IMG/VR virus record: IMGVR_UViG_3300011115_001056
Span: 68,564 to 132,563 of that record
DNA from: a virus
Reading direction: 5' to 3' (one strand)
DNA: 64,000 bases
Each line of letters begins with the position of its first letter. Within the stretch, counting starts at the first letter, position 1. Below the pieces are notes generated by a model. The model was not told the origin of the DNA and did no database searches. It saw only the letters and a list, made by a program, of their open reading frames with translations. Positions 1 through 64,000 of this stretch are shown piece after piece. Made by a program: the position numbers and the translations under genes.

Positions 1-3000
1 CCAGGAAGTGGACTCGCAGTAGACTATAGTAGCGGCAATATATTTGTAGATTATGTTCATCTAAATGATGAGATAATTGTTTACTATGAGTACGGTGATA
101 ATGAAATAGATTGGAGCATAAATAATTCTATATCAGAAGGCCAGTCTTATTTTGTTACATACAAATATGGTGCATTAAGAAGCGCACTTAAGAGAAATTT
201 TGGAAGACTTACTTCTATTCCATTCTTTAACAATCAATCCCTCTCTATTGATAGGGAGCTATATAGAGATGCTGTTGCTGGAGTTCTTTCTGCATTTCCA
301 AAAGGACCAACTATTCCTGCAATCTCTGGACTAGTTAAGAGTGTAGTTAAAACTAATCCAGAAATAAATGAGCTTACCTTTGGATCTTGGATATTAGGAA
401 GAGATTATCTTTCTCCAGAATCGGTTTCATACAAAGGTAGTCTTGAGTTTTTGGATGGTAGATTTGGATCTGGATTAAGGATAAATAAAGACAACGTAAT
501 ATCGATTCCATCCGTCTCAAACCTATCACTCGATGAAGGTACTGTTGAGATGTGGGTTACTCCAGACTGGTACGGAGTTAATAACGACGCCGACTTAACA
601 TTCTCATTTACCAACATTGGTAATGCAAAGTGGTTCTATATTGGTGGAGATCCATTCTCAAGCAAGTCGGGCTACGATGTTGTTGGCTCTTGGGATACTA
701 ATGATGCCAGACATGGCTTTGACTTTAGTGGAAATAAGCTTAGAATCTATAAAGTATCCTCAGAGCAAGATGGATATGTTACTAGCGATTACAATGCATT
801 ATTTGGAGTATATAAAAAAGAACTATCCCTAAATAGAGAAACTTCTATTTTACAAACATCAGAATTTTTAATAAATTATTCATATCTTCCAAGAAATAGT
901 TCTTCTTTTTCTGAACTTGTAACATCAGGATCTTATAGGGCTGCTGGCCTGGTTATTGATAATGATCACAAGACTATGTTTGTTAAAGTTGCAGGCTCTA
1001 CATACAAAGATGCCGGTTTAACAAAGCTCTTTTTGGTGGAATCAGAAACCTCTGATTCACTTCTTGATTTTGGACCTCCTTATCCTACGGCCAGTTGCAA
1101 ATGCTCCTTTCCTTCCCAGATTGGTGTTTTGGAAAATTTTGATAAATTAGAAATAAAGATCACTTTTAATGATTATCTCTTAAAGTCAGATCTTTTTAGC
1201 GAAAATTTCTGGGGAAGTGAATCTCCAGGATCACTCATAATTGTCGATGAGAAGGGAAGATTCTTCCAGGTATCAGGTTTGGGTGATCTTTATGGCAAGA
1301 GATACACCTCATCTATACCAGATATTATTTCTGAAATATATTTATCAAGATATCCAATTAATTATCCAGAATTAACTGGAAAAGATTATAACTCAATAAA
1401 CGATATCTCTTTTTCTCAGTTTATAATTGTAAAAAAACAAATAAGCTTAGAATTAAAAGAAGATCAGAAGAGTTCCTTATTCTATTCTAATGACTATATT
1501 TGGAATTTCAACTGGGACAATAAGATAAAAGTTATTTCTTCAATTAATCCAATAACTAACCAGGCTAGTATAGGAAGCGGCCTATTTACCAGTCCATTCT
1601 TCTATACCGATCTTCCGGATAGTAACCTATATTCTATAGTTGGTGATACAGTAACTTCCAAGTCTACCGCAATTGGCGTATTTGGAATATCATCAATGAA
1701 TATTTTTAAAAACTTAATTGATGTTAAATATAAATTTAATTATAATGATATTTGGATAGGAAGTGCTGGAGTACATCCAAATTCTAATATCTTTACTTTG
1801 AATAGATTTGATTCAAAGATAGATTCTAATGGAATTTCTTATAAATTTGATACACAAGACGGAATTTATATTGGATATGATAGCGAGTGTCTTTCTCCAA
1901 TAAATAATAATATTGGACAATGGGTATTACGCGCAAGATTCTTAAAGTATAGTCAACTACCATATGATGTTGAGATTTCTGACTCTGGTGCAGAAAACCT
2001 GATGGAATATGTTTCTATTGACTCTCCTGTAATAGGGAGAATCACTAGCAGCGGTGCATTCTCCTCCATCACCAAGGGAAGACGGACTATATCTGATTCC
2101 TGCAAAGATACCGCAACTTGCTCTAAGCATTTTCGATTCTTAGGAAACAAGCTGCTAGACTTTGACGGCTGGTCATTAATGCAAGAGTCAGAATCTGAAT
2201 TTATAGATATTATTCATGGCGGAAGAGAAGCGGAGTCTTTCTCATGGAGAAGGCTTGGTGAATTTCAGACTGAAAATTCTTCCGGCATCTATAGAGTAAG
2301 CTCATTCACCTCTCTTGATAACCCCGAGGATTATTTCTCATCTTCTGCAGGATTAACAGTTCAAAATTCATGTAATCTTGGAAATATAGAGCTTGTCGTT
2401 AGTGCAAAAATTGTTTCCATAGATTCTGGAGTTTACTCCCTATCTAATAATGGTGTAATTCTATCGTCTGGTATCACTATTGCTGAAATTAACTCTGGAG
2501 ATTATGATCTTGGAATAACACTGGATGTGGATGTTAGTTTAAACGGACTCGTCTCCATCTATAATTTTGCAAATGGTCAAACTGTCTCTTCTGAGTCATT
2601 TAATTGGAATGATTCATTATTTCACAAATATACTCTATTAATCGATAGGGAAAACTCTATAGTTACTCTTTATATTGACAACGTTGTGGTTAGTCAAAAA
2701 GATCTATCTTCTATTGCAACTTATTCTGCGGATGAATGCTCTTTTAATTCTAGTCCCAGTTTTTCCACAATATTTGTCGATCAAAGATTAATCTCTTCTG
2801 AGAATTATATTACAGCGCTGTCCTCACCAATAATAGACCTAAACCTTGTTGAGTCTAATTCAAATTATAACCCCGGAATAATCAAGCTTGAAGATTCTGA
2901 TATCTTTATTGTCTCAAACTCTTCTGCCACATTTGAGTTGCATCCAAATCCAAACGAATTTGATCAAATAGACATTGATGGCTACATTACAGAGTCAGAT

Positions 3001-6000
3001 GTTGATGAAATTATGATCACTTCTGACAATGAGAGATATCTTCTTGACTCCGGATTGTCAGAAGATAATTCAAGATTCTCTATTTTTAAGGATGGAAAAG
3101 GATTTCTTAACTTTAGAATAATAGATGGTAACAAAAAAGATCCATCTATATACAACCTTGCTACAAATATTAAGAACTTTATCCCAGGGGAAAGACATCA
3201 TATTGCTGCCAGCTGGAAATTAAACTCCACCTTTGAAAAAGACGAAATGCACCTCTTTATTGATGGTCAAGAATCACCAAATCTATTTAAGTTTGGAGGA
3301 ACAGCCCCACTACGCTTTAACTCTAAATTCTCTGATATTAGCAAGGAAGTTCTTTGGAATTACCTAGAAAAGAAGATTATTTTCCCAGACGAAATTCAAG
3401 ACGGTGTAGTGGTAGGTGGAACAAATGTACTCAATTCATCTACACTGGTAATATCAAGTGATTTGATTGGAAGATCAATTATATTTGGAGACCTGAGTAG
3501 CATTCCAGGAAAAATGGTTATAGTGTTGGAAGTTGGATCTGGCTGGGTTGCAGTAGGTGATCCAATCACAACCGAGCCATATATTTTTCAAGGATCTGAG
3601 GTCGGTATGCCATTCTCCTTGGCTCCGTATTCCAATAATATTCTTACCGACCTGGAAAATGAAAGATTCTCTATATTTAGAACCTCTTGCGATGGGATTG
3701 AGGAGGAGTTTGGAGGTCTGGGATACTCGATTCAAGATGGGTCAATAATAATCTCGAATTATCCAGACTATGTTGGATATAGATATAACAAAATCTCTAA
3801 GCTTATAGAGTTTGTTAAAATAAATGAATCTTGTAGTTATGTTTCTTCAGCATCCAAAACAGATATAAATATTCATATCAAGACATATGGGTTGACTGGA
3901 AGACGCTTTAGAGATATCATGAGCTTGTCCGGTACGTCGTTATTTTCCGATGAAGGATCTGATCCTTTAGGAACTCCTAATTCTAGAGATGGTTATAGTC
4001 TAATTATGACGACTGGACCAAGACCTAGAAATCTTGCAGATGTTATTATCAAAAAATATCTATCTTACAATTACTCTATTCCCTCCGGTACGGTCACAGA
4101 TGGTGGAGGCGGGATCTTCATATCTGATTTTGAACTATCACTAACCGATGCTTTCACATCACTTCAGACTGTAAATATTTCCAAAAATAATGATGGAAGA
4201 TATTTAGAAATTCAATTTGACTCAGATAACATTAATTATGGTTCAACAAATACCATCGTAGTTCATGGCATAACTCCAGGTGGTCCATCAACAGAATCTA
4301 TTTTGGTTAATAAAAACGGATCTTTCTTTACTCAGGACAGATATCTTGAAGTTGAAAAGATTACCGGACAATTAGAAATAATAGACCCCGATTACGAGTT
4401 TGTATCAATTGTGAATGTTATTGAGGCAAATTCAATATTTACTCAAGATGGCTCTGGTGATTATGCTGAAATATATCGATTCTCAAATGGAACATTTGTC
4501 TTATCTGTAGCAGGAAGCACATCTTATTCTGCATTTGAGTTGCCTCCTGGTTACTATTTGATTGATTACTCTTCAACATTAAGAGTATCTATTCCAGAGT
4601 TAGGACACAAGCTATATATTGGTAACGATATAACAGAAAGAAAGTATCTTGCAGGTTCTGTAGATGAGTTTCAAATTCTAAATACCAAGCTTAGCGATCT
4701 GAGACCCTGGGAACCTTCAGCCTCTGGGGTAAGGACAATCACAGAAGATTTCTATAAACAAAATCCAGCCTGTATTACAAATTCTACTCTTGCCTTAATT
4801 GACTTTGAAAATCCAATTGAAAAGCAATCCAGAAGATTAAGAAATAAAAAGTTTTTAGATACAGATCGAAACTTTACTTATACCCTCTCATTACAAGATA
4901 GAGAGACACTCTTAGAGCATATAAATAATGAAGAAGTATTTGTCTCTTATATGATATTTCTAGGATATTCAGAAGAAACTGCGGAAGAAGTATTTTTTGA
5001 GTGCAGCAAAGCAGAATCTGGACCACTTTATAATTTGGCAAGTTATCTTCCAAAAATTGGAACTCAACAGATCTCGCCCAACTCAGTTAATTCTTCATTT
5101 GGACAGTCTGGCAGATTTGAAAATAGGGCTGGGTTAATACTCGGCAATAATAACAATACCTTAAGGAATGATTCTGGAACAGTAGAGTTTTGGTATCAGC
5201 CAAAACTTGATACATTTAATGATGGCGATACTAGAGTTCTTTTTGAATCCTCTTCTATTCTGGCGAATAGAGTTACATCAGTAACTCCATACTTAATTAA
5301 GTTAGCTACACCTGCCTCAAAGATACTTTCTATAAAGTTGATTTCATCTGGTAAGCTTAATAATGAGCAGTATTATTCTCAATCTGAAAAATCTCAAATA
5401 ATCTTTAATGAGATTACTACCGTAGAGTCAACTGGGCGATACTCCAGAGGAACCGGCACAGATAAGGACTTCTCCACAGGGGGCAGGCTTTCTCCAAACG
5501 GCTTAGAGGTAATCCTTGCCGATGGTCTTCCTGGGGCAATGATAGACGTAATAGTCACCTATATTCCTAAGCAATACTCTGGGGAAAAGATATCAATCTA
5601 TAAAGATCCCTTCTCTAGAATAATTGCAAGAGTTGAAAGCACTGACTATGCATATCTTATTCCCTGTGATGTATATTGGGTTGAAGAGTCTTGGCATAGA
5701 ATATCCTTATCCTACAACTTTAATGGCAACGTAAAGTTTATAAAAATGTTTATTGATGGTCAAGCAAATAATACAATTTATCAATATGATAAGACAGAAT
5801 TCCCAGAAGCTTTTGATTCTGCGAAAATTATTAGCAGTATTAATTTTACACTAAAAGAGCAGATGTCACAAATCATCATAGGAAATAACTCCGATCTTTC
5901 TCTTTCTGCTGCCGGCCTTATTGATAATCTAAGGATCTCTAGACAGGCTAGATCTTATCCTAGAGATTCTTCTGGAACCGAATATGATTTGAATTACTCT

Positions 6001-6282
6001 TCTAATACTGGCTTGGTATCTCCGGTAAAATCTGACGATCTAACTACATATATTCAGGACTTTGATTTTGAAGATATAGAAAGAAATATTCACTTAGCAA
6101 GCATAATTGATCCAAAGTATGGAATATTTGATTTTGAAGTTATCATAGGAGATGATTTCAATAGGGTGGTCGGTATTAATGGTGGAAGTATAGAGGATCT
6201 TATTGTTGATTTGATATCAAGAATTAAGCCGGCACATTCTAATGCTTATGTTAAATTTATCGAGAAGAAATGTAAAGAGTAA
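1..6282 (+). CDS. Giant baseplate wedge-like virion protein with LamG/concanavalin-like domains (5'-partial)
   Basis: Frame is open from base 1 (PGSGLAVDYSSG...), not only from 451. It has a baseplate gpI-like segment RELYRDAVAGVLSAFPKGPTIPAISGLV, a C-terminal IVDLISRIKPAHS motif, and LamG motifs GTVEMWV, HHIAASW, LFIDGQ, GTVEFWY, WHRISLSY and IDNLRIS. Confidence 0.7.
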   Translation, partial: PGSGLAVDYSSGNIFVDYVHLNDEIIVYYEYGDNEIDWSINNSISEGQSYFVTYKYGALRSALKRNFGRLTSIPFFNNQSLSIDRELYRDAVAGVLSAFPKGPTIPAISGLVKSVVKTNPEINELTFGSWILGRDYLSPESVSYKGSLEFLDGRFGSGLRINKDNVISIPSVSNLSLDEGTVEMWVTPDWYGVNNDADLTFSFTNIGNAKWFYIGGDPFSSKSGYDVVGSWDTNDARHGFDFSGNKLRIYKVSSEQDGYVTSDYNALFGVYKKELSLNRETSILQTSEFLINYSYLPRNSSSFSELVTSGSYRAAGLVIDNDHKTMFVKVAGSTYKDAGLTKLFLVESETSDSLLDFGPPYPTASCKCSFPSQIGVLENFDKLEIKITFNDYLLKSDLFSENFWGSESPGSLIIVDEKGRFFQVSGLGDLYGKRYTSSIPDIISEIYLSRYPINYPELTGKDYNSINDISFSQFIIVKKQISLELKEDQKSSLFYSNDYIWNFNWDNKIKVISSINPITNQASIGSGLFTSPFFYTDLPDSNLYSIVGDTVTSKSTAIGVFGISSMNIFKNLIDVKYKFNYNDIWIGSAGVHPNSNIFTLNRFDSKIDSNGISYKFDTQDGIYIGYDSECLSPINNNIGQWVLRARFLKYSQLPYDVEISDSGAENLMEYVSIDSPVIGRITSSGAFSSITKGRRTISDSCKDTATCSKHFRFLGNKLLDFDGWSLMQESESEFIDIIHGGREAESFSWRRLGEFQTENSSGIYRVSSFTSLDNPEDYFSSSAGLTVQNSCNLGNIELVVSAKIVSIDSGVYSLSNNGVILSSGITIAEINSGDYDLGITLDVDVSLNGLVSIYNFANGQTVSSESFNWNDSLFHKYTLLIDRENSIVTLYIDNVVVSQKDLSSIATYSADECSFNSSPSFSTIFVDQRLISSENYITALSSPIIDLNLVESNSNYNPGIIKLEDSDIFIVSNSSATFELHPNPNEFDQIDIDGYITESDVDEIMITSDNERYLLDSGLSEDNSRFSIFKDGKGFLNFRIIDGNKKDPSIYNLATNIKNFIPGERHHIAASWKLNSTFEKDEMHLFIDGQESPNLFKFGGTAPLRFNSKFSDISKEVLWNYLEKKIIFPDEIQDGVVVGGTNVLNSSTLVISSDLIGRSIIFGDLSSIPGKMVIVLEVGSGWVAVGDPITTEPYIFQGSEVGMPFSLAPYSNNILTDLENERFSIFRTSCDGIEEEFGGLGYSIQDGSIIISNYPDYVGYRYNKISKLIEFVKINESCSYVSSASKTDINIHIKTYGLTGRRFRDIMSLSGTSLFSDEGSDPLGTPNSRDGYSLIMTTGPRPRNLADVIIKKYLSYNYSIPSGTVTDGGGGIFISDFELSLTDAFTSLQTVNISKNNDGRYLEIQFDSDNINYGSTNTIVVHGITPGGPSTESILVNKNGSFFTQDRYLEVEKITGQLEIIDPDYEFVSIVNVIEANSIFTQDGSGDYAEIYRFSNGTFVLSVAGSTSYSAFELPPGYYLIDYSSTLRVSIPELGHKLYIGNDITERKYLAGSVDEFQILNTKLSDLRPWEPSASGVRTITEDFYKQNPACITNSTLALIDFENPIEKQSRRLRNKKFLDTDRNFTYTLSLQDRETLLEHINNEEVFVSYMIFLGYSEETAEEVFFECSKAESGPLYNLASYLPKIGTQQISPNSVNSSFGQSGRFENRAGLILGNNNNTLRNDSGTVEFWYQPKLDTFNDGDTRVLFESSSILANRVTSVTPYLIKLATPASKILSIKLISSGKLNNEQYYSQSEKSQIIFNEITTVESTGRYSRGTGTDKDFSTGGRLSPNGLEVILADGLPGAMIDVIVTYIPKQYSGEKISIYKDPFSRIIARVESTDYAYLIPCDVYWVEESWHRISLSYNFNGNVKFIKMFIDGQANNTIYQYDKTEFPEAFDSAKIISSINFTLKEQMSQIIIGNNSDLSLSAAGLIDNLRISRQARSYPRDSSGTEYDLNYSSNTGLVSPVKSDDLTTYIQDFDFEDIERNIHLASIIDPKYGIFDFEVIIGDDFNRVVGINGGSIEDLIVDLISRIKPAHSNAYVKFIEKKCKE

Positions 6283-6336
6283 GATATACTATTATATTTT
6301 TTAAAAATGCATAATAGTGCTTCTTAGGAGAAATTT

Positions 6337-9300
6337 ATGAAAAGCAGAGTTAGTTCCGTATTGCCAAAAGCAAATTTCTATGACGGACAGAAGGTTACTG
6401 AATCAGATCTTGATGCAGAGCAGCTTCATAATCAGTCTGTTACAAGCGGAATAATAAACGACTTTCATGGTAGCGGGATAGTTAGAGATTCTCTATTCGA
6501 ATCTAACATTCTTCTGAACACATCTTCTCCTGGAGTATATGCCAAAGAAGGAAGCCCAAATCTAACTAAAGAGACTATTGAGTTAGGGAGATACGATGGA
6601 ATTCCCATTAAACTTGATCTTCAACCATCAGACTTATCCTATGGTAATAGACTTGAGTTTGAATTAGCAAATGCAGATGTAGGAGGAAGAGTAGAGACAA
6701 AAGTTCTTATTGTGGGATTTTCTTTCAGTAGTCTTTCTTCTCGTGGGGAGCTTGTCAGCGAAGTACTTTCTTTTCAAAAAAATGAAGTATTGCTATCAAA
6801 GTATTATTACAAGGAAGTCCTTTCTATAATCTTTAACAATTTTTCTGGTGGAACCGGAAAAACAGAATATGAGTCTAGCAAGGATAGCTTAAATGTTATA
6901 GGTGCTAACTCTGGTTATTTGGCAGTTAGAGAAGCAGAATCATTAAAGGTCTTCCCAAAATCAACAGTTGCAGAGCAGATAGAATCTCCAAGCTCAGATT
7001 TTAATAACTTTATCACCGGAGATGTCGGAACTTCAATTGAAGCACTTCTTATGGAGGCGGTTGGAGATGATGTAAATTTTAGTGATTTATATTTCCAGCT
7101 AGCTCCAGCCTTAGTTGTTTCTTTTGAGAAGAACGGAAGTGTTACAAGATCTTTTGGACAAAAATTCCTCGCAAAAAGCAATAACCTTCAAAGAGTTGAT
7201 TTTCTACTCTCCATCACTGCTGATACCTCTCTTCCCGTGGATGAACAATATGACTTTTCTGGAGAACTGGTACTATCAGTACATAGCCTTCAAACTGAGA
7301 TAAGGTGTGCCACCGATCTTGTTCCAGACAGGCTGCTCGATTTTGATCCAGAACTAGATCCTATCATTGAGATTTCTTTTAGCCAATCTGATCTTGCAGA
7401 TCTTGGATACTCCTTAGATGGTGTTCCACAGTCCGTATCCTTCAATCTTGCCAGTACCCTGATTGCAGACCCAAACATAGATCCTGGAATTGTAGAGGGC
7501 CAATATTACGCAGTTATTCTTAGCAGAAGGGGTGATACCAGAGCTGGAACTATAAATCTCCAGGTTGGATGGGATAAGCCTACCAAGAAAGAATCAGATG
7601 GCCAACTCCTAACTCCAGAAGAAAGATTCCAAAAGCAAACCAGCAGATTCTTTGAGTTCGATCCTGCCACAAAACGCTATGTTGATTATTCCTCTTATTC
7701 CTTGTGGCACAAAATCCATGCAGATTGTGTTGAGATTACCACAGGTACCGCTTATTCAGATGATTCATTCCTAATTACCATTCCCAAAGCAGAAGGGTTT
7801 GTTGGTAGCACAGAGATTTCAAAATATGTTGATGGAATTTCTCTTTCTAACGTAGCCTTTGGATCCTCAAATTATGTTACCCTAACACATATTCAATCTT
7901 TCAGATCTCCAACCACCCATCCAAGAACTGGGAATCTAGCTTATACCAGAATCCTAGACACAGGAGAGATTGCGGTTTACAATGAATCAGATTTTGCATC
8001 TATAGCTGATTCTAATCCACTTATTCTTGCTAAGGTCGTAGATAGAAACGTAAGAAGCGCCTCAAAGATAACTCAAGCTGTTTCTCTCCCAGGAACTGTC
8101 AATAAAGATTATATTCTTGTAATTGAACCTTCCACAACTCTTCTAACTGATAACTTAGTAGGAAGAGTACTTACACCAGATGTATTTTGTGAATGTAATA
8201 AGAAATATAATATCATAAAGACCGAATGTCTTACATATTCAGTTGGCGATATAAATAACGATGGAAAGATTGATAACCTAGATATCTCTGAGATTGTAGT
8301 TATTCTTGGTAATACGATCAATTCTCTTGCCACACAAAGATCTATTCTTTCTGGAAATCTTGAGATAGTAAAATTTAAACAATCAGATCTAAATGGTGAT
8401 GAGACTGTCGATGGGACAGATCTTGAGATACTAGAAGATGCTGTCGATGGATATGTAAACTTCTCAATTCCAGAAAAATTTAAAGTACTAAAGATTCACC
8501 TTCAAAATACTTTTGAAGCTTCTGATTATCCCGTAATTCTTGATGATATTTTAATTACTGCTGCAACAACATCTATATCAAATGTTATCACCTTTACCAC
8601 CACCGACTATAGAACTGCTCTTGCAACTAGAGTTGGAGATGTAATTTCTCTATCTGGAATTTCAGATTCTGGATTATTCTTGATATCCTCAAAGGAGCTA
8701 GACTCATCAGGACTTCAGGTAACACTATCCGTTACCAATGATGATGTAACATCCCCATCCTTTGTAGGCGAAACTGGAATTTCATTCTCGATAACTAGCG
8801 GTACAGCAACAAACCTTCTTGCTGATAACTTAAATCTAGTTAAACTTCCATTCTCTAACTCAAGTATGGCAATAGACTTCATTGAAGCTCCATTTAAACA
8901 AGAGAATATTGAGGTTTGTGATCTCAGAAGATATGTTTCTCGTAATTTTATAGAAGAAAAGATAAAGAATGTTTGTATCTATACAGATGATTCTTGCGGA
9001 ACAGTCGTAGATTGCTCTCCAGTATTAAAGAATCAGCAGTATATCTCTGGAGACATGTACATCCCGGAAGGCGAAATTCTTTCTGCTCCAGGTATTCCCT
9101 ATCATGGAGATTTTGAATATACCACAGTATCTGTAGCTCTTCCACCTGGAAGCTTAGATGATTGCCAAATAGATCTTTATAATGCCTTCGTTAAGGCAGA
9201 ATCAGGATCCATAAACACTGCCGCAGGTTATCCTGGTATGAGGTATTCTGATGGTACTTATGTAGGATGCAATGATGAGTCTGAGATGAATGATATTCAG

Positions 9301-10893
9301 CGTGGCAGAGTTAAATTCTCCAGTGCCATTGCCAGTCTTCATGTTGACTCTCTTATTACCGGCCCAGTTACCGATGGCTATGTTCCAAGCCCAGATCAAA
9401 ATACTTCCATCACTTCTGCGAAGGATATTGTTACCGAGAATTTTGTTGATCAGACTTTCTCAGAATTCTCCGGCTGGACAATAGATGGTCTTACCGATAC
9501 CGGCATCTTCACCGCAACTTTCGGATCAAATCTAGATGTCTCCTTTTCAACACTATATGTAACTGGAGCAGGAAATGAAAGATATGGTCTTTATTATCCC
9601 ACATCTTTTACTGATCTTACCGGAGATCTTTTAATTGACTTCACTATGGCAAGATATCTTTGGCCAACCACTAGCACAGGCGGTGGTGTTTATTCTGTTG
9701 TTAAGTTTGACGTAACGAATGGTGACGGAACTACTGCGGAATTAAGATTAGGATGGAAGCAATACTCAATAGACTCTGTTAAACTATTCTGGTCTGGGAT
9801 CATTAAGGATTCTGGTAGCGCCGTAATAAGTTCTTTTGAATATTCAATAGAGGCACCAGATGCAGTAGGTGATGATCTTCTATTCAGAATTAGAAGAACT
9901 GATGATACTTTCTTTGCTTACTACATAAATCCAACTTCTATCTCTGAGTCTGTAGACTTTGGACAGTTTATCCGTATCGGTAGCAATCCATCCATGCAGC
10001 CTGGAAGTGGCTCTGTGGCGGTCTCCTTTGAGTCTAAGCAGGAGATCATGACACAGGCAGGGCTAGTCTACGAAGTCGTCCTAAAAGAGCTTGTAGCGCG
10101 AGATAGCTATTCTTCCGGGATGGCCTCCACAGGAAGCTTTGGTCTATCAAGAGTAGTCTCTACCAACGAGATTTCTAGAGCCGCAATTTCTCTTCCAATT
10201 GGAATTACACCAAGAACAAATATAGTCTCTGCCACTCTAAACTTTACTGCAGGCTCCGCAATTCTAAGCACTGATTCTTTCAATATAATTCCGATTCAAA
10301 TTACAAACGCTGACAACCTTGTTCCAGGATATAACTATCCATACATTCAGGATGTCTCGGTCTTAACTAATTTTATTCCTGGGGCACTCTCTACTGGGTC
10401 AACCTTCTCTGTAGATATCACCAACATAGTCATCAAATATCTCTCTGATCCCGGCTTTCTGCCCGGATATTATAAGGCCCTTGTAATAGAGCCAGACCTT
10501 GATGTTTCTGTTGATTCTTCCATAATTCTGTCAGGCTCAATAACCATGGATATTATCTACGAAGATATTACCACTGGTGTTATCTTTAAGATTGGAGTTA
10601 GCGTTGATTCATCCACCGGAATAGCCTCATTCAAGACAAAGAATATTCTTTATGATTCTTTAAATCCAGAAAATAGAACTGTCATTAAGTTTGGAGTTTA
10701 TCTTAAAAAGTCTGGCTTTAGAAATCAGGACATTAGCCTTGGAATAACTGAACTAAAGAAGGTAGGACTAGGATCATGTTATGATCCGAACCTGATAATC
10801 TCAGAAGCAGAGCAGTGTTACTTCGTCGTATCTACAACCGGAGTAGGAACATTTGTCGAGGGTCCATTTGATTGCGCCTTTAAGCTTCCATAA
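6337..10893 (+). CDS. Large baseplate/tail structural protein with an internal dockerin-like EF-hand pair
   Basis: 1518 aa with SD AGGAG. N-terminal NFYDGQKVTESDLDAEQ resembles baseplate/tail-fibre N-termini. Internal repeats GDINNDGKIDNLD and SDLNGDETVDGTD. Confidence 0.6.
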   Translation: MKSRVSSVLPKANFYDGQKVTESDLDAEQLHNQSVTSGIINDFHGSGIVRDSLFESNILLNTSSPGVYAKEGSPNLTKETIELGRYDGIPIKLDLQPSDLSYGNRLEFELANADVGGRVETKVLIVGFSFSSLSSRGELVSEVLSFQKNEVLLSKYYYKEVLSIIFNNFSGGTGKTEYESSKDSLNVIGANSGYLAVREAESLKVFPKSTVAEQIESPSSDFNNFITGDVGTSIEALLMEAVGDDVNFSDLYFQLAPALVVSFEKNGSVTRSFGQKFLAKSNNLQRVDFLLSITADTSLPVDEQYDFSGELVLSVHSLQTEIRCATDLVPDRLLDFDPELDPIIEISFSQSDLADLGYSLDGVPQSVSFNLASTLIADPNIDPGIVEGQYYAVILSRRGDTRAGTINLQVGWDKPTKKESDGQLLTPEERFQKQTSRFFEFDPATKRYVDYSSYSLWHKIHADCVEITTGTAYSDDSFLITIPKAEGFVGSTEISKYVDGISLSNVAFGSSNYVTLTHIQSFRSPTTHPRTGNLAYTRILDTGEIAVYNESDFASIADSNPLILAKVVDRNVRSASKITQAVSLPGTVNKDYILVIEPSTTLLTDNLVGRVLTPDVFCECNKKYNIIKTECLTYSVGDINNDGKIDNLDISEIVVILGNTINSLATQRSILSGNLEIVKFKQSDLNGDETVDGTDLEILEDAVDGYVNFSIPEKFKVLKIHLQNTFEASDYPVILDDILITAATTSISNVITFTTTDYRTALATRVGDVISLSGISDSGLFLISSKELDSSGLQVTLSVTNDDVTSPSFVGETGISFSITSGTATNLLADNLNLVKLPFSNSSMAIDFIEAPFKQENIEVCDLRRYVSRNFIEEKIKNVCIYTDDSCGTVVDCSPVLKNQQYISGDMYIPEGEILSAPGIPYHGDFEYTTVSVALPPGSLDDCQIDLYNAFVKAESGSINTAAGYPGMRYSDGTYVGCNDESEMNDIQRGRVKFSSAIASLHVDSLITGPVTDGYVPSPDQNTSITSAKDIVTENFVDQTFSEFSGWTIDGLTDTGIFTATFGSNLDVSFSTLYVTGAGNERYGLYYPTSFTDLTGDLLIDFTMARYLWPTTSTGGGVYSVVKFDVTNGDGTTAELRLGWKQYSIDSVKLFWSGIIKDSGSAVISSFEYSIEAPDAVGDDLLFRIRRTDDTFFAYYINPTSISESVDFGQFIRIGSNPSMQPGSGSVAVSFESKQEIMTQAGLVYEVVLKELVARDSYSSGMASTGSFGLSRVVSTNEISRAAISLPIGITPRTNIVSATLNFTAGSAILSTDSFNIIPIQITNADNLVPGYNYPYIQDVSVLTNFIPGALSTGSTFSVDITNIVIKYLSDPGFLPGYYKALVIEPDLDVSVDSSIILSGSITMDIIYEDITTGVIFKIGVSVDSSTGIASFKTKNILYDSLNPENRTVIKFGVYLKKSGFRNQDISLGITELKKVGLGSCYDPNLIISEAEQCYFVVSTTGVGTFVEGPFDCAFKLP

Positions 10894-10903
10894 TATATAA
10901 TAA

Positions 10904-10910
10904 GTATAAT
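10904..10910 (+). promoter_or_regulatory. -10-like box GTATAAT, 6 nt before an SD-less ATG (candidate leaderless promoter)
   Basis: The same geometry recurs at 15346, 48693 and 50883. Confidence 0.5.
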
Positions 10911-10916
10911 CTTTTC

Positions 10917-11999
10917 ATGAAACCTCTTAAAATTAGAGCTCATGGAATGTTTGGAGCAACTCATTCCTGGTCATATACTGTCAGATCCCTTATGATGGAA
11001 TTCCATAAGATGGGACATGATCTGTATGTTACCAGTACTGATGGCTATTCTTTTGCTCCAAAAGAACTATCTCCTTATTTTAATAGAGACATCAATGAAG
11101 CAGATATAGACCTTTGCTATACTTTGCCCAGAAACTTCCAACAATGGTTTAATTCAAAATCAAAGTTAAGATTAGCAATATTCAATTGGGAGTCAACAAC
11201 TCTACCTCCTGAATGGTTAGATTGCCTAAAATATACTGACCTTGTCCTTCCCTCCAGTGAAGCAGTAAGGGATATCTTTATCCAAAATGGTTGGGATCAA
11301 AAAAAATTAGTTACTGTTCCACTGGGAGTGGACTGGGAGGAGTTTTCTAATGCAGCTCCAATGGAGATATCTGGTCTAAATAAGTTTAGATTTTTAAATA
11401 TCTCAATACCTCATCACAGAAAAAACTTAGATGTTCTATTTGATGCTTATTACTCATCATTCTCTGCAAATGATGATGTGTCTTTAATTATAAAAAGTTC
11501 TTTATCTAATCCAAGACATAAATTTGAATGTAATTTAAATGAAATAATAAAATCAATGCAATCTAAACATGGCAAAAAGATGCTTCCAAAGGTGCATCTT
11601 GTGGTAGAAAAACTTCAGGATATAGCCACACTTTATAAGTCAGCAGATTGTCTAGTCAGTGCATCCTCATTTGAAGGATTTGGATTACCTATGCTTGAGG
11701 CCTTTGCGGCCAATCTTCAGGTAATTGCACCAAGAGCCTCTGGCCAACTTGATTTTTTAAATGATCAAAATTCATTCTTGGTCAATGTGGACAAAATTAA
11801 AGCAGGAGACAAATACCAATATTGGAGGCCTGATGAAATATCCACTACCTTTTACCCAAGAGTGGATGAAATAGCACATTCTATGCTAGAAGTTTATAAT
11901 GGAAAAAGAAAGCTCTTTGATGAATCAATAAAAGAAGACTTTTCTTGGAAAAATTCTGCCAATAAGATCATTAATATTTATGAAAATATTCACAAGTAA
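10917..11999 (+). CDS. Glycosyltransferase, GT4-like (GT-B fold)
   Basis: RKNLDVL and SSFEGFGLPMLEAFA motifs. Confidence 0.85.
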   Translation: MKPLKIRAHGMFGATHSWSYTVRSLMMEFHKMGHDLYVTSTDGYSFAPKELSPYFNRDINEADIDLCYTLPRNFQQWFNSKSKLRLAIFNWESTTLPPEWLDCLKYTDLVLPSSEAVRDIFIQNGWDQKKLVTVPLGVDWEEFSNAAPMEISGLNKFRFLNISIPHHRKNLDVLFDAYYSSFSANDDVSLIIKSSLSNPRHKFECNLNEIIKSMQSKHGKKMLPKVHLVVEKLQDIATLYKSADCLVSASSFEGFGLPMLEAFAANLQVIAPRASGQLDFLNDQNSFLVNVDKIKAGDKYQYWRPDEISTTFYPRVDEIAHSMLEVYNGKRKLFDESIKEDFSWKNSANKIINIYENIHK

Positions 12000-12939
12000 A
12001 TTACCTAGGGCCTGGAAGTCTTCAGGAGTCACGGTTAAATCCGACCAACTTGAGATGTCAAACTTCTCATTTATCGAAGAGTATTTTACTTCTAATTCTA
12101 CAAAGTTCAATATAACTATAATTGGCAAAAATATAATTGGAAATGGAGCATTTTCAATCTCCATTTATAAAGATTCATTTTTAGTTTGGCAAGAAGAGTT
12201 CTTTTTTGAAGGGATTTCTTTTTCAAAAAAACAGATTGAAATAGAGGAATCTGTTGGTGAAACATTTAGAATTGTAATCTCTAGAGGAAAACGATCTAAG
12301 GGAAAGATTCTAATAAATCAAGTATTTATTTATCAAGAAAAGAAAAAAGAACTTAAAATAGAAAGCTATCTTGCCGAAGATTCTCCTGATGAAAATGAGC
12401 CAACTTATTTTATTAAAAAAGATCCCGTTTTAATTGCTGAAGAAATAATTGAAAATAAAGAATCTGTTATTAAGGAAGAGATTATCCTTCCGGAGTCTGC
12501 TCCTGTAAAAAAAGAAAGGGTTAAAAGAAAAGCAAGATATTTGAAAGTAAGATTTATAAAAGAAAATACTCCAATTGATAATATGGCTTGTGACCCACCA
12601 GCCATTATTAATCATCTTCTTGAAGATAATGCAAGGCCAACAAAGGATGTCTGGGTTATAATCATTGATTTTAATATCACCAATGATGAAAGGTCTACTT
12701 TTAATTATCTAAATCAAATAAGTTTTGGTAGAGATAAACAAATTTTCTTTGTAAAGCAATCATCTTTAGAGCCAATTGATTTTTCAAAATATGAACATGT
12801 CAAAGTTTTTTCTGAAGATATTCAGATAATAGAATTATTGGAGTCTGAATGGCCTAAGAAAATAACCTTTTTGAAAGAAAATCTTCAAGGAGACTTATTA
12901 AAAGAGGTAGAAAGAATAAGGGATGAGATATCAAAATGA
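11980..12939 (+). CDS. Hypothetical protein, paralogue of 12936..13688
   Basis: 319 aa ORF overlapping both neighbours; shares an N-terminal domain with the next ORF (IGNGAFSISI, ISRGKRSKGKILIN). Confidence 0.6.
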   Translation: MKIFTSKLPRAWKSSGVTVKSDQLEMSNFSFIEEYFTSNSTKFNITIIGKNIIGNGAFSISIYKDSFLVWQEEFFFEGISFSKKQIEIEESVGETFRIVISRGKRSKGKILINQVFIYQEKKKELKIESYLAEDSPDENEPTYFIKKDPVLIAEEIIENKESVIKEEIILPESAPVKKERVKRKARYLKVRFIKENTPIDNMACDPPAIINHLLEDNARPTKDVWVIIIDFNITNDERSTFNYLNQISFGRDKQIFFVKQSSLEPIDFSKYEHVKVFSEDIQIIELLESEWPKKITFLKENLQGDLLKEVERIRDEISK

Positions 12940-13688
12940 TAGTATTTTCTCTTCAAAAGAATAATCTATGGAATGGTTCCGGCTTTGTGGTCAAGCCTGG
13001 TTCATTAGAGTTATTATCATTTTGCTTTGCAGAGCAACAGGTTAAAATTGGTTCTGGAAAATATAGGATAAAAATAGTTGGGGCATCTATCTCCGGTAAT
13101 GGAATTTTCTCCGTGCAATTATTATTAGGCGATAAAGAGGTTTTTTCAAAAACAATATCTTTAAATAGCAAAGCAAATACAGAATCTTCTTTCGAGTTAG
13201 AGTTAAACTCTCCTGGTCCATATAATATTAAAATTCTTCGAGGGAAAGAATCAATAGGAAGAGTTTCAATTAATTTAATTAATTTTATTAAGACAATTGA
13301 AAAGTTACCCGAAGCAATTCTGCCAATAGTTAATGGTGAAGCAAAAGATTTTGAAAAAACATTTGTAGTAATTAATTATGATGAGTTAAACTCACCTTCC
13401 GAAATATCTTCTCTGTTTTTAGACCTGAAGAGTTATAAAAATTGCTTTTTTCTTCTAAAGACATCTCAATCTTTTGTGGAGAAGATAAAGGATGCTAACT
13501 TTAGAATGTTTTTTGAGTGGGAAGATCTTTTTGATTATATTTCTATCTCTAATTTAAAAAAAATTATCTATTTAGAGTCAAATCTAAATAAAAGCATTTT
13601 TTCTAAGTATAACTGCGATATTGGAATTACTAGCCCAATAATGGTTGGTAAAAAAACTCCAAATAAAATATCTGGAATTATATTTTGA
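12936..13688 (+). CDS. Hypothetical protein, paralogue of 11980..12939
   Basis: 250 aa with ATGA overlap; SGNGIFSVQL and ILRGKESIGRVSIN. Confidence 0.6.
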   Translation: MIVFSLQKNNLWNGSGFVVKPGSLELLSFCFAEQQVKIGSGKYRIKIVGASISGNGIFSVQLLLGDKEVFSKTISLNSKANTESSFELELNSPGPYNIKILRGKESIGRVSINLINFIKTIEKLPEAILPIVNGEAKDFEKTFVVINYDELNSPSEISSLFLDLKSYKNCFFLLKTSQSFVEKIKDANFRMFFEWEDLFDYISISNLKKIIYLESNLNKSIFSKYNCDIGITSPIMVGKKTPNKISGIIF

Positions 13689-14719
13689 AAAATAAAACAA
13701 TAAATTTTCACTACATGACTGTTGATAAAAATATTGGCTATGGAAAGGCGTCGGCCAATATGCTTGAAGTTTTTAGGTTGACGGAACATAGGATTAACCC
13801 TGTTCAATCTGGAAGACCGGCTCCTCATGCTGATATTGATTTTTTCCTTAGGCCTCCACCTTGGAATATGGGTAGATCCAGAAGAAAGATTGCTTACTTC
13901 TACTGGGAAGCTACACCACTACCTGATGGGTGGGCGGCTTGCCTAAATACCGTAGATGAGATTTGGGCACCATGTCAATTGGTAGCAGACTGTTGCAAAA
14001 TGGCAGGATTCAAAGGAAAGATTATAATAGTTCCAACTCCCGCAATGCCGATTGACTTTTCCACCGTACCAGAGATGGATATTGCAGGAGTTCCGGTGGA
14101 TTCCTTTAAGTTCTATTCAATATCACAATGGCATAATAGAAAAGGGTGGGTGGAGCTATTAACTGCCTTTTTTGATGAATTTTCAGCAGAAGATAATGTC
14201 TCATTGATTATAAAAACAAATCCAATAAATCATCTTCTTCAAGATGAAATAAAAAAAGATATTTTTAATATAAAGTCTAATTTTTCTTATAAAAAAACAG
14301 CACCACTTGTTGTTATTCCGTCAATTATATCAGAGCAAGAACTATTATCAATTCATAAGTCATCACACTGCTATGTGGCTCCTCATCATGGCGAAGGATG
14401 GGGAATGCCAATTCATGATGCTATATTGGCTGGAAAACAAATTATAGCCACAAAGTTTGGTGGAGTTGTTGAGTTTTTAGATGATGAAGCTTTTCACCCC
14501 ATACCATTTTCTATGATTCCAGTATCAGGAATGGAATGGAATGGAGCATATAATTCCAATCAGAGGTGGGCCCAGCCTGATATCATTGCCTTAAAAAGCA
14601 TCATGAGGGATGTTTACAATAATTTTAAAGTTTATATTAAAAAAAATATGCTAATCAACAAAAATATAGAAAATATATCTATAGAAAAAATAACAAGCTT
14701 AATAAAGAGCATAATTTAG
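13685..14719 (+). CDS. Glycosyltransferase, GT4-like
   Basis: YWEAT, VDEIWAP, RKGWVELL and HHGEGWGMPIHDA motifs. Start uncertain (TTG 13685 or a later ATG). Confidence 0.85.
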   Translation: MKNKTINFHYMTVDKNIGYGKASANMLEVFRLTEHRINPVQSGRPAPHADIDFFLRPPPWNMGRSRRKIAYFYWEATPLPDGWAACLNTVDEIWAPCQLVADCCKMAGFKGKIIIVPTPAMPIDFSTVPEMDIAGVPVDSFKFYSISQWHNRKGWVELLTAFFDEFSAEDNVSLIIKTNPINHLLQDEIKKDIFNIKSNFSYKKTAPLVVIPSIISEQELLSIHKSSHCYVAPHHGEGWGMPIHDAILAGKQIIATKFGGVVEFLDDEAFHPIPFSMIPVSGMEWNGAYNSNQRWAQPDIIALKSIMRDVYNNFKVYIKKNMLINKNIENISIEKITSLIKSII

Positions 14720-14727
14720 GAATTAAT

Positions 14728-15351
14728 ATGGAACAATTTTTAGATCAAAAAGATAATCAATGGCACATTACAATGTGGATGGTTGTGCCGACTGTTAATG
14801 TAAAACATAGCTATAATTTTAGAGTTCATAGTATTACAAATAATGATGGCTCCATCATTCGTGATCCCTCCATATCAAATAGTCATTATGTTTTTGGGAT
14901 TAGTACAAAGTTTTTTGGCAAAAAAGTATTTTTCAATGCATCATTTGATCCACTAGAAATACAAAATGTAAAGAGCTTTAAATTTGGATTCTGTAATGAA
15001 CAGGTCGCATGGCTAAATAACACCTTTGTTGTGTTTGAGAATGATTGTCCAAAAGTAATAAATAATAATGATATAGTTGAAGGGCAAGTCTTAGAAGTGA
15101 AAACTTCAGATACATTAGAAGAATCTTCCTTAGTAAGTGTTGAAGCATCTATAAACATGAATGAATCAGAGACTATATCTGATGATCAAATATCTGCCGA
15201 GGTTATGATATTATCAAACGTAATTCCTGATGATGCTCTAGCTGAAAAAAAAATTGAAGTACCTATAGTGGAGGCAAAAGGTGAGCCTTTTGAGAAAGAT
15301 GTTGTTCAAGTTGCAAAAAAGAAACTTGGAAGAAAAAGAAATAAAGTATAA
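14728..15351 (+). CDS. Hypothetical protein sharing a domain with the N-terminus of the next glycosyltransferase
   Basis: SD AGGA; NFRVHSIT...DPSISNSHYVF...GFCNEQVAW; acidic then basic C-terminal tail. Confidence 0.6.
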   Translation: MEQFLDQKDNQWHITMWMVVPTVNVKHSYNFRVHSITNNDGSIIRDPSISNSHYVFGISTKFFGKKVFFNASFDPLEIQNVKSFKFGFCNEQVAWLNNTFVVFENDCPKVINNNDIVEGQVLEVKTSDTLEESSLVSVEASINMNESETISDDQISAEVMILSNVIPDDALAEKKIEVPIVEAKGEPFEKDVVQVAKKKLGRKRNKV

Positions 15352-15358
15352 TTAAAAA

Positions 15359-16729
15359 ATGAATTATGTTGTTAAAAATAATGTAAATGGAAGCAGATAT
15401 AAACTTATTATATCCGCTACTATTCCAAAGTTACAAATTACAAATATTTTAAACTTTAGAATAAAATCAATTACATTATTAAATAATGAAGTAGTTAATG
15501 ATCCTCAGATAAATAATTCAAATTATATTTTTGAAATAAAAGAAACCCAAATTAATAAAAAAAATGATTTTATATTTGATTTTGATATTACAGAAATGTC
15601 AAATATAAAAGATATTGATATTGGATTTTGTGATGAGTTTGTCAGATGGTATGACCATACTGCAAAAAAAATAAATGTTAATTTATCTCAAGTTAAGTTA
15701 TTTAATAAAAAAGAAAATAATAAAATTTGTATTTTATCTACATGGAACATAAAATGTGGTATAAGCCAGTACTGTAAAAACTTTTATGATGCCCTAATAG
15801 ACAAAGGATGTGCGACAAAAGTATTTTCAAATACTGAAAATTATACTGATATTTTTAATTTTATAAAAACAAATAATGTTAATATATTTATTGTTCAATA
15901 TGAACCATCAATAATTCAAAACTTTGAAGTTTTATTATCAAATATTTTAATATTAAAAAGACATAATAAAAGAGTAAAAATATATTTTGTAATTCACTCT
16001 GAATATAAAGATCTTTTTAAATTAGATGGAATAATTGATGGATTTATTTATCATAAGTCAAATACGTTAAACTTTAAGAATACAAAAGTCAACATTATTC
16101 CGATGGCAGTTCCTATATTTGCTCCAGATAATGAAATCCCTTTTTATAGGCAAAAATATGGAATATCAAATGATACATTTGTTATATCTACTGTTGGATT
16201 TATGTTTGGATGGAAACAACATGCAAATGTTCTGCAGGGTATGGTTCCTATATTAAAACAAAATAAAAATGCAATGATTCAGCTGTTAACATCATTTCAT
16301 TCAATAAATAATGGCGAGTGTATAGAAGAATATAATAAAATACGAAGGGTTGTATCTGAAAATGGCATCGAGTCTCAGGTAATACATGTCACTGAGTATA
16401 TTCCGCAGCAAGAATTAAGCGAAAGACTGTTTCTATCAGACCTTGGATTTTTATGGTCAGGAATAGAAACAACAAGCTCGTCCGCATCATTAAAAGAATT
16501 TGTATCATCAAGACTGCCTGTCGTTAGAACAAACTCATCACATTACCATGATATAGAATCTGGATGTGAGATAACAGGGCAAGATATGGGTCAGTTTATA
16601 TCGGCAATAGAGGGCCTAATTTCAAATAAAGAAAGATTAACTACTTTAAAAAATTATATGAATAAAAACTATGAAGAAATGAATTATAAAAATATAATAT
16701 CTAAATTTTTAGAGGTGTTCGATGTATAA
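15359..16729 (+). CDS. Glycosyltransferase (GT4-like) with an extra N-terminal domain
   Basis: STWNIKCGISQY, ISTVGFMFGWK and SSSASL...SRLPVV motifs. Confidence 0.75.
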   Translation: MNYVVKNNVNGSRYKLIISATIPKLQITNILNFRIKSITLLNNEVVNDPQINNSNYIFEIKETQINKKNDFIFDFDITEMSNIKDIDIGFCDEFVRWYDHTAKKINVNLSQVKLFNKKENNKICILSTWNIKCGISQYCKNFYDALIDKGCATKVFSNTENYTDIFNFIKTNNVNIFIVQYEPSIIQNFEVLLSNILILKRHNKRVKIYFVIHSEYKDLFKLDGIIDGFIYHKSNTLNFKNTKVNIIPMAVPIFAPDNEIPFYRQKYGISNDTFVISTVGFMFGWKQHANVLQGMVPILKQNKNAMIQLLTSFHSINNGECIEEYNKIRRVVSENGIESQVIHVTEYIPQQELSERLFLSDLGFLWSGIETTSSSASLKEFVSSRLPVVRTNSSHYHDIESGCEITGQDMGQFISAIEGLISNKERLTTLKNYMNKNYEEMNYKNIISKFLEVFDV

Positions 16730-17537
16730 GGTTGTTGTTGGTATTACAACATTAAATAATCCTGATATACTTAACAACTGTTTAAAATCAATATACAAAA
16801 CACATGATATGTATAAAGGCTTAGATATAAAAATTTTAGTGATTGATGATTGTAGCTCTGATGAGAATCTAGAAAGGAATAAAGAAGTTTGTGCATCACA
16901 TGGTGTAGATATGTTGATGAATAGACAGAGGCTTGGTGTAGCTAAGTCTTGGAACAATCTATCTAAGCATTTTAAATCTGAAATAGTTATACTTCTAAAT
17001 GATGATGTTGAAGTTTTTCATAATTGGACAGATGTTATGATATATACATTGGATAATAATCCTGAGATTGGAGTAGTTGGATTTAATGCATATGAAGGGG
17101 ATAATAGCTTACTTCCAGCAAATAATGTACCAACTTATATCGAATCAAAAATAATGCTTGGCGGAAATTTACACCCCATATTATCTGCCAGAGGCTTTGG
17201 GTTTGGATTCAGAAAGGAAGACTTTGATAAGATTGGCGGTTTTAATAATGATTATTTTTGTTTTTTTGAAGAAATAGATTTTAATTTATCTATGATGAAA
17301 AATCTTAATAAAAGAAATTGTATATTGTCCTATCCAGTATTAAAGCATACTCATGGTGCTACAACATTCAAGGAGCTTGGAGATCATTCTCTTATTTTTA
17401 AAGAAAGCAAGGCAATATTTGAATTAAAGTGGGGAGTTGCCTGGGAAGATTTAAGAAATTTGTTTCATAATAATAACATACCTAGAATAAAAAATATTTT
17501 AAACGAATGGAACTCTAACTTTAATATCTGGAGTTAG
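16722..17537 (+). CDS. Glycosyltransferase family 2
   Basis: ILVIDDCS, LGVAKSWN, LLNDD and IGGF...FFEEIDF motifs. Confidence 0.85.
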   Translation: MYKVVVGITTLNNPDILNNCLKSIYKTHDMYKGLDIKILVIDDCSSDENLERNKEVCASHGVDMLMNRQRLGVAKSWNNLSKHFKSEIVILLNDDVEVFHNWTDVMIYTLDNNPEIGVVGFNAYEGDNSLLPANNVPTYIESKIMLGGNLHPILSARGFGFGFRKEDFDKIGGFNNDYFCFFEEIDFNLSMMKNLNKRNCILSYPVLKHTHGATTFKELGDHSLIFKESKAIFELKWGVAWEDLRNLFHNNNIPRIKNILNEWNSNFNIWS

Positions 17538-17560
17538 TATAATTAAGTTTTGGAGATATA

Positions 17561-18457
17561 ATGGAAGATTTTGTTACTATAGGAATTCCCACGTATAATG
17601 GTTGGCAACGTGTTGCTAACTTATTAGAAAATATAAAACAAAGAACTGAACAAGATATAAAGTATGATATAGTTATATGTGATGATTCCGGAAGGCCCGA
17701 GCATCGCGAAAAGATAAAGTCAATTTGTGCTCAATATGGAGCAAGATTTATTTTTCATCAGAATAATAGGGGTGTTCCTGCTGCATGGAACACTTTGGTA
17801 AAATCAAGTAATTCTAAATATGTGATTCTACTAAATGATGATATACTTGTTGCAAAAAACTGGTTGAGAGCTCCACTTCATGCAATAAAAGAAAATCCAT
17901 TAGTTGGCTCATTTGGTCTATATTGTTATTTTATAAGTCCAAGCGATGTGCAACCTCTGCTTGCCGGCCCAGATGCAAAAATTATTCCTTTAAATATCAG
18001 ATGGGAGGGCCCAAATCTAATTCTAAACGAAAGGTTTGATTCTGTTCCAACCTCGGCCGGTTCAGCTCCAGGAAGAACAATGTGTCCTACCGGCTGTGCA
18101 TTTGGATTTAGAAGAGAGATGTGGGAGAAGGTAGGAGGCTTTGATGAAAGATATCAGGCATTTTATGAGGAAACTGATTTTGGGGTAGCTTGTGCTGAGC
18201 TTGGGTTTCCCTCTGTACAATTATCATGCCCCGGAAATTATCACATTTGGTCACAAACATTCGGATCTGCTCCAGAGATAAATGCAGGGCAGGTTATGGC
18301 TGATTCAAAAAGAAAATTTCTTGAAAAATGGAGAGCAAGACTTGCAATAGAGATAAATGATGCTCCAGATATTCATCCATTTTTAATGGACAAAATTGGT
18401 CCAATTGAAATATCATGGCTTGATGAAGACCAAAAAGAAAAAACCTGTTTTATATGA
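17561..18457 (+). CDS. Glycosyltransferase family 2
   Basis: IGIPTYN, ICDDS, NRGVPAAWN, LLNDD and VGGFDE...YEETDF motifs. Confidence 0.88.
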   Translation: MEDFVTIGIPTYNGWQRVANLLENIKQRTEQDIKYDIVICDDSGRPEHREKIKSICAQYGARFIFHQNNRGVPAAWNTLVKSSNSKYVILLNDDILVAKNWLRAPLHAIKENPLVGSFGLYCYFISPSDVQPLLAGPDAKIIPLNIRWEGPNLILNERFDSVPTSAGSAPGRTMCPTGCAFGFRREMWEKVGGFDERYQAFYEETDFGVACAELGFPSVQLSCPGNYHIWSQTFGSAPEINAGQVMADSKRKFLEKWRARLAIEINDAPDIHPFLMDKIGPIEISWLDEDQKEKTCFI

Positions 18458-18466
18458 GGCTATTAT

Positions 18467-19708
18467 ATGAAAATTTTATTACTTGAACATCCACAACTTA
18501 CTAACGGAACATGGATGCTATATGAAGGATTAGTTCGTGTGCTCGGAAGAGATGCTATCACAATCTTTCCTCCAAAACCATTATTTGATGGAAAATATCC
18601 ATCAGCCGTCATGAAGCTGATGGATATTAGGTGGTATCGTGATGTATATAAAGATCTTCAAAATCTTCCCGCAGGAATTCCTCCACTATCAAATGGAGAG
18701 TTATTAACTGCAAATGATGATAGAGTTATGATTTCTGCCATATGCCCTGTTCCACCATCACCAGATAAGACAGATCAAATACCAATTGATGAGGACGAAG
18801 TTATAGAACTACTTAACCAAAATTATTATGATTTAATAGTTCTGGGAAATAGCCATAGAGTTCCAACCATTGCATTAGCAAGATTTCGTGATAAGTGTAG
18901 GACCCTACCTCCAATCATTTATTTTGACGCAGGAGAAAGGGATGAGTTTAATGCTCATTGGTGGCACGTATTTAAACCAGCGTTAGTTTTTAAAAATATA
19001 TTAACACCAGAGTTATTATTAAAAAAAGGAACTCCACAGGTTCCATGTGATATATATCCAATGCCGATGTCACATACAACTATATTATCTGATAAATCTG
19101 ATAAATTTAATATAAATATTGATAATTTAAAAAATAGAAGTATTGACTTAACATCTAATTTTGGAAGTACATGGGAAACTAGAAGATTAGTTCAGCAAAC
19201 AGTTGAAAAAACATGTTTATCAATATCAAGAGATAATAGAAAGTTAGTTACAAAACTAGATATATTTACTCAGAGTGATTTACTTAATTCTAAAATTTCA
19301 GTATCTATGAGAGGATCCGGAAGAGATACTGAAAGATACTGGGATATGCCTGCAGCCGGTTGTGCTCTGATTTGTGACGGAACAATGGGTTGTATACATC
19401 CATTTCCTTTTAAAAATAATGAATCTGCAATCTTTTATAAAAATTTAAAAGAACTTGATATAGCTATAAAATTTTTGGTAAATAATGATGATGAAAGAAT
19501 TAGAATTGCACAAAATGGACACAATCATATTAGAAAATATCATAGCGTTGAAGCAAGAGCATTATTTTTTCTTGGTATTATAAACACCAAAATTGGATGC
19601 AATTACTCAGTGGAAAATAAAGATAGGATAAAAAGTCTGATAAAAGATTTAAAGTGGGATTCAGAGCTTCCAGACTGGACAGGCCCAGTTGTAGGTTTTG
19701 ATGAATAA
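18467..19708 (+). CDS. Glycosyltransferase, CgeB/Glyco_trans_1_2-like
   Basis: C-terminal SKISVS.RG...TERYWD.PAAGC and ERIRIAQNGH.HI.KYHS...RA motifs. Confidence 0.7.
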   Translation: MKILLLEHPQLTNGTWMLYEGLVRVLGRDAITIFPPKPLFDGKYPSAVMKLMDIRWYRDVYKDLQNLPAGIPPLSNGELLTANDDRVMISAICPVPPSPDKTDQIPIDEDEVIELLNQNYYDLIVLGNSHRVPTIALARFRDKCRTLPPIIYFDAGERDEFNAHWWHVFKPALVFKNILTPELLLKKGTPQVPCDIYPMPMSHTTILSDKSDKFNINIDNLKNRSIDLTSNFGSTWETRRLVQQTVEKTCLSISRDNRKLVTKLDIFTQSDLLNSKISVSMRGSGRDTERYWDMPAAGCALICDGTMGCIHPFPFKNNESAIFYKNLKELDIAIKFLVNNDDERIRIAQNGHNHIRKYHSVEARALFFLGIINTKIGCNYSVENKDRIKSLIKDLKWDSELPDWTGPVVGFDE

Positions 19709-19744
19709 TGAACATTAATAACTCATTGCAAACTAGGAGATATT

Positions 19745-20470
19745 GTGAATTATAGTGATGTAATAAATACATTGATTAAAAACAATCTAATAACAAAAGA
19801 ATCTGTTGAATATTGGTATAATAAATTATTCTTATCACCACATCCAGAGGGTGGTACGCCGTGGGATCAGGTCTTATGTGACGTATGGAATGAAAAAAAT
19901 CGGGATTCTATTGATTTAATGTCTGACTTTTATGATTCTGATTGTTGCGTCGTGTTTCAAGGCTCAATGTCTGGGTCTTGGGCTGGAAATTCTATAAATA
20001 AAAAAATAGAACCATATATAACTCCAGGCTTAAATGTACTTGAATATGGCTCAGGAGGAGGAAGAGAAGTTGTTAGTGTTTTAAAGTCTGGAGCAAAGAT
20101 AACAGCGTGTGATGTTTCAATAAGATTACTTGATGGAGTAAAATTATTAGCCAAAGAACACGGATATATTGTCGAAACAATTATAATAAAAGATGATGTT
20201 CCAGTTCTGCCAATTGGCTATGATGTAGTAATTACTACAGATTGTTTAGAGCATGTAAAAAAACCAATAGATGTATTAAATACTTTATCAAGATCATTAA
20301 AACAAGGTGGAATCATGTATTGCGAAGTATTTTTTGGTGGGCATGACTTATCTCCATATCATTTAGTTGAAAATAATCATCTTGGTAATGTTGATCTCTG
20401 GAGATCTGTGATGAAAAATGCTGGACTGAAACAAATAGATCAAGAAGGACTTATTTGGGAAAAAGAATGA
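19745..20470 (+). CDS. Class I SAM-dependent methyltransferase
   Basis: VLEYGSGGG, DVVITTDCLEHV and LKQGG motifs; GTG start with SD GGAGA. Confidence 0.85.
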   Translation: MNYSDVINTLIKNNLITKESVEYWYNKLFLSPHPEGGTPWDQVLCDVWNEKNRDSIDLMSDFYDSDCCVVFQGSMSGSWAGNSINKKIEPYITPGLNVLEYGSGGGREVVSVLKSGAKITACDVSIRLLDGVKLLAKEHGYIVETIIIKDDVPVLPIGYDVVITTDCLEHVKKPIDVLNTLSRSLKQGGIMYCEVFFGGHDLSPYHLVENNHLGNVDLWRSVMKNAGLKQIDQEGLIWEKE

Positions 20471-21333
20471 TAACATTTTTTTTAATGAATTTAAAAGGAC
20501 TTAATGTATTAAAGTCTATTATATCATCTGGAAAAAAAAATATAATAAAAGAAGTTATTTCATCACAAGATAAAAATGTTATAAATGATTATTATCTTGA
20601 TATAGTTGAGTTATGTGAATCAAACTCAATTATTTTTTTTAATAAAAATAATATAAAAAATATTTCTTTTGATTATGGAATTGCAATTGGATGGAGGTGG
20701 ATGATTAAAAATAATAAAAATTTAATAGTACTTCATGATTCTTTGCTTCCAAAAAATAGGGGATTTTCACCACTAGTAACATCAATTATTTCTGGAGATG
20801 AAAGGATAGGAGTTACGGCATTATGGGCATGCGAAAATTATGATGAAGGAGATATTATATCATCAAGTTTTATTAATATAGAATATCCAATAAAAATTCA
20901 AAAAGCAATTGAACTAATATCGGAATGTTATTCTGACTTAGTCTTATATATTCTTAATATAATAGAAAAAAAACAGGAATTACCGAGAATAAAACAGGAT
21001 GAATCTCTTGCAACGTATTGTTTATGGCGTGATGAGGAAGATTTAAAAATAAATTGGAATGATTCTGCTTCAATAATAGTAAGACATATAGATGCAGTTG
21101 GCTTCCCATATAATGGGGCATATTTTGTATATAATGATTTAAAATATATTGTACATAATGCAATAGAAATTTGTGACAAAAATATAGAAAATAGAACACC
21201 AGGAAAAATATTTAAAATAGAAGAAGATGGAATAATTATTGTTTGCAAAACTGGTCTTGTAAAATTAACAGATATTTTTTTAGAAAATAAAGATAAAATA
21301 ATATTTAATAAATTAAAAGTTAGGTTAAAATGA
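20467..21333 (+). CDS. Formyltransferase (Fmt-like; probable NDP-aminosugar N-formyltransferase)
   Basis: LHDSLLPKNRGFSPL, YDEGDII and INWND...PYNGAY motifs; ATG 20467 overlaps the upstream TGA; lies next to WecE. Confidence 0.8.
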   Translation: MITFFLMNLKGLNVLKSIISSGKKNIIKEVISSQDKNVINDYYLDIVELCESNSIIFFNKNNIKNISFDYGIAIGWRWMIKNNKNLIVLHDSLLPKNRGFSPLVTSIISGDERIGVTALWACENYDEGDIISSSFINIEYPIKIQKAIELISECYSDLVLYILNIIEKKQELPRIKQDESLATYCLWRDEEDLKINWNDSASIIVRHIDAVGFPYNGAYFVYNDLKYIVHNAIEICDKNIENRTPGKIFKIEEDGIIIVCKTGLVKLTDIFLENKDKIIFNKLKVRLK

Positions 21334-22448
21334 TTACTTTTAATAAACCATTTATCTCAAATAATGAATTAAATAATATATCAGAATCTATAAAATTAAA
21401 AAATTTAAGTGGTGATGGCCCATTTACAAAACAGGCAACGTCACTATTAAATAAAATTCATAATTCGCCAGACTCTAAGATTCTTCTAACTACATCCTGT
21501 ACTGATGCGCTTGAAATGTCTGCTATTCTTCTAAATATTGGGCCTGGAGATGAAGTTATCATACCCTCCTATACATTTGTGTCTACGGCATTAGCATTTG
21601 AAATGCGTGGAGCAAAGATAGTATTTGCCGATAGCAAAGTGGACTGCCCACACATTGATTCTTTACATGTTGCAAAACTTATTACACCAAAAACTAAAGC
21701 AATTGTTCCTGTTCACTATGCAGGAATAGCTTGCGATATGAATTCCTTATTATCTTATAATATTCCAATTATTGAAGATAATGCTCAGGGTATCACAAGC
21801 ACATTAAACGGAAGGGCCTTAGGTACAATTGGATGCCTTGGAACGCTATCATTTCATGAGAGCAAGAACATTAATTGTGGCGAAGGTGGAGCCATAATTA
21901 TAAATGACCAAAACCTTGCTGCCCGTGCTGAAGTAATCAGAGAAAAGGGAACCAATCGATCATCCTTTTTTCGTGGAGAGGTTAATAAGTATGGATGGTG
22001 CGATATTGGTTCATCGTATCTTCCTAGCGATATTCTGGCAGCATTTCTATGTGCTCAGCTTGATAATATCGATCATGTTCAATCAAAGCGTCATGCAATA
22101 TTTTCAAAATATCTTACTGAGCTTTCCTATACAAAAAGCTATGGATGGCAACTTCCTATAGTGCCAGAAAACTCAACTAGCAATGCACATATATTTTACA
22201 TTGTTATGAACTCATTAGAAGAAAGAAGTAATTTTATAAAATATATGAAAGAAAATAACATTCATTCTGTTTTTCATTACCTATCATTACATAAAAGTGA
22301 ATATTTTAAAAATAAATATAATGGAGATGAACTTATAAACTCTGATAAATATTCTGATTGCTTAGTTCGATTGCCATTATATCCAGACTTAACTGAAGAT
22401 CAGGTTAGCCATATAATAAATGTAGTAAAAAAATGGAATGGTAATTAA
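21330..22448 (+). CDS. wecE: dTDP-4-amino-4,6-dideoxygalactose transaminase (WecE/RffA)
   Basis: LLTTSCTDALEM, PSYTFVSTA, VHYAG, SFHESKNINCGEGG and REKGTNRS.FFRGEV.KY.W.DIGSSYLPS motifs. Confidence 0.92.
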   Translation: MITFNKPFISNNELNNISESIKLKNLSGDGPFTKQATSLLNKIHNSPDSKILLTTSCTDALEMSAILLNIGPGDEVIIPSYTFVSTALAFEMRGAKIVFADSKVDCPHIDSLHVAKLITPKTKAIVPVHYAGIACDMNSLLSYNIPIIEDNAQGITSTLNGRALGTIGCLGTLSFHESKNINCGEGGAIIINDQNLAARAEVIREKGTNRSSFFRGEVNKYGWCDIGSSYLPSDILAAFLCAQLDNIDHVQSKRHAIFSKYLTELSYTKSYGWQLPIVPENSTSNAHIFYIVMNSLEERSNFIKYMKENNIHSVFHYLSLHKSEYFKNKYNGDELINSDKYSDCLVRLPLYPDLTEDQVSHIINVVKKWNGN

Positions 22449-22511
22449 TTTAGTCTATTCAAAAATATTAAACTTAGTAATATTTATAAAATATAGTATC
22501 GGAGAATCAAT

Positions 22512-23255
22512 ATGAAAGGAATAATTCTTGCAGGAGGGACCGGATCTAGACTGCTTCCATTAACAAAAGTAACTAATAAGCACCTACTTCCAGTCTACAA
22601 TAAGCCAATGATCTATTATCCTATTGAGTTTTTAAGAGACTCTGGAATAACAGATCTCATGATTATACTTGGTGGAAACTCTGTTGGAGATTTTGTAAAT
22701 CTACTTGGAGATGGCGCACAACTTGGTGTCTCAATAACCTATAGGTATCAATACAAGGCCGATGGTATCGCCGGAGCATTAAAGCTTGCCGCTGACTTTT
22801 GTGGAAATGAGCCTTTTGCGGTATGCCTTGGTGATAACATATTTGGATCTCCGATTGATAATCTATCAGGTAGCGTTCAGAGGTTAGGCGAAAAGGAACT
22901 TCCATCTGCAGTAATATGTATTCATCCTACTGATAAACCAAGTAGCTTTGGTGTGCCATCTTTTGATGGTGATAATATTATTAAGATAACAGAAAAACCA
23001 GAAAATCCAGACTCAAACTATGCAGTTACTGGATTATATCTTTATGATAGAAATATCTGGTCTATGATTGAATCTCTTGAGCCAAGTGCAAGGGGTGAGC
23101 TGGAAATAACAGATATTAATAATTGGTATATTAACAATGGGTCTTTGGAGTATATTAAACTAAAGTCCTGGTGGAATGACGCAGGATCTATATCATCTTT
23201 GTTTAAAGTTAGTCAGTTAGTTATGGAAAAAGAAACAAATGTCATTAAAGAATAA
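22512..23255 (+). CDS. rmlA: Glucose-1-phosphate thymidylyltransferase
   Basis: MKGIILAGGTGSRL.PLT...NKHLLPVY.KPMIYYP, LGDN, EKP and PSARGELEITD motifs. Confidence 0.93.
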   Translation: MKGIILAGGTGSRLLPLTKVTNKHLLPVYNKPMIYYPIEFLRDSGITDLMIILGGNSVGDFVNLLGDGAQLGVSITYRYQYKADGIAGALKLAADFCGNEPFAVCLGDNIFGSPIDNLSGSVQRLGEKELPSAVICIHPTDKPSSFGVPSFDGDNIIKITEKPENPDSNYAVTGLYLYDRNIWSMIESLEPSARGELEITDINNWYINNGSLEYIKLKSWWNDAGSISSLFKVSQLVMEKETNVIKE

Positions 23256-24186
23256 AAAAGTAATACTGACTGGTGGATGCGGATTCATAGGTAATACTAT
23301 GTCTCAAATGTTACATCATAGTGAGCTAAATGATCTTGTTGTAGTCGATAAAATCTCATATGTTTCAAATGATAGATTTCATTATGAAAATAAAATAAAA
23401 GTATTAAAAGAAGATATTCAATCTTTAAGTATTTTTAAGTTTATAAAAGACTATAAGCCAGATGTCATAATCAATATGGCGGCAGAATCGCATGTTGATG
23501 TTTCAATTAAAAATCCAAATATCTTTCTTGAGTCAAATGTATGCGGAACAATGAATCTTTTGAATGCAGCACTCACATTGGAAACGGCACCGATCTTTGT
23601 TCAGATATCAACAGATGAGGTCTATGGCGACGTTTCTGAGGGCTGGAGTAAGGAATGCGACCCGAGGGTAACCTCATCACCTTACTCTGCCTCAAAAGCC
23701 TCAGCAGAGCTTTTTGTTGAGTCCTATGGGAGAACATATGGACTTCCATATTTTATAACAAGATCTTCAAATAATTATGGTCCATATCAAAACGAAGAAA
23801 AGTTAATTCCAAAAATAATAAATAATATACTTGCCGGAAAAAAGATTCCAGTCTATGGAGACGGAAGGCAGGAAAGGGATTGGATTTATGTTGATGATAA
23901 TTGTTCCGCAATACTTCATCTGATAAACGAATATAATGGCAGTGATATATATAACGTTGGTGGACTTGAGACAACAAATAATTTAGAAATTATTAAACAA
24001 ATTTGTTCAATAATGAATAAAAATGAGGATGATTTTATAGAATTTGTTAAAGATAGACCAGGTCATGATAGAAGATATGCAATAAGCATTGACAAAATAA
24101 AGAGCAAGTCTGACTGGAAACCAACTACAGATCTTAAGACTGGACTGATAAAAACTATAGACTGGATTTCTTCTAGAAATGTATAA
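23239..24186 (+). CDS. rmlB: dTDP-glucose 4,6-dehydratase
   Basis: TGGCGFIG, AAESHVD, ISTDEVYG, PYSASK, SNNYGPYQ and DRPGHDRRY motifs. Confidence 0.95.
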   Translation: MSLKNKKVILTGGCGFIGNTMSQMLHHSELNDLVVVDKISYVSNDRFHYENKIKVLKEDIQSLSIFKFIKDYKPDVIINMAAESHVDVSIKNPNIFLESNVCGTMNLLNAALTLETAPIFVQISTDEVYGDVSEGWSKECDPRVTSSPYSASKASAELFVESYGRTYGLPYFITRSSNNYGPYQNEEKLIPKIINNILAGKKIPVYGDGRQERDWIYVDDNCSAILHLINEYNGSDIYNVGGLETTNNLEIIKQICSIMNKNEDDFIEFVKDRPGHDRRYAISIDKIKSKSDWKPTTDLKTGLIKTIDWISSRNV

Positions 24187-24865
24187 TTTATTAATTGGAG
24201 CATCAGGACTTTTGGGTTCTAATTTAAAAATAGACTCTTTAAGACCGAGTAGTTTTGAATTAAATATATTATCAGATGAATCAGTTTTATCATATTTTAA
24301 TTTAATTGATGAGCCAAAAAATATAATACTATCAGCAGCATACACAAATGTTATTGGTGCAAATTCTGATAAAAAATCTGCATATAATTTAAATGTTTTA
24401 GCTGTGCAAAGAATATGCAAATTTTTAAATAAATTATACTTAGGAAGACCAAGGTTAGTATATATCTCCACTGATTATGTCTTTGATGGTTTAATAGGAT
24501 CTTATAAAGCCGATGATCCAATTAATCCGGTTCAAAATAATTATTATGCCTTAACAAAAGCCTTAGGAGAATCTTCGGCTACAACTTATGAAAATCATTG
24601 TATTATAAGAACTTCTTTCTGTAAATCAAATATTTGGCCATATGAATTTGCGTTTGAAGATCAGTTTACATCAAGAGATCAGGTAAATGTAATTGCACCA
24701 ATGATTGACAAAAAGATAAACAGCTCTAATGTTGGAATTTTTCATATTGGAACTAAAAGAAAGTCTGTCTTTGAGCTTGCAAAGACAATAAAAGAAGATG
24801 TAAAACCATCTTCAAGACTACTAATAAAAAATGTAACTATACCATATGACACGAGCCTAATATGA
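24179..24865 (+). CDS. rmlD: dTDP-4-dehydrorhamnose reductase-like (short)
   Basis: GASGLLG, AAYTNV, ISTDYVFDG and YALTK motifs. Confidence 0.8.
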   Translation: MYNLLIGASGLLGSNLKIDSLRPSSFELNILSDESVLSYFNLIDEPKNIILSAAYTNVIGANSDKKSAYNLNVLAVQRICKFLNKLYLGRPRLVYISTDYVFDGLIGSYKADDPINPVQNNYYALTKALGESSATTYENHCIIRTSFCKSNIWPYEFAFEDQFTSRDQVNVIAPMIDKKINSSNVGIFHIGTKRKSVFELAKTIKEDVKPSSRLLIKNVTIPYDTSLI

Positions 24866-25284
24866 AAGAACCAAAATTAAGAAATATAAAAGCATTTTGT
24901 GACAGCAGGGGTTTCTCATTCTTCAATATTTTTGGAAAAGTGACTGACGGCCAAATTAACCTTGGAAATCTACATCCAGGCGTTGTTAAGGCATTTCATT
25001 ATCATAACCATCAATATGATTATTGGTTTTGCCTAAAAGGAGACATAAGGGTTATTTGCATCTCTCCAGATAAGCAGATTGTAAAAAACTTCTATATTGG
25101 AGAGCATAACCCATCAGTTCTTGATATACCTCCAGGATGGCTGCACGGATACAAGAATGTCTCAAATGATATTAGCACATTACTCTATTGGGTAACAAAT
25201 GAATATAACCCAGAAAATCCTGACGAAGAAAGAGTTTCTTGGGATTTTCTGGGAAAAGATTTGTGGGAACCAGAAAATAAATAA
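24862..25284 (+). CDS. rmlC: dTDP-4-dehydrorhamnose 3,5-epimerase-like cupin
   Basis: DSRGF, PGVVKAFHYH and IPPGWLHGY motifs. Confidence 0.85.
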   Translation: MKEPKLRNIKAFCDSRGFSFFNIFGKVTDGQINLGNLHPGVVKAFHYHNHQYDYWFCLKGDIRVICISPDKQIVKNFYIGEHNPSVLDIPPGWLHGYKNVSNDISTLLYWVTNEYNPENPDEERVSWDFLGKDLWEPENK

Positions 25285-25806
25285 TTATCCTGGTTTAACT
25301 CCAGACATTTTAAGTGATATTCTTCCTCCTAAATGCTTTTCCCAAAACTCATCATGTCCATCATATACGTCATGAGTAAAATCATTTATATTTATAAAAC
25401 CATTTGCATTAAAGACTTCTTTTAGCATTTGATGATTGTAAAGTCTTTTATGTGCGTAATTATAAGTTAATGAATTTTCCGCTTCCGATCCATAGATCGG
25501 ACCCTGTGTGATGAATGGGTTATTTAAATAAGCCCGACATATGACATCTCCATTTGGAACGTGAATTTTAAAAATTCCTCCGGGAGCCAAGCACCTAAAG
25601 ACTTCTGAAAATACATTATTTACTACAGATGAATCAAAGTGCTCTATAACATGCATTGCTAATACTTCAGAATACTTGTTTGATTCAATTGGCCACTCTT
25701 TTGTTAGTGACATATCAAAGCAATATGGCTTTCCATATTCTTTCTGATAGTCAATAAAGTCATATCCCTCTGATCCTACTGAACCAGGGCCTAGCTCTAA
25801 TTTCAT
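25285..25806 (-). CDS. SAM-dependent methyltransferase (type 11-like)
   Basis: KLELGPG, HVIEHF and RCLAPGG..KIHVP motifs; SD GGAGG. Confidence 0.8.
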   Translation of the reverse strand: MKLELGPGSVGSEGYDFIDYQKEYGKPYCFDMSLTKEWPIESNKYSEVLAMHVIEHFDSSVVNNVFSEVFRCLAPGGIFKIHVPNGDVICRAYLNNPFITQGPIYGSEAENSLTYNYAHKRLYNHQMLKEVFNANGFININDFTHDVYDGHDEFWEKHLGGRISLKMSGVKPG

Positions 25807-25864
25807 AATACCTCCATAAATTGTACTGGCTATTAATATTAATTATACTGCTGATGGAGTAATT

Positions 25865-27700
25865 ATGTGTGGCATAGTAGGAATCCTAGGTAAAAAAGAT
25901 TTTTATGGAGAGCTTAAAGAGCTTCTCTCAAACATTTCATATCGAGGTTATGACAGCTGCGGTATGAGCATAGTTCATCAAGATCGGTTTGACATTGTCA
26001 AGGTTGTCGGACATCCTGAGGCAATGCCGGATGGAGTCCAAACTGGCGATTCTATTGTTGGATTTGGTCATGATCGTTGGGCATCTCATGGTGGTATCAC
26101 TGAGGAGAATGCTCACCCTCATCTCTCTAATGATAAAAAGATTTCTGTAGTTCACAATGGAATTATAGAAAACTATACTGAATTAAGAACATTCTTAATC
26201 TCTAATGGATATACTTTTTATTCCGAAACAGATACCGAAGTAATTCCAAATCTTATTCAATATTGGTATGCTAAGTGTGGAGACATTGAAAAAACACTTA
26301 ATACGGTTTTCTCAGAGCTAAAGGGAGCCTATGCTTTTGTTATGGCTCATTTAGATCATCCAAATAAACTTTTTCTTGCCAGACTCGGATCCCCACTTTG
26401 TATTGGTGTTGATTCTGGGACTTTTTATATTTCGTCTGATATTCCCTCCCTTCCTTATTTTATTAAGAAGACTGTTGTACTTGAAAATAATAGGTATGCT
26501 ATTCTTGAGCCTGGCAAGAATATTTTAATCAAAAACTTCTCTGGTGTTAATTCTACATTTTCTTTTGAGGAGCTATCTGCCGTTCAATCAACCTATACCA
26601 AGGATGGCTATAAGTATTTCCTTGAAAAAGAAATCTTTGAGCAACCAGACTATATAAGAACAACCCTGGCAGGAAGGGTTAATCCGCAGGCCGAAATTAT
26701 TAAGCTTGGAGGAATTGAATCGCACCTTTTTAAGCTGCTAAAGACCGATGAGTTTATCTTTACTGGCTGTGGCTCTGCCTTCTATGCTTCGCAAGTTGGC
26801 TCCTATGCTATGGAATCTCTTGCTAGAGTTAAGTCCAAAGCCATTTCTGCCGGAGAGCTTCAATATTATGATGTTATTGCTGGAGAAAGAACCTCATTAG
26901 TGTGCGTAACTCAATCTGGAGAAACTGCAGATACTATTGGCTGCATTAACAACTTTAAAAAGAAAGGCTCCAGCACCATAGGGATCGTAAATGTTGTTTC
27001 TTCCACTATCTCTAGAATGGTAGATTGCGGAATCTACATTCGTTCTGGAAAAGAAGCCTCTGTTGCCTCAACAAAATCTGTAACAAATCAGATTTTAAAT
27101 ATGATACTTATGGCAGCAATGTTAGGATCAAAGGGAACAATGCCTACTAGTCAGTACCTCAGTCTGATAAATGAGCTTTATAGTCTTCCTGATAAGGTGG
27201 CAAAGATATTGCTAAAGTCTGATGATATTAGGACAATTTGCGAGATCTATAAAGATAGAGAATCATTGTTGGTGATAGGAAGAGATAAGCTGGAGCCAAT
27301 AGCAAAAGAATATGCCTTAAAGATTAAAGAGATTAGTTACATTCATGCCGAAGGATATTCTGGTTCTGAGCTAAAGCATGGTCCTCTTGCCCTTATTAAT
27401 GCCGATAGGCCTACCATCGCCTTGGTTGAGAATAATATCCTTGGAACAAAGATGATGGCCAATATAAAGGAAATCACCAGCCGTGGTGGCCATGTAATTG
27501 GCGTCTTTGAGGAAGGCTGTGCTAATGAGCTAATAGAGTCTGCACACTATAGTATAGTTATTCCATCTAATGAGAACAAAATTCTTAACACAATTACCTT
27601 CCTAATTGTGGGACAACTAATCTCGCTGCATCTCGCAGACCTGAGAGGCTGCCATGTTGATAGGCCCCAGAATTTAGCGAAGTCCCTTACAATTGAGTGA
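25865..27700 (+). CDS. glmS: Glutamine--fructose-6-phosphate transaminase (isomerizing)
   Basis: MCGIVG, YRGYDS, RWASHG, NAHPH, HNGIIENY, SQ/TQSGETADT, VASTK, ELKHGP and PQNLAKSLTIE motifs. Confidence 0.96.
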   Translation: MCGIVGILGKKDFYGELKELLSNISYRGYDSCGMSIVHQDRFDIVKVVGHPEAMPDGVQTGDSIVGFGHDRWASHGGITEENAHPHLSNDKKISVVHNGIIENYTELRTFLISNGYTFYSETDTEVIPNLIQYWYAKCGDIEKTLNTVFSELKGAYAFVMAHLDHPNKLFLARLGSPLCIGVDSGTFYISSDIPSLPYFIKKTVVLENNRYAILEPGKNILIKNFSGVNSTFSFEELSAVQSTYTKDGYKYFLEKEIFEQPDYIRTTLAGRVNPQAEIIKLGGIESHLFKLLKTDEFIFTGCGSAFYASQVGSYAMESLARVKSKAISAGELQYYDVIAGERTSLVCVTQSGETADTIGCINNFKKKGSSTIGIVNVVSSTISRMVDCGIYIRSGKEASVASTKSVTNQILNMILMAAMLGSKGTMPTSQYLSLINELYSLPDKVAKILLKSDDIRTICEIYKDRESLLVIGRDKLEPIAKEYALKIKEISYIHAEGYSGSELKHGPLALINADRPTIALVENNILGTKMMANIKEITSRGGHVIGVFEEGCANELIESAHYSIVIPSNENKILNTITFLIVGQLISLHLADLRGCHVDRPQNLAKSLTIE

Positions 27701-27731
27701 AAATTTATTGATTCTCAATAGAAAGTTTAAC

Positions 27732-28655
27732 TTATCCTAGTAGCTTGTTCCAGGCCAATTTGGCAGCTCTCTCAGAAAAGAGCTGCCTTATTTTGTCGTC
27801 TGCACGGAATTTATAAATATTTCCGGTAACTCTCTCATAGGACTGTCCAAAGGAAAATCTTTCATCCCAGTCCATACCATTCTTATTTATAAAGATATCT
27901 ATATCTGACATTATAGCTTCAAGGAAGCCTAGAGTATAAGGTGCCGGATAACTACTCAGGCAAAAGACTTTTGAGTATGTTCGGTAAAGATTTAGCTGAT
28001 CCTCTGGTGATAGGAATCCGCCACAGTTAGGGAGATGCTCGTTTCCCCCTCCAAATATTCTTAGTCCGCTATTGGTAATAAAATCTTTTGATATATTCCA
28101 ATCATTATGGGTAGCTCTTTGTGTTATTGAGTTATAACAAAGAAAGCCTAATCCATTTCTATCTTCACCATTTTTAAAATCAGATTCTTTTTTATAGAAC
28201 CTAATTAAGGCATCTTCGCCGGCAAATCCTGCTGTTTTGCTTTCCATAGGAGAATATCTGATTAGTTTTACTCCAGACTGTTTTAGTCTCTTCAATTTTG
28301 ATTCAATTACGGAATTTGATTGACCTATGCCTCTCCAGATTGTAACTGTATTTTTTTCTATATTTTTAAGATTAAGGGCTATTGCATCATGAGCATGCAT
28401 TCCTATTATATAGTCAAATTTTGATAAGAATTCTTTAGATAGCTTTATAGGACTACCACCACAACCCGTCTTATGAAAGATATCTTTCCACTCAGGATCT
28501 TGATGGAGTTTTAATGGAGGCCTTATGGTTTCACCTGGAGACTCTGGATTAAAATAAGAGCCACAGGAAAAAATCCTGTGGCCCAAAGAAGTGAGCAGAC
28601 GAAGCTCGTCATACTCTAAGACAGAGTGGCAGGATAGATAGAGTATATCTGCCAC
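27732..28655 (-). CDS. Hypothetical protein, possibly glycosyltransferase-like
   Basis: 307 aa with GTG start and SCHSVLEYDE N-terminus; PAPYTLGFLEAIM resembles the GT-B donor-binding motif. Confidence 0.55.
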   Translation of the reverse strand: MADILYLSCHSVLEYDELRLLTSLGHRIFSCGSYFNPESPGETIRPPLKLHQDPEWKDIFHKTGCGGSPIKLSKEFLSKFDYIIGMHAHDAIALNLKNIEKNTVTIWRGIGQSNSVIESKLKRLKQSGVKLIRYSPMESKTAGFAGEDALIRFYKKESDFKNGEDRNGLGFLCYNSITQRATHNDWNISKDFITNSGLRIFGGGNEHLPNCGGFLSPEDQLNLYRTYSKVFCLSSYPAPYTLGFLEAIMSDIDIFINKNGMDWDERFSFGQSYERVTGNIYKFRADDKIRQLFSERAAKLAWNKLLG

Positions 28656-28661
28656 TCTGGA

Positions 28662-29672
28662 TTAGCCTAGTGTGGTCTGGAGAAGTAACCTGCAGACGAT
28701 GTATGGGTCTAGGTTTGCGGCAGGTCTACGGTCTTCAAAGTATCCCTTTCCTTCCAGTCTGGTACCGAGAGGGATTCTGATGGAGCAGCCTCGATCAGAC
28801 TTTCCAGCTTTAAAGGTATCATAGCCGGAGGTTTCATGAAGTCCTGTCATACGCTCCCTATTTCCTTCTCCATATCCCGCCATATGAAGTGCATGTGCCG
28901 CCTCCAGCTTCTTGCAGGCGGCATTAATCTCTGCAATGCCCCCATCTTCTCTCATCTTCTTTGTACTGAAATTAGTGTGTCCGCCAGATCCATTCCAATC
29001 TCCGCTAAGTGGCTTGGGATTTAGATATACGGTGACTCCGTGTTTCTCTGCTACCATATTGAGAATATATCTTGACATCCAAAGTTGGTCGCCCATACTG
29101 ATCGGATCTACTGGTCCAACCTGATATTCCCATTGTCCGGGAGCCACCTCAGCGTTGGTTCCGCAGATAGATAATCCTGCATTCATACAGGCCGTGGCGT
29201 GCTCTACAGAGACATCTCTTCCGTAGACCCTATCCGCACCCACCCCGCAATAGTAAGTGCCCTGAGGAGGAGGATACGCGTTGTATTCTGATGGCCATCC
29301 TAGTGGCTTTCCATCCTTATAGAGAAAGAATTCCTGCTCTATTCCAAACCAAGGCTCCTCTGAGCTAAACTTATTTGCAGCTTCAACTAGAGCCGCTCTA
29401 GTATTTGTGGAATGGGGAGTTCCGTCTTCATTCATAACCTCACAGAGAACAAGTACGGATTTTGCCTCTATTGGATTTCTGCAAAAATAAACTGGCTTGA
29501 GATAACAATCGCTATCCTTTCCCTCTGCCTGTTTTGTGCTTGATCCATCAAAACTCCATCCGGAGAGAGTATTCAGACTAACATCTCCCATATTCTGATT
29601 TGTAATCTTTACCTTTGATCTAAGCTGCTGAGGCTTGTTTCCATCAAGCCAAATATATTCTAGTTTAATCAT
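28662..29672 (-). CDS. glnII: Glutamine synthetase type II
   Basis: LEYIWLDG, LRSK, WSFDGSST.QAEG.DSD, PWFGIEQE, YYCGVG, GTNAEV.PGQWEYQVGP, DWNGSGGHTNFST, TGLHET and YFEDRRPAANLDPY motifs; 336 aa fits GSII. Confidence 0.93.
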   Translation of the reverse strand: MIKLEYIWLDGNKPQQLRSKVKITNQNMGDVSLNTLSGWSFDGSSTKQAEGKDSDCYLKPVYFCRNPIEAKSVLVLCEVMNEDGTPHSTNTRAALVEAANKFSSEEPWFGIEQEFFLYKDGKPLGWPSEYNAYPPPQGTYYCGVGADRVYGRDVSVEHATACMNAGLSICGTNAEVAPGQWEYQVGPVDPISMGDQLWMSRYILNMVAEKHGVTVYLNPKPLSGDWNGSGGHTNFSTKKMREDGGIAEINAACKKLEAAHALHMAGYGEGNRERMTGLHETSGYDTFKAGKSDRGCSIRIPLGTRLEGKGYFEDRRPAANLDPYIVCRLLLQTTLG

Positions 29673-30345
29673 TTTTTTCTCCTAGTATTTCCTTTACAAA
29701 GCTCTTCACTTGTCTTGCCCCATCATCATCTAAAAGAAAATGATCACGAGCATATTTGAGATCATTATCAGGATGTTCAAATGACATATCCATAGTTCTT
29801 TGCCAGGCCAAAATTCCGTTAATAGGGCTCTGCATTCCTAATGTTCTCATTACTTCCTGAACATGTGATCCAACTCGCTGAACTTGATAGTGAAGTCCCG
29901 TAACTATTACTCCGCAAATTTTATCTTTTAATGGATTTTTTTCACCATAAGAAGAATGTCTATTTTCAAGAGTATTCATTCTTTCTATAATGGTCTGAAG
30001 TAAGGCCGAATGACTCATCCATCTGGTAGAGGTTGCAAATAGAATTATATCTGCAGACTCTATTGCATCATAAATCTCTCCCATCTCATCTTTCCCGCCA
30101 AACTTTTCTGGCTCATCATGGGATTTCTTATGTGCCCAGCATCGGTACTTTCCAGAATCAGGATGAGCACAGGATTCCTTTCCAGAAGTATAACAAGATA
30201 AGTTTTTTACAATATGAAGTTTATTAGCATCAATAAAATCAACATCATGGCCTTCTTGTTCTATTCTGGAGAGAACATGCTTTAAAAGATATTTGCTAGA
30301 AGACTTGTCCTCGTTAGTAGTAGTGCTTATTCCTATTATTTTCAT
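29665..30345 (-). CDS. Flavodoxin-fold NAD(P)H-dependent FMN reductase / iron-sulfur-flavoprotein-like protein
   Basis: KIIGIS, Cys cluster (SC...C...RCW), DEM..IY..I..ADIILFAT and IERM motifs. Confidence 0.7.
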   Translation of the reverse strand: MKIIGISTTTNEDKSSSKYLLKHVLSRIEQEGHDVDFIDANKLHIVKNLSCYTSGKESCAHPDSGKYRCWAHKKSHDEPEKFGGKDEMGEIYDAIESADIILFATSTRWMSHSALLQTIIERMNTLENRHSSYGEKNPLKDKICGVIVTGLHYQVQRVGSHVQEVMRTLGMQSPINGILAWQRTMDMSFEHPDNDLKYARDHFLLDDDGARQVKSFVKEILGEKND

Positions 30346-30418
30346 AAATAATATAACCTCATTATGTTAGTTTCTTCAATTAATAGTACTATATTACTAA
30401 ATACGTTATGGAGTTAAA

Positions 30419-31399
30419 ATGAAGACGGCAATAATAACAGGATGTTTAGGACAAGATGGTGCATTTCTTACTGAGCACTTATTAGATTTAAATCATAAAG
30501 TTTATGGTGTCAGTAGAAGAAAATCTACTGATGCAGATTCTTGGGGATTTCTTGAACATTTAAAAGGCCATCCAAATTTTAAACTTGTTCATGGAGATAT
30601 TACCGATTCAATATTTATGTCTAATATAATTTCTGACATAAGGCCAACAAAGCTTTTTAATCTTGGAGCGCAGTCACATGTCGGATACTCATTCCAAAAT
30701 CCATATACAACATTTGAAACAGATGCTTGTGCGGTGGTCCACATGCTATCTGCCATACAAAAACACTCTCCCGCAACAAGATTTTACCAAGCGAGCACTT
30801 CGGAATTATTTGGTGGGATCGATTGTCCTAGTGCTGGATACAGTGAGATTTCTCCGTTCCATCCTCGTAGCCCGTATGGAGTTGCAAAGCTCGCAGCACA
30901 TTGGGCGACGATTAACTTCAGAGAAGCATATGGAATGTTTTCCTGCGCCGGAATCCTCTTCAATCACGAATCAGAAAGACGCGGACTAGATTTCGTTACC
31001 AGAAAAGTTACCAATGGTGTAGCCAGAATTAAGGCCGGACTAGATACAAAGATTGTCATGGGAAATATAGATGCCTACCGAGATTGGGGCTATGCAAAAG
31101 ATTACGTGAAGATGATGAACCTAATGTTGGAGGCAGATGTTCCTCAAGAATACGTTATCGCAACAGGGAAAACTTACTCGATAAAAAATCTTCTAGAGTT
31201 ATCTTTCTCACTCATTGGAATAGATAATTGGGAAAATTATCTTGAGTTTGATGAAAGATTCATGAGACCCTCAGAAGTTCCTTATCTCTTAGGAGATCCA
31301 ACAAAGGCCCAAAAAGAATTGGGGTGGGAGCCTGAGACCTCTTTTGAGGATCTTATAAAAATAATGCTAGAATCAGACCTAAGAAGATATGGGATTTAA
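30419..31399 (+). CDS. gmd: GDP-mannose 4,6-dehydratase
   Basis: ITGCLGQDG, NLGAQSHV, YQASTSELFG, PRSPYGVAK, GILFNHES.RRG..FVTRK, RDWG and RPSEV motifs. Confidence 0.95.
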   Translation: MKTAIITGCLGQDGAFLTEHLLDLNHKVYGVSRRKSTDADSWGFLEHLKGHPNFKLVHGDITDSIFMSNIISDIRPTKLFNLGAQSHVGYSFQNPYTTFETDACAVVHMLSAIQKHSPATRFYQASTSELFGGIDCPSAGYSEISPFHPRSPYGVAKLAAHWATINFREAYGMFSCAGILFNHESERRGLDFVTRKVTNGVARIKAGLDTKIVMGNIDAYRDWGYAKDYVKMMNLMLEADVPQEYVIATGKTYSIKNLLELSFSLIGIDNWENYLEFDERFMRPSEVPYLLGDPTKAQKELGWEPETSFEDLIKIMLESDLRRYGI

Positions 31400-31697
31400 A
31401 CTAATAAAGGTAGAGAGAAAAGAATATACCAAGATAGATGATAATAGTTTTATGTCTTTCCTGTTGGAAGAACATAATAGATGCTTATCTACTAGATCTC
31501 AGAATATACATGTAGATAATAATTCTATACCTAGCGCCTCATCCGAAAGCAAAAAAGAATTTGATTTTTTTTGGGACGAAAAGAAAGAGTCGGCTCGAAA
31601 AGATGCCATTTATGATTTAGAACATAGTATTATTGAAAGACCAGTAATTCAAAATGAAGAGCAGGTTGTGGATCGCAGAAGATCTAAACGGAAGTAG
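31389..31697 (+). CDS. Hypothetical protein
   Basis: 102 aa ORF overlapping the end of gmd and filling the gap before the helicase. Confidence 0.5.
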   Translation: MGFKLIKVERKEYTKIDDNSFMSFLLEEHNRCLSTRSQNIHVDNNSIPSASSESKKEFDFFWDEKKESARKDAIYDLEHSIIERPVIQNEEQVVDRRRSKRK

Positions 31698-31699
31698 TC

Positions 31700-33250
31700 T
31701 TGATTACCATAAAAGTCACCAATACAAAATGCCAAATCCTGGGGCTATCAGATCAAAAGATGATAAAAATCTTGGATCACGAGCTTAGCTACCAGCTGGC
31801 GGGGTATGACTTTGCTGCAACCGCAGGCCGAATCTACTCGGGCTGGGACGGCAGGGTTCGCCTTATGGACAAGAAGCTACAGTTTCCGGTTGGACTTCTC
31901 AAACGTGCTGGCAAGGCTATGATCGAAGAGGGATTTGAAGTTCAAGTAGAGGATTTGCGAGATGAACCAAAGGGTAAGTTGATTCCACTTAATCCCTCCT
32001 TTAAGGCTAGAGACTATCAGCTAGAGGTTGTAGATCTTGCCGAAAAGAAGGGCTCCGGAATTATCAGAATGTGTACCGGCTCAGGCAAGACATCAGTAAT
32101 CGCTATGTTGGCAGGAAGATTTAACGTCAAGACTGTCATCTATGTTATCGGTATAGAACTCCTATATCAAATGAAGGAAACGATAGAAAGAGTCCTCCGC
32201 GTTAAGTGCGGAGTTATTGGGGATGGAATATGCGATATCCAGCCTAATGGAATTAATATCTGCACTATCTGGACTGCAGCCCAAGCCTTTGGAGAGAAGA
32301 TAGAGCTAATTGATTGTGACGTTACGGCCTCAGCCAAGTACAAGCCCGGAGCAATTCAAAAGGGAAAAATTCAAAAGATGGTACATGAGGCAGAACTATT
32401 TGTCCTAGATGAATGCCAGTATGCTGCCTCAAAGTCTCTTCAATTCATTCATAGGGTATCTGTCAATTCCAGATATAGATTTCTTCTGTCTGGAACTCCA
32501 TGGAGAGAGATGGGTGACGATCTTTTGATCGAAGCTGTTTCTGGTCCTAAGTTTTATGATCTTCCTGCTTCAAAATTGATTGCAGAGGGGGTGCTTGTTC
32601 CGCCCAAGATATACTTTATGAGCGTTCCTAAGATGAAGAATCTACATGGAACATATGCTGAGGTTTATAATGCATATGTTATGAGGAACGTCACTAGAAA
32701 TAAGATGATTTTTGATGCTACCAAGACTTTGGTAGACGCTGGAAAAAGAGTTCTAGTTTTAATATCGAAGGTAGAACACGGACAGATTTTGCTGGATATG
32801 ATGAAAGATCAGTTTAGGGTTGATGCCCTAAACGGATCCTCTACTACCGAAAGCAGAATGTCTGCAATTCAAAATATGCGCGATGGAAAGGTAGACGTTC
32901 TTATTGCCTCCAAAATATTCGACCAAGGCATTGACATTCCAGAATTAGATGCACTTATCCTTGCAGGGTCTGGGAAATCTTCTGCTAGAGCACTTCAGCG
33001 AATCGGAAGAGTTATCAGATCCTACCCAGGAAAGAAGTGGGCCAATGTTATTGAGTTTTGGGACAACGCCAAGTATCTAGAGTCTCACTCCACCGCGAGA
33101 TTAAAAATTTACAAAAGTGAGCCCGGTTTTCAAATTAAGATTGAAGAGCGTACAATGGTAGACGAGGAGGCTCCGGCCCTAAAGCCCAAGAGTAAAAAAA
33201 ATGACAGAAGAAGAGTTTTACCAGAAGATTCCGACATGGATTGGAGCTGA
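31700..33250 (+). CDS. Superfamily 2 DEAD/DEAH-like helicase (UvsW/Rad25-like)
   Basis: RDYQ, TGSGKT, DECQ, LSGTP, FDQGIDIP and QRIGRVIR motifs; TTG start. Confidence 0.9.
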   Translation: MITIKVTNTKCQILGLSDQKMIKILDHELSYQLAGYDFAATAGRIYSGWDGRVRLMDKKLQFPVGLLKRAGKAMIEEGFEVQVEDLRDEPKGKLIPLNPSFKARDYQLEVVDLAEKKGSGIIRMCTGSGKTSVIAMLAGRFNVKTVIYVIGIELLYQMKETIERVLRVKCGVIGDGICDIQPNGINICTIWTAAQAFGEKIELIDCDVTASAKYKPGAIQKGKIQKMVHEAELFVLDECQYAASKSLQFIHRVSVNSRYRFLLSGTPWREMGDDLLIEAVSGPKFYDLPASKLIAEGVLVPPKIYFMSVPKMKNLHGTYAEVYNAYVMRNVTRNKMIFDATKTLVDAGKRVLVLISKVEHGQILLDMMKDQFRVDALNGSSTTESRMSAIQNMRDGKVDVLIASKIFDQGIDIPELDALILAGSGKSSARALQRIGRVIRSYPGKKWANVIEFWDNAKYLESHSTARLKIYKSEPGFQIKIEERTMVDEEAPALKPKSKKNDRRRVLPEDSDMDWS

Positions 33251-33794
33251 TCGCTCTAGCTGGAATCATATAACCTTATTTGCTTATTTTTGCCATAAGT
33301 ATGAGCAAAAGACTGGAGTTAGATTCAAGATGGTCAGGTCAAAAGCAGGACCGACCTCTACAAAGGAAACCCGAGATTTTGCAAAAATTGTTAAGGGATT
33401 TTGTTCCGATGAATGGGATGATCTTCCGGAAGGTCCAAAGTCCGAGGAAAAATCTTTTGCCTTAAATAAGGCTTACAACTACATTAATTGGATGTTTGAT
33501 TATAAGTATAGAAGTTCACCCGCCGTCTCCGGATCTCAGGTTTTTCTGGTACCATCGGTGATGAACGAGTTCGAAAGAATGTACGCAGCACACCTAAGCA
33601 CAAAAAAATCCGAATCTGGAATAGAATCTCTTATCGTATGGATAAATAAAAATTATCCAGAGGCTTTAGATCAGTATCAGCTGGAAAGCAAAGAAGATCT
33701 TGCTTTGTTTGCCAAGTATGTTTCTAATCATCGCTCGCCAAGTCAAGAATGTAGAAAAATTTTGGAAAAAATCAAGGAGATGAATTTATTATGA
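33201..33794 (+). CDS. Hypothetical protein in the replication module
   Basis: 197 aa ORF overlapping both neighbours; no motif recognised. Confidence 0.6.
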   Translation: MTEEEFYQKIPTWIGADRSSWNHITLFAYFCHKYEQKTGVRFKMVRSKAGPTSTKETRDFAKIVKGFCSDEWDDLPEGPKSEEKSFALNKAYNYINWMFDYKYRSSPAVSGSQVFLVPSVMNEFERMYAAHLSTKKSESGIESLIVWINKNYPEALDQYQLESKEDLALFAKYVSNHRSPSQECRKILEKIKEMNLL

Positions 33795-34285
33795 GCAAGT
33801 CAAGCCTACTAGTCGGAAAGATGGTCAAAGCACTTGTAGATGGAGGCTGGGAGTTAACTGGAAAAGTAACTCATGATAAGGATGATAGAGTAGTTCTTGC
33901 TACCTCTGATGGAGAAACCCTCTTGGTCTTTAAAAAGAAGATATCTGCAATCCTTCTTCTAAAGGAAGAAGCCTCTATTCCAAACTCACCAAGAGATGCG
34001 GAGCAGGCCGAGGTTCCTACGCATGATAAAAACTTTGTGCTGTTTAAGCCCGGCAGGCCTGATGGTGGTAGAAAAAATACCACCAGATATCAGGAAGAGG
34101 ATGTAGATCCGGACGACCTGAGTGAAGGAGGAGTATCACTACCTCATGAGGTTCTTCTTTCTTCTCCTACTCAAACAAAGGTAACAACAAGATCGGATGA
34201 TGATGATTTTTCAATCTCCATGACATCTTTATTTGGTGGAAATAAAAGCAGAATTTCGGTGACATCTGATGACGACACAAAATAA
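33791..34285 (+). CDS. Putative Sm/Hfq-like protein with an acidic disordered tail
   Basis: N-terminal VKALVDGGWELTGKV...VVL...LLVFKKKISAILL resembles the Hfq Sm1/Sm2 motifs (e.g. MVYKHAISTV). Confidence 0.5.
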   Translation: MSKSSLLVGKMVKALVDGGWELTGKVTHDKDDRVVLATSDGETLLVFKKKISAILLLKEEASIPNSPRDAEQAEVPTHDKNFVLFKPGRPDGGRKNTTRYQEEDVDPDDLSEGGVSLPHEVLLSSPTQTKVTTRSDDDDFSISMTSLFGGNKSRISVTSDDDTK

Positions 34286-34943
34286 TAAAGTAGCGAGAGT
34301 GTGTGATGGAGTTCAGAAGTCATGTGAGGAGTGCGAGGGGTCTGGCTGCATAAAGTGTGCCAGAACAATATCGAGAATACAAAAATACTCTGAGGCAGGA
34401 ATTCCTGCAAGCTATTGGACCACCTCCTTTAATAATTTTAAAGGAGACGCCTCTTATGCAGAGCTTGTCAGAGATGTAATATCAAGCATAGACTCCGTAT
34501 ATGACTCTGGAAAATCATATATGTTTGCTGGACCGCTTGGAGTAGGAAAGACCTTTGGAATATCTTCCATTCTTAAGATGGCACTTTGCAAAGAATACTC
34601 TGCCAGATACTCTAGCATGGTGGAAGTTATCAATCAAATACTATCCGGCGGGAATTCAAATGCGGTTGCTGAGCTTCTTAAGTATGATTTCTTAGCCATT
34701 GATGAGTTTGACAACAGATGGATTTTTCCATCCGAGAAATCCGAACAAATTTTTGGCTCCACGATGGAGTATATTTTACGGAGCAGGTTCCAGAACGGGC
34801 TCCCTACCATCCTTGCTACAAACAACGCCGAGATTGACGATATCTTAACCGGCATGTATGGTAAGGCTTTTGCATCTCTAAGAAGCCAATATATGGAAAC
34901 TGTATTTTTATCTGGCAAAGACTTTAGAAAGAGGACTAAATGA
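34269..34943 (+). CDS. DnaC/IstB-like AAA+ helicase loader with N-terminal Cys cluster
   Basis: CEECEGSGCIKC, AGIP, GPLGVGKT, FLAIDE, TILATN and GKDFR motifs; directly upstream of dnaB. Confidence 0.8.
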   Translation: MTTQNNKVARVCDGVQKSCEECEGSGCIKCARTISRIQKYSEAGIPASYWTTSFNNFKGDASYAELVRDVISSIDSVYDSGKSYMFAGPLGVGKTFGISSILKMALCKEYSARYSSMVEVINQILSGGNSNAVAELLKYDFLAIDEFDNRWIFPSEKSEQIFGSTMEYILRSRFQNGLPTILATNNAEIDDILTGMYGKAFASLRSQYMETVFLSGKDFRKRTK

Positions 34944-36295
34944 TTGAATCTAAGATTTTGAATTGGATGCTTCGTGGACCAATTCAGCTTGCCGATGTCT
35001 ACAGAAGTATTGAACCAGGACTATTGCTGGAAGCCTTTAATAAAAATTATAAAGGTGTATTGAGAGCGATCCAAGATTATCAGAGCAAATATAAGACACC
35101 ACCATCTCCATCAATTCTTGCCGGAATGTTGGATGAGAGGGATCGTACAATCCTAGACTCAGTCTGTGATGATGATTGCGCTCAAAATGAGATTCAGTTC
35201 TATGTTGATGAACTGAAGAAGTCATTCAATAAGCACCTAGCTAATGAGTTGGCTAGGATTATTGAAGCTAGCGATGATAACCTTGGAAACATTAATCAGA
35301 ATCTTAGAAATGTCGTAGTTAAGATTGAAAAGCTAGGAAAAAATGCAGTCTTTTCTGAGGGAAACTTTCCTGACTCAGCGAAAGAGCGAGTGGATGATTA
35401 CCAGTATACAAGAAACAACCCAAATCAGGTGATGGGTGTATTCTCTGGATTTAAAAATCTAGATGATTATACTTGGGGTATTAAAAACTCAGAGATGATG
35501 ATTATCTCCGGAGCAACCTCCAGTGGAAAGAGCCTTCTTATGATGAACATGGGAGTCAATGCTTGGTTGGGCAGCAATGATCCTGCCAACTTTGATGGAA
35601 CCTATCTTGGTGACGGAAAGAATGTAGTCTACGTCACACTTGAGATGTCAAAGCGTCAACTAGAACAGCGTGTTGACGCAAATATTGCCAGAATTAGGCA
35701 TCGTTCCATTATGCGCGGAAGTCTAACAGATTCTGAGATGAAAGATTGGCAGAGATCTCTAGAGTTTCAAAAGGGATATGATAAGAAGTTCTATATTGTC
35801 GATATGCCACGAGGAACCAAGACTATGGAGATCGAGGCAAAATTTGATGCTATTATTGGACAGTTTAAGCCAGATCTTCTTTGTGTTGACTATTTGGGGA
35901 TTATGAAGCCCAACAAGTCCTATGGTGCGGACTGGGAGGATGTTGGTCATACTGCGGAGGACTTGCACGAGCTTTGCAGAAAAAAGAACATTCCTCTTAT
36001 CACCGCCGCCCAAAGAAAGGGAAGACTTCGTGGAGCAGGAAAGAATAAGGGAGAAAATATTGAAGACTCAGAAGAGATCGGAAGATCTAAAATGATTGGC
36101 GATAACGCCAACATCATTCTTTTGATTGAAAATAGAAATGAAGAGCATCTTCGCGAAGACATGATTGTTCATGTCACGAAGAATCGTGATGGTGCAAAGG
36201 GAAAAGTAGTTCTCCTAAAAGACTTTGAAAGATCAAGGGCAATTAGTGCTCCAGATGATTGGTCAGGTGGAGAGGATCTTGAAAATGAAGTATGA
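34940..36295 (+). CDS. dnaB: Replicative DNA helicase, DnaB-like
   Basis: SGFKNLD, GATSSGKS, TLEMS, VDYLGIM, TAAQ and KNRDG motifs. Confidence 0.9.
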   Translation: MIESKILNWMLRGPIQLADVYRSIEPGLLLEAFNKNYKGVLRAIQDYQSKYKTPPSPSILAGMLDERDRTILDSVCDDDCAQNEIQFYVDELKKSFNKHLANELARIIEASDDNLGNINQNLRNVVVKIEKLGKNAVFSEGNFPDSAKERVDDYQYTRNNPNQVMGVFSGFKNLDDYTWGIKNSEMMIISGATSSGKSLLMMNMGVNAWLGSNDPANFDGTYLGDGKNVVYVTLEMSKRQLEQRVDANIARIRHRSIMRGSLTDSEMKDWQRSLEFQKGYDKKFYIVDMPRGTKTMEIEAKFDAIIGQFKPDLLCVDYLGIMKPNKSYGADWEDVGHTAEDLHELCRKKNIPLITAAQRKGRLRGAGKNKGENIEDSEEIGRSKMIGDNANIILLIENRNEEHLREDMIVHVTKNRDGAKGKVVLLKDFERSRAISAPDDWSGGEDLENEV

Positions 36296-36596
36296 TGACC
36301 TAAAGGGATTTATAAAAAAACACGACTTCGTTGAACTCAGCACAAAATTTCAAAATAATTTAAATAAATGTTTGATAGTTGGGATGTCAAAAGACATCCT
36401 AAAGATTGCTATAATCTTAGAGGAAAATGAGGTCGCAGCAGTATCTCCGATAGTGGCCATACCTTATGAGATTTTATTAGAAGTGAATAAAATAGAGCCT
36501 CATAATCTACTTTTTTATTCAAATCTCAATAATTCCCACTTAGAAAAAGCCATTGTGAGTAAAAATAATAATAGAAGATCCAATGCCAAAATATAA
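36285..36596 (+). CDS. Hypothetical protein
   Basis: Probable start ATG 36285 (MKYDDLK), with GAGGA upstream, overlapping the end of dnaB. Confidence 0.5.
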   Translation: MKYDDLKGFIKKHDFVELSTKFQNNLNKCLIVGMSKDILKIAIILEENEVAAVSPIVAIPYEILLEVNKIEPHNLLFYSNLNNSHLEKAIVSKNNNRRSNAKI

Positions 36597-36879
36597 TTTT
36601 TCATGTCAAAATTGTAATAATAATCAACAAGACCAGCTCACTATCAGTGAGTATCAGTCTTTAAAAGATATTAATTATTTTTGTAATAGATGTGGATCCA
36701 AAGATCTAGTTAGAGTTTTTAAAAATACATATTCAAACATTGATCGAAACACTGAGGAAATACTGGCAGAAATAAAAGATGAAGTAAGAGCAACAGTTGA
36801 AAAGGTGAACTCTGGAGATATTTCATCAATTTCTGATATCTATGGTCAGGAGGTTAATAAGTTAAAGACGAAAGGCTGA
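36583..36879 (+). CDS. FmdB-like zinc-ribbon protein
   Basis: MPKYNFSCQNC...CNRCGSKDLVR matches the MPxYxYxCxxC...CxxCG pattern. Confidence 0.7.
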   Translation: MPKYNFSCQNCNNNQQDQLTISEYQSLKDINYFCNRCGSKDLVRVFKNTYSNIDRNTEEILAEIKDEVRATVEKVNSGDISSISDIYGQEVNKLKTKG

Positions 36880-36897
36880 ATAAAAATAGGAAATAAC

Positions 36898-38811
36898 ATG
36901 GCGGGTAAACTATCAATTCTATCAAATATCAATAAGTTTATCAAAGCTCAGGATGAGAAGCTTTGGACAGGAACTTTAGAGGACTATCTATCTCTAGTTG
37001 TTAAAAATCCCGCTATCCATATGACTTCCCATACTAGAGTTCTCAAAATGATTGAGAGCCATGGGTTTGAGAAGGATGCTTCTGGAAAAATTGTTAAATA
37101 TAATTTTTTCAAAGATGAGATCTTTGGAGTTGATTCATCTATTGATGAGATAGTCTCCTATCTTCGTGCTGCCGCAGCAGGCAGCGAGGTAGGCAGAAGA
37201 ATTCTCCTCATGTATGGTCCAACCTCCTCTGGAAAGTCTCAGCTAGCAATCATGCTTAAGAAGGGACTTGAGAAGTTCTCTCAGACTGAAGCTGGCTCCA
37301 TCTATGGTCTATCAGAGTCTCCGATGAACGAAGATCCCCTTACTGCCATTCCACATGAGCTTAGAGATGAGTTCTTAAAAGAATATGGTATTAAAATTGA
37401 GGGTGAGCTTAGCCCGCTTATGTCAATAATATTAAAAGAAAAGTACGCAGGAAATTTCCTAAAATTACCAGTCAGAAGATACTTCATCTCTGAAAAAAAT
37501 CGTGCTAGCATTGGAACCTTTGTGCCTTCTGATAAAAAGAGCCAAGACATTTCAGAGCTAATTGGATCAATGGACCTATCTACCGTGGGACAATACGGCT
37601 CCGAATCAGATCCAAGAGCTTACAAGTTCGATGGGGAACTTAATGTTGCCAATAGAGGCATCATGGAGTTCATCGAAATGCTTAAGGTCGATCAAAAGTT
37701 CCTTTATGTTCTTCTCACTTTGGCACAAGAAAAGAATATCAAAACTCCAAGATTCCCACTTATCTACGCCGATGAATTTCTGCTTTCTCATACCAATGAG
37801 AATGAATTCCGTAAGTTCTTAGCTAAAGAGGAAATGGAAGCACTTCATGACCGTATCATTGTAGTTAAGGTTCCATACAATCTTTCCGTTAATAATGAAG
37901 TAAAGATTTACGAAAAGCTTATTGCTCAGGCCGACTTTAATGGTGTCCACGTATCTCCCCATGCCCTATACTGTGCGGCAATGTTTGCCATCCTCTCTAG
38001 ACTAAAAGAGTCTGCAAATAAAAATCTTGACATAGTCACCAAAATGAAGCTCTATAATGGAGAATCAGTTGAGGGATTTACTGGAACTGATGTAACAAAT
38101 TTCATGGGAGAATATCACGACGAAGGCATGGGTGGAGTTTCTCCTCGTTATGTTATCAATAGAATTTCATCTATTCTCGCAGAAACTGGCGCAACCTGTA
38201 TTACTCCTATTGATGTTATCCGCTCTATTAGAGACGGGTTTAAGTCTAACGCAAAACTAGATTCAAAAGAAGTTTCTCGCCTAGAAGATCTTCTCACCAA
38301 AGTAATTGATGAATACTCAAAGATTTCAAAGAATGATGTGCAGAAAGCATTCTTCCTCAACTTCGAAGAGGAAGTCTCCAATCTTCTATCTAACTACCTA
38401 GAAAACGTCAATGCATTCCTTGATGGATCCAAGCTTGAAAATGATCTTGGTCAGCATGTTGAGCCAAACGAAAAGCTAATGAGAGCTATCGAAGAGAAGA
38501 TCCAAGTAACCGAATCTGGCAAGCGCTCTTTCCGTCAGGAAATAAGCCGCAAGATGGCAAGATCTGGCTCTCAGAACTCTGGAGTTCCAAACTACAAGGA
38601 TCACTTCAAGCTCCGTGAGGCTCTTGAGAAGCAACTCTTTGAAGAAAGACAGGACGTAATTAGACTTACCGTCAGCACCAGAATAACTGATGAGGGTGCA
38701 CTAAAGAAACTCAATGTTGTCATCAATACTCTCTGTGAAAAATATGGATACACTGCAGAATCAGCTAACAAACTTCTGAGATATGTTAGCTCTGTTATGG
38801 CTAGGACCTAA
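36898..38811 (+). CDS. prkA: PrkA/YeaG family AAA+ ATPase (annotated serine protein kinase)
   Basis: LLMYGPTSSGKS, SPMNEDPL, SESDPRAYKFDGELNVANRGIMEFIEMLK and EALHDR...VPYNL motifs. Confidence 0.93.
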   Translation: MAGKLSILSNINKFIKAQDEKLWTGTLEDYLSLVVKNPAIHMTSHTRVLKMIESHGFEKDASGKIVKYNFFKDEIFGVDSSIDEIVSYLRAAAAGSEVGRRILLMYGPTSSGKSQLAIMLKKGLEKFSQTEAGSIYGLSESPMNEDPLTAIPHELRDEFLKEYGIKIEGELSPLMSIILKEKYAGNFLKLPVRRYFISEKNRASIGTFVPSDKKSQDISELIGSMDLSTVGQYGSESDPRAYKFDGELNVANRGIMEFIEMLKVDQKFLYVLLTLAQEKNIKTPRFPLIYADEFLLSHTNENEFRKFLAKEEMEALHDRIIVVKVPYNLSVNNEVKIYEKLIAQADFNGVHVSPHALYCAAMFAILSRLKESANKNLDIVTKMKLYNGESVEGFTGTDVTNFMGEYHDEGMGGVSPRYVINRISSILAETGATCITPIDVIRSIRDGFKSNAKLDSKEVSRLEDLLTKVIDEYSKISKNDVQKAFFLNFEEEVSNLLSNYLENVNAFLDGSKLENDLGQHVEPNEKLMRAIEEKIQVTESGKRSFRQEISRKMARSGSQNSGVPNYKDHFKLREALEKQLFEERQDVIRLTVSTRITDEGALKKLNVVINTLCEKYGYTAESANKLLRYVSSVMART

Positions 38812-39971
38812 TGAGCAGCAAGGTCAATCGAGAGTTAAGTGATATCTGGAAGCTAAGGCAGAGAGGTAAACAAGACTCAGAGAGACATAAAGAGCTCTTA
38901 AAAAAGGCTATCAAAGAGAAGGGCAAGCATATTATCTCAGAATATAATATTGTCACTTCTGATGGTAGCAAAAAGGTGCGAGTTCCCGTCAAGGTTTTGG
39001 AGCCCTACAAACTAAAGTGGGGTCCATCCAACAAGTCTGATGGGACTGGCCAGGGTCTAGATGGAAAGCCAGGCCAGAAGTACCGTATAGGCAGCGGAAA
39101 GCCACAGCAGGGCTCTGGTGGTGAAGGCGAAGGTGAAGACGGCGAAATGCTTTTCGAGTCAGAGATTACTATCGATGAACTAGTAGATCATCTAATAAGA
39201 GAATTAAATTTGCCGTGGATGGAACCAAAGTCTACTTCTGAAATAGAAGTAGATAATGAGGAGTTAGTCTCTAGGGAGAAGAAAGGTATTTGGCCAAATG
39301 TAGATATGAGAAGAACCGTCATTCAGAATCTCAAGCGTAATGCCTCAAAGGGAGTACCTTACGTTGGAGACTTTAAGAAGGATGATCTTATTTATAAAAA
39401 TTGGGAAGAGCAAAAGGAATATGAGTCCCAAGCCGTAGTCTACCTGATGATGGACATAAGTGGATCCATGACCAAGGAGAGACAAAAGCTAGCAAAGACC
39501 TTTTATTTCTGGATGATTCAATTTATCAAAAGAAGATATAAGAGAATTAAAATTCATTGCATTGCTCATGATACAAAAGCAGTATTTGTTTCTGAGGAAG
39601 AGTTTTTTAAGACATCCGATGCAGGAGGAACTCTTTGCAGCTCTGCCTTTGAAGCTGCATATAATCATATGTCTGTAAACTACGATCCTGCTAGCTGGAA
39701 TATCTATGCTATGGAATTTTCAGATGGAGATAACTGGGGTGATGATAATAATAAGTGTCTAGAGATAATTAAGAAAATGGTGCCTATATGTAGCATGATT
39801 GGCTATGGAGAAGTAGCAGAAGAAGAGCAGCCATCTTGGTCAACACGAGGACTTCTTTCGTCTTTAATTAAAAATGCTTTTATAAAAGAACCAAAGGTAA
39901 TTACTGTAGACGTTAGAAATGATGATGCAGTATTTCCTGCCCTTCAAACTTTCTTTGGGGTGAAAAAATGA
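38811..39971 (+). CDS. yeaH: YeaH/YhbH (DUF444) vWA-domain protein
   Basis: D..RH...K.AIK, Gly-rich linker, ELNLP, MDISGSM (MIDAS), GGT..SSA and FSDGDNW motifs. Confidence 0.9.
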   Translation: MSSKVNRELSDIWKLRQRGKQDSERHKELLKKAIKEKGKHIISEYNIVTSDGSKKVRVPVKVLEPYKLKWGPSNKSDGTGQGLDGKPGQKYRIGSGKPQQGSGGEGEGEDGEMLFESEITIDELVDHLIRELNLPWMEPKSTSEIEVDNEELVSREKKGIWPNVDMRRTVIQNLKRNASKGVPYVGDFKKDDLIYKNWEEQKEYESQAVVYLMMDISGSMTKERQKLAKTFYFWMIQFIKRRYKRIKIHCIAHDTKAVFVSEEEFFKTSDAGGTLCSSAFEAAYNHMSVNYDPASWNIYAMEFSDGDNWGDDNNKCLEIIKKMVPICSMIGYGEVAEEEQPSWSTRGLLSSLIKNAFIKEPKVITVDVRNDDAVFPALQTFFGVKK

Positions 39972-41353
39972 GCAATTTAAATGACAGATTAAAAGAATTT
40001 GAAAGTATGGCAGATGATATTGGATTGACCCATTTTCCAATTGAATTTGAAATAGTTCCTCAAGATGTAATGCTAGAGGTCGTTACCTATGCGCTTCCTG
40101 CTAGGGCACGGCACTGGGTATACGGACAATCATATGATTATCAGAAGTATTCTGATGGTATGGGTTACTCCAAAATCTACGAAGTCATTATGAATAATGA
40201 TCCTTCCTACGCATTTATGCTGGATTCAAATTCTGACACCATCAATACGATGGTAATGGCACACTGTTTTGGTCATAGTCATTGCTTTAAGAATAACTAT
40301 CTTTTTCAAAATACTGACAGAAAGATGGTTTATAATGCAGCAGAGAGGGCACAAAGAATAACAGAATATGTTCAAAGGTATGGTATAGATAAAGTAGAAC
40401 ATACAATGAATATAGCTTTTGCCATAGATAAGCATATTGACTGGTCAAAGGGCGAAAATAGAATGGTCTATGGAAAGCCTAAGAAGATTATAAAAGAAGT
40501 AAAAAAGAAAGAATTTGATGATCTTTTAAATCCAAAGAAGCCTTCAAAGATTGAGATTATTCAAAATGGAAGCTTTCCTCCTCACCCAGAAAGTGATCTG
40601 CTTTGGTTTCTTTCTTCCTATGGTAACTTAGAGGATTGGCAGAAGGATATTTTTGAAATTATTCGTCAGGAGAGCTTTTATTTTTATCCTCAATATTCCA
40701 CAAAGATTCTCAATGAAGGAATCGCCTCTGTTATTCATGCAGAATTCATGTCAAAGCTTGATTCTCTTTCTCCAGAAGAACATCTTGATTTCTGTAGAGT
40801 TCATGAGAGAGTAGTTCAGCCTGGCGGAAATCCATTAAATATTAATCCTTACTTTTTAGGATTTACTATCCTTCAGGACATAAGGAAGCGGTGGGATAAT
40901 TATAAGTCTGCAGGAGAGTCTAGTATATCTGGTATGGAGAAGATGCTTGAGGTCGTATCTCAAGAAGATGATATTTCACTAATCAAAAATTATCTAACCA
41001 AAGAGCTTGTAGAAGAGATGAATCTTTTTGCATATAAGTCTGATAAAGATAAAACTGGAGATACCATCATTACTATCAAAAGTAGAAATCCAGATGATGT
41101 AGCAGAAAGTTTGACCAAAGATATGCATAATTATCGATCACCAGTCATCACAATAGAGAAGGCATCTTCAAATGGGATGGAGCTAATTCATCATCCTCAT
41201 AATGCAAAGACTCTTGATGAAAGAAATCTTTCAAAAGTTATGGAATATATTTATGAGCTTTGGGGCTCTCCAATTGATATGCAAACCATTGATGATCAAG
41301 GAGAAGTTGTTCACCATACCTACGACGAGGATGGATTCTCTGGCGAAGAATAA
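39968..41353 (+). CDS. spoVR: SpoVR/YcgB family protein
   Basis: HW.YG..Y, IYEVIMNNDPSYAF, AHCFGHSHCFKNN, TKILNEG.AS and NPY.LG motifs. Confidence 0.92.
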   Translation: MSNLNDRLKEFESMADDIGLTHFPIEFEIVPQDVMLEVVTYALPARARHWVYGQSYDYQKYSDGMGYSKIYEVIMNNDPSYAFMLDSNSDTINTMVMAHCFGHSHCFKNNYLFQNTDRKMVYNAAERAQRITEYVQRYGIDKVEHTMNIAFAIDKHIDWSKGENRMVYGKPKKIIKEVKKKEFDDLLNPKKPSKIEIIQNGSFPPHPESDLLWFLSSYGNLEDWQKDIFEIIRQESFYFYPQYSTKILNEGIASVIHAEFMSKLDSLSPEEHLDFCRVHERVVQPGGNPLNINPYFLGFTILQDIRKRWDNYKSAGESSISGMEKMLEVVSQEDDISLIKNYLTKELVEEMNLFAYKSDKDKTGDTIITIKSRNPDDVAESLTKDMHNYRSPVITIEKASSNGMELIHHPHNAKTLDERNLSKVMEYIYELWGSPIDMQTIDDQGEVVHHTYDEDGFSGEE

Positions 41354-41399
41354 TTAATTTCAACCAAGATCCTGCGTATTATCTTCCAGCGAGGATTTT

Positions 41400-41768
41400 A
41401 TGCAGGATTTTTTGCATCCAAAAAAAGTGGAAAAAGATTGGGGTTATGAATTAATTATCCATAATGATGAGATGTATTGTGGAAAAATCCTTTTTATAAA
41501 AAAAGGATTCTGCATAAGTCTCCAATTTCACAAAAAAAAGACAGAGACATTCTTTCTGCAATCAGGAGAGCTTCTCTGTAAATTTTCCGATCCTTCCGAT
41601 TTCATTAGTGCGGAAGAAACAAAAATCGTAAAAATGAAGGCGGGCGACGTAAAGGAAATCCCGGTAGGATTTATTCATCAGGTCCTTGCCGTTGAGGATT
41701 CTACAATTTTAGAGTTTTCAACTCAGCACTTTGATGATGATACTTACAGGCTAAGCAGATCATTTTGA
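41400..41768 (+). CDS. Cupin (mannose-6-phosphate isomerase-like)
   Basis: VEKDWGYE, YCGKIL, SLQFHKKKTETF, IP.G.IH and EFSTQHFDDD.YR motifs. Confidence 0.8.
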   Translation: MQDFLHPKKVEKDWGYELIIHNDEMYCGKILFIKKGFCISLQFHKKKTETFFLQSGELLCKFSDPSDFISAEETKIVKMKAGDVKEIPVGFIHQVLAVEDSTILEFSTQHFDDDTYRLSRSF

Positions 41769-41787
41769 ATGACCTGCTAATTGAAAC

Positions 41788-44220
41788 ATGCGAAACACAG
41801 GATATAAAATGACAAAGTTTTTAGATATCGAGATTGATCTGTCCAGAGACAGTCTGTTTGATGAGCTAGGACTGAAAAGACTCAAAGAATCCTATATGAA
41901 GGATGAAGAGTCTTCTCCACAGGAAAGATTTGCTTTTGTATCCAAATCCTTTGGGACAAATCTTGAGCACTCTCAAAGACTTTACGATTATTCCAGCAAA
42001 CATTGGCTAAGTTATTCCACGCCAATTCTTTCTTTTGGTCGTACCAAATATGGACTGCCCATTTCCTGTTTTCTATCATGGATCCCAGATACGGCAAAGG
42101 GCCTAGTGGATACTCTATCTGAAACTAATTGGCTATCCATGCTAGGTGGTGGAGTAGGACTTGGATTTGGAATTCGCTCTGCCGGAGATAAATCTACTGG
42201 TGTTATGCCACATCTTAAAACCTATGATGCATCTTCTTTGGCATACAGACAGGGGAACTGTTACCTTCCCGGCACAGAAATTCTAACATCTTCTGGTTGG
42301 AAGGCGATGGAGCTATTACAGCAAGATGATGTTGTTGCGGTTATTGATGACGACGGAAGTATTTCGTTTGAAATGCCACTAGAGATAGTAGCCGAAAAAT
42401 ATAATGGAAATATCATAAACTTTACAAATAAAACCCGAGGAATAGATATTTCTGTTACAGAAGATCACTCAATGGTTATTGAAAGGAAGATTAAATCTGG
42501 ATGGTCCAAAAGACTAGAAAAAGTTCGTGCTTCAGAACTCAAATTTCATAATGAAGTCAGGTTTTGGACTGCAGCAAAGCCAGCAAATTCTGCCTCTAAA
42601 CTAGATTCACTCACTCGTCTAAAAATTGCAGTTCAGGCTGATGCTCATATTAGGGCTGATGGTGTGTGTGAATTTCACCTAAAGAAAGAGCGAAAGATTT
42701 CAAGGATAAATAAAATCCTTTCAGATTTGAATCTAGAGACATGGCAAAGCGATCATAAGGATGGCACCGTATCTGTATATGCAAAGGGTATGAGTTTCGA
42801 TGGACTAAAGAGTTTATCTTGGATTAATTTATCAAAAGTTACTCCATCAGAAGCTGCAGCAATGCTAGAAGAGATTGCAGAATGGGACGCAACTAGAAAC
42901 AGAGGGCACAGCTTCATATACTTCAGCACCATAAGAGAGAATGCATCCGTAGTTCAATCTCTGGCCGTAATTGCTGGTCGCCCAAGTCGTATCTGCAATA
43001 GGAAGAGACAAGCTCCTCGCTTAAATATGCATTCGGTATTTGTTGGAAATAAAAATTATTTTCTTCTCGAAAAGCTTAAGAGAGAAAATATTCAATATAA
43101 CGGAATGGTTCATTGTTGTGTCGTTAGAACTGGAAAGATTGTCGTCAGGGCTGGAGAGACACCAATTGTTTGCGGCAATACTCGTCGCGGATCTTATGCT
43201 GCATATCTAGATATTTCTCATCCAGATCTAATGATGTTCTTGGACATGAGAAAGCCCACTGGCGATCAGAACATGCGCTGCCGCAATCTTCATCAGGGTA
43301 TCAATATCACTGATGATTTTATGAGAATTATTGAAAAGTGTATGCTTGATCCTGCTGCAGATGATAAGTGGGAATTAAAAGAACCCCACAATGGAGTAGT
43401 AAAAGAAGTAGTGTCTGCTAAGGAACTTTGGCAAAAGATTTTGGAACTTAGAGTTCAAACTGGAGAACCATATCTTCATTTTATTGATACCTCAAATAAA
43501 TTTATGCCTGAACACTTAAAGAAACTGGGACTAAAAATTAGACAGTCAAACCTCTGCTCTGAAATTCTTCTTCCTACGTCAGAAGAAAGAACTGCAGTCT
43601 GTTGCCTTTCCTCTCTAAACTTAGAGAGATTTGATGAATGGAAGGATGAGCCACTATTCCTTCGTGACGTAGCAGAAATGTTAGATAATGTATTGAATTA
43701 CTTTATTAAAAATGCTCCTGATGAAGTAAGTAGGGCAAAATTTTCTGCTATGCGAGAAAGATCGATTGGTGTTGGAGCATTAGGATTCCATGCCTATCTG
43801 CAGCAGAATAAGTTACCGTTTGAGAGTGCTCTTGCTAAGTCAGCAAATATCAGAATGTTTAAGCACATCAGAACAGGACTTAACGAGGCTAATATTGAAC
43901 TTGCAAAAGAAAGAGGTGAAGCTCCAGACGCAATAGGCACAGGGATGAGATTCAGCCACCTTATGGCGGTTGCGCCAAACGCCTGTGTTGTTGGAGAAAC
44001 AAAGATAATTATGTCAGACGGAACAACCAAATCGATAGAGGATATCGGAACGTCTCTCGATATTGACATGAGGTCATTTGACTATCTCACAATAAATACT
44101 GATGATGGATCAACAATGGAACTGCACCTCGGGCAAATGCTATTGATTGAAAGAGATGGCAAGAAAATATCAATAATAGCTGCAGAATTAATAGAGAATG
44201 ATGATATTTTAGAGACTTGA
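41788..44220 (+). CDS. nrdA: Ribonucleotide reductase class I alpha subunit, N-terminal fragment (contains a contiguous intein and ends in a split-intein N-half)
   Basis: ESSPQERF, LPISCF, GGGVG, RRGSYAAYL, TGEPY, QSNLCSEI, AVCCLSS and MAVAPNA motifs; start may be ATG 41809; no ATP cone seen. Confidence 0.93.
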   Translation: MRNTGYKMTKFLDIEIDLSRDSLFDELGLKRLKESYMKDEESSPQERFAFVSKSFGTNLEHSQRLYDYSSKHWLSYSTPILSFGRTKYGLPISCFLSWIPDTAKGLVDTLSETNWLSMLGGGVGLGFGIRSAGDKSTGVMPHLKTYDASSLAYRQGNCYLPGTEILTSSGWKAMELLQQDDVVAVIDDDGSISFEMPLEIVAEKYNGNIINFTNKTRGIDISVTEDHSMVIERKIKSGWSKRLEKVRASELKFHNEVRFWTAAKPANSASKLDSLTRLKIAVQADAHIRADGVCEFHLKKERKISRINKILSDLNLETWQSDHKDGTVSVYAKGMSFDGLKSLSWINLSKVTPSEAAAMLEEIAEWDATRNRGHSFIYFSTIRENASVVQSLAVIAGRPSRICNRKRQAPRLNMHSVFVGNKNYFLLEKLKRENIQYNGMVHCCVVRTGKIVVRAGETPIVCGNTRRGSYAAYLDISHPDLMMFLDMRKPTGDQNMRCRNLHQGINITDDFMRIIEKCMLDPAADDKWELKEPHNGVVKEVVSAKELWQKILELRVQTGEPYLHFIDTSNKFMPEHLKKLGLKIRQSNLCSEILLPTSEERTAVCCLSSLNLERFDEWKDEPLFLRDVAEMLDNVLNYFIKNAPDEVSRAKFSAMRERSIGVGALGFHAYLQQNKLPFESALAKSANIRMFKHIRTGLNEANIELAKERGEAPDAIGTGMRFSHLMAVAPNACVVGETKIIMSDGTTKSIEDIGTSLDIDMRSFDYLTINTDDGSTMELHLGQMLLIERDGKKISIIAAELIENDDILET
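42259..43179 (+). mobile_element. Contiguous intein (307 aa) with a LAGLIDADG-derived endonuclease region
   Basis: AYRQGN|CYLPGTEILT...VTEDHSM...IAVQADA...EIAEWDA...VHCCVV.TG..VVR...PIVCGN|TRRGSY; removal restores RQGNTRRGSYAAYL. Confidence 0.9.
43984..44217 (+). mobile_element. Split intein N-fragment (78 aa)
   Basis: MAVAPNA|CVVGETKIIMSDGTTKSIEDI (block A) through ELIENDDILET, followed by TGA TAG. Confidence 0.88.
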
Positions 44221-44227
44221 TAGCGGC

Positions 44228-44262
44228 GGCTCCTACTAATACAAAAAATAAAGGTAGGAGCC
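44228..44262 (+). promoter_or_regulatory. RNA hairpin sequestering the RBS of the endonuclease gene
   Basis: GGCTCCTAC (44228-36) pairs perfectly with GTAGGAGCC (44254-62), which contains the SD AGGAG for ATG 44271. Confidence 0.75.
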
Positions 44263-44270
44263 ACGGCAGT

Positions 44271-45608
44271 ATGAAGAATAATTTAAATAAAAAAATAGAT
44301 AAAATAAAGTCTTATAACCTTTTTTCCGATCTTGAAATACAGGAGCTTTTAAAATTAAAGTCAACAGAGATTTTAAAAATCTTAAAATGGAAAGAATGTG
44401 CAAAATTTGCCGGTATTGATGTAAAAATATCAGATTACATGAATCATCCAGATTGGAATACCATAACATCAATGTATGATTTTAATTATTACAAAATAAA
44501 ATATTCAAGTTATGACTATCATAAAATATATAATATTTCAAAATCAAAAATAATAAAAAAGAGAGGATCTATGTATGATCCTGAAAATATAGCAAAAAAG
44601 AAAAATATCTCAATAGAAGAGGCAACTCTTCTTTCGGAGAGAAGAAAGGATTCTACAAAAATAACTAAAGAAAATTTGATAAAAAAATATGGACCTGAAG
44701 TTGGCATTATTAAATATCAAGATTTTGTAAATAAATCGATGTCAACCATTGATAATTATAAAAAAAGATATGGTAACGACTGGAAAGAGAGGTGGGGTTA
44801 TTTTTTAAGCACAAGAGACTCCTCAAGCTTGAGTGCCTGCATTTCAAAGTATGGAGATGATGGTGAGAGAATTTTTGCAGAAAGAGTTCTTAAATTTAAA
44901 AAATCATCCGATATAAATTACTATATGGAAAAATATGGTGATGACGAAGGGCTTAAGATCTTTGAAAAAATAAACTCAATGAAGGCAGAGGGCGCAATCA
45001 GATCTTGGTCTTTTGAAGAGTTTAAAAAAAAGAATTATAATAATTCATCAGAAGAAGAGTTAAGGGAAATTTTTAATTTAAAATTAAAAAAAAGAAGCAC
45101 AAAGACAATAGAATATTTTCTTCAAAAAGGCTTCTCTCTAGATGATTCAAAAGAATTAAGGCTTAAGTCAATAGAGAAATTATATAGAAGCTCTGAGAAA
45201 AATTCACCAGTATCAAAAGAATCAATTAGGCTTTTTTCAGCACTGCAATCTGAGTTAAATAGAGTGTGTAAGTTTGGAACAAAAAAAGAAGAGTTATCAT
45301 TAAGATATGATGATAGGCTATATTTTTTTGATTTTTTTGATGAAAAAACAAATACAATAATAGAATATAACGGATCTATTTTTCATGCTCCAGAAAAACT
45401 ATCTATATCAGAAAGAGAGATGTGGAAGAGTAAGTATGGTTTAGGTTGGCACGATGTTAACAAGAAGGACAATCAAAAACTTGATGCGGCCAAATCGGCT
45501 GGGTACAATATTATGGTAGTCTGGGATTATGAAGTAAGGTCCAAGACAAAATTAAAAGAAAAGATAAAAGAGCTTGCAACTACCTTAGGAAGAACAAATG
45601 AAAGTTAG
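44271..45608 (+). CDS. Free-standing homing endonuclease, Vsr-like/EDxHD-type with KYG repeats
   Basis: C-terminal YFFDFF....IIEYNGSIFHA...KDNQK...A...GYNIMVVWDYE; repeated KYGxxG; AT-rich; lies between the split-intein halves. Start ATG 44271 has SD AGGAG. Confidence 0.8.
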   Translation: MKNNLNKKIDKIKSYNLFSDLEIQELLKLKSTEILKILKWKECAKFAGIDVKISDYMNHPDWNTITSMYDFNYYKIKYSSYDYHKIYNISKSKIIKKRGSMYDPENIAKKKNISIEEATLLSERRKDSTKITKENLIKKYGPEVGIIKYQDFVNKSMSTIDNYKKRYGNDWKERWGYFLSTRDSSSLSACISKYGDDGERIFAERVLKFKKSSDINYYMEKYGDDEGLKIFEKINSMKAEGAIRSWSFEEFKKKNYNNSSEEELREIFNLKLKKRSTKTIEYFLQKGFSLDDSKELRLKSIEKLYRSSEKNSPVSKESIRLFSALQSELNRVCKFGTKKEELSLRYDDRLYFFDFFDEKTNTIIEYNGSIFHAPEKLSISEREMWKSKYGLGWHDVNKKDNQKLDAAKSAGYNIMVVWDYEVRSKTKLKEKIKELATTLGRTNES

Positions 45609-45963
45609 AAGTGTGAAATTGAAACAACCTCAGTGGTTTGAATCAGAAAGTAATGTTGAGGTAAAAACATCATCTGGAACTGCAAAAGTAAATAAACTAT
45701 ATTTCAATGGTTATTCAGAAGTATTAGATCTTATTATGAAAAAAGAAGATCTAATTCATACTGCAAGATGCACTGCAAACCACAAATTCCTAACAATAAA
45801 TCATGGGTGGCTCAAGATCATTGAGCTGATTCCAGGAATGGAACTTACGGATGGCTGGTATGTAGAATCTGTACTTGCTACCAGAGAAATTATGCCAACC
45901 TTTGATATAGAGGTCCCAATAACACACGATTATGTTCTTGAAAACGGTGTGGTGACACATAAT
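45598..45963 (+). mobile_element. Split intein C-fragment (122 aa) containing blocks B, F and G
   Basis: MKVRSVK...VKTSSG..KV.KLYFNG...CTANHKFLT..GW...EL..G...PTFDIEVP..HDYVLENGVVTHN|SSS. Confidence 0.9.
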
Positions 45964-46503
45964 TCCTCATCAATTTTGATGGGAAATACTTCTCCTTCAA
46001 TTGAACCATTCAAGGCCAATTGTTATAGACAGGATACACTTTCTGGTGCATTTATGAATAAGAATAAATATCTTGATGCAATTATTAAATCAAAGTGTAA
46101 TGAGAATAAAAAGCTTGATTATCAAGATGTTTGGTCGAGCATTATTTCAAGCAACGGGTCTGTTCAGCACCTAGAAATCTTAGATGATTGGACAAAATCA
46201 GTCTTTAAAACTGCAATTGAAATTGATCAGAGATGGATTGTAGAGCACTCGGCAGACCGTCAGCAATTTATTGATCAGGGACAATCAGTTAACCTGTTCT
46301 TTATGCCAGACTCTAATGTAAAATATCTTCATGCAGTTCATTTTCTAGCATGGAAGAAGGGGTTGAGAACCCTCTACTACTGTAGATCTGAAAAGATTAT
46401 TAGGGCAGATAATGTTTCTCAAAAAGTAGAGAGAAATATAATTGAAGAAATAGATATGAAACAAATTGCTGAAGGCAACGAATGCCTGGCATGTGAGGGA
46501 TAA
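45598..46503 (+). CDS. nrdA: Ribonucleotide reductase alpha subunit, C-terminal fragment, led by the split-intein C-half
   Basis: After the intein: SSSILMGNTSPSIEP, GSVQHL, VFKTA.EIDQ, IDQGQSVNLF, LYYCRS and C-terminal ECLACEG. Confidence 0.93.
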   Translation: MKVRSVKLKQPQWFESESNVEVKTSSGTAKVNKLYFNGYSEVLDLIMKKEDLIHTARCTANHKFLTINHGWLKIIELIPGMELTDGWYVESVLATREIMPTFDIEVPITHDYVLENGVVTHNSSSILMGNTSPSIEPFKANCYRQDTLSGAFMNKNKYLDAIIKSKCNENKKLDYQDVWSSIISSNGSVQHLEILDDWTKSVFKTAIEIDQRWIVEHSADRQQFIDQGQSVNLFFMPDSNVKYLHAVHFLAWKKGLRTLYYCRSEKIIRADNVSQKVERNIIEEIDMKQIAEGNECLACEG

Positions 46504-46504
46504 A

Positions 46505-47107
46505 GTGTTAGATACTATTTGTGATGTTTTAAAGGAATCATATAGAAGAGAATGGATTACAACTAGGGATGGCAACGCATCAATTAGAATGTACGGACAG
46601 CCATGGTTCCATGTAACTCCGTCTGGAACAAGAAAGAACCTTTTAAATTCCGATCTTTTAATCAAACTATCTTTACCAGATTTATTAAGAGATTGGGACA
46701 AAGATGGTGAACAGAAGTTTGCCAAAGGACTAAGTCCAACTGGAGAACTTCCTATGCATCATTTTCTGCAACAAAGTCATAACAAAACTAGGATGGTACT
46801 TCACCTTCATCCCACCTATACTATTGCTGCAATGCATAAGGGAGTTGATCTAATTCAGCTGGCAGCGGACTTTCCAGAGTTAAAAAGATATACTAAGGTA
46901 GGGCCATCGGCTCCAATTATTGAGCCCGTATCTATGGAGTTGGCACATGCCGTAGTAAAGCATATTGGACTTCAAGAGAACGGAGAGGTACTATATGATA
47001 TAGTCGGTCTGGATCGGCATGGCGTAGTTGCAATCGCAGATGATCCTTGGTCGGCGTTTGAGCACATTGAAAGGTTGGAGCATATTTGTAAGATCTATCT
47101 AAGCTAG
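46505..47107 (+). CDS. Class II aldolase/adducin family protein
   Basis: WITTRDGNAS, VTPSG, PTGELPMH, VLHLHP and HGVVA motifs; probable GTG start at 46505. Confidence 0.82.
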   Translation: MLDTICDVLKESYRREWITTRDGNASIRMYGQPWFHVTPSGTRKNLLNSDLLIKLSLPDLLRDWDKDGEQKFAKGLSPTGELPMHHFLQQSHNKTRMVLHLHPTYTIAAMHKGVDLIQLAADFPELKRYTKVGPSAPIIEPVSMELAHAVVKHIGLQENGEVLYDIVGLDRHGVVAIADDPWSAFEHIERLEHICKIYLS

Positions 47108-47115
47108 GAGATAAA

Positions 47116-47694
47116 ATGTTAGAAGTGGTTGTAGGATGCATGTTTTCTGGAAAGTCTGAAGAGCTAACAAGACGGTTGCGCCGTGCAAAAATTGCAGGTC
47201 TAAATGTTGTTGCATTTAAGCCGGCAATAGATAATCGGTATGACGCAGAGAAGATTGCAACACATTCTTCAGCCACCTTTGAAGCAAAGACCTTTAGGAA
47301 CTTTGAAGATTTAATTAATAAACTAATGTCTATGAGACAAACTAATGGGGATCGGTTTCCAGATGTCATAGGAATTGATGAAGCTCAATTCCTACCAAAA
47401 GACTTTGTAGCATTTGCAGAAATGCTCGCAAATTCTGGATCCGAAGTAATTATAGCAGGTCTAGACATGGATTACTTAGGAAAACCGTTTGGACCAATTC
47501 CAGAGTTGATGGCGATTGGAGACAAGGTTATAAAGTTAAGTGCTATTTGTGTTGCTGAGGACGAAAGCGGTAAAATTTGTGGAGAGCCTGCAACCCGATC
47601 CTATAGGCTGGCTGCAAAGAATACCGGGGAGCTTATCCAGGTTGGTACTACAGACTCGTATCAAGCAAGATGCAGAAAATGTTGGAATAAATAG
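47116..47694 (+). CDS. tdk: Thymidine kinase
   Basis: GCMFSGKSEEL, KPAIDNRY, IGIDEAQF, AGLDMDY...PFG and Y.ARCRKC motifs. Confidence 0.95.
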   Translation: MLEVVVGCMFSGKSEELTRRLRRAKIAGLNVVAFKPAIDNRYDAEKIATHSSATFEAKTFRNFEDLINKLMSMRQTNGDRFPDVIGIDEAQFLPKDFVAFAEMLANSGSEVIIAGLDMDYLGKPFGPIPELMAIGDKVIKLSAICVAEDESGKICGEPATRSYRLAAKNTGELIQVGTTDSYQARCRKCWNK

Positions 47695-47702
47695 GACTAA
47701 AA

Positions 47703-48680
47703 ATGAAGGCAAAGAAATTAAAGATTACCGAGGAACGTACTTACTTTAAGCCATTTAACTACTCTTGGTGTTATGAGGCTTGGCTGCAGCATGAGCAAGC
47801 ACACTGGCTTCACACCGAAGTGCCAATGCTTGAGGATGTAAAGGATTGGAAGAACCGCCTCTCAGATAAAGAGAAATATTTTTTAACAAATATATTCCGT
47901 TTTTTCACACAGGGTGATATTTCTGTCGCTGGAGCATACGTGAAGAATTATCTTCCAGTATTTCCACAGCCAGAAACAAGAATGATGCTTCTTGGATTTG
48001 CGGCTAGAGAGGCTCTTCACATTGCAGCCTATTCACATCTCATTGAAACTCTGGGTATGCCAGAGTCTACCTATAATGAGTTTCTTCAATATGCCGAAAT
48101 GAAGGAAAAGCATGATTATGTCGAAAGTTTTATCGCTCAAGATGAAGATACAATAGCTCAGCAGATTGCAGTATTTTCTGCCTTTACTGAAGGTATGCAA
48201 CTATTCTCCTCCTTTATCATGCTACTAAATTTCCCAAGACACGGTAAGATGAAGGGAATGGGGCAGATCATTTCTTGGTCAATAGCTGATGAAACATTAC
48301 ATTCGGAATCAATGATAAAATTGTTTAGAGCCTTCATTGAAGAGAATCGTCATGTCTGGAAAGATGAGCTAAAGTCACAGATCTATACCATTGCTACCAG
48401 AATGGTTGAGCTAGAGGATCAGTTCATCGATCTTTCCTTTTCAATGGGAACAATGGAAAATCTAACTGCAGAGGATGTTAAGAAATACATTAGATACATT
48501 GCTGATCGTCGTCTAATATCACTTGGACTAAAGGGAATATTTAAGATTAAAAAGAATCCTCTACCGTGGGTAGAAGAAATTATTAATGCTCCAACTCATG
48601 GAAACTTCTTTGAAAACAGAGTCACTGACTATGCAAAGGGTGCTTTGACAGGAACTTGGGGCGATGTTTGGGCTGGCTAA
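47703..48680 (+). CDS. nrdB: Ribonucleotide reductase class I beta subunit
   Basis: FKPFNY.W, FRFFTQGD, REALHIAAYS, FTEGMQLFSSF, DETLH and NFFENR.TDY motifs. Confidence 0.95.
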   Translation: MKAKKLKITEERTYFKPFNYSWCYEAWLQHEQAHWLHTEVPMLEDVKDWKNRLSDKEKYFLTNIFRFFTQGDISVAGAYVKNYLPVFPQPETRMMLLGFAAREALHIAAYSHLIETLGMPESTYNEFLQYAEMKEKHDYVESFIAQDEDTIAQQIAVFSAFTEGMQLFSSFIMLLNFPRHGKMKGMGQIISWSIADETLHSESMIKLFRAFIEENRHVWKDELKSQIYTIATRMVELEDQFIDLSFSMGTMENLTAEDVKKYIRYIADRRLISLGLKGIFKIKKNPLPWVEEIINAPTHGNFFENRVTDYAKGALTGTWGDVWAG

Positions 48681-48704
48681 TCATCTAATATAGTATCATA
48701 TATC

Positions 48705-49226
48705 ATGAAGATAATCTTATTAAGAAAATTAGCATCAGAATTACAGAAACTTTCCAGTTCTGATGCTTCAAAAAAGACTAATAATCTTGCCGATATTATG
48801 TCTGGAAAGAAAAAAATAATCAAAACACCAAAAGCCCTTTTTGGATTCCTGCGAGATAACGAAGATCTAAAGATCAACATAGACTCTCCTAAGGGATCTA
48901 AAAAGGGCTTTGGTGATAAGAAAAGGGTACTGCCATTTGATTATGGTGAGATTGTTGGAATCATAAATCCTGCAGACAACATGGGATGGGATATCATCTT
49001 CCCTCCATCAAAAGAACCAAGGGGAAAGAAAATGACCCCCGTTGGTATAATCAAAGTGAATGACGATGAGGAGGTATGGAAGGAGAAGGCAAATAAATCT
49101 CCACCAATTGGAAATGACAAAATAATAGTTTCAAATGATGGTAAAATATCAGAAGAGGATAAAAAAATCATATCAGAATTTTTTGAACCAATGTGGCAAT
49201 TTAAGAAAATAAAGTGGTTAGATTGA
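48705..49226 (+). CDS. Hypothetical protein, inorganic-pyrophosphatase-like fold
   Basis: IDSPKGS...LPFDYGEI....AD..GWDI..., NDKII resembles PPase motifs (PKGS, YPxNYG, DGDPLD, DxK). Confidence 0.45.
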   Translation: MKIILLRKLASELQKLSSSDASKKTNNLADIMSGKKKIIKTPKALFGFLRDNEDLKINIDSPKGSKKGFGDKKRVLPFDYGEIVGIINPADNMGWDIIFPPSKEPRGKKMTPVGIIKVNDDEEVWKEKANKSPPIGNDKIIVSNDGKISEEDKKIISEFFEPMWQFKKIKWLD

Positions 49227-49582
49227 AAAAGATATTTTTATCAGATTTAGAGTCATGGAATAAGGTCTTAAACGAAGAGTCATCCGAATGGGTTCGATTA
49301 GTTATAAAGCATGTTGGTCTAGATGAAAATATTGTATTTCACAATGACAAAGGAAAAGCCGTTAGTTATTTGGTTCAAAATAAAACTTTTATTGATTTTA
49401 ATATTGGAAATTCTTCAATAAGAATTTCAAAAGATGGTCAGACGATTGGTGAATGGAAAGATATCATCATAAAAACAAAGATTGAAGATGGATCGCCGTT
49501 TGCAGAAATATCTGTTGATGTTTGGTCAGTTAAAGATAAAATACAATCCACAGGTAAGGAAAGGTCTATAGGTAAAAAATAA
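49214..49582 (+). CDS. Hypothetical protein
   Basis: 122 aa ORF in an operon-like arrangement. Confidence 0.5.
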   Translation: MVRLKKIFLSDLESWNKVLNEESSEWVRLVIKHVGLDENIVFHNDKGKAVSYLVQNKTFIDFNIGNSSIRISKDGQTIGEWKDIIIKTKIEDGSPFAEISVDVWSVKDKIQSTGKERSIGKK

Positions 49583-50866
49583 ATGAACAAAAACATACTC
49601 GTATTGGATACCTCCTCAGTAATTAATCATCCAAATATATTTATGCTTCTGGAAGATACAACTTTTATTATTCCAATAGAAGTTCTAGAAGAGCTTGATA
49701 ATGCAAAAGCAAAGAATGATGCAGCCGGCTTTAATGCAAGAAAAGCAAATAGAATGATAGATGAGATTAGAGCAGGAAGAAGTCTAACTGACGGGGTTAC
49801 CTTTGGGAAGAAAAATTTTCTTAAAGTATCAATGGAATCAGACCTTAGTTTGGTTCCATCCGTTTTTTCTCAGAATATTGATTCAAAAATCATATCTGTA
49901 GCTAAAAAATACGAGGAAGAATCACTCTATGTGAAATTAGTTTCGGCAGATATATCTCTTAGGCTTAAGTCAAACTCAATAGGAATAGACTCTGTTTCTG
50001 ATGATGAACTCCTCTTCGGTAAAGAAGACCTTCTTTACTCTGGATGCAAGGTAATTAATACCGAACCAGAGAATATAGCAGACTTCTATAGGGATGGTTA
50101 TGTTAGCCATACTAGAGTAGACCTTTATCCAAATCAGGCCGTGATTCTAAAGTCAGGTGATAGCTCTAGCGCAATAGGAGTAGTTAAGGGAAGTAAGATT
50201 GTAAAGCTGAGAGCTGACAAGAAAGAATCCTCTATTATGGGTATATCTCCAAAAAATAAAGAACAAAGATTTGCTATGGAATATCTGTTAGATCAGGATA
50301 TTCCAATGGTTACTATAGCTGGTGTAGCCGGAACTGGAAAAACTATGTTTGCAGCAATTGCGGCAATGCATATGCTTGATAAAGGAATGTATGATAAATT
50401 AGTTATCTGTCGTCCTGCAGTCAGTGTATCGGCCGGAATAGGATTTCTTCCTGGCACAAAGCTAGAAAAACTTCAGCCTTGGATTCAGCCAATCTTTGAT
50501 AACTTAAAACATATTATGAAATGCAGCGATATGTACCTAAACCTTCTTATTGAAAAAGGAAAGATTGAAGTCGAATCACTTTCCTATATCAGAGGAAGAA
50601 CATTTCCAAATACAATTATGATCATTGATGAGGCACAAAACTCTACTCCCTCAGAGATGAAGGCTGTAATCACAAGAATGGGAGAAAAATCAAAGCTAGT
50701 TATCACCGGAGATTTGGAACAGATCGATTCCCCAAAAATTGATATTTATAGTTCTGGGTTATCTACTGTAGTTAATAAGTTTAAGCAGACCGAACTATCC
50801 GCCCATATTACACTTCAGAAAACAGAAAGATCTGAATTAGCAGCCCTCGCTGCAAAATTACTCTAA
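49583..50866 (+). CDS. phoH: PIN-domain PhoH family protein (PhoH2/YlaK-like)
   Basis: PIN motifs VLDTS, VLEELD and LVSAD..LR; PhoH motifs GVAGTGKT, IGFLPG, IRGRTF, DEAQN, TRMGE and GD..QID. Confidence 0.92.
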   Translation: MNKNILVLDTSSVINHPNIFMLLEDTTFIIPIEVLEELDNAKAKNDAAGFNARKANRMIDEIRAGRSLTDGVTFGKKNFLKVSMESDLSLVPSVFSQNIDSKIISVAKKYEEESLYVKLVSADISLRLKSNSIGIDSVSDDELLFGKEDLLYSGCKVINTEPENIADFYRDGYVSHTRVDLYPNQAVILKSGDSSSAIGVVKGSKIVKLRADKKESSIMGISPKNKEQRFAMEYLLDQDIPMVTIAGVAGTGKTMFAAIAAMHMLDKGMYDKLVICRPAVSVSAGIGFLPGTKLEKLQPWIQPIFDNLKHIMKCSDMYLNLLIEKGKIEVESLSYIRGRTFPNTIMIIDEAQNSTPSEMKAVITRMGEKSKLVITGDLEQIDSPKIDIYSSGLSTVVNKFKQTELSAHITLQKTERSELAALAAKLL

Positions 50867-50895
50867 ACTTTCTATAAAAATAGTATCATCAAAAT

Positions 50896-51096
50896 ATGAA
50901 GATACTATTTGGAAATCAAGAATACCTAGACTTAAAGCTCTCTTCCAAAGAAGACTTTGTAGTGCTAACTACAAAGACAAAATGGGATGAGGGCTCTTTT
51001 GCTATGTCTTCAGTAAATTTAACTGAGGAGCAAATTGACAAATTAATTGCTGAGTTAATTCAGCTAAAGACAAAAGTAAGAAATGTCAAAGTTTAG
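50896..51096 (+). CDS. Hypothetical protein
   Basis: 66 aa, preceded by a GTATCAT box. Confidence 0.5.
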   Translation: MKILFGNQEYLDLKLSSKEDFVVLTTKTKWDEGSFAMSSVNLTEEQIDKLIAELIQLKTKVRNVKV

Positions 51097-51601
51097 CTGC
51101 AAAGAATCTTGTAAAAAAACAAAACAACTAAGAGAGAGCAGTCTTTGTACTGGACTGTGTGAAAATATTGGAGGAAAGTTAGTTTTTGATTGCGAGGCAT
51201 CAATGAAAAGCCTCTCTATGGAATCCAATAATTTTTTAACCTGCCATTTTTGGGACATGGGAATAAAGGACAACTGTCAAGTCTGTCCACTCGGATGTCC
51301 AGAAAATAAAAACCCGACCGTATTGAGGGCAAAATCTGCAATTAAAAATGTTTCTAGTATAATGGAATCTCTTGGTCCCATCATTCAAATGAGCGGTATA
51401 GATCCTGCTACTGTAAAAAAAGCATATGACACAATGAACTCTGCAGACATAAATACTAATACTTCTACAGAAGTAGAAGAGACAATAAGGCTAACTAATT
51501 ATGCCAGAGACGTTATGAATACTGTAATGTCTGGCGGAACAATTAATATAGTTGAATTTAAAAGAATAAAAGAAGAGATAGAAAAAAAATATAAAAAATG
51601 A
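51083..51601 (+). CDS. Hypothetical Cys-rich protein
   Basis: Nine Cys in the N-terminal ~75 aa. Confidence 0.5.
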   Translation: MSKFSCKESCKKTKQLRESSLCTGLCENIGGKLVFDCEASMKSLSMESNNFLTCHFWDMGIKDNCQVCPLGCPENKNPTVLRAKSAIKNVSSIMESLGPIIQMSGIDPATVKKAYDTMNSADINTNTSTEVEETIRLTNYARDVMNTVMSGGTINIVEFKRIKEEIEKKYKK

Positions 51602-51608
51602 GGATTGT

Positions 51609-51785
51609 ATGGCTTGTGGATGTAATAAATCAAAATCAATGACTACAGTAAATTCTACTACAAAAAAGGTTGACACTTCTGCTGCCCAAAGAAAAGTGGC
51701 TCAGAATCTTCCTCTTGTTACAGTAAAGAAGCCACTAACAACCACAATTCCTGCAGCAAAAAGTATAAGTAAGAGGCAGAAATGA
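51609..51785 (+). CDS. Small basic protein starting MACGCNK (58 aa; not in the ORF track)
   Basis: Own translation: MACGCNKSKSMTTVNSTTKKVDTSAAQRKVAQNLPLVTVKKPLTTTIPAAKSISKRQK. SD GAGGA, and the stop overlaps the next ATG (ATGA). Confidence 0.6.
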   Translation: MACGCNKSKSMTTVNSTTKKVDTSAAQRKVAQNLPLVTVKKPLTTTIPAAKSISKRQK

Positions 51786-52150
51786 TTTCATATATAAAGG
51801 AAATAAGAGGCATAACTCCAGGCACAATCACAACTGCAGGGCTAACTATTGAAGTCGATATGGGTAGCTATGGCACTCCGACAGGAATAGAGATTGTTAG
51901 GGTGACTGTAAAACAAACTGCAGGATCCGCACCACATTTTATATTCTCTGTAGGAAATAAAGCAGGATTTGCAACTGGAACTGTTCATGAAAAATATCTT
52001 AGTGGTTCTACTGATACTACAGGTATACTTGATGAGTCAGACGTTGCAGCATTTTGTATGACAAGCGACTCTGGAAAGCTTTATATCAGGTTTCTACCAG
52101 ATGCCGGATCAGATAATGTTTATATGTATTCGGTAATGTACAGACGCTAG
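51782..52150 (+). CDS. Hypothetical protein (beta-rich, possibly virion)
   Basis: 122 aa with ATGA overlap. Confidence 0.5.
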   Translation: MISYIKEIRGITPGTITTAGLTIEVDMGSYGTPTGIEIVRVTVKQTAGSAPHFIFSVGNKAGFATGTVHEKYLSGSTDTTGILDESDVAAFCMTSDSGKLYIRFLPDAGSDNVYMYSVMYRR

Positions 52151-52153
52151 CCT

Positions 52154-52552
52154 ATGGCAATTAAGAAGTCAGAACTTCTGAAACTGGTTGATTGGGCAGA
52201 GGCTCTTGGCTACGAAGTCTTCTTTGATAAGACTGGCGGAAATAACATTTGTTTTAAAACAAAAACAATTGAGATTTCTTCAAAAGTAAAAATTGAAGAG
52301 AGGATATATATTCTCTCTCATGAGTGTGGACATATATTAACTAATAAAAAAAAAGGCTTGCCACACGTAAAGGCAAGCTCTAATGATAAAAAAAAGATCA
52401 ATAGACTTTGGGAAGAAATGATGTCTTGGGTAGAGGCACGAAAGATATTGATTGAGTTACAAATTGATTTTAATGAGAAAAGATTCTCTGCTTATGCCGC
52501 CAAGTGTTTGGCTAATTACCTTTACGCATTTGCAACAGAAGAGGAAATTTAA
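52154..52552 (+). CDS. HExxH metallopeptidase-like protein (ImmA/IrrE-like)
   Basis: ILSHECGH followed by a downstream EE..SW..A. Confidence 0.55.
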   Translation: MAIKKSELLKLVDWAEALGYEVFFDKTGGNNICFKTKTIEISSKVKIEERIYILSHECGHILTNKKKGLPHVKASSNDKKKINRLWEEMMSWVEARKILIELQIDFNEKRFSAYAAKCLANYLYAFATEEEI

Positions 52553-52782
52553 GCCTCTGCTATTTCAGTCATATAATTTATAAAGTCAGTATCATCAACA
52601 GTTTCAAAGTCATTTTCCAGCTTAACAATATTCTTATGCTTCATAAACTTGGCAATAAGTTTAGACATCTCTAGCATAACTTTGTCTTTCTCTGATTCTT
52701 CTACCATGATGGTTCCTGAGATTGCAAATTCTATATAGATTTTGTGCAAGAGGCCTCCGATAAAATATGAAATTATATTCAT
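52549..52782 (-). CDS. Hypothetical protein
   Basis: 77 aa ORF filling the gap, divergent from dut. Confidence 0.45.
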   Translation of the reverse strand: MNIISYFIGGLLHKIYIEFAISGTIMVEESEKDKVMLEMSKLIAKFMKHKNIVKLENDFETVDDTDFINYMTEIAEA

Positions 52783-52823
52783 AGTTCTCTGTTCGGAGGG
52801 GTATCATAGGATGCGAGGTTTAA

Positions 52824-53354
52824 ATGAGCACAAAGAGTTTTGGTACAAAAATAAAGAGAATTAGCGAGAAGGCAGAGATCCCCACTAAGGGCCACCCATC
52901 AGATTCGGGATGGGATCTAACAGTGATCGGAGTTGATAAGATCAAGGGAGATACAATATTCTTTAAGACTGGACTGCAGGTAAGGCCGCCGGCAGGTCAT
53001 TACTTTGAGATTTATCCAAGAAGTTCTATTGCACCACTTCCTCTCATGCTTGCTAACTCAGTCGGAATTATTGACGAAAATTTTTCCGGCGAGCTGATTG
53101 TCGCTATCAGAGTTCTTCATTCTGAGATGGGTCTTTCAAATGAAAGAACCTCATTCCCATCGGGGATGATTAATGCTCTTGACGCCCGACCATCATCAAT
53201 CACAGAGGTTGCGAACCTAATTCTTGGAAAGAAGCCAAAGATTGCCCAAATGATTCTTAGAAAGAGATTGGACACTACCTTTGAGGAGGTTGAAAATCTT
53301 GAGGAGACAGACCGAGGCTCTGGAGGATTTGGAAGTACAGATTCTAAAAAATAG
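52824..53354 (+). CDS. dut: Trimeric dUTPase
   Basis: SGWDL, PRSS, GIIDENFSGEL, IAQMI and RGSGGFGST motifs. Confidence 0.93.
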   Translation: MSTKSFGTKIKRISEKAEIPTKGHPSDSGWDLTVIGVDKIKGDTIFFKTGLQVRPPAGHYFEIYPRSSIAPLPLMLANSVGIIDENFSGELIVAIRVLHSEMGLSNERTSFPSGMINALDARPSSITEVANLILGKKPKIAQMILRKRLDTTFEEVENLEETDRGSGGFGSTDSKK

Positions 53355-53360
53355 TTAATT

Positions 53361-53390
53361 AAGACCCTGGGAAACCGGGGTCTTTTAATT
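53361..53390 (+). terminator. Rho-independent terminator after dut
   Basis: AAGACCCTGG-GAAA-CCGGGGTCTT followed by TTAATTT; 10 bp stem with one G-U pair and a GNRA loop. Confidence 0.8.
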
Positions 53391-53423
53391 TCTGCTATTA
53401 TTTTTTACATAAAAGAGGCCGAA

Positions 53424-53819
53424 ATGTTTGGAGAACAGGATTGTGATTGCGGTATTTGTAACTATTGTAATGGAATGGGAGATGACACCATAATGATTGG
53501 TGATGACTCCGATGTTATAAATATAAAGATTTTAGATCCTGCTAAAAATAAAATGCTAGAGGATCTATCAACTGCATTAATACCAATTGATCCCCAAGAG
53601 GTTGTTATATTGAGTAACTTAAAGATAAGCTCCGGTATAATAAAGATTGCCGCTAAGCACAAGCCAAACAACCCTAAGCTTTGGGCAAAATGCCTAGCAG
53701 ATGCAAGAGGTAGATTTAAAGTCTGCCCAAGTGCTTATTGTAATGCGTTTGCAGCAAAGACTTATAAAAAGAAGGGTGGAACCTGGAAAACTGTGAAGCC
53801 AAAGAAGGGAGATAAATAA
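53424..53819 (+). CDS. Hypothetical protein with a basic PSAY...YKKKGGTW domain
   Basis: C-terminal KPNNPKLW...KVCPSAYCNA...YKKKGGTWK, a motif recalled from virus proteins. Confidence 0.55.
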   Translation: MFGEQDCDCGICNYCNGMGDDTIMIGDDSDVINIKILDPAKNKMLEDLSTALIPIDPQEVVILSNLKISSGIIKIAAKHKPNNPKLWAKCLADARGRFKVCPSAYCNAFAAKTYKKKGGTWKTVKPKKGDK

Positions 53820-55858
53820 TGTCAACAATCAGACCAAGAAAACCAGCAATATCTCCGGGTGGTGCAGCGGGTGGAGATCTTTTTGGAGAATATCCAAATC
53901 CTGAAGTCTACGGACTTGAAGGATACCCAATGGAACCTCCTCCACCCTCAAATGGCGATACCATCACTTTTAATGCCGCCTTACAGATGTGGGAGCATAA
54001 TCCCCCAATATCAACCGGAGGAAGCCCAATTGGCCCCGCTGGAGGAGATCTTTCTGGCTCTTATCCGGATCCAACCGTTGCTCAGTTATTAGGTAGACCA
54101 ATGATTAACTCAGCACCATCCACAGGCAACTCGCTTGTTTGGAATGGAACTCAATGGGCTCCTGCTACACCCGGAGCAACAGGCTCTGCGGGCGGAGATT
54201 TAACTGGATCTTATCCAAACCCAACCCTTGCCGCTGTAGGTTCTGCGGCAACATACGGAAGTGCATCTCAAGTTGCGGTGGTTACAACAGATTCCAAGGG
54301 AAGAGTCTCATCTGCATCAAATACTTCTATTCAGATTACAGAAACCCAGGTAACGAATCTGACAACCCACCTCGGAGATAAGGCAGATAAAACCACAACA
54401 GTCTCCGCAGGAACGGGCCTTTCTGGTGGTGGAGATCTTTCTGCAAATAGAACAATCTCAATGCCAAATGTGGGAACCGCAGCAACATATGGTTCATCCA
54501 CAGTAATTCCGGTAATCACTACCGATGCTCAGGGTAGAGTCTCTGGAGTTACGGCTACCGCACTTAGCACCTCTCTAAGCTCTGCAGCATTTCCAAGGAT
54601 GGGAAATGTTATTATTGTTGACCAGATAAATGGAAATGATTCAACCGGAGTAATAAATGGTCTTTCATTTCAGACAATAAATGCAGCAATAACTTATCTT
54701 AATGTAATTATAGCATCACCGGGTATTCCGGCAGGAGGCGTGACAATATGGGTTATGCCAGGGGTTTATTCACTATCAGCCGGAATAACAATACCTGACA
54801 CATGCTCAATTCGTGGTATTAGTACTCAAACAACCACAATACGGTTAACAACATCTGTAACTGCAACTCTATTGACCATGGGTGAGAACACAAGAATAGA
54901 AGATGTGACACTATCATTAATAAGTACCAATGATACTGCAAATCTTATAGGAGTAAGTCTTCCAGGCACAACGATGGCAACATCTAAGATCAGAGGTTGC
55001 GTACTTACCGTAAATAATAGTACAGTTTCTGTCGGATCTACTACAACGGTAACCGGAATACTATCATCTGGAACCTCTTCATTACTGCCAAATAGTTTCG
55101 TAGCCACACTGACTAGAGCAGTTACTATAAATGTTCTTAGTAATGGATCTGGTAACAAAAGAGGAGTATTGGTAAACGCCGCAAATATAGTTTCTCTCAG
55201 AGATACTCAAATCTATGTTGCCATACCATCCAACGTAGCTTCAACAGGCTCTTATGTTGGAGCCGAAACTACAAACAACCTTGCTAAAATATCCCTAGTA
55301 GGATGCTCTGTTTATGGGCCAAGTTCTGTAGCCCTTGCATATTCTGGATCTGATATTCTTCAAACTCTGCCGGTAGAGCGAGACTCATACGGTATTAATA
55401 TTGGCCCCGGAACAGACCTTATAAATAGAAATGCAGGAGATTTACCATTTGAATTGACGACAACTCCTGCCATAGTTCCATTTGCCATAAATGCTCAACT
55501 CTTAGCGCCGGGTGGGACGGGAAGGTGGCTTTGGCCGGGTACTCTGCCAACTGGTGGCGACACAACTCCTGTATTTTTCAGATTTGATAGAAAGATTATT
55601 GTTCAAGGTATGTCTGTAAATATGAGGATTGCACCAGGAGTAGGAAATAATGTAGTATTTACAATGTATAAGAGTACTCTTGGAACACTAGCGACAGCAA
55701 CAGCAACTGCAATGACTATTACAATATCAAACGCCAATACATCTGGAGTAAATCTTAACTCATCGATAGCGATAAAAGCAGGAGAATATATAGCCATTCG
55801 TGCAGATAGAAGCGCATCCGGAGCTGAGGATATTTTCGTACAGGTTGATTTTTACTAA
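53819..55858 (+). CDS. Tail fibre/spike-like protein with AGGDLxGxYPxP repeats and a beta-helix-like region
   Basis: Three AGGDLxGxYP(N/D)P repeats, two TYGS...TTDxxGRVS repeats, and GNDSTG...FQTINAAI...PGVY typical of pectin-lyase-like starts. Confidence 0.7.
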   Translation: MSTIRPRKPAISPGGAAGGDLFGEYPNPEVYGLEGYPMEPPPPSNGDTITFNAALQMWEHNPPISTGGSPIGPAGGDLSGSYPDPTVAQLLGRPMINSAPSTGNSLVWNGTQWAPATPGATGSAGGDLTGSYPNPTLAAVGSAATYGSASQVAVVTTDSKGRVSSASNTSIQITETQVTNLTTHLGDKADKTTTVSAGTGLSGGGDLSANRTISMPNVGTAATYGSSTVIPVITTDAQGRVSGVTATALSTSLSSAAFPRMGNVIIVDQINGNDSTGVINGLSFQTINAAITYLNVIIASPGIPAGGVTIWVMPGVYSLSAGITIPDTCSIRGISTQTTTIRLTTSVTATLLTMGENTRIEDVTLSLISTNDTANLIGVSLPGTTMATSKIRGCVLTVNNSTVSVGSTTTVTGILSSGTSSLLPNSFVATLTRAVTINVLSNGSGNKRGVLVNAANIVSLRDTQIYVAIPSNVASTGSYVGAETTNNLAKISLVGCSVYGPSSVALAYSGSDILQTLPVERDSYGINIGPGTDLINRNAGDLPFELTTTPAIVPFAINAQLLAPGGTGRWLWPGTLPTGGDTTPVFFRFDRKIIVQGMSVNMRIAPGVGNNVVFTMYKSTLGTLATATATAMTITISNANTSGVNLNSSIAIKAGEYIAIRADRSASGAEDIFVQVDFY

Positions 55859-56418
55859 TGAACAAAGAATCCGATCTAAAGAGATGGTTTAAAGAAAAGT
55901 GGGTGGATATATCCAAAAAGGACGAATCAGGTAAGCACCCAGAGTGCGGCAGATCCGATGCTGATAAGGGAGCTTATCCAAAGTGTCGCCCATCAAAGAA
56001 AGTTTCAAAGGAAACTCCTACTACTTCAAAATCTCTATCAAAGAGAGACAAAAAGAAAGCTGTATCAATAAAAAGAAGAAAAGAAAGTGCCGCACCAGAC
56101 GAATCGGCCGGTGGATCAGCTAGAAAGCCAAAGTATACTAAGTTATCTGGAGAAAATATGTCAAGATCTATTTCAAAAAGAGCGGGCGAACAAGAGCATG
56201 ATGGCGAGCAAATGTACATGGTAAAGAAGAATTTATTTACTATGGCAAAAGAAGCTGGAGAGCTTTATCATGCTGCAGAGGGGATGGGAAAAATTCCAGA
56301 ATGGTGCCAAGAGAAACTTGCAGTAGCTGCCGCAGACTTAGATGCAGTCTTTGAATATCTTATGTATGATATGGAGTCTGGAGAATCATCTGAAAGCTCA
56401 GAAGATGATCCTGATTGA
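55858..56418 (+). CDS. Hypothetical phage protein (LKRWFKEKWVDI domain plus PEWCQEKL domain)
   Basis: LKRWFKEKWVDI...CGRS...YPKCRP; C-terminal IPEWCQEKLAVA...V.EYL.Y resembles a domain common in myoviruses. Confidence 0.6.
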   Translation: MNKESDLKRWFKEKWVDISKKDESGKHPECGRSDADKGAYPKCRPSKKVSKETPTTSKSLSKRDKKKAVSIKRRKESAAPDESAGGSARKPKYTKLSGENMSRSISKRAGEQEHDGEQMYMVKKNLFTMAKEAGELYHAAEGMGKIPEWCQEKLAVAAADLDAVFEYLMYDMESGESSESSEDDPD

Positions 56419-56483
56419 AGAGGTGATGGCAATATATAAATGAAGATTCTATTTATATTTAAATAGTAATTGCAGGAATAAGA

Positions 56484-57728
56484 ATGACAACAGCTAGACC
56501 AACAAAACCCAATAATGGATCCACCATAACCTATGGTTTTGTGGAGGGTACTGCCTTAGAGGGGGACACTAGAGCTATTGACATTGGTGGTGCTTCACTA
56601 ACACCTAGCTATGTAGTGCTTGCATTAGATGCGAACTTAACAAATGAGAGAGTTTTTATTGCAGGAACTGCGCTAACTGTTGTTGATGGCGGGGCCGGAA
56701 GTAATTTAACCTTAAATCTTGATGATACTGCAGTAACTCCCGGATCATATACGAGTACAAATATAACTGTTGACGCACAGGGAAGAATAACTTCTGCTGC
56801 CAACGGATCATCGCCGGCCTCTGGTTGGACAGACGGTGGTTCTACAGTATATACTACAACCTCATCGGACGTTGTCGCAATAGGAGGAAGTACACCGGAG
56901 CCAGCAAGAAAGCTTTCAATTATAAATGATGCAACATATGCAGGCATAAGAGTACTAACAAACTCATCAACTCAAAATATATTAGATACACAGAGTACAA
57001 ACGGTGCTTCTCCAGATGATATAGCATCAAGATTCAGTGTAACAGGTGAAGGCTCAGTTGTATGGGGGCCTGGCTCTGCAGTCGCTGACTTGAGAATGAG
57101 GAGACACTCAGTAAATGCTTCAACACTAGTTATAGATGCTAACGGTGTTGGTGGGGCCACCGTAGTCCCGGCTACAGATGGTTCGGGCTCTTTCGGAACC
57201 TCATTATTAAGATGGTCTGATATTATTGCAAATACACACAGAGTATTTCCATCTGCCGGTGCCACAAATGCTTCGGCATCACTTTCATCTGGCGCATTGA
57301 AATTGGGAGTCGGAGCATCTACCGCTCTTGACACTCAGATTTCAAGAACTGCATCAAATACGCTTACCATTGATAACAACGCCTCTGGTGCAGCAAATCT
57401 GATTCTTACTGGAAACTTTCAATCACAAGGATCTATTTTCCTAAAGACAGTATCAAAAGTTTTTGCAGATAGTCCATATTCAGTTGCAGCTTCAGATAAT
57501 ATAATATTTTGCAATGCTACCGGCGGAAGCATGACAGTCACACTACCAAGTGCAGTCACATTTGCAAGCAGAACGCTTACAGTAAAAAGAACAAACACAA
57601 CAGCAAACACAGTTACAGTCGGATCTGCAGCAGGAACTATAGATGGCGCTGCCACCTATATAATTCCAGGCGGAACCTTAAACTCTATTACCGTCGTCTC
57701 TGACGGAACTAATTGGTACTTAATATAA
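56484..57728 (+). CDS. Tail fibre-like protein
   Basis: Gly/Ser/Thr-rich; TPGSYT..NITVDAQGRITSAANG; C-terminal TVTLPSA...TIDG...VVSDGTNW. Confidence 0.7.
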   Translation: MTTARPTKPNNGSTITYGFVEGTALEGDTRAIDIGGASLTPSYVVLALDANLTNERVFIAGTALTVVDGGAGSNLTLNLDDTAVTPGSYTSTNITVDAQGRITSAANGSSPASGWTDGGSTVYTTTSSDVVAIGGSTPEPARKLSIINDATYAGIRVLTNSSTQNILDTQSTNGASPDDIASRFSVTGEGSVVWGPGSAVADLRMRRHSVNASTLVIDANGVGGATVVPATDGSGSFGTSLLRWSDIIANTHRVFPSAGATNASASLSSGALKLGVGASTALDTQISRTASNTLTIDNNASGAANLILTGNFQSQGSIFLKTVSKVFADSPYSVAASDNIIFCNATGGSMTVTLPSAVTFASRTLTVKRTNTTANTVTVGSAAGTIDGAATYIIPGGTLNSITVVSDGTNWYLI

Positions 57729-58189
57729 TGTCATATACCTTACCACCATCAGTAACAAAAGCGGGCGCACCAACATCATCAGATGACTCAACAAAAGGCT
57801 ACGTTGTTGGTTCTTCAATAATAGACACTACTGCATCACCAAGAGCAGTATATTTTTGCACCAATCCAGCTTCTGGTGCAGCAGTTTGGGCGGCAGCAAG
57901 TGCAATAACAAATCACAGTCTTTTAACATCTGGCCTTGGGTGGAGTGCATCAGGACACACAGGATCTACAACTTCAATTGCAGGATTTAATGGTGCAGGA
58001 GCAGCACAGACAATTCAGTCAACTGAAGATGGACAGGTTCTAAGCAGAGTTGGCGGGGTACTTCAGTTTGTGGTTATGACTGCAGCCTTAGGATTTGTTG
58101 CAGGAAGAGCATATGAAATAGAACAAATTTTTAGTTCAAATTTTCCAACAGTAGAAACAATATCAGTTGACGGAGGCTCGTTCGCGTAA
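57728..58189 (+). CDS. Tail-associated protein
   Basis: TAATG overlap puts the start at 57728; APTSSDDSTKGYVVGS...YFC...SGAAVW motif of phage fibre proteins. Confidence 0.55.
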   Translation: MSYTLPPSVTKAGAPTSSDDSTKGYVVGSSIIDTTASPRAVYFCTNPASGAAVWAAASAITNHSLLTSGLGWSASGHTGSTTSIAGFNGAGAAQTIQSTEDGQVLSRVGGVLQFVVMTAALGFVAGRAYEIEQIFSSNFPTVETISVDGGSFA

Positions 58190-59178
58190 TGGCATTATCA
58201 ACTTTAAATTGGAAGCTTCTTCCACCACAGGTAGTTACAGTAAATAATGTAAACTCAATACTTGATAATTTTTATACAATGTGTACATCAATTACTTATG
58301 CAGATGGTTCAACAAGAACTCCTGGGTCCGGGTCTGCTTGGACATGGGGTAGGGATACTACTAATGCATTTCAAACTGGAGTTACAACAGCCTTATATGG
58401 AACTCCGCCAGTAGATGCGATAGGACACAGGGTATGTATGGCGGCTAGCACGGTTGCTGGCCCTCCAACATCAAAACAATTTATTGATACTTATGCTGCA
58501 AATACTGTTATGATTGGAACTGCAAAAAACTCTGGTACTTATGGAAACTGGACAAATGCGACAACTCCATTTACAACTGGTGACTTTACAGGATTTGTTC
58601 ATGCCGGAAGAGGTACTGTTGCCGTTACAATATCTACAGTTTATATGTGGGAGTCACAGGAATGCATAGCCATTCAAATGGTACATAGTACTGGCAGCCT
58701 ATCAGAAGCATGGGCCGGGGCATTCATAGATCCTCTATCTGCAAATGCTTTAAATGCCGAATCAGATGGAAGGCTATATGGAGTAATGACAACTGGCTCA
58801 TCAGCCATTGCGTCAGCAGCAAGAAACACCAATGCGGCAGCCGCTGGATTTTGGCATAATGTTGGGTCTGGTGCTGCACATTGCGGAGTATTTGTTCCAG
58901 GATCTGCAACAGTGCAAACTACCTTTAAAGGCGCAGTAGGTACAAATACCACCATTATTAGCTCAAACTTTACTGCAAAGAATGGAGATATACCAAGACT
59001 GCCAATCCCAATGGCATATCAAATCTCTCCATATTTTGCTGGGCAACTAAGGCAAATATACATGACAAGAAACGCAGCATCAACAGGATTGACTTGGAGC
59101 ATAAGTGGTACTCCTCAGGGATACATCTTAACAAGCTCTTCGGTTGGATCAGCTGAAGCATATGTGGTGACAGTATGA
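58189..59178 (+). CDS. Putative virion structural protein
   Basis: 329 aa, Thr/Gly/Ser-rich, translationally coupled to the fibre genes. Confidence 0.5.
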   Translation: MALSTLNWKLLPPQVVTVNNVNSILDNFYTMCTSITYADGSTRTPGSGSAWTWGRDTTNAFQTGVTTALYGTPPVDAIGHRVCMAASTVAGPPTSKQFIDTYAANTVMIGTAKNSGTYGNWTNATTPFTTGDFTGFVHAGRGTVAVTISTVYMWESQECIAIQMVHSTGSLSEAWAGAFIDPLSANALNAESDGRLYGVMTTGSSAIASAARNTNAAAAGFWHNVGSGAAHCGVFVPGSATVQTTFKGAVGTNTTIISSNFTAKNGDIPRLPIPMAYQISPYFAGQLRQIYMTRNAASTGLTWSISGTPQGYILTSSSVGSAEAYVVTV

Positions 59179-59390
59179 CCCTAAGAGATCAGATATTATC
59201 AAATATTAGTAATCATCCTCTTTCATCAAAAGTAATGGTTCCAAATGAAATATTTGAACAAATAAATTCAGATATGGCCTCATGGCTTCCATCAGGAATT
59301 TCAGTAGAGATATACGATGCTTGGGCAATATCAGTATTAGATTCATCTGGGACGGCCATCGGAAACTACACTATAATTGCTTGGCCATAA
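59175..59390 (+). CDS. Hypothetical protein
   Basis: 71 aa with ATGA overlap. Confidence 0.5.
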   Translation: MTLRDQILSNISNHPLSSKVMVPNEIFEQINSDMASWLPSGISVEIYDAWAISVLDSSGTAIGNYTIIAWP

Positions 59391-59466
59391 AATTTAAGCT
59401 CTTTATTTATAACATTAACACAGGTTAAAGTGGCATCTAGAGTAAATTTTAATTATAGGAGCGACC

Positions 59467-59736
59467 ATGATAAAAGACCTAATGAGAATTGCAGATTTTT
59501 TAGATAAGAGTGGTCGAACAAAGGACGCAGGTATAATTGATTATATCTCAATGAAGTACGCCGATGGTGATCTAAAAGAATTCTTTAAGAGAGGCATGGA
59601 TAAAGACTTCTTTGACAGCGAGTTTGGCAAGAAGACTGCAAAAAAAAGAGCCCAAATGCTGGAGATGGATCGCTCACTTGAAGAAGAAGAGACAGAAGAA
59701 CTTTTAAAGTCCTTAAATAAGAGTTTATCTGAGTAA
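59467..59736 (+). CDS. Hypothetical protein with a helical LxxIAxxLDxxG...AxxID motif
   Basis: SD AGGAG; MIKDLMRIADFLDKSGRTKDAGIID. Confidence 0.55.
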   Translation: MIKDLMRIADFLDKSGRTKDAGIIDYISMKYADGDLKEFFKRGMDKDFFDSEFGKKTAKKRAQMLEMDRSLEEEETEELLKSLNKSLSE

Positions 59737-59742
59737 TTGAAC

Positions 59743-59767
59743 GGTGGGATTAGTCCCACCATTTTTT
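59743..59767 (+). terminator. Hairpin terminator between convergent genes
   Basis: GGTGGGA-TTAG-TCCCACC followed by ATTTTTT. Confidence 0.7.
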
Positions 59768-60914
59768 ATAAAGAAGTTACTGTTCCAGAGCCTGCGGACC
59801 AGTTTATCTCGCAGAATGGCTGGTAGTATCCTTCTGAGTCTACATTTCTTGTATCAGTCCACTCTAGATATCCGCCAACATAAACATTTATAGTAACTTC
59901 GTTTCTTCCTGAGTATACTGAACCGGGATAATCATGAACATAAACTGTATACCTACCAGACGATGGAGAGTCTATGTTTATGTTTTCTGGGCCTGTGCCT
60001 GGAATATCATCCAAATCTAAGATTGGATTATCAACAGTAGACCCTCTAACTCCCCAATCAAGAGTACTGAAGGTACAGTTACCATAATAGCAATCAAGAT
60101 CGCTGACAATAGAACCTCCTGGGGCAACTAAGTGTAGATCCATATCATCGCCAGAGTGCACCCAAAACATTTCTATCCATAGGTTTCCACCTGGGATTGC
60201 ATCAAGAGTTGCAAAGCATGGCTCCGATGATATTCCTGCAGAGTTTGTTACAATTAGTTGGCCGATATATTCTCCTGCAAGAGTTGGCACGAAACCTCTT
60301 CTGTTCGCACCACCAGATGGCATCACATCAGTTGAGCCAAAAGGAGCAGATATAAGTTGCCAATCATAAGATACAATTGATCCTCCGCTTGGATCATATG
60401 AGCTGGAGCCTATCCAATCTGCAGAGCCGTGTATTGCCTCAACTTCGACTGGATTAACAGAGCAAACTGCAACTGGCTGAGAGACTGGAGTTCCCGTATC
60501 TCCAGTATCAATCGTTCCCGTATCATCTGGTGCCAGCCCAGAGATTGGAACTATTACTTCTAGATTAGAAGGATCATTTGATATTATTTTTATAGAGTCA
60601 CTATCACCATATCCTTCTGATCTCCATGAGACAACAAACTCAGATGACTCGCTTGGTAACAGGCTGGTTGGCGAGGCATCAGTGAGTGTAAAGTTAAAGC
60701 CATCGGTCAGGGATATACTTGAAACATTTAGGGCCACTTCACCTACAGAACTGATCTGAACAGTTCTTGATTCTGTCGTGCCAACCTCAACCTGCCCAAA
60801 GCTTATTGACTCTGGTTGGACCTCGATTGCTGGAGAGCCATCCTGAGGATCGTCTGGCTTGTTGTTTATTTGGTAATCAGAGCAGGAGATTAAGTATAGT
60901 AAGATTGTGTTCAT
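59766..60914 (-). CDS. Putative lipoprotein with Ig-like (choice-of-anchor D/PKD-like) and YfaP-like domains
   Basis: Short hydrophobic N-terminus plus Cys (LLYLISC-SDY); IEV.PESISFG.V.VG; SNDP; DTG repeats; SYDP.G..I.SY.W; DMDLHL...DCYYGNC...LDLDD..GTGPENINI. Confidence 0.65.
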   Translation of the reverse strand: MNTILLYLISCSDYQINNKPDDPQDGSPAIEVQPESISFGQVEVGTTESRTVQISSVGEVALNVSSISLTDGFNFTLTDASPTSLLPSESSEFVVSWRSEGYGDSDSIKIISNDPSNLEVIVPISGLAPDDTGTIDTGDTGTPVSQPVAVCSVNPVEVEAIHGSADWIGSSSYDPSGGSIVSYDWQLISAPFGSTDVMPSGGANRRGFVPTLAGEYIGQLIVTNSAGISSEPCFATLDAIPGGNLWIEMFWVHSGDDMDLHLVAPGGSIVSDLDCYYGNCTFSTLDWGVRGSTVDNPILDLDDIPGTGPENINIDSPSSGRYTVYVHDYPGSVYSGRNEVTINVYVGGYLEWTDTRNVDSEGYYQPFCEINWSAGSGTVTSL

Positions 60915-61030
60915 AGTTATATTAAAAAAATTAATATAGTTTATAGATCTAGATCATTTTATTTAAACTATTGGATAAAATATATGCGGTATGATTAGCC
61001 ATCGCACTATTTTTATAGCCAAGGGATTTT

Positions 61031-61567
61031 ATGACCGCAGAAAGATTCGACGCAATTTTAAATCTGACTGATAAGCTAAGAGGTATTTCAACCGATGGTT
61101 CTTGTCCAGTCGATGTGAACTCAATAGTTACCAAGCTTGGAGGAGTATTTTTCTTCAAAAAAGAAAAGGAGAGTGGAGTTGATCAGTATAGTTCTACCAT
61201 AAAGATAACTGAGCCAAATAAATTTGAGATCTTAATGCTCTCCTTGGATGAGAATAGAGATCTTTCTAATAGATTTGAAATCGCACGTTGCCTTGGATAT
61301 CTTTTTCTTCATACAAAATATGTAGATGGTGGATCGCCAGAAGTATGTATAGTAGATCCAAGCACCATATTTGGACCTCGCGATGTAAATGTATTTGCAA
61401 TGGCATTGCTTATGCCAAAAGATCATTTCTTAGAAATTGCAGAAAAGAATATGATTCGATCAAAATATAATGTTGAAATGCTCTCTGGCTATTTTAAAGT
61501 GCCTGTTTATATCGTAAGAATTTATGGCCATTCACTTGGATCATACAGATGGAATAAAGATGCTTAA
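61031..61567 (+). CDS. ImmA/IrrE (DUF955)-like protein with a degenerate HExxH motif
   Basis: PVDV..IV.KLG, RFEIARCLGYLFLH (canonical RFTIAHELGH) and NVFAMALLMP. Confidence 0.65.
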   Translation: MTAERFDAILNLTDKLRGISTDGSCPVDVNSIVTKLGGVFFFKKEKESGVDQYSSTIKITEPNKFEILMLSLDENRDLSNRFEIARCLGYLFLHTKYVDGGSPEVCIVDPSTIFGPRDVNVFAMALLMPKDHFLEIAEKNMIRSKYNVEMLSGYFKVPVYIVRIYGHSLGSYRWNKDA

Positions 61568-61904
61568 AGATTTGGAGGTTGTCATGAGCTTTGATTTAGA
61601 TGAGAAAGAATTCTATGAAACATTTGCTGAACTTCAAGACGCTGAAGGTACCCAACGAGCACTGGAGTGGGCATGGTCTGCTCTTGACTGGACACAACAA
61701 GAGCTTCGAAAAGAAGCTGTCAAAAGCCAGTCGATTGTTGCTGAAGAGCGCGCCGCCGTGGTGGCGTGGCTCAGGGAGCAGCGGGCCTACGGCACCGATG
61801 AACTGCTGGGGCAGGGGTTCGCGAATGTCTGCGGCATCCTCTCGGACGCAATCGAACGTGGCGAGCACCGTCGCGAGGAGAAATGGGCAAATGAAGATAG
61901 TTGA
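61560..61904 (+). CDS. Hypothetical protein with a GC-rich EERAAVVAWLR...AIERGEH segment
   Basis: Probable start ATG 61560, overlapping the end of the upstream gene. Confidence 0.5.
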   Translation: MLKDLEVVMSFDLDEKEFYETFAELQDAEGTQRALEWAWSALDWTQQELRKEAVKSQSIVAEERAAVVAWLREQRAYGTDELLGQGFANVCGILSDAIERGEHRREEKWANEDS

Positions 61905-62208
61905 AGTTACATATTCGCCATTAATAGTTAATGAGGTCGCCCAAATGGGCGGAGAGAAGGTTTACCAGATTGGCAAAAAGATTTTGCTCAAATATGAGGA
62001 TGGCTCAACTGTAAAGTTAAAAAGAAGAGGCCCTCCGGATATTTGGATGGATGCTTCACTCTTTGTCGAAGTTCCACCAGACTTTACACCATACATTGGT
62101 GATTGTTATAATGAAGGCGACGAAATACGTGAGGTCACAATGATGGATCCAAATAATTTCTTACCAGTAAAAAGAAAGTTTAAAAAATTAAAGGAAGGAG
62201 AACTATGA
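61891..62208 (+). CDS. Hypothetical protein
   Basis: Probable start ATG 61891 (MKIVEV) with GAGGAG upstream; the longer track ORF mostly overlaps the previous gene. Confidence 0.5.
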   Translation: MKIVEVTYSPLIVNEVAQMGGEKVYQIGKKILLKYEDGSTVKLKRRGPPDIWMDASLFVEVPPDFTPYIGDCYNEGDEIREVTMMDPNNFLPVKRKFKKLKEGEL

Positions 62209-62393
62209 TAAAACTTGGAACCACTTTTACAAAAACTTATGTTGTTACCACACCAGAAGGAACCCCGTTGCAGGACTTTGAATCTTACAGAGTGAGTCAC
62301 GTACAGAATAATATTGATACCAACCTATCCGAGTGTGAGTTTCAAAGACGAACCGGAAGAACAACCAAGATGGTTATATTGGTAAGGAGTTAA
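62205..62393 (+). CDS. Hypothetical protein
   Basis: SD AGGAG and ATGA overlap. Confidence 0.45.
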   Translation: MIKLGTTFTKTYVVTTPEGTPLQDFESYRVSHVQNNIDTNLSECEFQRRTGRTTKMVILVRS

Positions 62394-62394
62394 A

Positions 62395-62496
62395 ATGGAA
62401 TCCGATAAGATTGAACTTGCGAAACGCGTCGGCGCGTGCCGTGGCTGGCGGCGGGTGCCGGGCATGGACTTCACCTACGGAAAGGAGGGGAAGTGA
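62395..62496 (+). pseudogene. 33-codon ORF, possible gene remnant (LAKRVGACRGWRRVPGM)
   Basis: SD AAGGAG; GC-rich; resembles the start of longer phage proteins (LxRRAVACxxWRWMPGM); stop overlaps the next GTG. Confidence 0.3.
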
Positions 62497-62759
62497 GCGA
62501 GGACAAGGTCGGCTATGTCGTCTTTTACGATACTCAGGGTGACGGTCTCAGTGCACCTCCCTGGGGAATCCACGTGTGCTGGGGCGAGGCTGAGCTTCAG
62601 GATGAGGTGAGTCGGGTCTTCAACGAGATCGAGCCTGAGGGCGGATACACCCTTGATGACATCGTGATCCTAAGGATCGATGAGTCCTTCGATCTGAAGG
62701 TGAAGCGTGAGACCCGAACAACTGATGAGACTTGGGTGGAAATAGGGAAGAGATCATGA
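62493..62759 (+). CDS. Hypothetical acidic protein
   Basis: GTG start at 62493 with SD AAGGAGG. Confidence 0.5.
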   Translation: MSEDKVGYVVFYDTQGDGLSAPPWGIHVCWGEAELQDEVSRVFNEIEPEGGYTLDDIVILRIDESFDLKVKRETRTTDETWVEIGKRS

Positions 62760-62799
62760 GCTGGAACAAAGTCCCTGAGACTGATTCTCGGTTTCCCAA

Positions 62800-63078
62800 A
62801 TGGCTAAAGCGTGGACTGAGGCAAGCCTTATGAGTGAATATGGCTTCACAGATAACTTTGATAAGAGATATCTTTCTGGCTGGAGATATATACTTTATCT
62901 AAGCGGAGCATGCGAGCTAAAGTTCGTTAGAAAAATGCTCAAGGGAAGATGGGAAGCTTGGTGGATAGAGCCATGCCTTTCTTATGTTTGGCATCCAGTA
63001 TATTGTGAGAGTTCTGGAGAAACAAATACGAGACCCTGCCCAATGTGGAACTCAGTATACATACTTGAAGAATATTAG
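62800..63078 (+). CDS. Hypothetical protein
   Basis: Trp/Cys-rich ORF; start may be ATG 62830. Confidence 0.45.
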   Translation: MAKAWTEASLMSEYGFTDNFDKRYLSGWRYILYLSGACELKFVRKMLKGRWEAWWIEPCLSYVWHPVYCESSGETNTRPCPMWNSVYILEEY

Positions 63079-63097
63079 ATAAGATATAAACAATAAG

Positions 63098-63125
63098 TAC
63101 CCGCGAATAACCTTGCGGGTATAAT
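63098..63125 (+). promoter_or_regulatory. Inverted repeat overlapping a GTATAAT box upstream of topA
   Basis: TACCCGCGA-ATAACC-TTGCGGGTA; GTATAAT at 63119-63125. Confidence 0.45.
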
Positions 63126-63144
63126 TCTGCCTATAGGAACTAAA

Positions 63145-64000
63145 ATGAAGCTCGTTATTATCGAATCGCCAAACAAGATCAAGAAGCTGAAGTCAATTCT
63201 CTCATCTGACTACGAGATAGTTGCAAGTGTAGGGCATATGTTTGACCTTCCCAAGAGAGAGCTTGGAATAGATCTCGAATCATTTGATGTAGACCTAGTC
63301 CTTGATGATAGTAAAAAAGACATACTTACAAATATAAAAAGAAATGCAGATCTTGCAGATTGTATTTATATTGCAAGCGATGCAGATCGCGAAGGGGAGG
63401 CTATCGGGTTCAATATATACACTTCCCTATCGAAAAAGAACCAAAAGAAGTGTAAACGACTTCTTATCAATTCCATTACTAAGGAAGCAGTCGAGCAGGC
63501 CATTCAAAGCCCTACTGCAATTGATCTGAATCTTTCCAATGCCCAGAAGGGCCGTAGAGTAACAGACCGCCTTGTAGGCTATCAGATTAGTCCTGTCATG
63601 TGGGCAAAGGGACTTAAGGGAACTTCAGCAGGAAGAGTTCAGTCTGTTGCTCTAAAATATGTTGCAGATCTAGAGAAAGAGATCCTTGCTTTTAAATCAG
63701 AGGAATATTGGAAGGCAACCCTAAAGGGAGATGGCTTTGCCGCAGAGCTGGCATCAGTTGACGATAAGGCATATCAGCCAAAGACAAAAACTGGTGCAGA
63801 AGCAATGAAGAAGGACATTCTTTCTGGTAAGGAAACTGCTAAAGTCTCAGAGTATACAAAGAAGGTTCGTACACGCTCTCCAGAGCCTCCATTCATCACT
63901 TCAACCATTCAGCAGGCTGCATCCAATCTCTTTGGGTGGAACGCTCAGAAGACAATGCAGGTAGCTCAAACGCTATTTGCCGCAGGGCTCATTACTTACC
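63145..64000 (+). CDS. topA: DNA topoisomerase I (type IA), 3'-partial; missing from the ORF track
   Basis: Own translation: MKLVIIESPNKIKKL...ASVGHMFDLP...IASDADREGEAIGF...RRVTDRLVGY.ISP...SAGRVQSVAL...EEYW...PFITSTIQQ...KTMQVAQTL; open to the window end. Confidence 0.93.
   Translation, partial: MKLVIIESPNKIKKLKSILSSDYEIVASVGHMFDLPKRELGIDLESFDVDLVLDDSKKDILTNIKRNADLADCIYIASDADREGEAIGFNIYTSLSKKNQKKCKRLLINSITKEAVEQAIQSPTAIDLNLSNAQKGRRVTDRLVGYQISPVMWAKGLKGTSAGRVQSVALKYVADLEKEILAFKSEEYWKATLKGDGFAAELASVDDKAYQPKTKTGAEAMKKDILSGKETAKVSEYTKKVRTRSPEPPFITSTIQQAASNLFGWNAQKTMQVAQTLFAAGLITY

Follow-up and report, generated by a model that had tools for sequence, protein, structure and literature searches.

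Organization of the split nrdA locus

The locus described here raises the question of how the two halves of a phage NrdA come together when the gene is split over two ORFs that flank a Vsr-like homing endonuclease gene, and of what the intein fragments at the facing ends of the halves consist of. It lies in a window of 64,000 nt (positions 68,564 to 132,563 of IMG/VR record IMGVR_UViG_3300011115_001056), in which the nrdA 5' ORF of 810 aa ends with an N-terminal intein fragment (IntN) and the 3' ORF of 301 aa opens with a C-terminal one (IntC). These fragments probably form a functional natural class-1 split intein, divided early and fitted with a docking clasp of canonical-junction type, that trans-splices the NrdA halves. 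The features are as follows.

41788..43983, + strand: nrdA 5' part, N-extein (Pfam PF02867, 5.3e-66; PF00317, 2.6e-09)
43984-44217, + strand: IntN, 78 aa, CVVGETK...DDILET (stop codon 44218-44220)
43984..44079, + strand: IntN residues 1-32, block A with Cys1 and linker (TIGR01445; colinearity with contiguous relatives)
44080..44217, + strand: IntN tail, residues 33-78, 46 aa, net charge -8 (hhalign, hmmsearch, pN/pS)
44228..44262, + strand: RNA hairpin over the endonuclease ribosome-binding site AGGAG, 44256-44260 (folding of 44205-44290)
44271..45608, + strand: gene for a free-standing homing endonuclease of 445 aa, start codon ATG at 44271 (phrog_22677, 1.2e-18)
45598-45963, + strand: IntC, 122 aa, MKVRSVKLK...VVTHN, then SSS; start of the nrdA 3' ORF
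45598..45633, + strand: IntC residues 1-12, head (about 1-8, charge +4) and native linker KQPQ (conservation, co-fold, pN/pS)
45634..45963, + strand: IntC residues 13-122, remaining HINT domain (Pfam PF14890, TIGR01443, AF2, Foldseek, tblastn)
45964..46503, + strand: nrdA 3' part, C-extein, beginning SSS (PF02867, 1.2e-28, profile positions 391-522)

The break falls within AP(N/T)A|S, a conserved stretch that is uninterrupted in intein-less relatives, e.g., in L007, where ...MAIAPNA SSSIICGNTSPSIEPFKAN is continuous across the site. A second, separate cis intein of full size occupies residues ~157-470 of the 5' part; the relative P0018 lacks it, and its nrdA is uninterrupted there. The C-terminus of the endonuclease is a Vsr-like or I-Bth0305I-type catalytic domain: a profile from five relatives matched 3r3p at 6.4e-4 and the Vsr structures 1vsr, 1odg, and 1cw0 at ~7e-3 to 1e-2, and DUF559 was found in three of the five. 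Homologues occupy the same position in L012 (60%), L026 (30%), and, as a remnant, L022 (38%). The fold of 44205-44290, which contains the hairpin, has a free energy of -25.5 kcal/mol (z -5.18; equalled by 0/200 shuffles), and the endonuclease ORF and the IntC reading frame, whose ATG is preceded by AGGAAG, have 11 nt in common.

A complete mini-intein divided after block A

Residues 1-25 of IntN match positions 1-25 of the 83 in TIGR01445 (E 0.0034, under the cut-off), and contiguous relatives have a colinear counterpart of residues 1-32 in their first 32-35 residues; block A with Cys1 is the sole catalytic contribution of IntN. Everything else resides in IntC residues 13-122, namely, the strands that follow block A, a working block B (CTANHKF; T59 and H62), block F, and block G (H121-N122). 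Pfam Intein_splicing aligns residues 19/20-72 with profile positions 30/31-79 of 155 (block B), and the C-terminal motif TIGR01443 matches residues 101-122 with 21.6 bits (cut-off 15.6). Modeled alone, IntC adopts a HINT domain fold (AF2, pLDDT 84.7), for which Foldseek returned 18 PDB matches at E<=0.001, inteins throughout among the matches listed.

The IntC-NrdA proteins of the family measure 301-307 aa and fall into 12 clusters (62-98% identity, from 39 candidates); the 78-aa IntN was present in 2/69 and 2/4 candidates. All 122 aa of IntC are conserved in 13/13 family members, with T59, H62, H121, N122, S+1, and the MKV start invariant, and the splicing residues including C1 remain invariant despite saturated synonymous divergence. 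In tblastn, all 17 matching phage records, every one from a Campylobacter phage, contained at this nrdA site a contiguous mini-intein that is colinear with IntC residues 10/13-122 (27-31% identity), and IntN 1-32 plus IntC 13-122 make up one whole contiguous mini-intein of this site. The initial annotation had placed the 78-aa IntN exactly, reading it as block A without TxxH, and had put the working blocks B, F, and G in an IntC that restarts in the N-terminal lobe; all of this agrees with the profile matches and the colinearity.

The surplus segment, a probable remnant of a canonical-type split junction

What exceeds a complete mini-intein amounts to ~55 aa, made up of a tail (IntN 33-78) and a head (IntC 1-8), here together called the clasp. 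In hhalign, the tail profile aligned with a canonical IntN profile over 45 ungapped columns through the last residue (score 34.0; probability 88-90%, E 2-3e-6), a score attained by none of 200 column shuffles (mean 9.4, sd 2.1, maximum 17.6). Most of the signal stems from the last 22 residues (22.5; 0/100 shuffles), while the block-B-like first part alone is marginal (15.0; 1/100) in an unchanged register. The whole IntN aligned with canonical IntN at a probability of 95% (E 2e-8), with a gap of 35 columns that corresponds exactly to the post-block-A strands, and BLASTP matched the tail region to the IntN of L013, a canonical split intein, over 43 aa without gaps (E 2e-4). In the canonical register the TxxH position reads HLGQ; Thr and His are kept in 0/8 tails, and His48 is retained in five of the eight, being Arg or Tyr in L022, L026, and L027.

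The tail resembles another intein clade more than the host clade. A tail HMM found seven representatives at domain E<=1e-4, including P0100 and P0036, each on the genuine region from block B to the lobe end, and gave no match among 12 representatives of the host clade; the mean BLOSUM62 score was 46.2 against the block-B segments of the other clade and -0.2 against those of the host clade. Neither Pfam nor PDB sequence profiles produced a HINT match on the tail. The head resembles the first C-lobe strand of the other clade (MKVKSIK in contiguous P0061, MKVKKI in the L013 IntC). By its sequence, the tail is a dead copy of the stretch from block B to the C-terminus of a canonical split IntN belonging to another intein clade. 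The initial annotation had proposed a dead block-B-like copy and a canonical-like IntC start; the former holds beyond chance similarity, and the latter agrees with the match of the head. The duplication of block B that it names is not one of the intein's own block B, the hhalign probability against the family's own IntC being just 0.2-1%. Its overall picture of an acidic tail and basic head nested as a junction remnant in a complete mini-intein is borne out by these homologies and by relatives that lack the segment.

Tail and head evolve under purifying selection. In comparisons of the window with L006 and L012, pN versus pS was 0.26-0.27 versus 0.75-0.81 for the tail and 0.07-0.10 versus 0.83-0.86 for the head; pN was 0.22 in the IntC core and ranged over 0.11-0.15 in the exteins, with pS saturated (0.75-0.86 overall).

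Distribution and evolution of the clasp

An exhaustive profile search gave 265 matches at E<=1e-3, and among the 58 representatives listed that reach the W13 region, 10 were long IntCs beginning at the protein start. The layout of tail plus head is kept in four deep lineages whose IntCs share 28-46% identity. It occurs with an endonuclease gene in the window together with L012 and, separately, in L026, without one in L006 (24-nt gap), and with a 116-aa endonuclease remnant in L022. In the contiguous intein L027, tail and head are fused in frame (..ENDI-P-TVKK..), which implies that the tail end and the head start must adjoin in space. The presence of the segment in contiguous homologues as ordinary sequence, which the initial annotation had named as speaking against its reading, was thus found literally once; L027 is read as a fused clasp rather than ordinary HINT sequence, and no clasp-sized extra was present in the other contiguous or canonical relatives that could be assessed. 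In L010, the loop in question accommodates an unrelated insert of ~50 aa.

The segment is absent from close contiguous relatives, as seen when L023 is compared with L022. Since L023, without a clasp, is nearer to L022 than L022 is to the other clasp bearers, a loss or transfer of the clasp is required. Tail identity across lineages parallels the identities of block A and the core, and the clasp is therefore old and has codiverged with the intein; the between-lineage identities of these three parts contain no direct trace of a recent transfer. The L022 tail is almost neutral (net charge -1, last 15 residues 0), so that charge attraction is not universal. Two IntC ORFs at the same nrdA site, P0032 and P0038, are apparently split early without a head, and hence the clasp may be dispensable for an early split.

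Predicted assembly and proposed origin

Cofolding of IntN with IntC gave an ipSAE of 0.91 (median of three runs) versus 0.00 for the best of three controls; the mark applied is attained by 58/80 solved complexes and 2/110 mismatched pairs, counts that apply here just roughly because own alignments were used. The runs share at least 98% of contacts, with a partner pLDDT of at least 93. Tail residues 35-43, 49, 67, and 69-75 and every residue of head 1-9 lie in the interface, and IntN 1-13 contacts IntC 21-23, 57-59, 101-102, and 112-114, the Cys1 strand lying against 57-59. Modeled alone, the same parts are unstructured (IntC head pLDDT 54; IntN mean 57.6, residues 69-78 below 50). Solved split-intein complexes exist, and the result may therefore partly reflect memory of known structures. 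From the model we infer that tail and head pair directly with each other, and together with the conservation it suggests that the clasp probably docks the two intein halves.

The NrdA halves would then be rejoined by protein trans-splicing through a catalytic fold divided directly after block A, as in atypical TerL- or S1-like splits, with IntN supplying Cys1 and the first hairpin and IntC a near-complete HINT domain followed by Ser+1. At the break, the 46-aa acidic tail and the 8-aa basic head would act as a vestige of a canonical split junction: each disordered by itself, they would meet via charge and zip into a small beta-sheet like the sides of a canonical junction. The resulting rise in local concentration would allow the 32-residue block A piece to enter the IntC groove, and the usual splicing steps would follow. 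As to the origin, a Vsr-like endonuclease gene may have left the canonical site in one intein and entered the post-block-A loop of a contiguous intein, taking its coding flanks along. Recombination between split and contiguous alleles, as initially suggested, is probably correct in that tail and head match canonical split inteins of the same nrdA site.

Alternative explanations

The surplus might instead be an old, lineage-specific surface beta-hairpin of the N-lobe with neither junction ancestry nor a docking role, whose tip was hit by the endonuclease gene, the halves joining through no more than the block A strand, like those of TerL-type inteins. We regard this as rather unlikely, even though an ancestral insertion that was split later is conceivable given the segment in contiguous L027, the loop also accepts the unrelated insert of L010, the tail diverges in step with the rest of the intein, P0032 and P0038 resemble early splits without a head, and the block-B-like part alone is marginal. 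A mere hairpin is at odds with a tail that is ungapped and coterminal with canonical IntN ends (0/200 shuffles) and matches genuine block-B regions in seven representatives, with a head that is a native C-lobe strand, with pN far below pS in both, and with their joint place in the modeled interface.

That the intein parts act only as glue is improbable to a greater degree. In its favor, Aeh1 NrdA functions as two chains, with tails that originated where the endonuclease gene inserted (PMC3045599). Against it, C1, T59, H62, H121, N122, and S+1 are invariant over saturated synonymous divergence, the window is broken within the AP(N/T)A|S stretch read through in intein-less relatives, and a retained 200-aa HINT domain would burden the barrel with a large insert. 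Least credible, and to our minds close to negligible, is an ordinary canonical split intein in which the tail is the working block B pairing with the last ~40 IntC residues and the first ~80 are a redundant leftover. IntN does align with canonical IntNs end to end save for the 35-column gap, and His48 survives in 5/8 tails. Nevertheless, TxxH is replaced by HLGQ, Thr and His are kept in 0/8, and H48 has given way to Arg or Tyr in the remaining three tails, whereas T59, H62, and the whole 122 aa of IntC are conserved in 13/13 (pN 0.22), IntC alone gives the HINT fold, and the co-fold sets Cys1 beside IntC 57-59. An early-split, trans-splicing intein with a junction-derived clasp is accordingly the reading that we favor, and a natural docking clasp on a split intein could serve protein engineering.

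Comparison with known split inteins and fragmented nrdA genes

Atypical split inteins of phage terminases, e.g., AceL-TerL (25+104 aa) and GOS-TerL (37+115 aa) (PMC11766414), and the terminase locus of Dassa et al. 2009, whose 122-aa IntC holds all N-terminal motifs save the first (PMC2677866), share with the window the break after block A, the long IntC, and the metagenomic phage source. The IntC model resembles 6vgv (VidaL; TM 0.67, rmsd 2.8) and 6dsl (Cat). The window differs in host gene and site (nrdA, AP(N/T)A|S) and in the canonical-type head of IntC, and its IntN has 78 aa versus 25-37 because of the conserved 46-aa tail; the descriptions of TerL inteins in these two sources that we drew on mention no tail or clasp.

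In the fractured genes of Dassa, London, Stoddard, Schueler-Furman, and Pietrokovski 2009 (gp41-1, gp41-8, NrdJ-1, IMPDH-1, and NrdA-1 to NrdA-7), a split intein is combined with a free-standing Vsr-like or GIY-YIG endonuclease gene (PMC2677866). The window conforms to this scheme in its two same-strand host ORFs, the endonuclease gene between the intein halves, the Vsr-like nuclease, and the hairpin over the endonuclease ribosome-binding site, and its 11-nt overlap of endonuclease ORF and IntC start compares with 6-69 bp. The fractured NrdA loci are split canonically at the thiyl-radical site, with an IntN of 88-105 aa and an IntC of 33-54 aa (PMC2677866); in site, split point, and nested junction remnant, the window is unlike them.

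Canonical split inteins at the window's own nrdA site are L013 (IntN of 112 aa, endonuclease gene, IntC of 36 aa), P0100, and P0084. Their insertion site is that of the window, their HINT domains are related to its own (IntC 13-65 of the window versus L013 IntN 39-88, 38%, E 1e-10; IntC 89-122 versus L013 IntC, 41%, E 4e-10), and their junction has its match in the tail and head of the window. They have a live block B in IntN and a single junction, whereas the window has a dead junction copy after block A and a live block B shifted to IntC.

[quoted passage not shown] In Aeh1 there is neither intein nor splicing, and the tails are described as lacking detectable relatives (PMC3045599), while those of the window are recognizable intein fragments and should serve trans-splicing. 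In man-made split inteins of the S1 type (Ssp DnaB or DnaX S1), which are listed as low in affinity, an IntN of 11 aa, a short block A piece, complements a nearly complete IntC as in the window (PMC11766414); the natural form in the window appears to carry its own affinity module.

Organization of the nrdA locus

The IMG/VR virus record comprises 132,563 bases, with a completeness estimate of ~30%, and nrdA is distributed over two ORFs that enclose an endonuclease ORF.

Features of the nrdA locus (window coordinates)
41788-44220, plus strand: nrdA 5' ORF, 810 aa, containing a separate full-size cis intein and the C-terminal IntN
43984-44217, plus strand: IntN (intein N fragment), 78 aa, at the C-terminal end of the nrdA 5' ORF
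44228-44262, plus strand: RNA hairpin that buries the AGGAG ribosome-binding site of the endonuclease ORF, z -5.18
44271-45608, plus strand: endonuclease ORF, 445 aa
45598-46503, plus strand: IntC-nrdA 3' ORF, 301 aa, with the 122-aa IntC (intein C fragment) first and the nrdA 3' part following

The ribonucleotide reductase barrel was detected in both nrdA ORFs (Pfam; 5.3e-66 for the 5' ORF and 1.2e-28, profile positions 391-522, for the 3' ORF). Intein-less homologues (loci L007, L008, L009, and L018-L021) are uninterrupted between AP(N/T)x and the following S, e.g., L007, which reads continuously across the junction as ...MAIAPNA SSSIICGNTSPSIEPFKAN. The neighbouring genes, named by eye from their translations, are a SpoVR-like and a small cupin-like ORF upstream (39968-41353) and an aldolase-like ORF, a thymidine kinase, and nrdB downstream (46466-48680).

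A class 1 intein split after block A

The intein N-terminal model TIGR01445 covers only residues 1-25 of IntN (E 0.0034), the intein splicing domain matches IntC from 19/20 to 72 (profile 30/31-79 of 155), i.e., the block B region, and the C-terminal motif TIGR01443 lies on IntC 101-122 with 21.6 bits against a cut-off of 15.6. Cys1 directly follows ...AVAPNA and is invariant in 8/8 IntNs. The block B residues T59 and H62, which are located in IntC and not in IntN, are invariant in all 13 family members, and the same holds for H121, N122, and S123 (+1), i.e., the block G His-Asn end and the nucleophile. The alignments of both fragments to intein models confirm the initial annotation, which had assigned block A alone to IntN and the live block B to IntC; the dead, block-B-like copy that it placed at the end of IntN, now with HLGQ, is confirmed by comparison with canonical IntNs.

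A tblastn search with IntC retrieved 17 records, all from Campylobacter phages, whose contiguous mini-inteins occupy the same nrdA site and are colinear with IntC 10/13-122 (27-31% identity); in the two that were read, the first ~35 residues are the counterpart of IntN 1-32. Because of this colinearity, IntN 1-32 and IntC 13-122 together constitute a whole mini-intein, and the alignment leaves IntN 33-78 and IntC 1-8 as extra sequence exactly at the break. The acidic IntN part of this segment is designated the tail, the basic IntC part the head, and both together the clasp; like 'RNG-type' and 'GW-type', these are labels coined in this analysis.

Folded alone with AF2, IntC yielded a confident HINT domain at 12-122 (pLDDT 84.7) with a disordered head, and IntN was poorly ordered (pLDDT 57.6). 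Foldseek with the IntC model returned 18 PDB matches at E<=0.001; all listed ranks were occupied by inteins, among them VidaL (6vgv) and Cat (6dsl), which are atypically split. The conserved residues, the modelled HINT fold, and the continuous intein-less homologues argue for a class 1 intein with predicted splicing activity.

The extra segment resembles a canonical split junction

The tail is homologous to the stretch from block B to the C-terminus of canonical split IntNs at the same nrdA site, and the head has its counterpart in the clade of those inteins. As judged by homology, the extra segment hence represents the remains of a canonical split junction that stems from a different intein clade and now sits behind block A in an intein of the host clade (the clade of the window intein's own catalytic fold). 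In the relative L013, the canonical IntN (112 aa) contains block A, the following strands, and CTANHKFLV and ends in ..YELEENDDIVEI; it is followed by a different endonuclease gene and then by a 36-aa IntC starting MKVKKI. Window IntN 35-77 aligns without gaps to L013 IntN 69-111 (BLASTP, E 2e-4), and the whole-IntN profile runs end to end with canonical IntNs (probability 95%, E 2e-8) except for a 35-column gap at the position of the post-block-A strands. The tail profile alone aligns with canonical IntN over 45 ungapped, co-terminal columns (E 2-3e-6), and its score of 34.0 was reached by none of 200 shuffles (mean 9.4, maximum 17.6). Most of the signal resides in the last 22 tail residues (score reached by 0/100 shuffles); the block-B-like part alone is marginal (1/100) but in the same register, in which HLGQ is aligned with TxxH and Thr or His is kept in 0/8 tails.

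A tail HMM applied to 150 listed representatives gave seven matches at a domain E<=1e-4, each at the true block-B-to-lobe-end region and one of them in P0100, a canonical split IntN ending ..NHKFLVNRNNNKVWIRADEIKENDDIVTI; none of the 12 listed host-clade representatives was matched. Global alignments of the tails with block-B segments scored a mean of 46.2 for the other clade versus -0.2 for the host clade's own. The head corresponds to the native first C-lobe strand of the other clade, as in the contiguous P0061 (..ELEENDEVVLFAEHFMKVKSIKEAG..). The tail homology surfaced only against close canonical relatives, and library searches with the tail (Pfam, NCBIfam, PDB sequence profile) gave no HINT match. 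Weak similarity of the tail to staphylococcal toxin beta-grasp domains (E 0.026-0.08) was treated as a chance beta-hairpin resemblance.

The initial annotation had explained the block-B-like tail as a duplicate. Its block B ancestry stands, as the homology extends from block B to the end of canonical split IntNs, but a recent internal duplication of the intein's own block B is rejected by an hhalign probability of 0.2-1.1% for IntN or tail profiles against the family's own IntC. The accompanying proposal of a canonical-junction remnant nested in an otherwise complete mini-intein is supported by the match of both tail and head to the other-clade junction, with their docking predicted.

Distribution of the tail-plus-head layout

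The 301-307-aa IntC-NrdA layout was found in 12 of 39 candidate protein clusters (62-98% identity), with the start MKV, W13, T59, H62, H121, N122, and S+1 all invariant in this family, and four further proteins carry a 78-aa IntN. An exhaustive profile search gave 265 matches at E<=1e-3. Among the representatives listed, 58 reached the W13 region, and ten of these are long IntCs, which begin at the N-terminus of the protein and have, for example, MKIKSIKK or MKIKKISS as head. At the loci with DNA, the layout is present in four deep lineages with IntC identities of 28-46%.

Tail-plus-head layouts at loci with DNA
Window and L012: tail-plus-head layout, endonuclease gene present
L006: tail-plus-head layout, no endonuclease gene; 24 nt from the IntN stop to the IntC start
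L022: tail-plus-head layout, 116-aa endonuclease remnant
L026: tail-plus-head layout, endonuclease gene present
L027: contiguous 192-aa intein, tail and head fused in frame (..ACEIAENDI-P-TVKKIKKAEKQW..)

Seven split-form IntNs have a length of 77-79 aa, with residues 1-32 alone contributing to the catalytic fold. The closest kin of the split L022 are the contiguous 149-aa inteins of L023-L025 (block A part 62%, core 71%), which are devoid of the extra segment. In the survey of the 58 listed representatives, which left out the fragments P0084 and P0119, a Cys1-to-W spacing of 28-45 aa was established by regular expression in 21, and a clasp-sized spacing (~90 aa) was seen in none of 23 further ones judged by eye. 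The possibility raised in the initial annotation that contiguous homologues already contain the segment thus holds once, for the in-frame fusion of L027, but not for L023-L025 and the assessed listed representatives.

The IntN partners of P0022, P0023, P0025, P0028, P0029, P0051, and P0053 were not seen because the searches yielded little: a scan with P0022 found intein-less alleles only, and when phage records were searched by tblastn with P0029 and P0025, exteins and some contiguous inteins were matched but no IntN partner. L022, L026, and L027 stand in for these lineages. Megablast of the window locus against phage records gave no match, and single-protein IMG/VR scans with IntC and IntN returned nothing, or block A only.

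In P0032 and P0038, the first residue of the IntC-NrdA ORF lies 27-32 positions ahead of the conserved Trp, within block A or the linker, and a canonical-type head is missing; these proteins may represent a third natural split mode at this nrdA site, in which the IntN is very short and a clasp is lacking. A contiguous relative in another RNR-like gene (L010, 160-1437) has ~50 aa of unrelated, charged sequence inserted into this post-block-A loop, which consequently tolerates insertions.

Selection and predicted docking

Between the window and L006 or L012, pS is saturated (0.75-0.86). The corresponding pN values are 0.26-0.27 for the tail and 0.07-0.10 for the head, compared with those of the block A part (0.30), the IntC core (0.22), and the exteins (0.11-0.15). 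Tail and head are under purifying selection on the protein, since pN values of 0.07-0.27 contrast with saturated pS. Their layout survives both the loss (L006) and the decay (L022) of the endonuclease gene. The net charge in the window is -8 for the tail and +4 for the head; the tail of L022 is about neutral.

Co-folding of IntN with IntC, as suggested in the initial annotation, placed both tail and head in the interface with an ipSAE of 0.91 (median of three runs) versus 0.00 for the best of three controls, a contact agreement of at least 98% and a partner pLDDT of at least 93, and predicts their docking. The mark was reached by 58/80 solved complexes and 2/110 mismatched pairs, counts that are only rough here because own alignments were used, and, because solved split-intein complexes exist, the pass may in part derive from known structures. 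On the block A side, the Cys1 strand lies against IntC 57-59, 101-102, and 112-114, as expected; added to these are residues 35-43, 49, 67, and 69-75 of the tail and 1-9 of the head, listed as interface residues and not as tail-head pairs. Independently of the co-fold, the in-frame join of L027 implies that the tail end and the head start must be spatial neighbours.

The endonuclease gene at the break

A C-terminal domain profile of five endonuclease relatives matched I-Bth0305I (3r3p) at 6.4e-4 and the Vsr structures 1vsr, 1odg, and 1cw0 at about 7e-3 to 1e-2, and DUF559 was detected in 3/5 of the relatives (best 1.3e-7); as a single sequence, the window endonuclease reached only 0.14 against the I-Bth0305I/Vsr family. 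Catalytic-domain similarity would hence place the enzyme in the Vsr-like/I-Bth0305I family, with putative site-specific cleavage of the empty allele. Homologues are present in the same place in L012 (60%), L026 (30%, E 5e-37), and, as a remnant, L022 (38%), and a more distant one (25.5%) is found in the canonical split L028. The endonuclease ORF and the IntC start overlap by 11 nt.

A comparison of L006 (4880-4976) with L012 (1850-1945) revealed identical flanks and a sharply divergent second half of the tail (pS 0.55, pN 0.19). This patch adjoins the site of endonuclease gene presence or absence, and in L006 the last ~17 nt of the endonuclease ORF are preserved as the ribosome-binding region for IntC. 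The pattern looks as if the endonuclease gene had been gained or lost and the flank co-converted in the process.

Further inteins in nrdA

The nrdA 5' ORF of the window harbours a second, full-size cis intein (CYLPGTE...VCGN followed by T, ~42256-43179) that ends in Gly-Asn instead of His-Asn. It represents a presence/absence polymorphism, because P0018 (497 aa) lacks it and reads through as ..AYRQGN TRRGSY... The thiyl-radical site in the 5' ORFs of L006 and L012 is occupied by an additional full-size intein (..QSNL CVSGDQRV...VITHN CSEI..), which is absent from the window (QSNLCSEILLP); L006 has three inteins in one nrdA. The nrdA of L013 (4482-7885) is in three pieces, with a canonical split intein and a GIY-YIG gene at the thiyl site and, at the window's nrdA site, another canonical split intein, whose 365-aa endonuclease has an HNH-like C-terminus and N-terminal repeats matching those of the window endonuclease (29%, E 1e-6).

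Proposed mechanism and origin

The three ORFs would be translated separately. Tail and head, each disordered alone, would come together as a small sheet comparable to the strands on either side of a canonical split site, probably assisted by charge in most lineages, and the block A piece (32 residues) would thereby be docked onto the preformed IntC. Class 1 splicing with Cys1, IntC T59 and H62, H121-N122, and Ser+1 could then give ...APNA-SSS..., and the first intein of the 5' ORF would also have to splice, in cis.

The arrangement may have originated by nested insertion of a cassette, by acquisition of the post-block-A strands and block B in a canonical split, or from a contiguous, clasp-bearing ancestor like L027. 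That the clasp is a portable, self-sufficient heterodimerisation module, derived from a dead split-intein junction and delivered in the endonuclease gene's own mobile cassette, is a tentative idea that we consider rather doubtful. If it were true, the endonuclease would carry the antidote to its own break and could colonise ectopic sites inside inteins, the family would be a new stable split-intein class with an early (S1-type) split and a built-in affinity clamp, and engineered split inteins of low affinity could be fitted with this clamp.

Comparison with known split inteins

The assembly of canonical split inteins is pictured as 'capture and collapse'. Canonical split inteins of the DnaE and gp41-1 type have live blocks A and B in IntN and an IntC of 33-54 aa with blocks F and G only, whereas the window IntN ends in the HLGQ tail (T or H kept in 0/8) and its 122-aa IntC contains the live block B. 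As in the atypical TerL or S1-type split, the chain is interrupted behind block A, and IntC contributes the other N-lobe motifs together with F and G, but IntNs of that type measure 11-37 aa and those of the clasp family 77-79 aa. According to PMC11766414, AceL-TerL comprises 25+104 aa and GOS-TerL 37+115 aa, and early-split (short-IntN) inteins are of low to medium affinity; within the literature consulted, natural ones were reported from terminases only. The full-text literature searched, in which subscription journals are thinly covered, yielded no account of a nested dead junction or a clasp in any split intein.

Early-split inteins are prized for protein labelling and semisynthesis but are rare in nature. 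The window family would add a third natural layout, in which the catalytic fold is split early and its halves are joined through the remnant of a canonical junction, and if the clasp works as modelled, it would provide a ready-made affinity module of ~55 aa in a family of possibly orthogonal natural variants.

As in the fractured genes of Dassa 2009 (PMC2677866), the host gene is divided into two ORFs and a free-standing endonuclease gene separates the halves of the split intein; the hairpin at the endonuclease 5' end (here z -5.18) and the overlap of endonuclease ORF and IntC (here 11 nt) are likewise shared. The NrdA loci of that study differ by another nrdA site and a canonical split. At the single nrdA site studied here, intein-free, contiguous, contiguous with fused clasp, canonical split, and early split with clasp states occur, the last with the endonuclease gene present, absent, or decayed. 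This series offers a concrete route to study how inteins are broken by endonuclease genes and how such a break is then made harmless, and it parallels the Aeh1 NrdA tails (PMC3045599), a non-intein case in which sequences arisen at the endonuclease insertion restore function.
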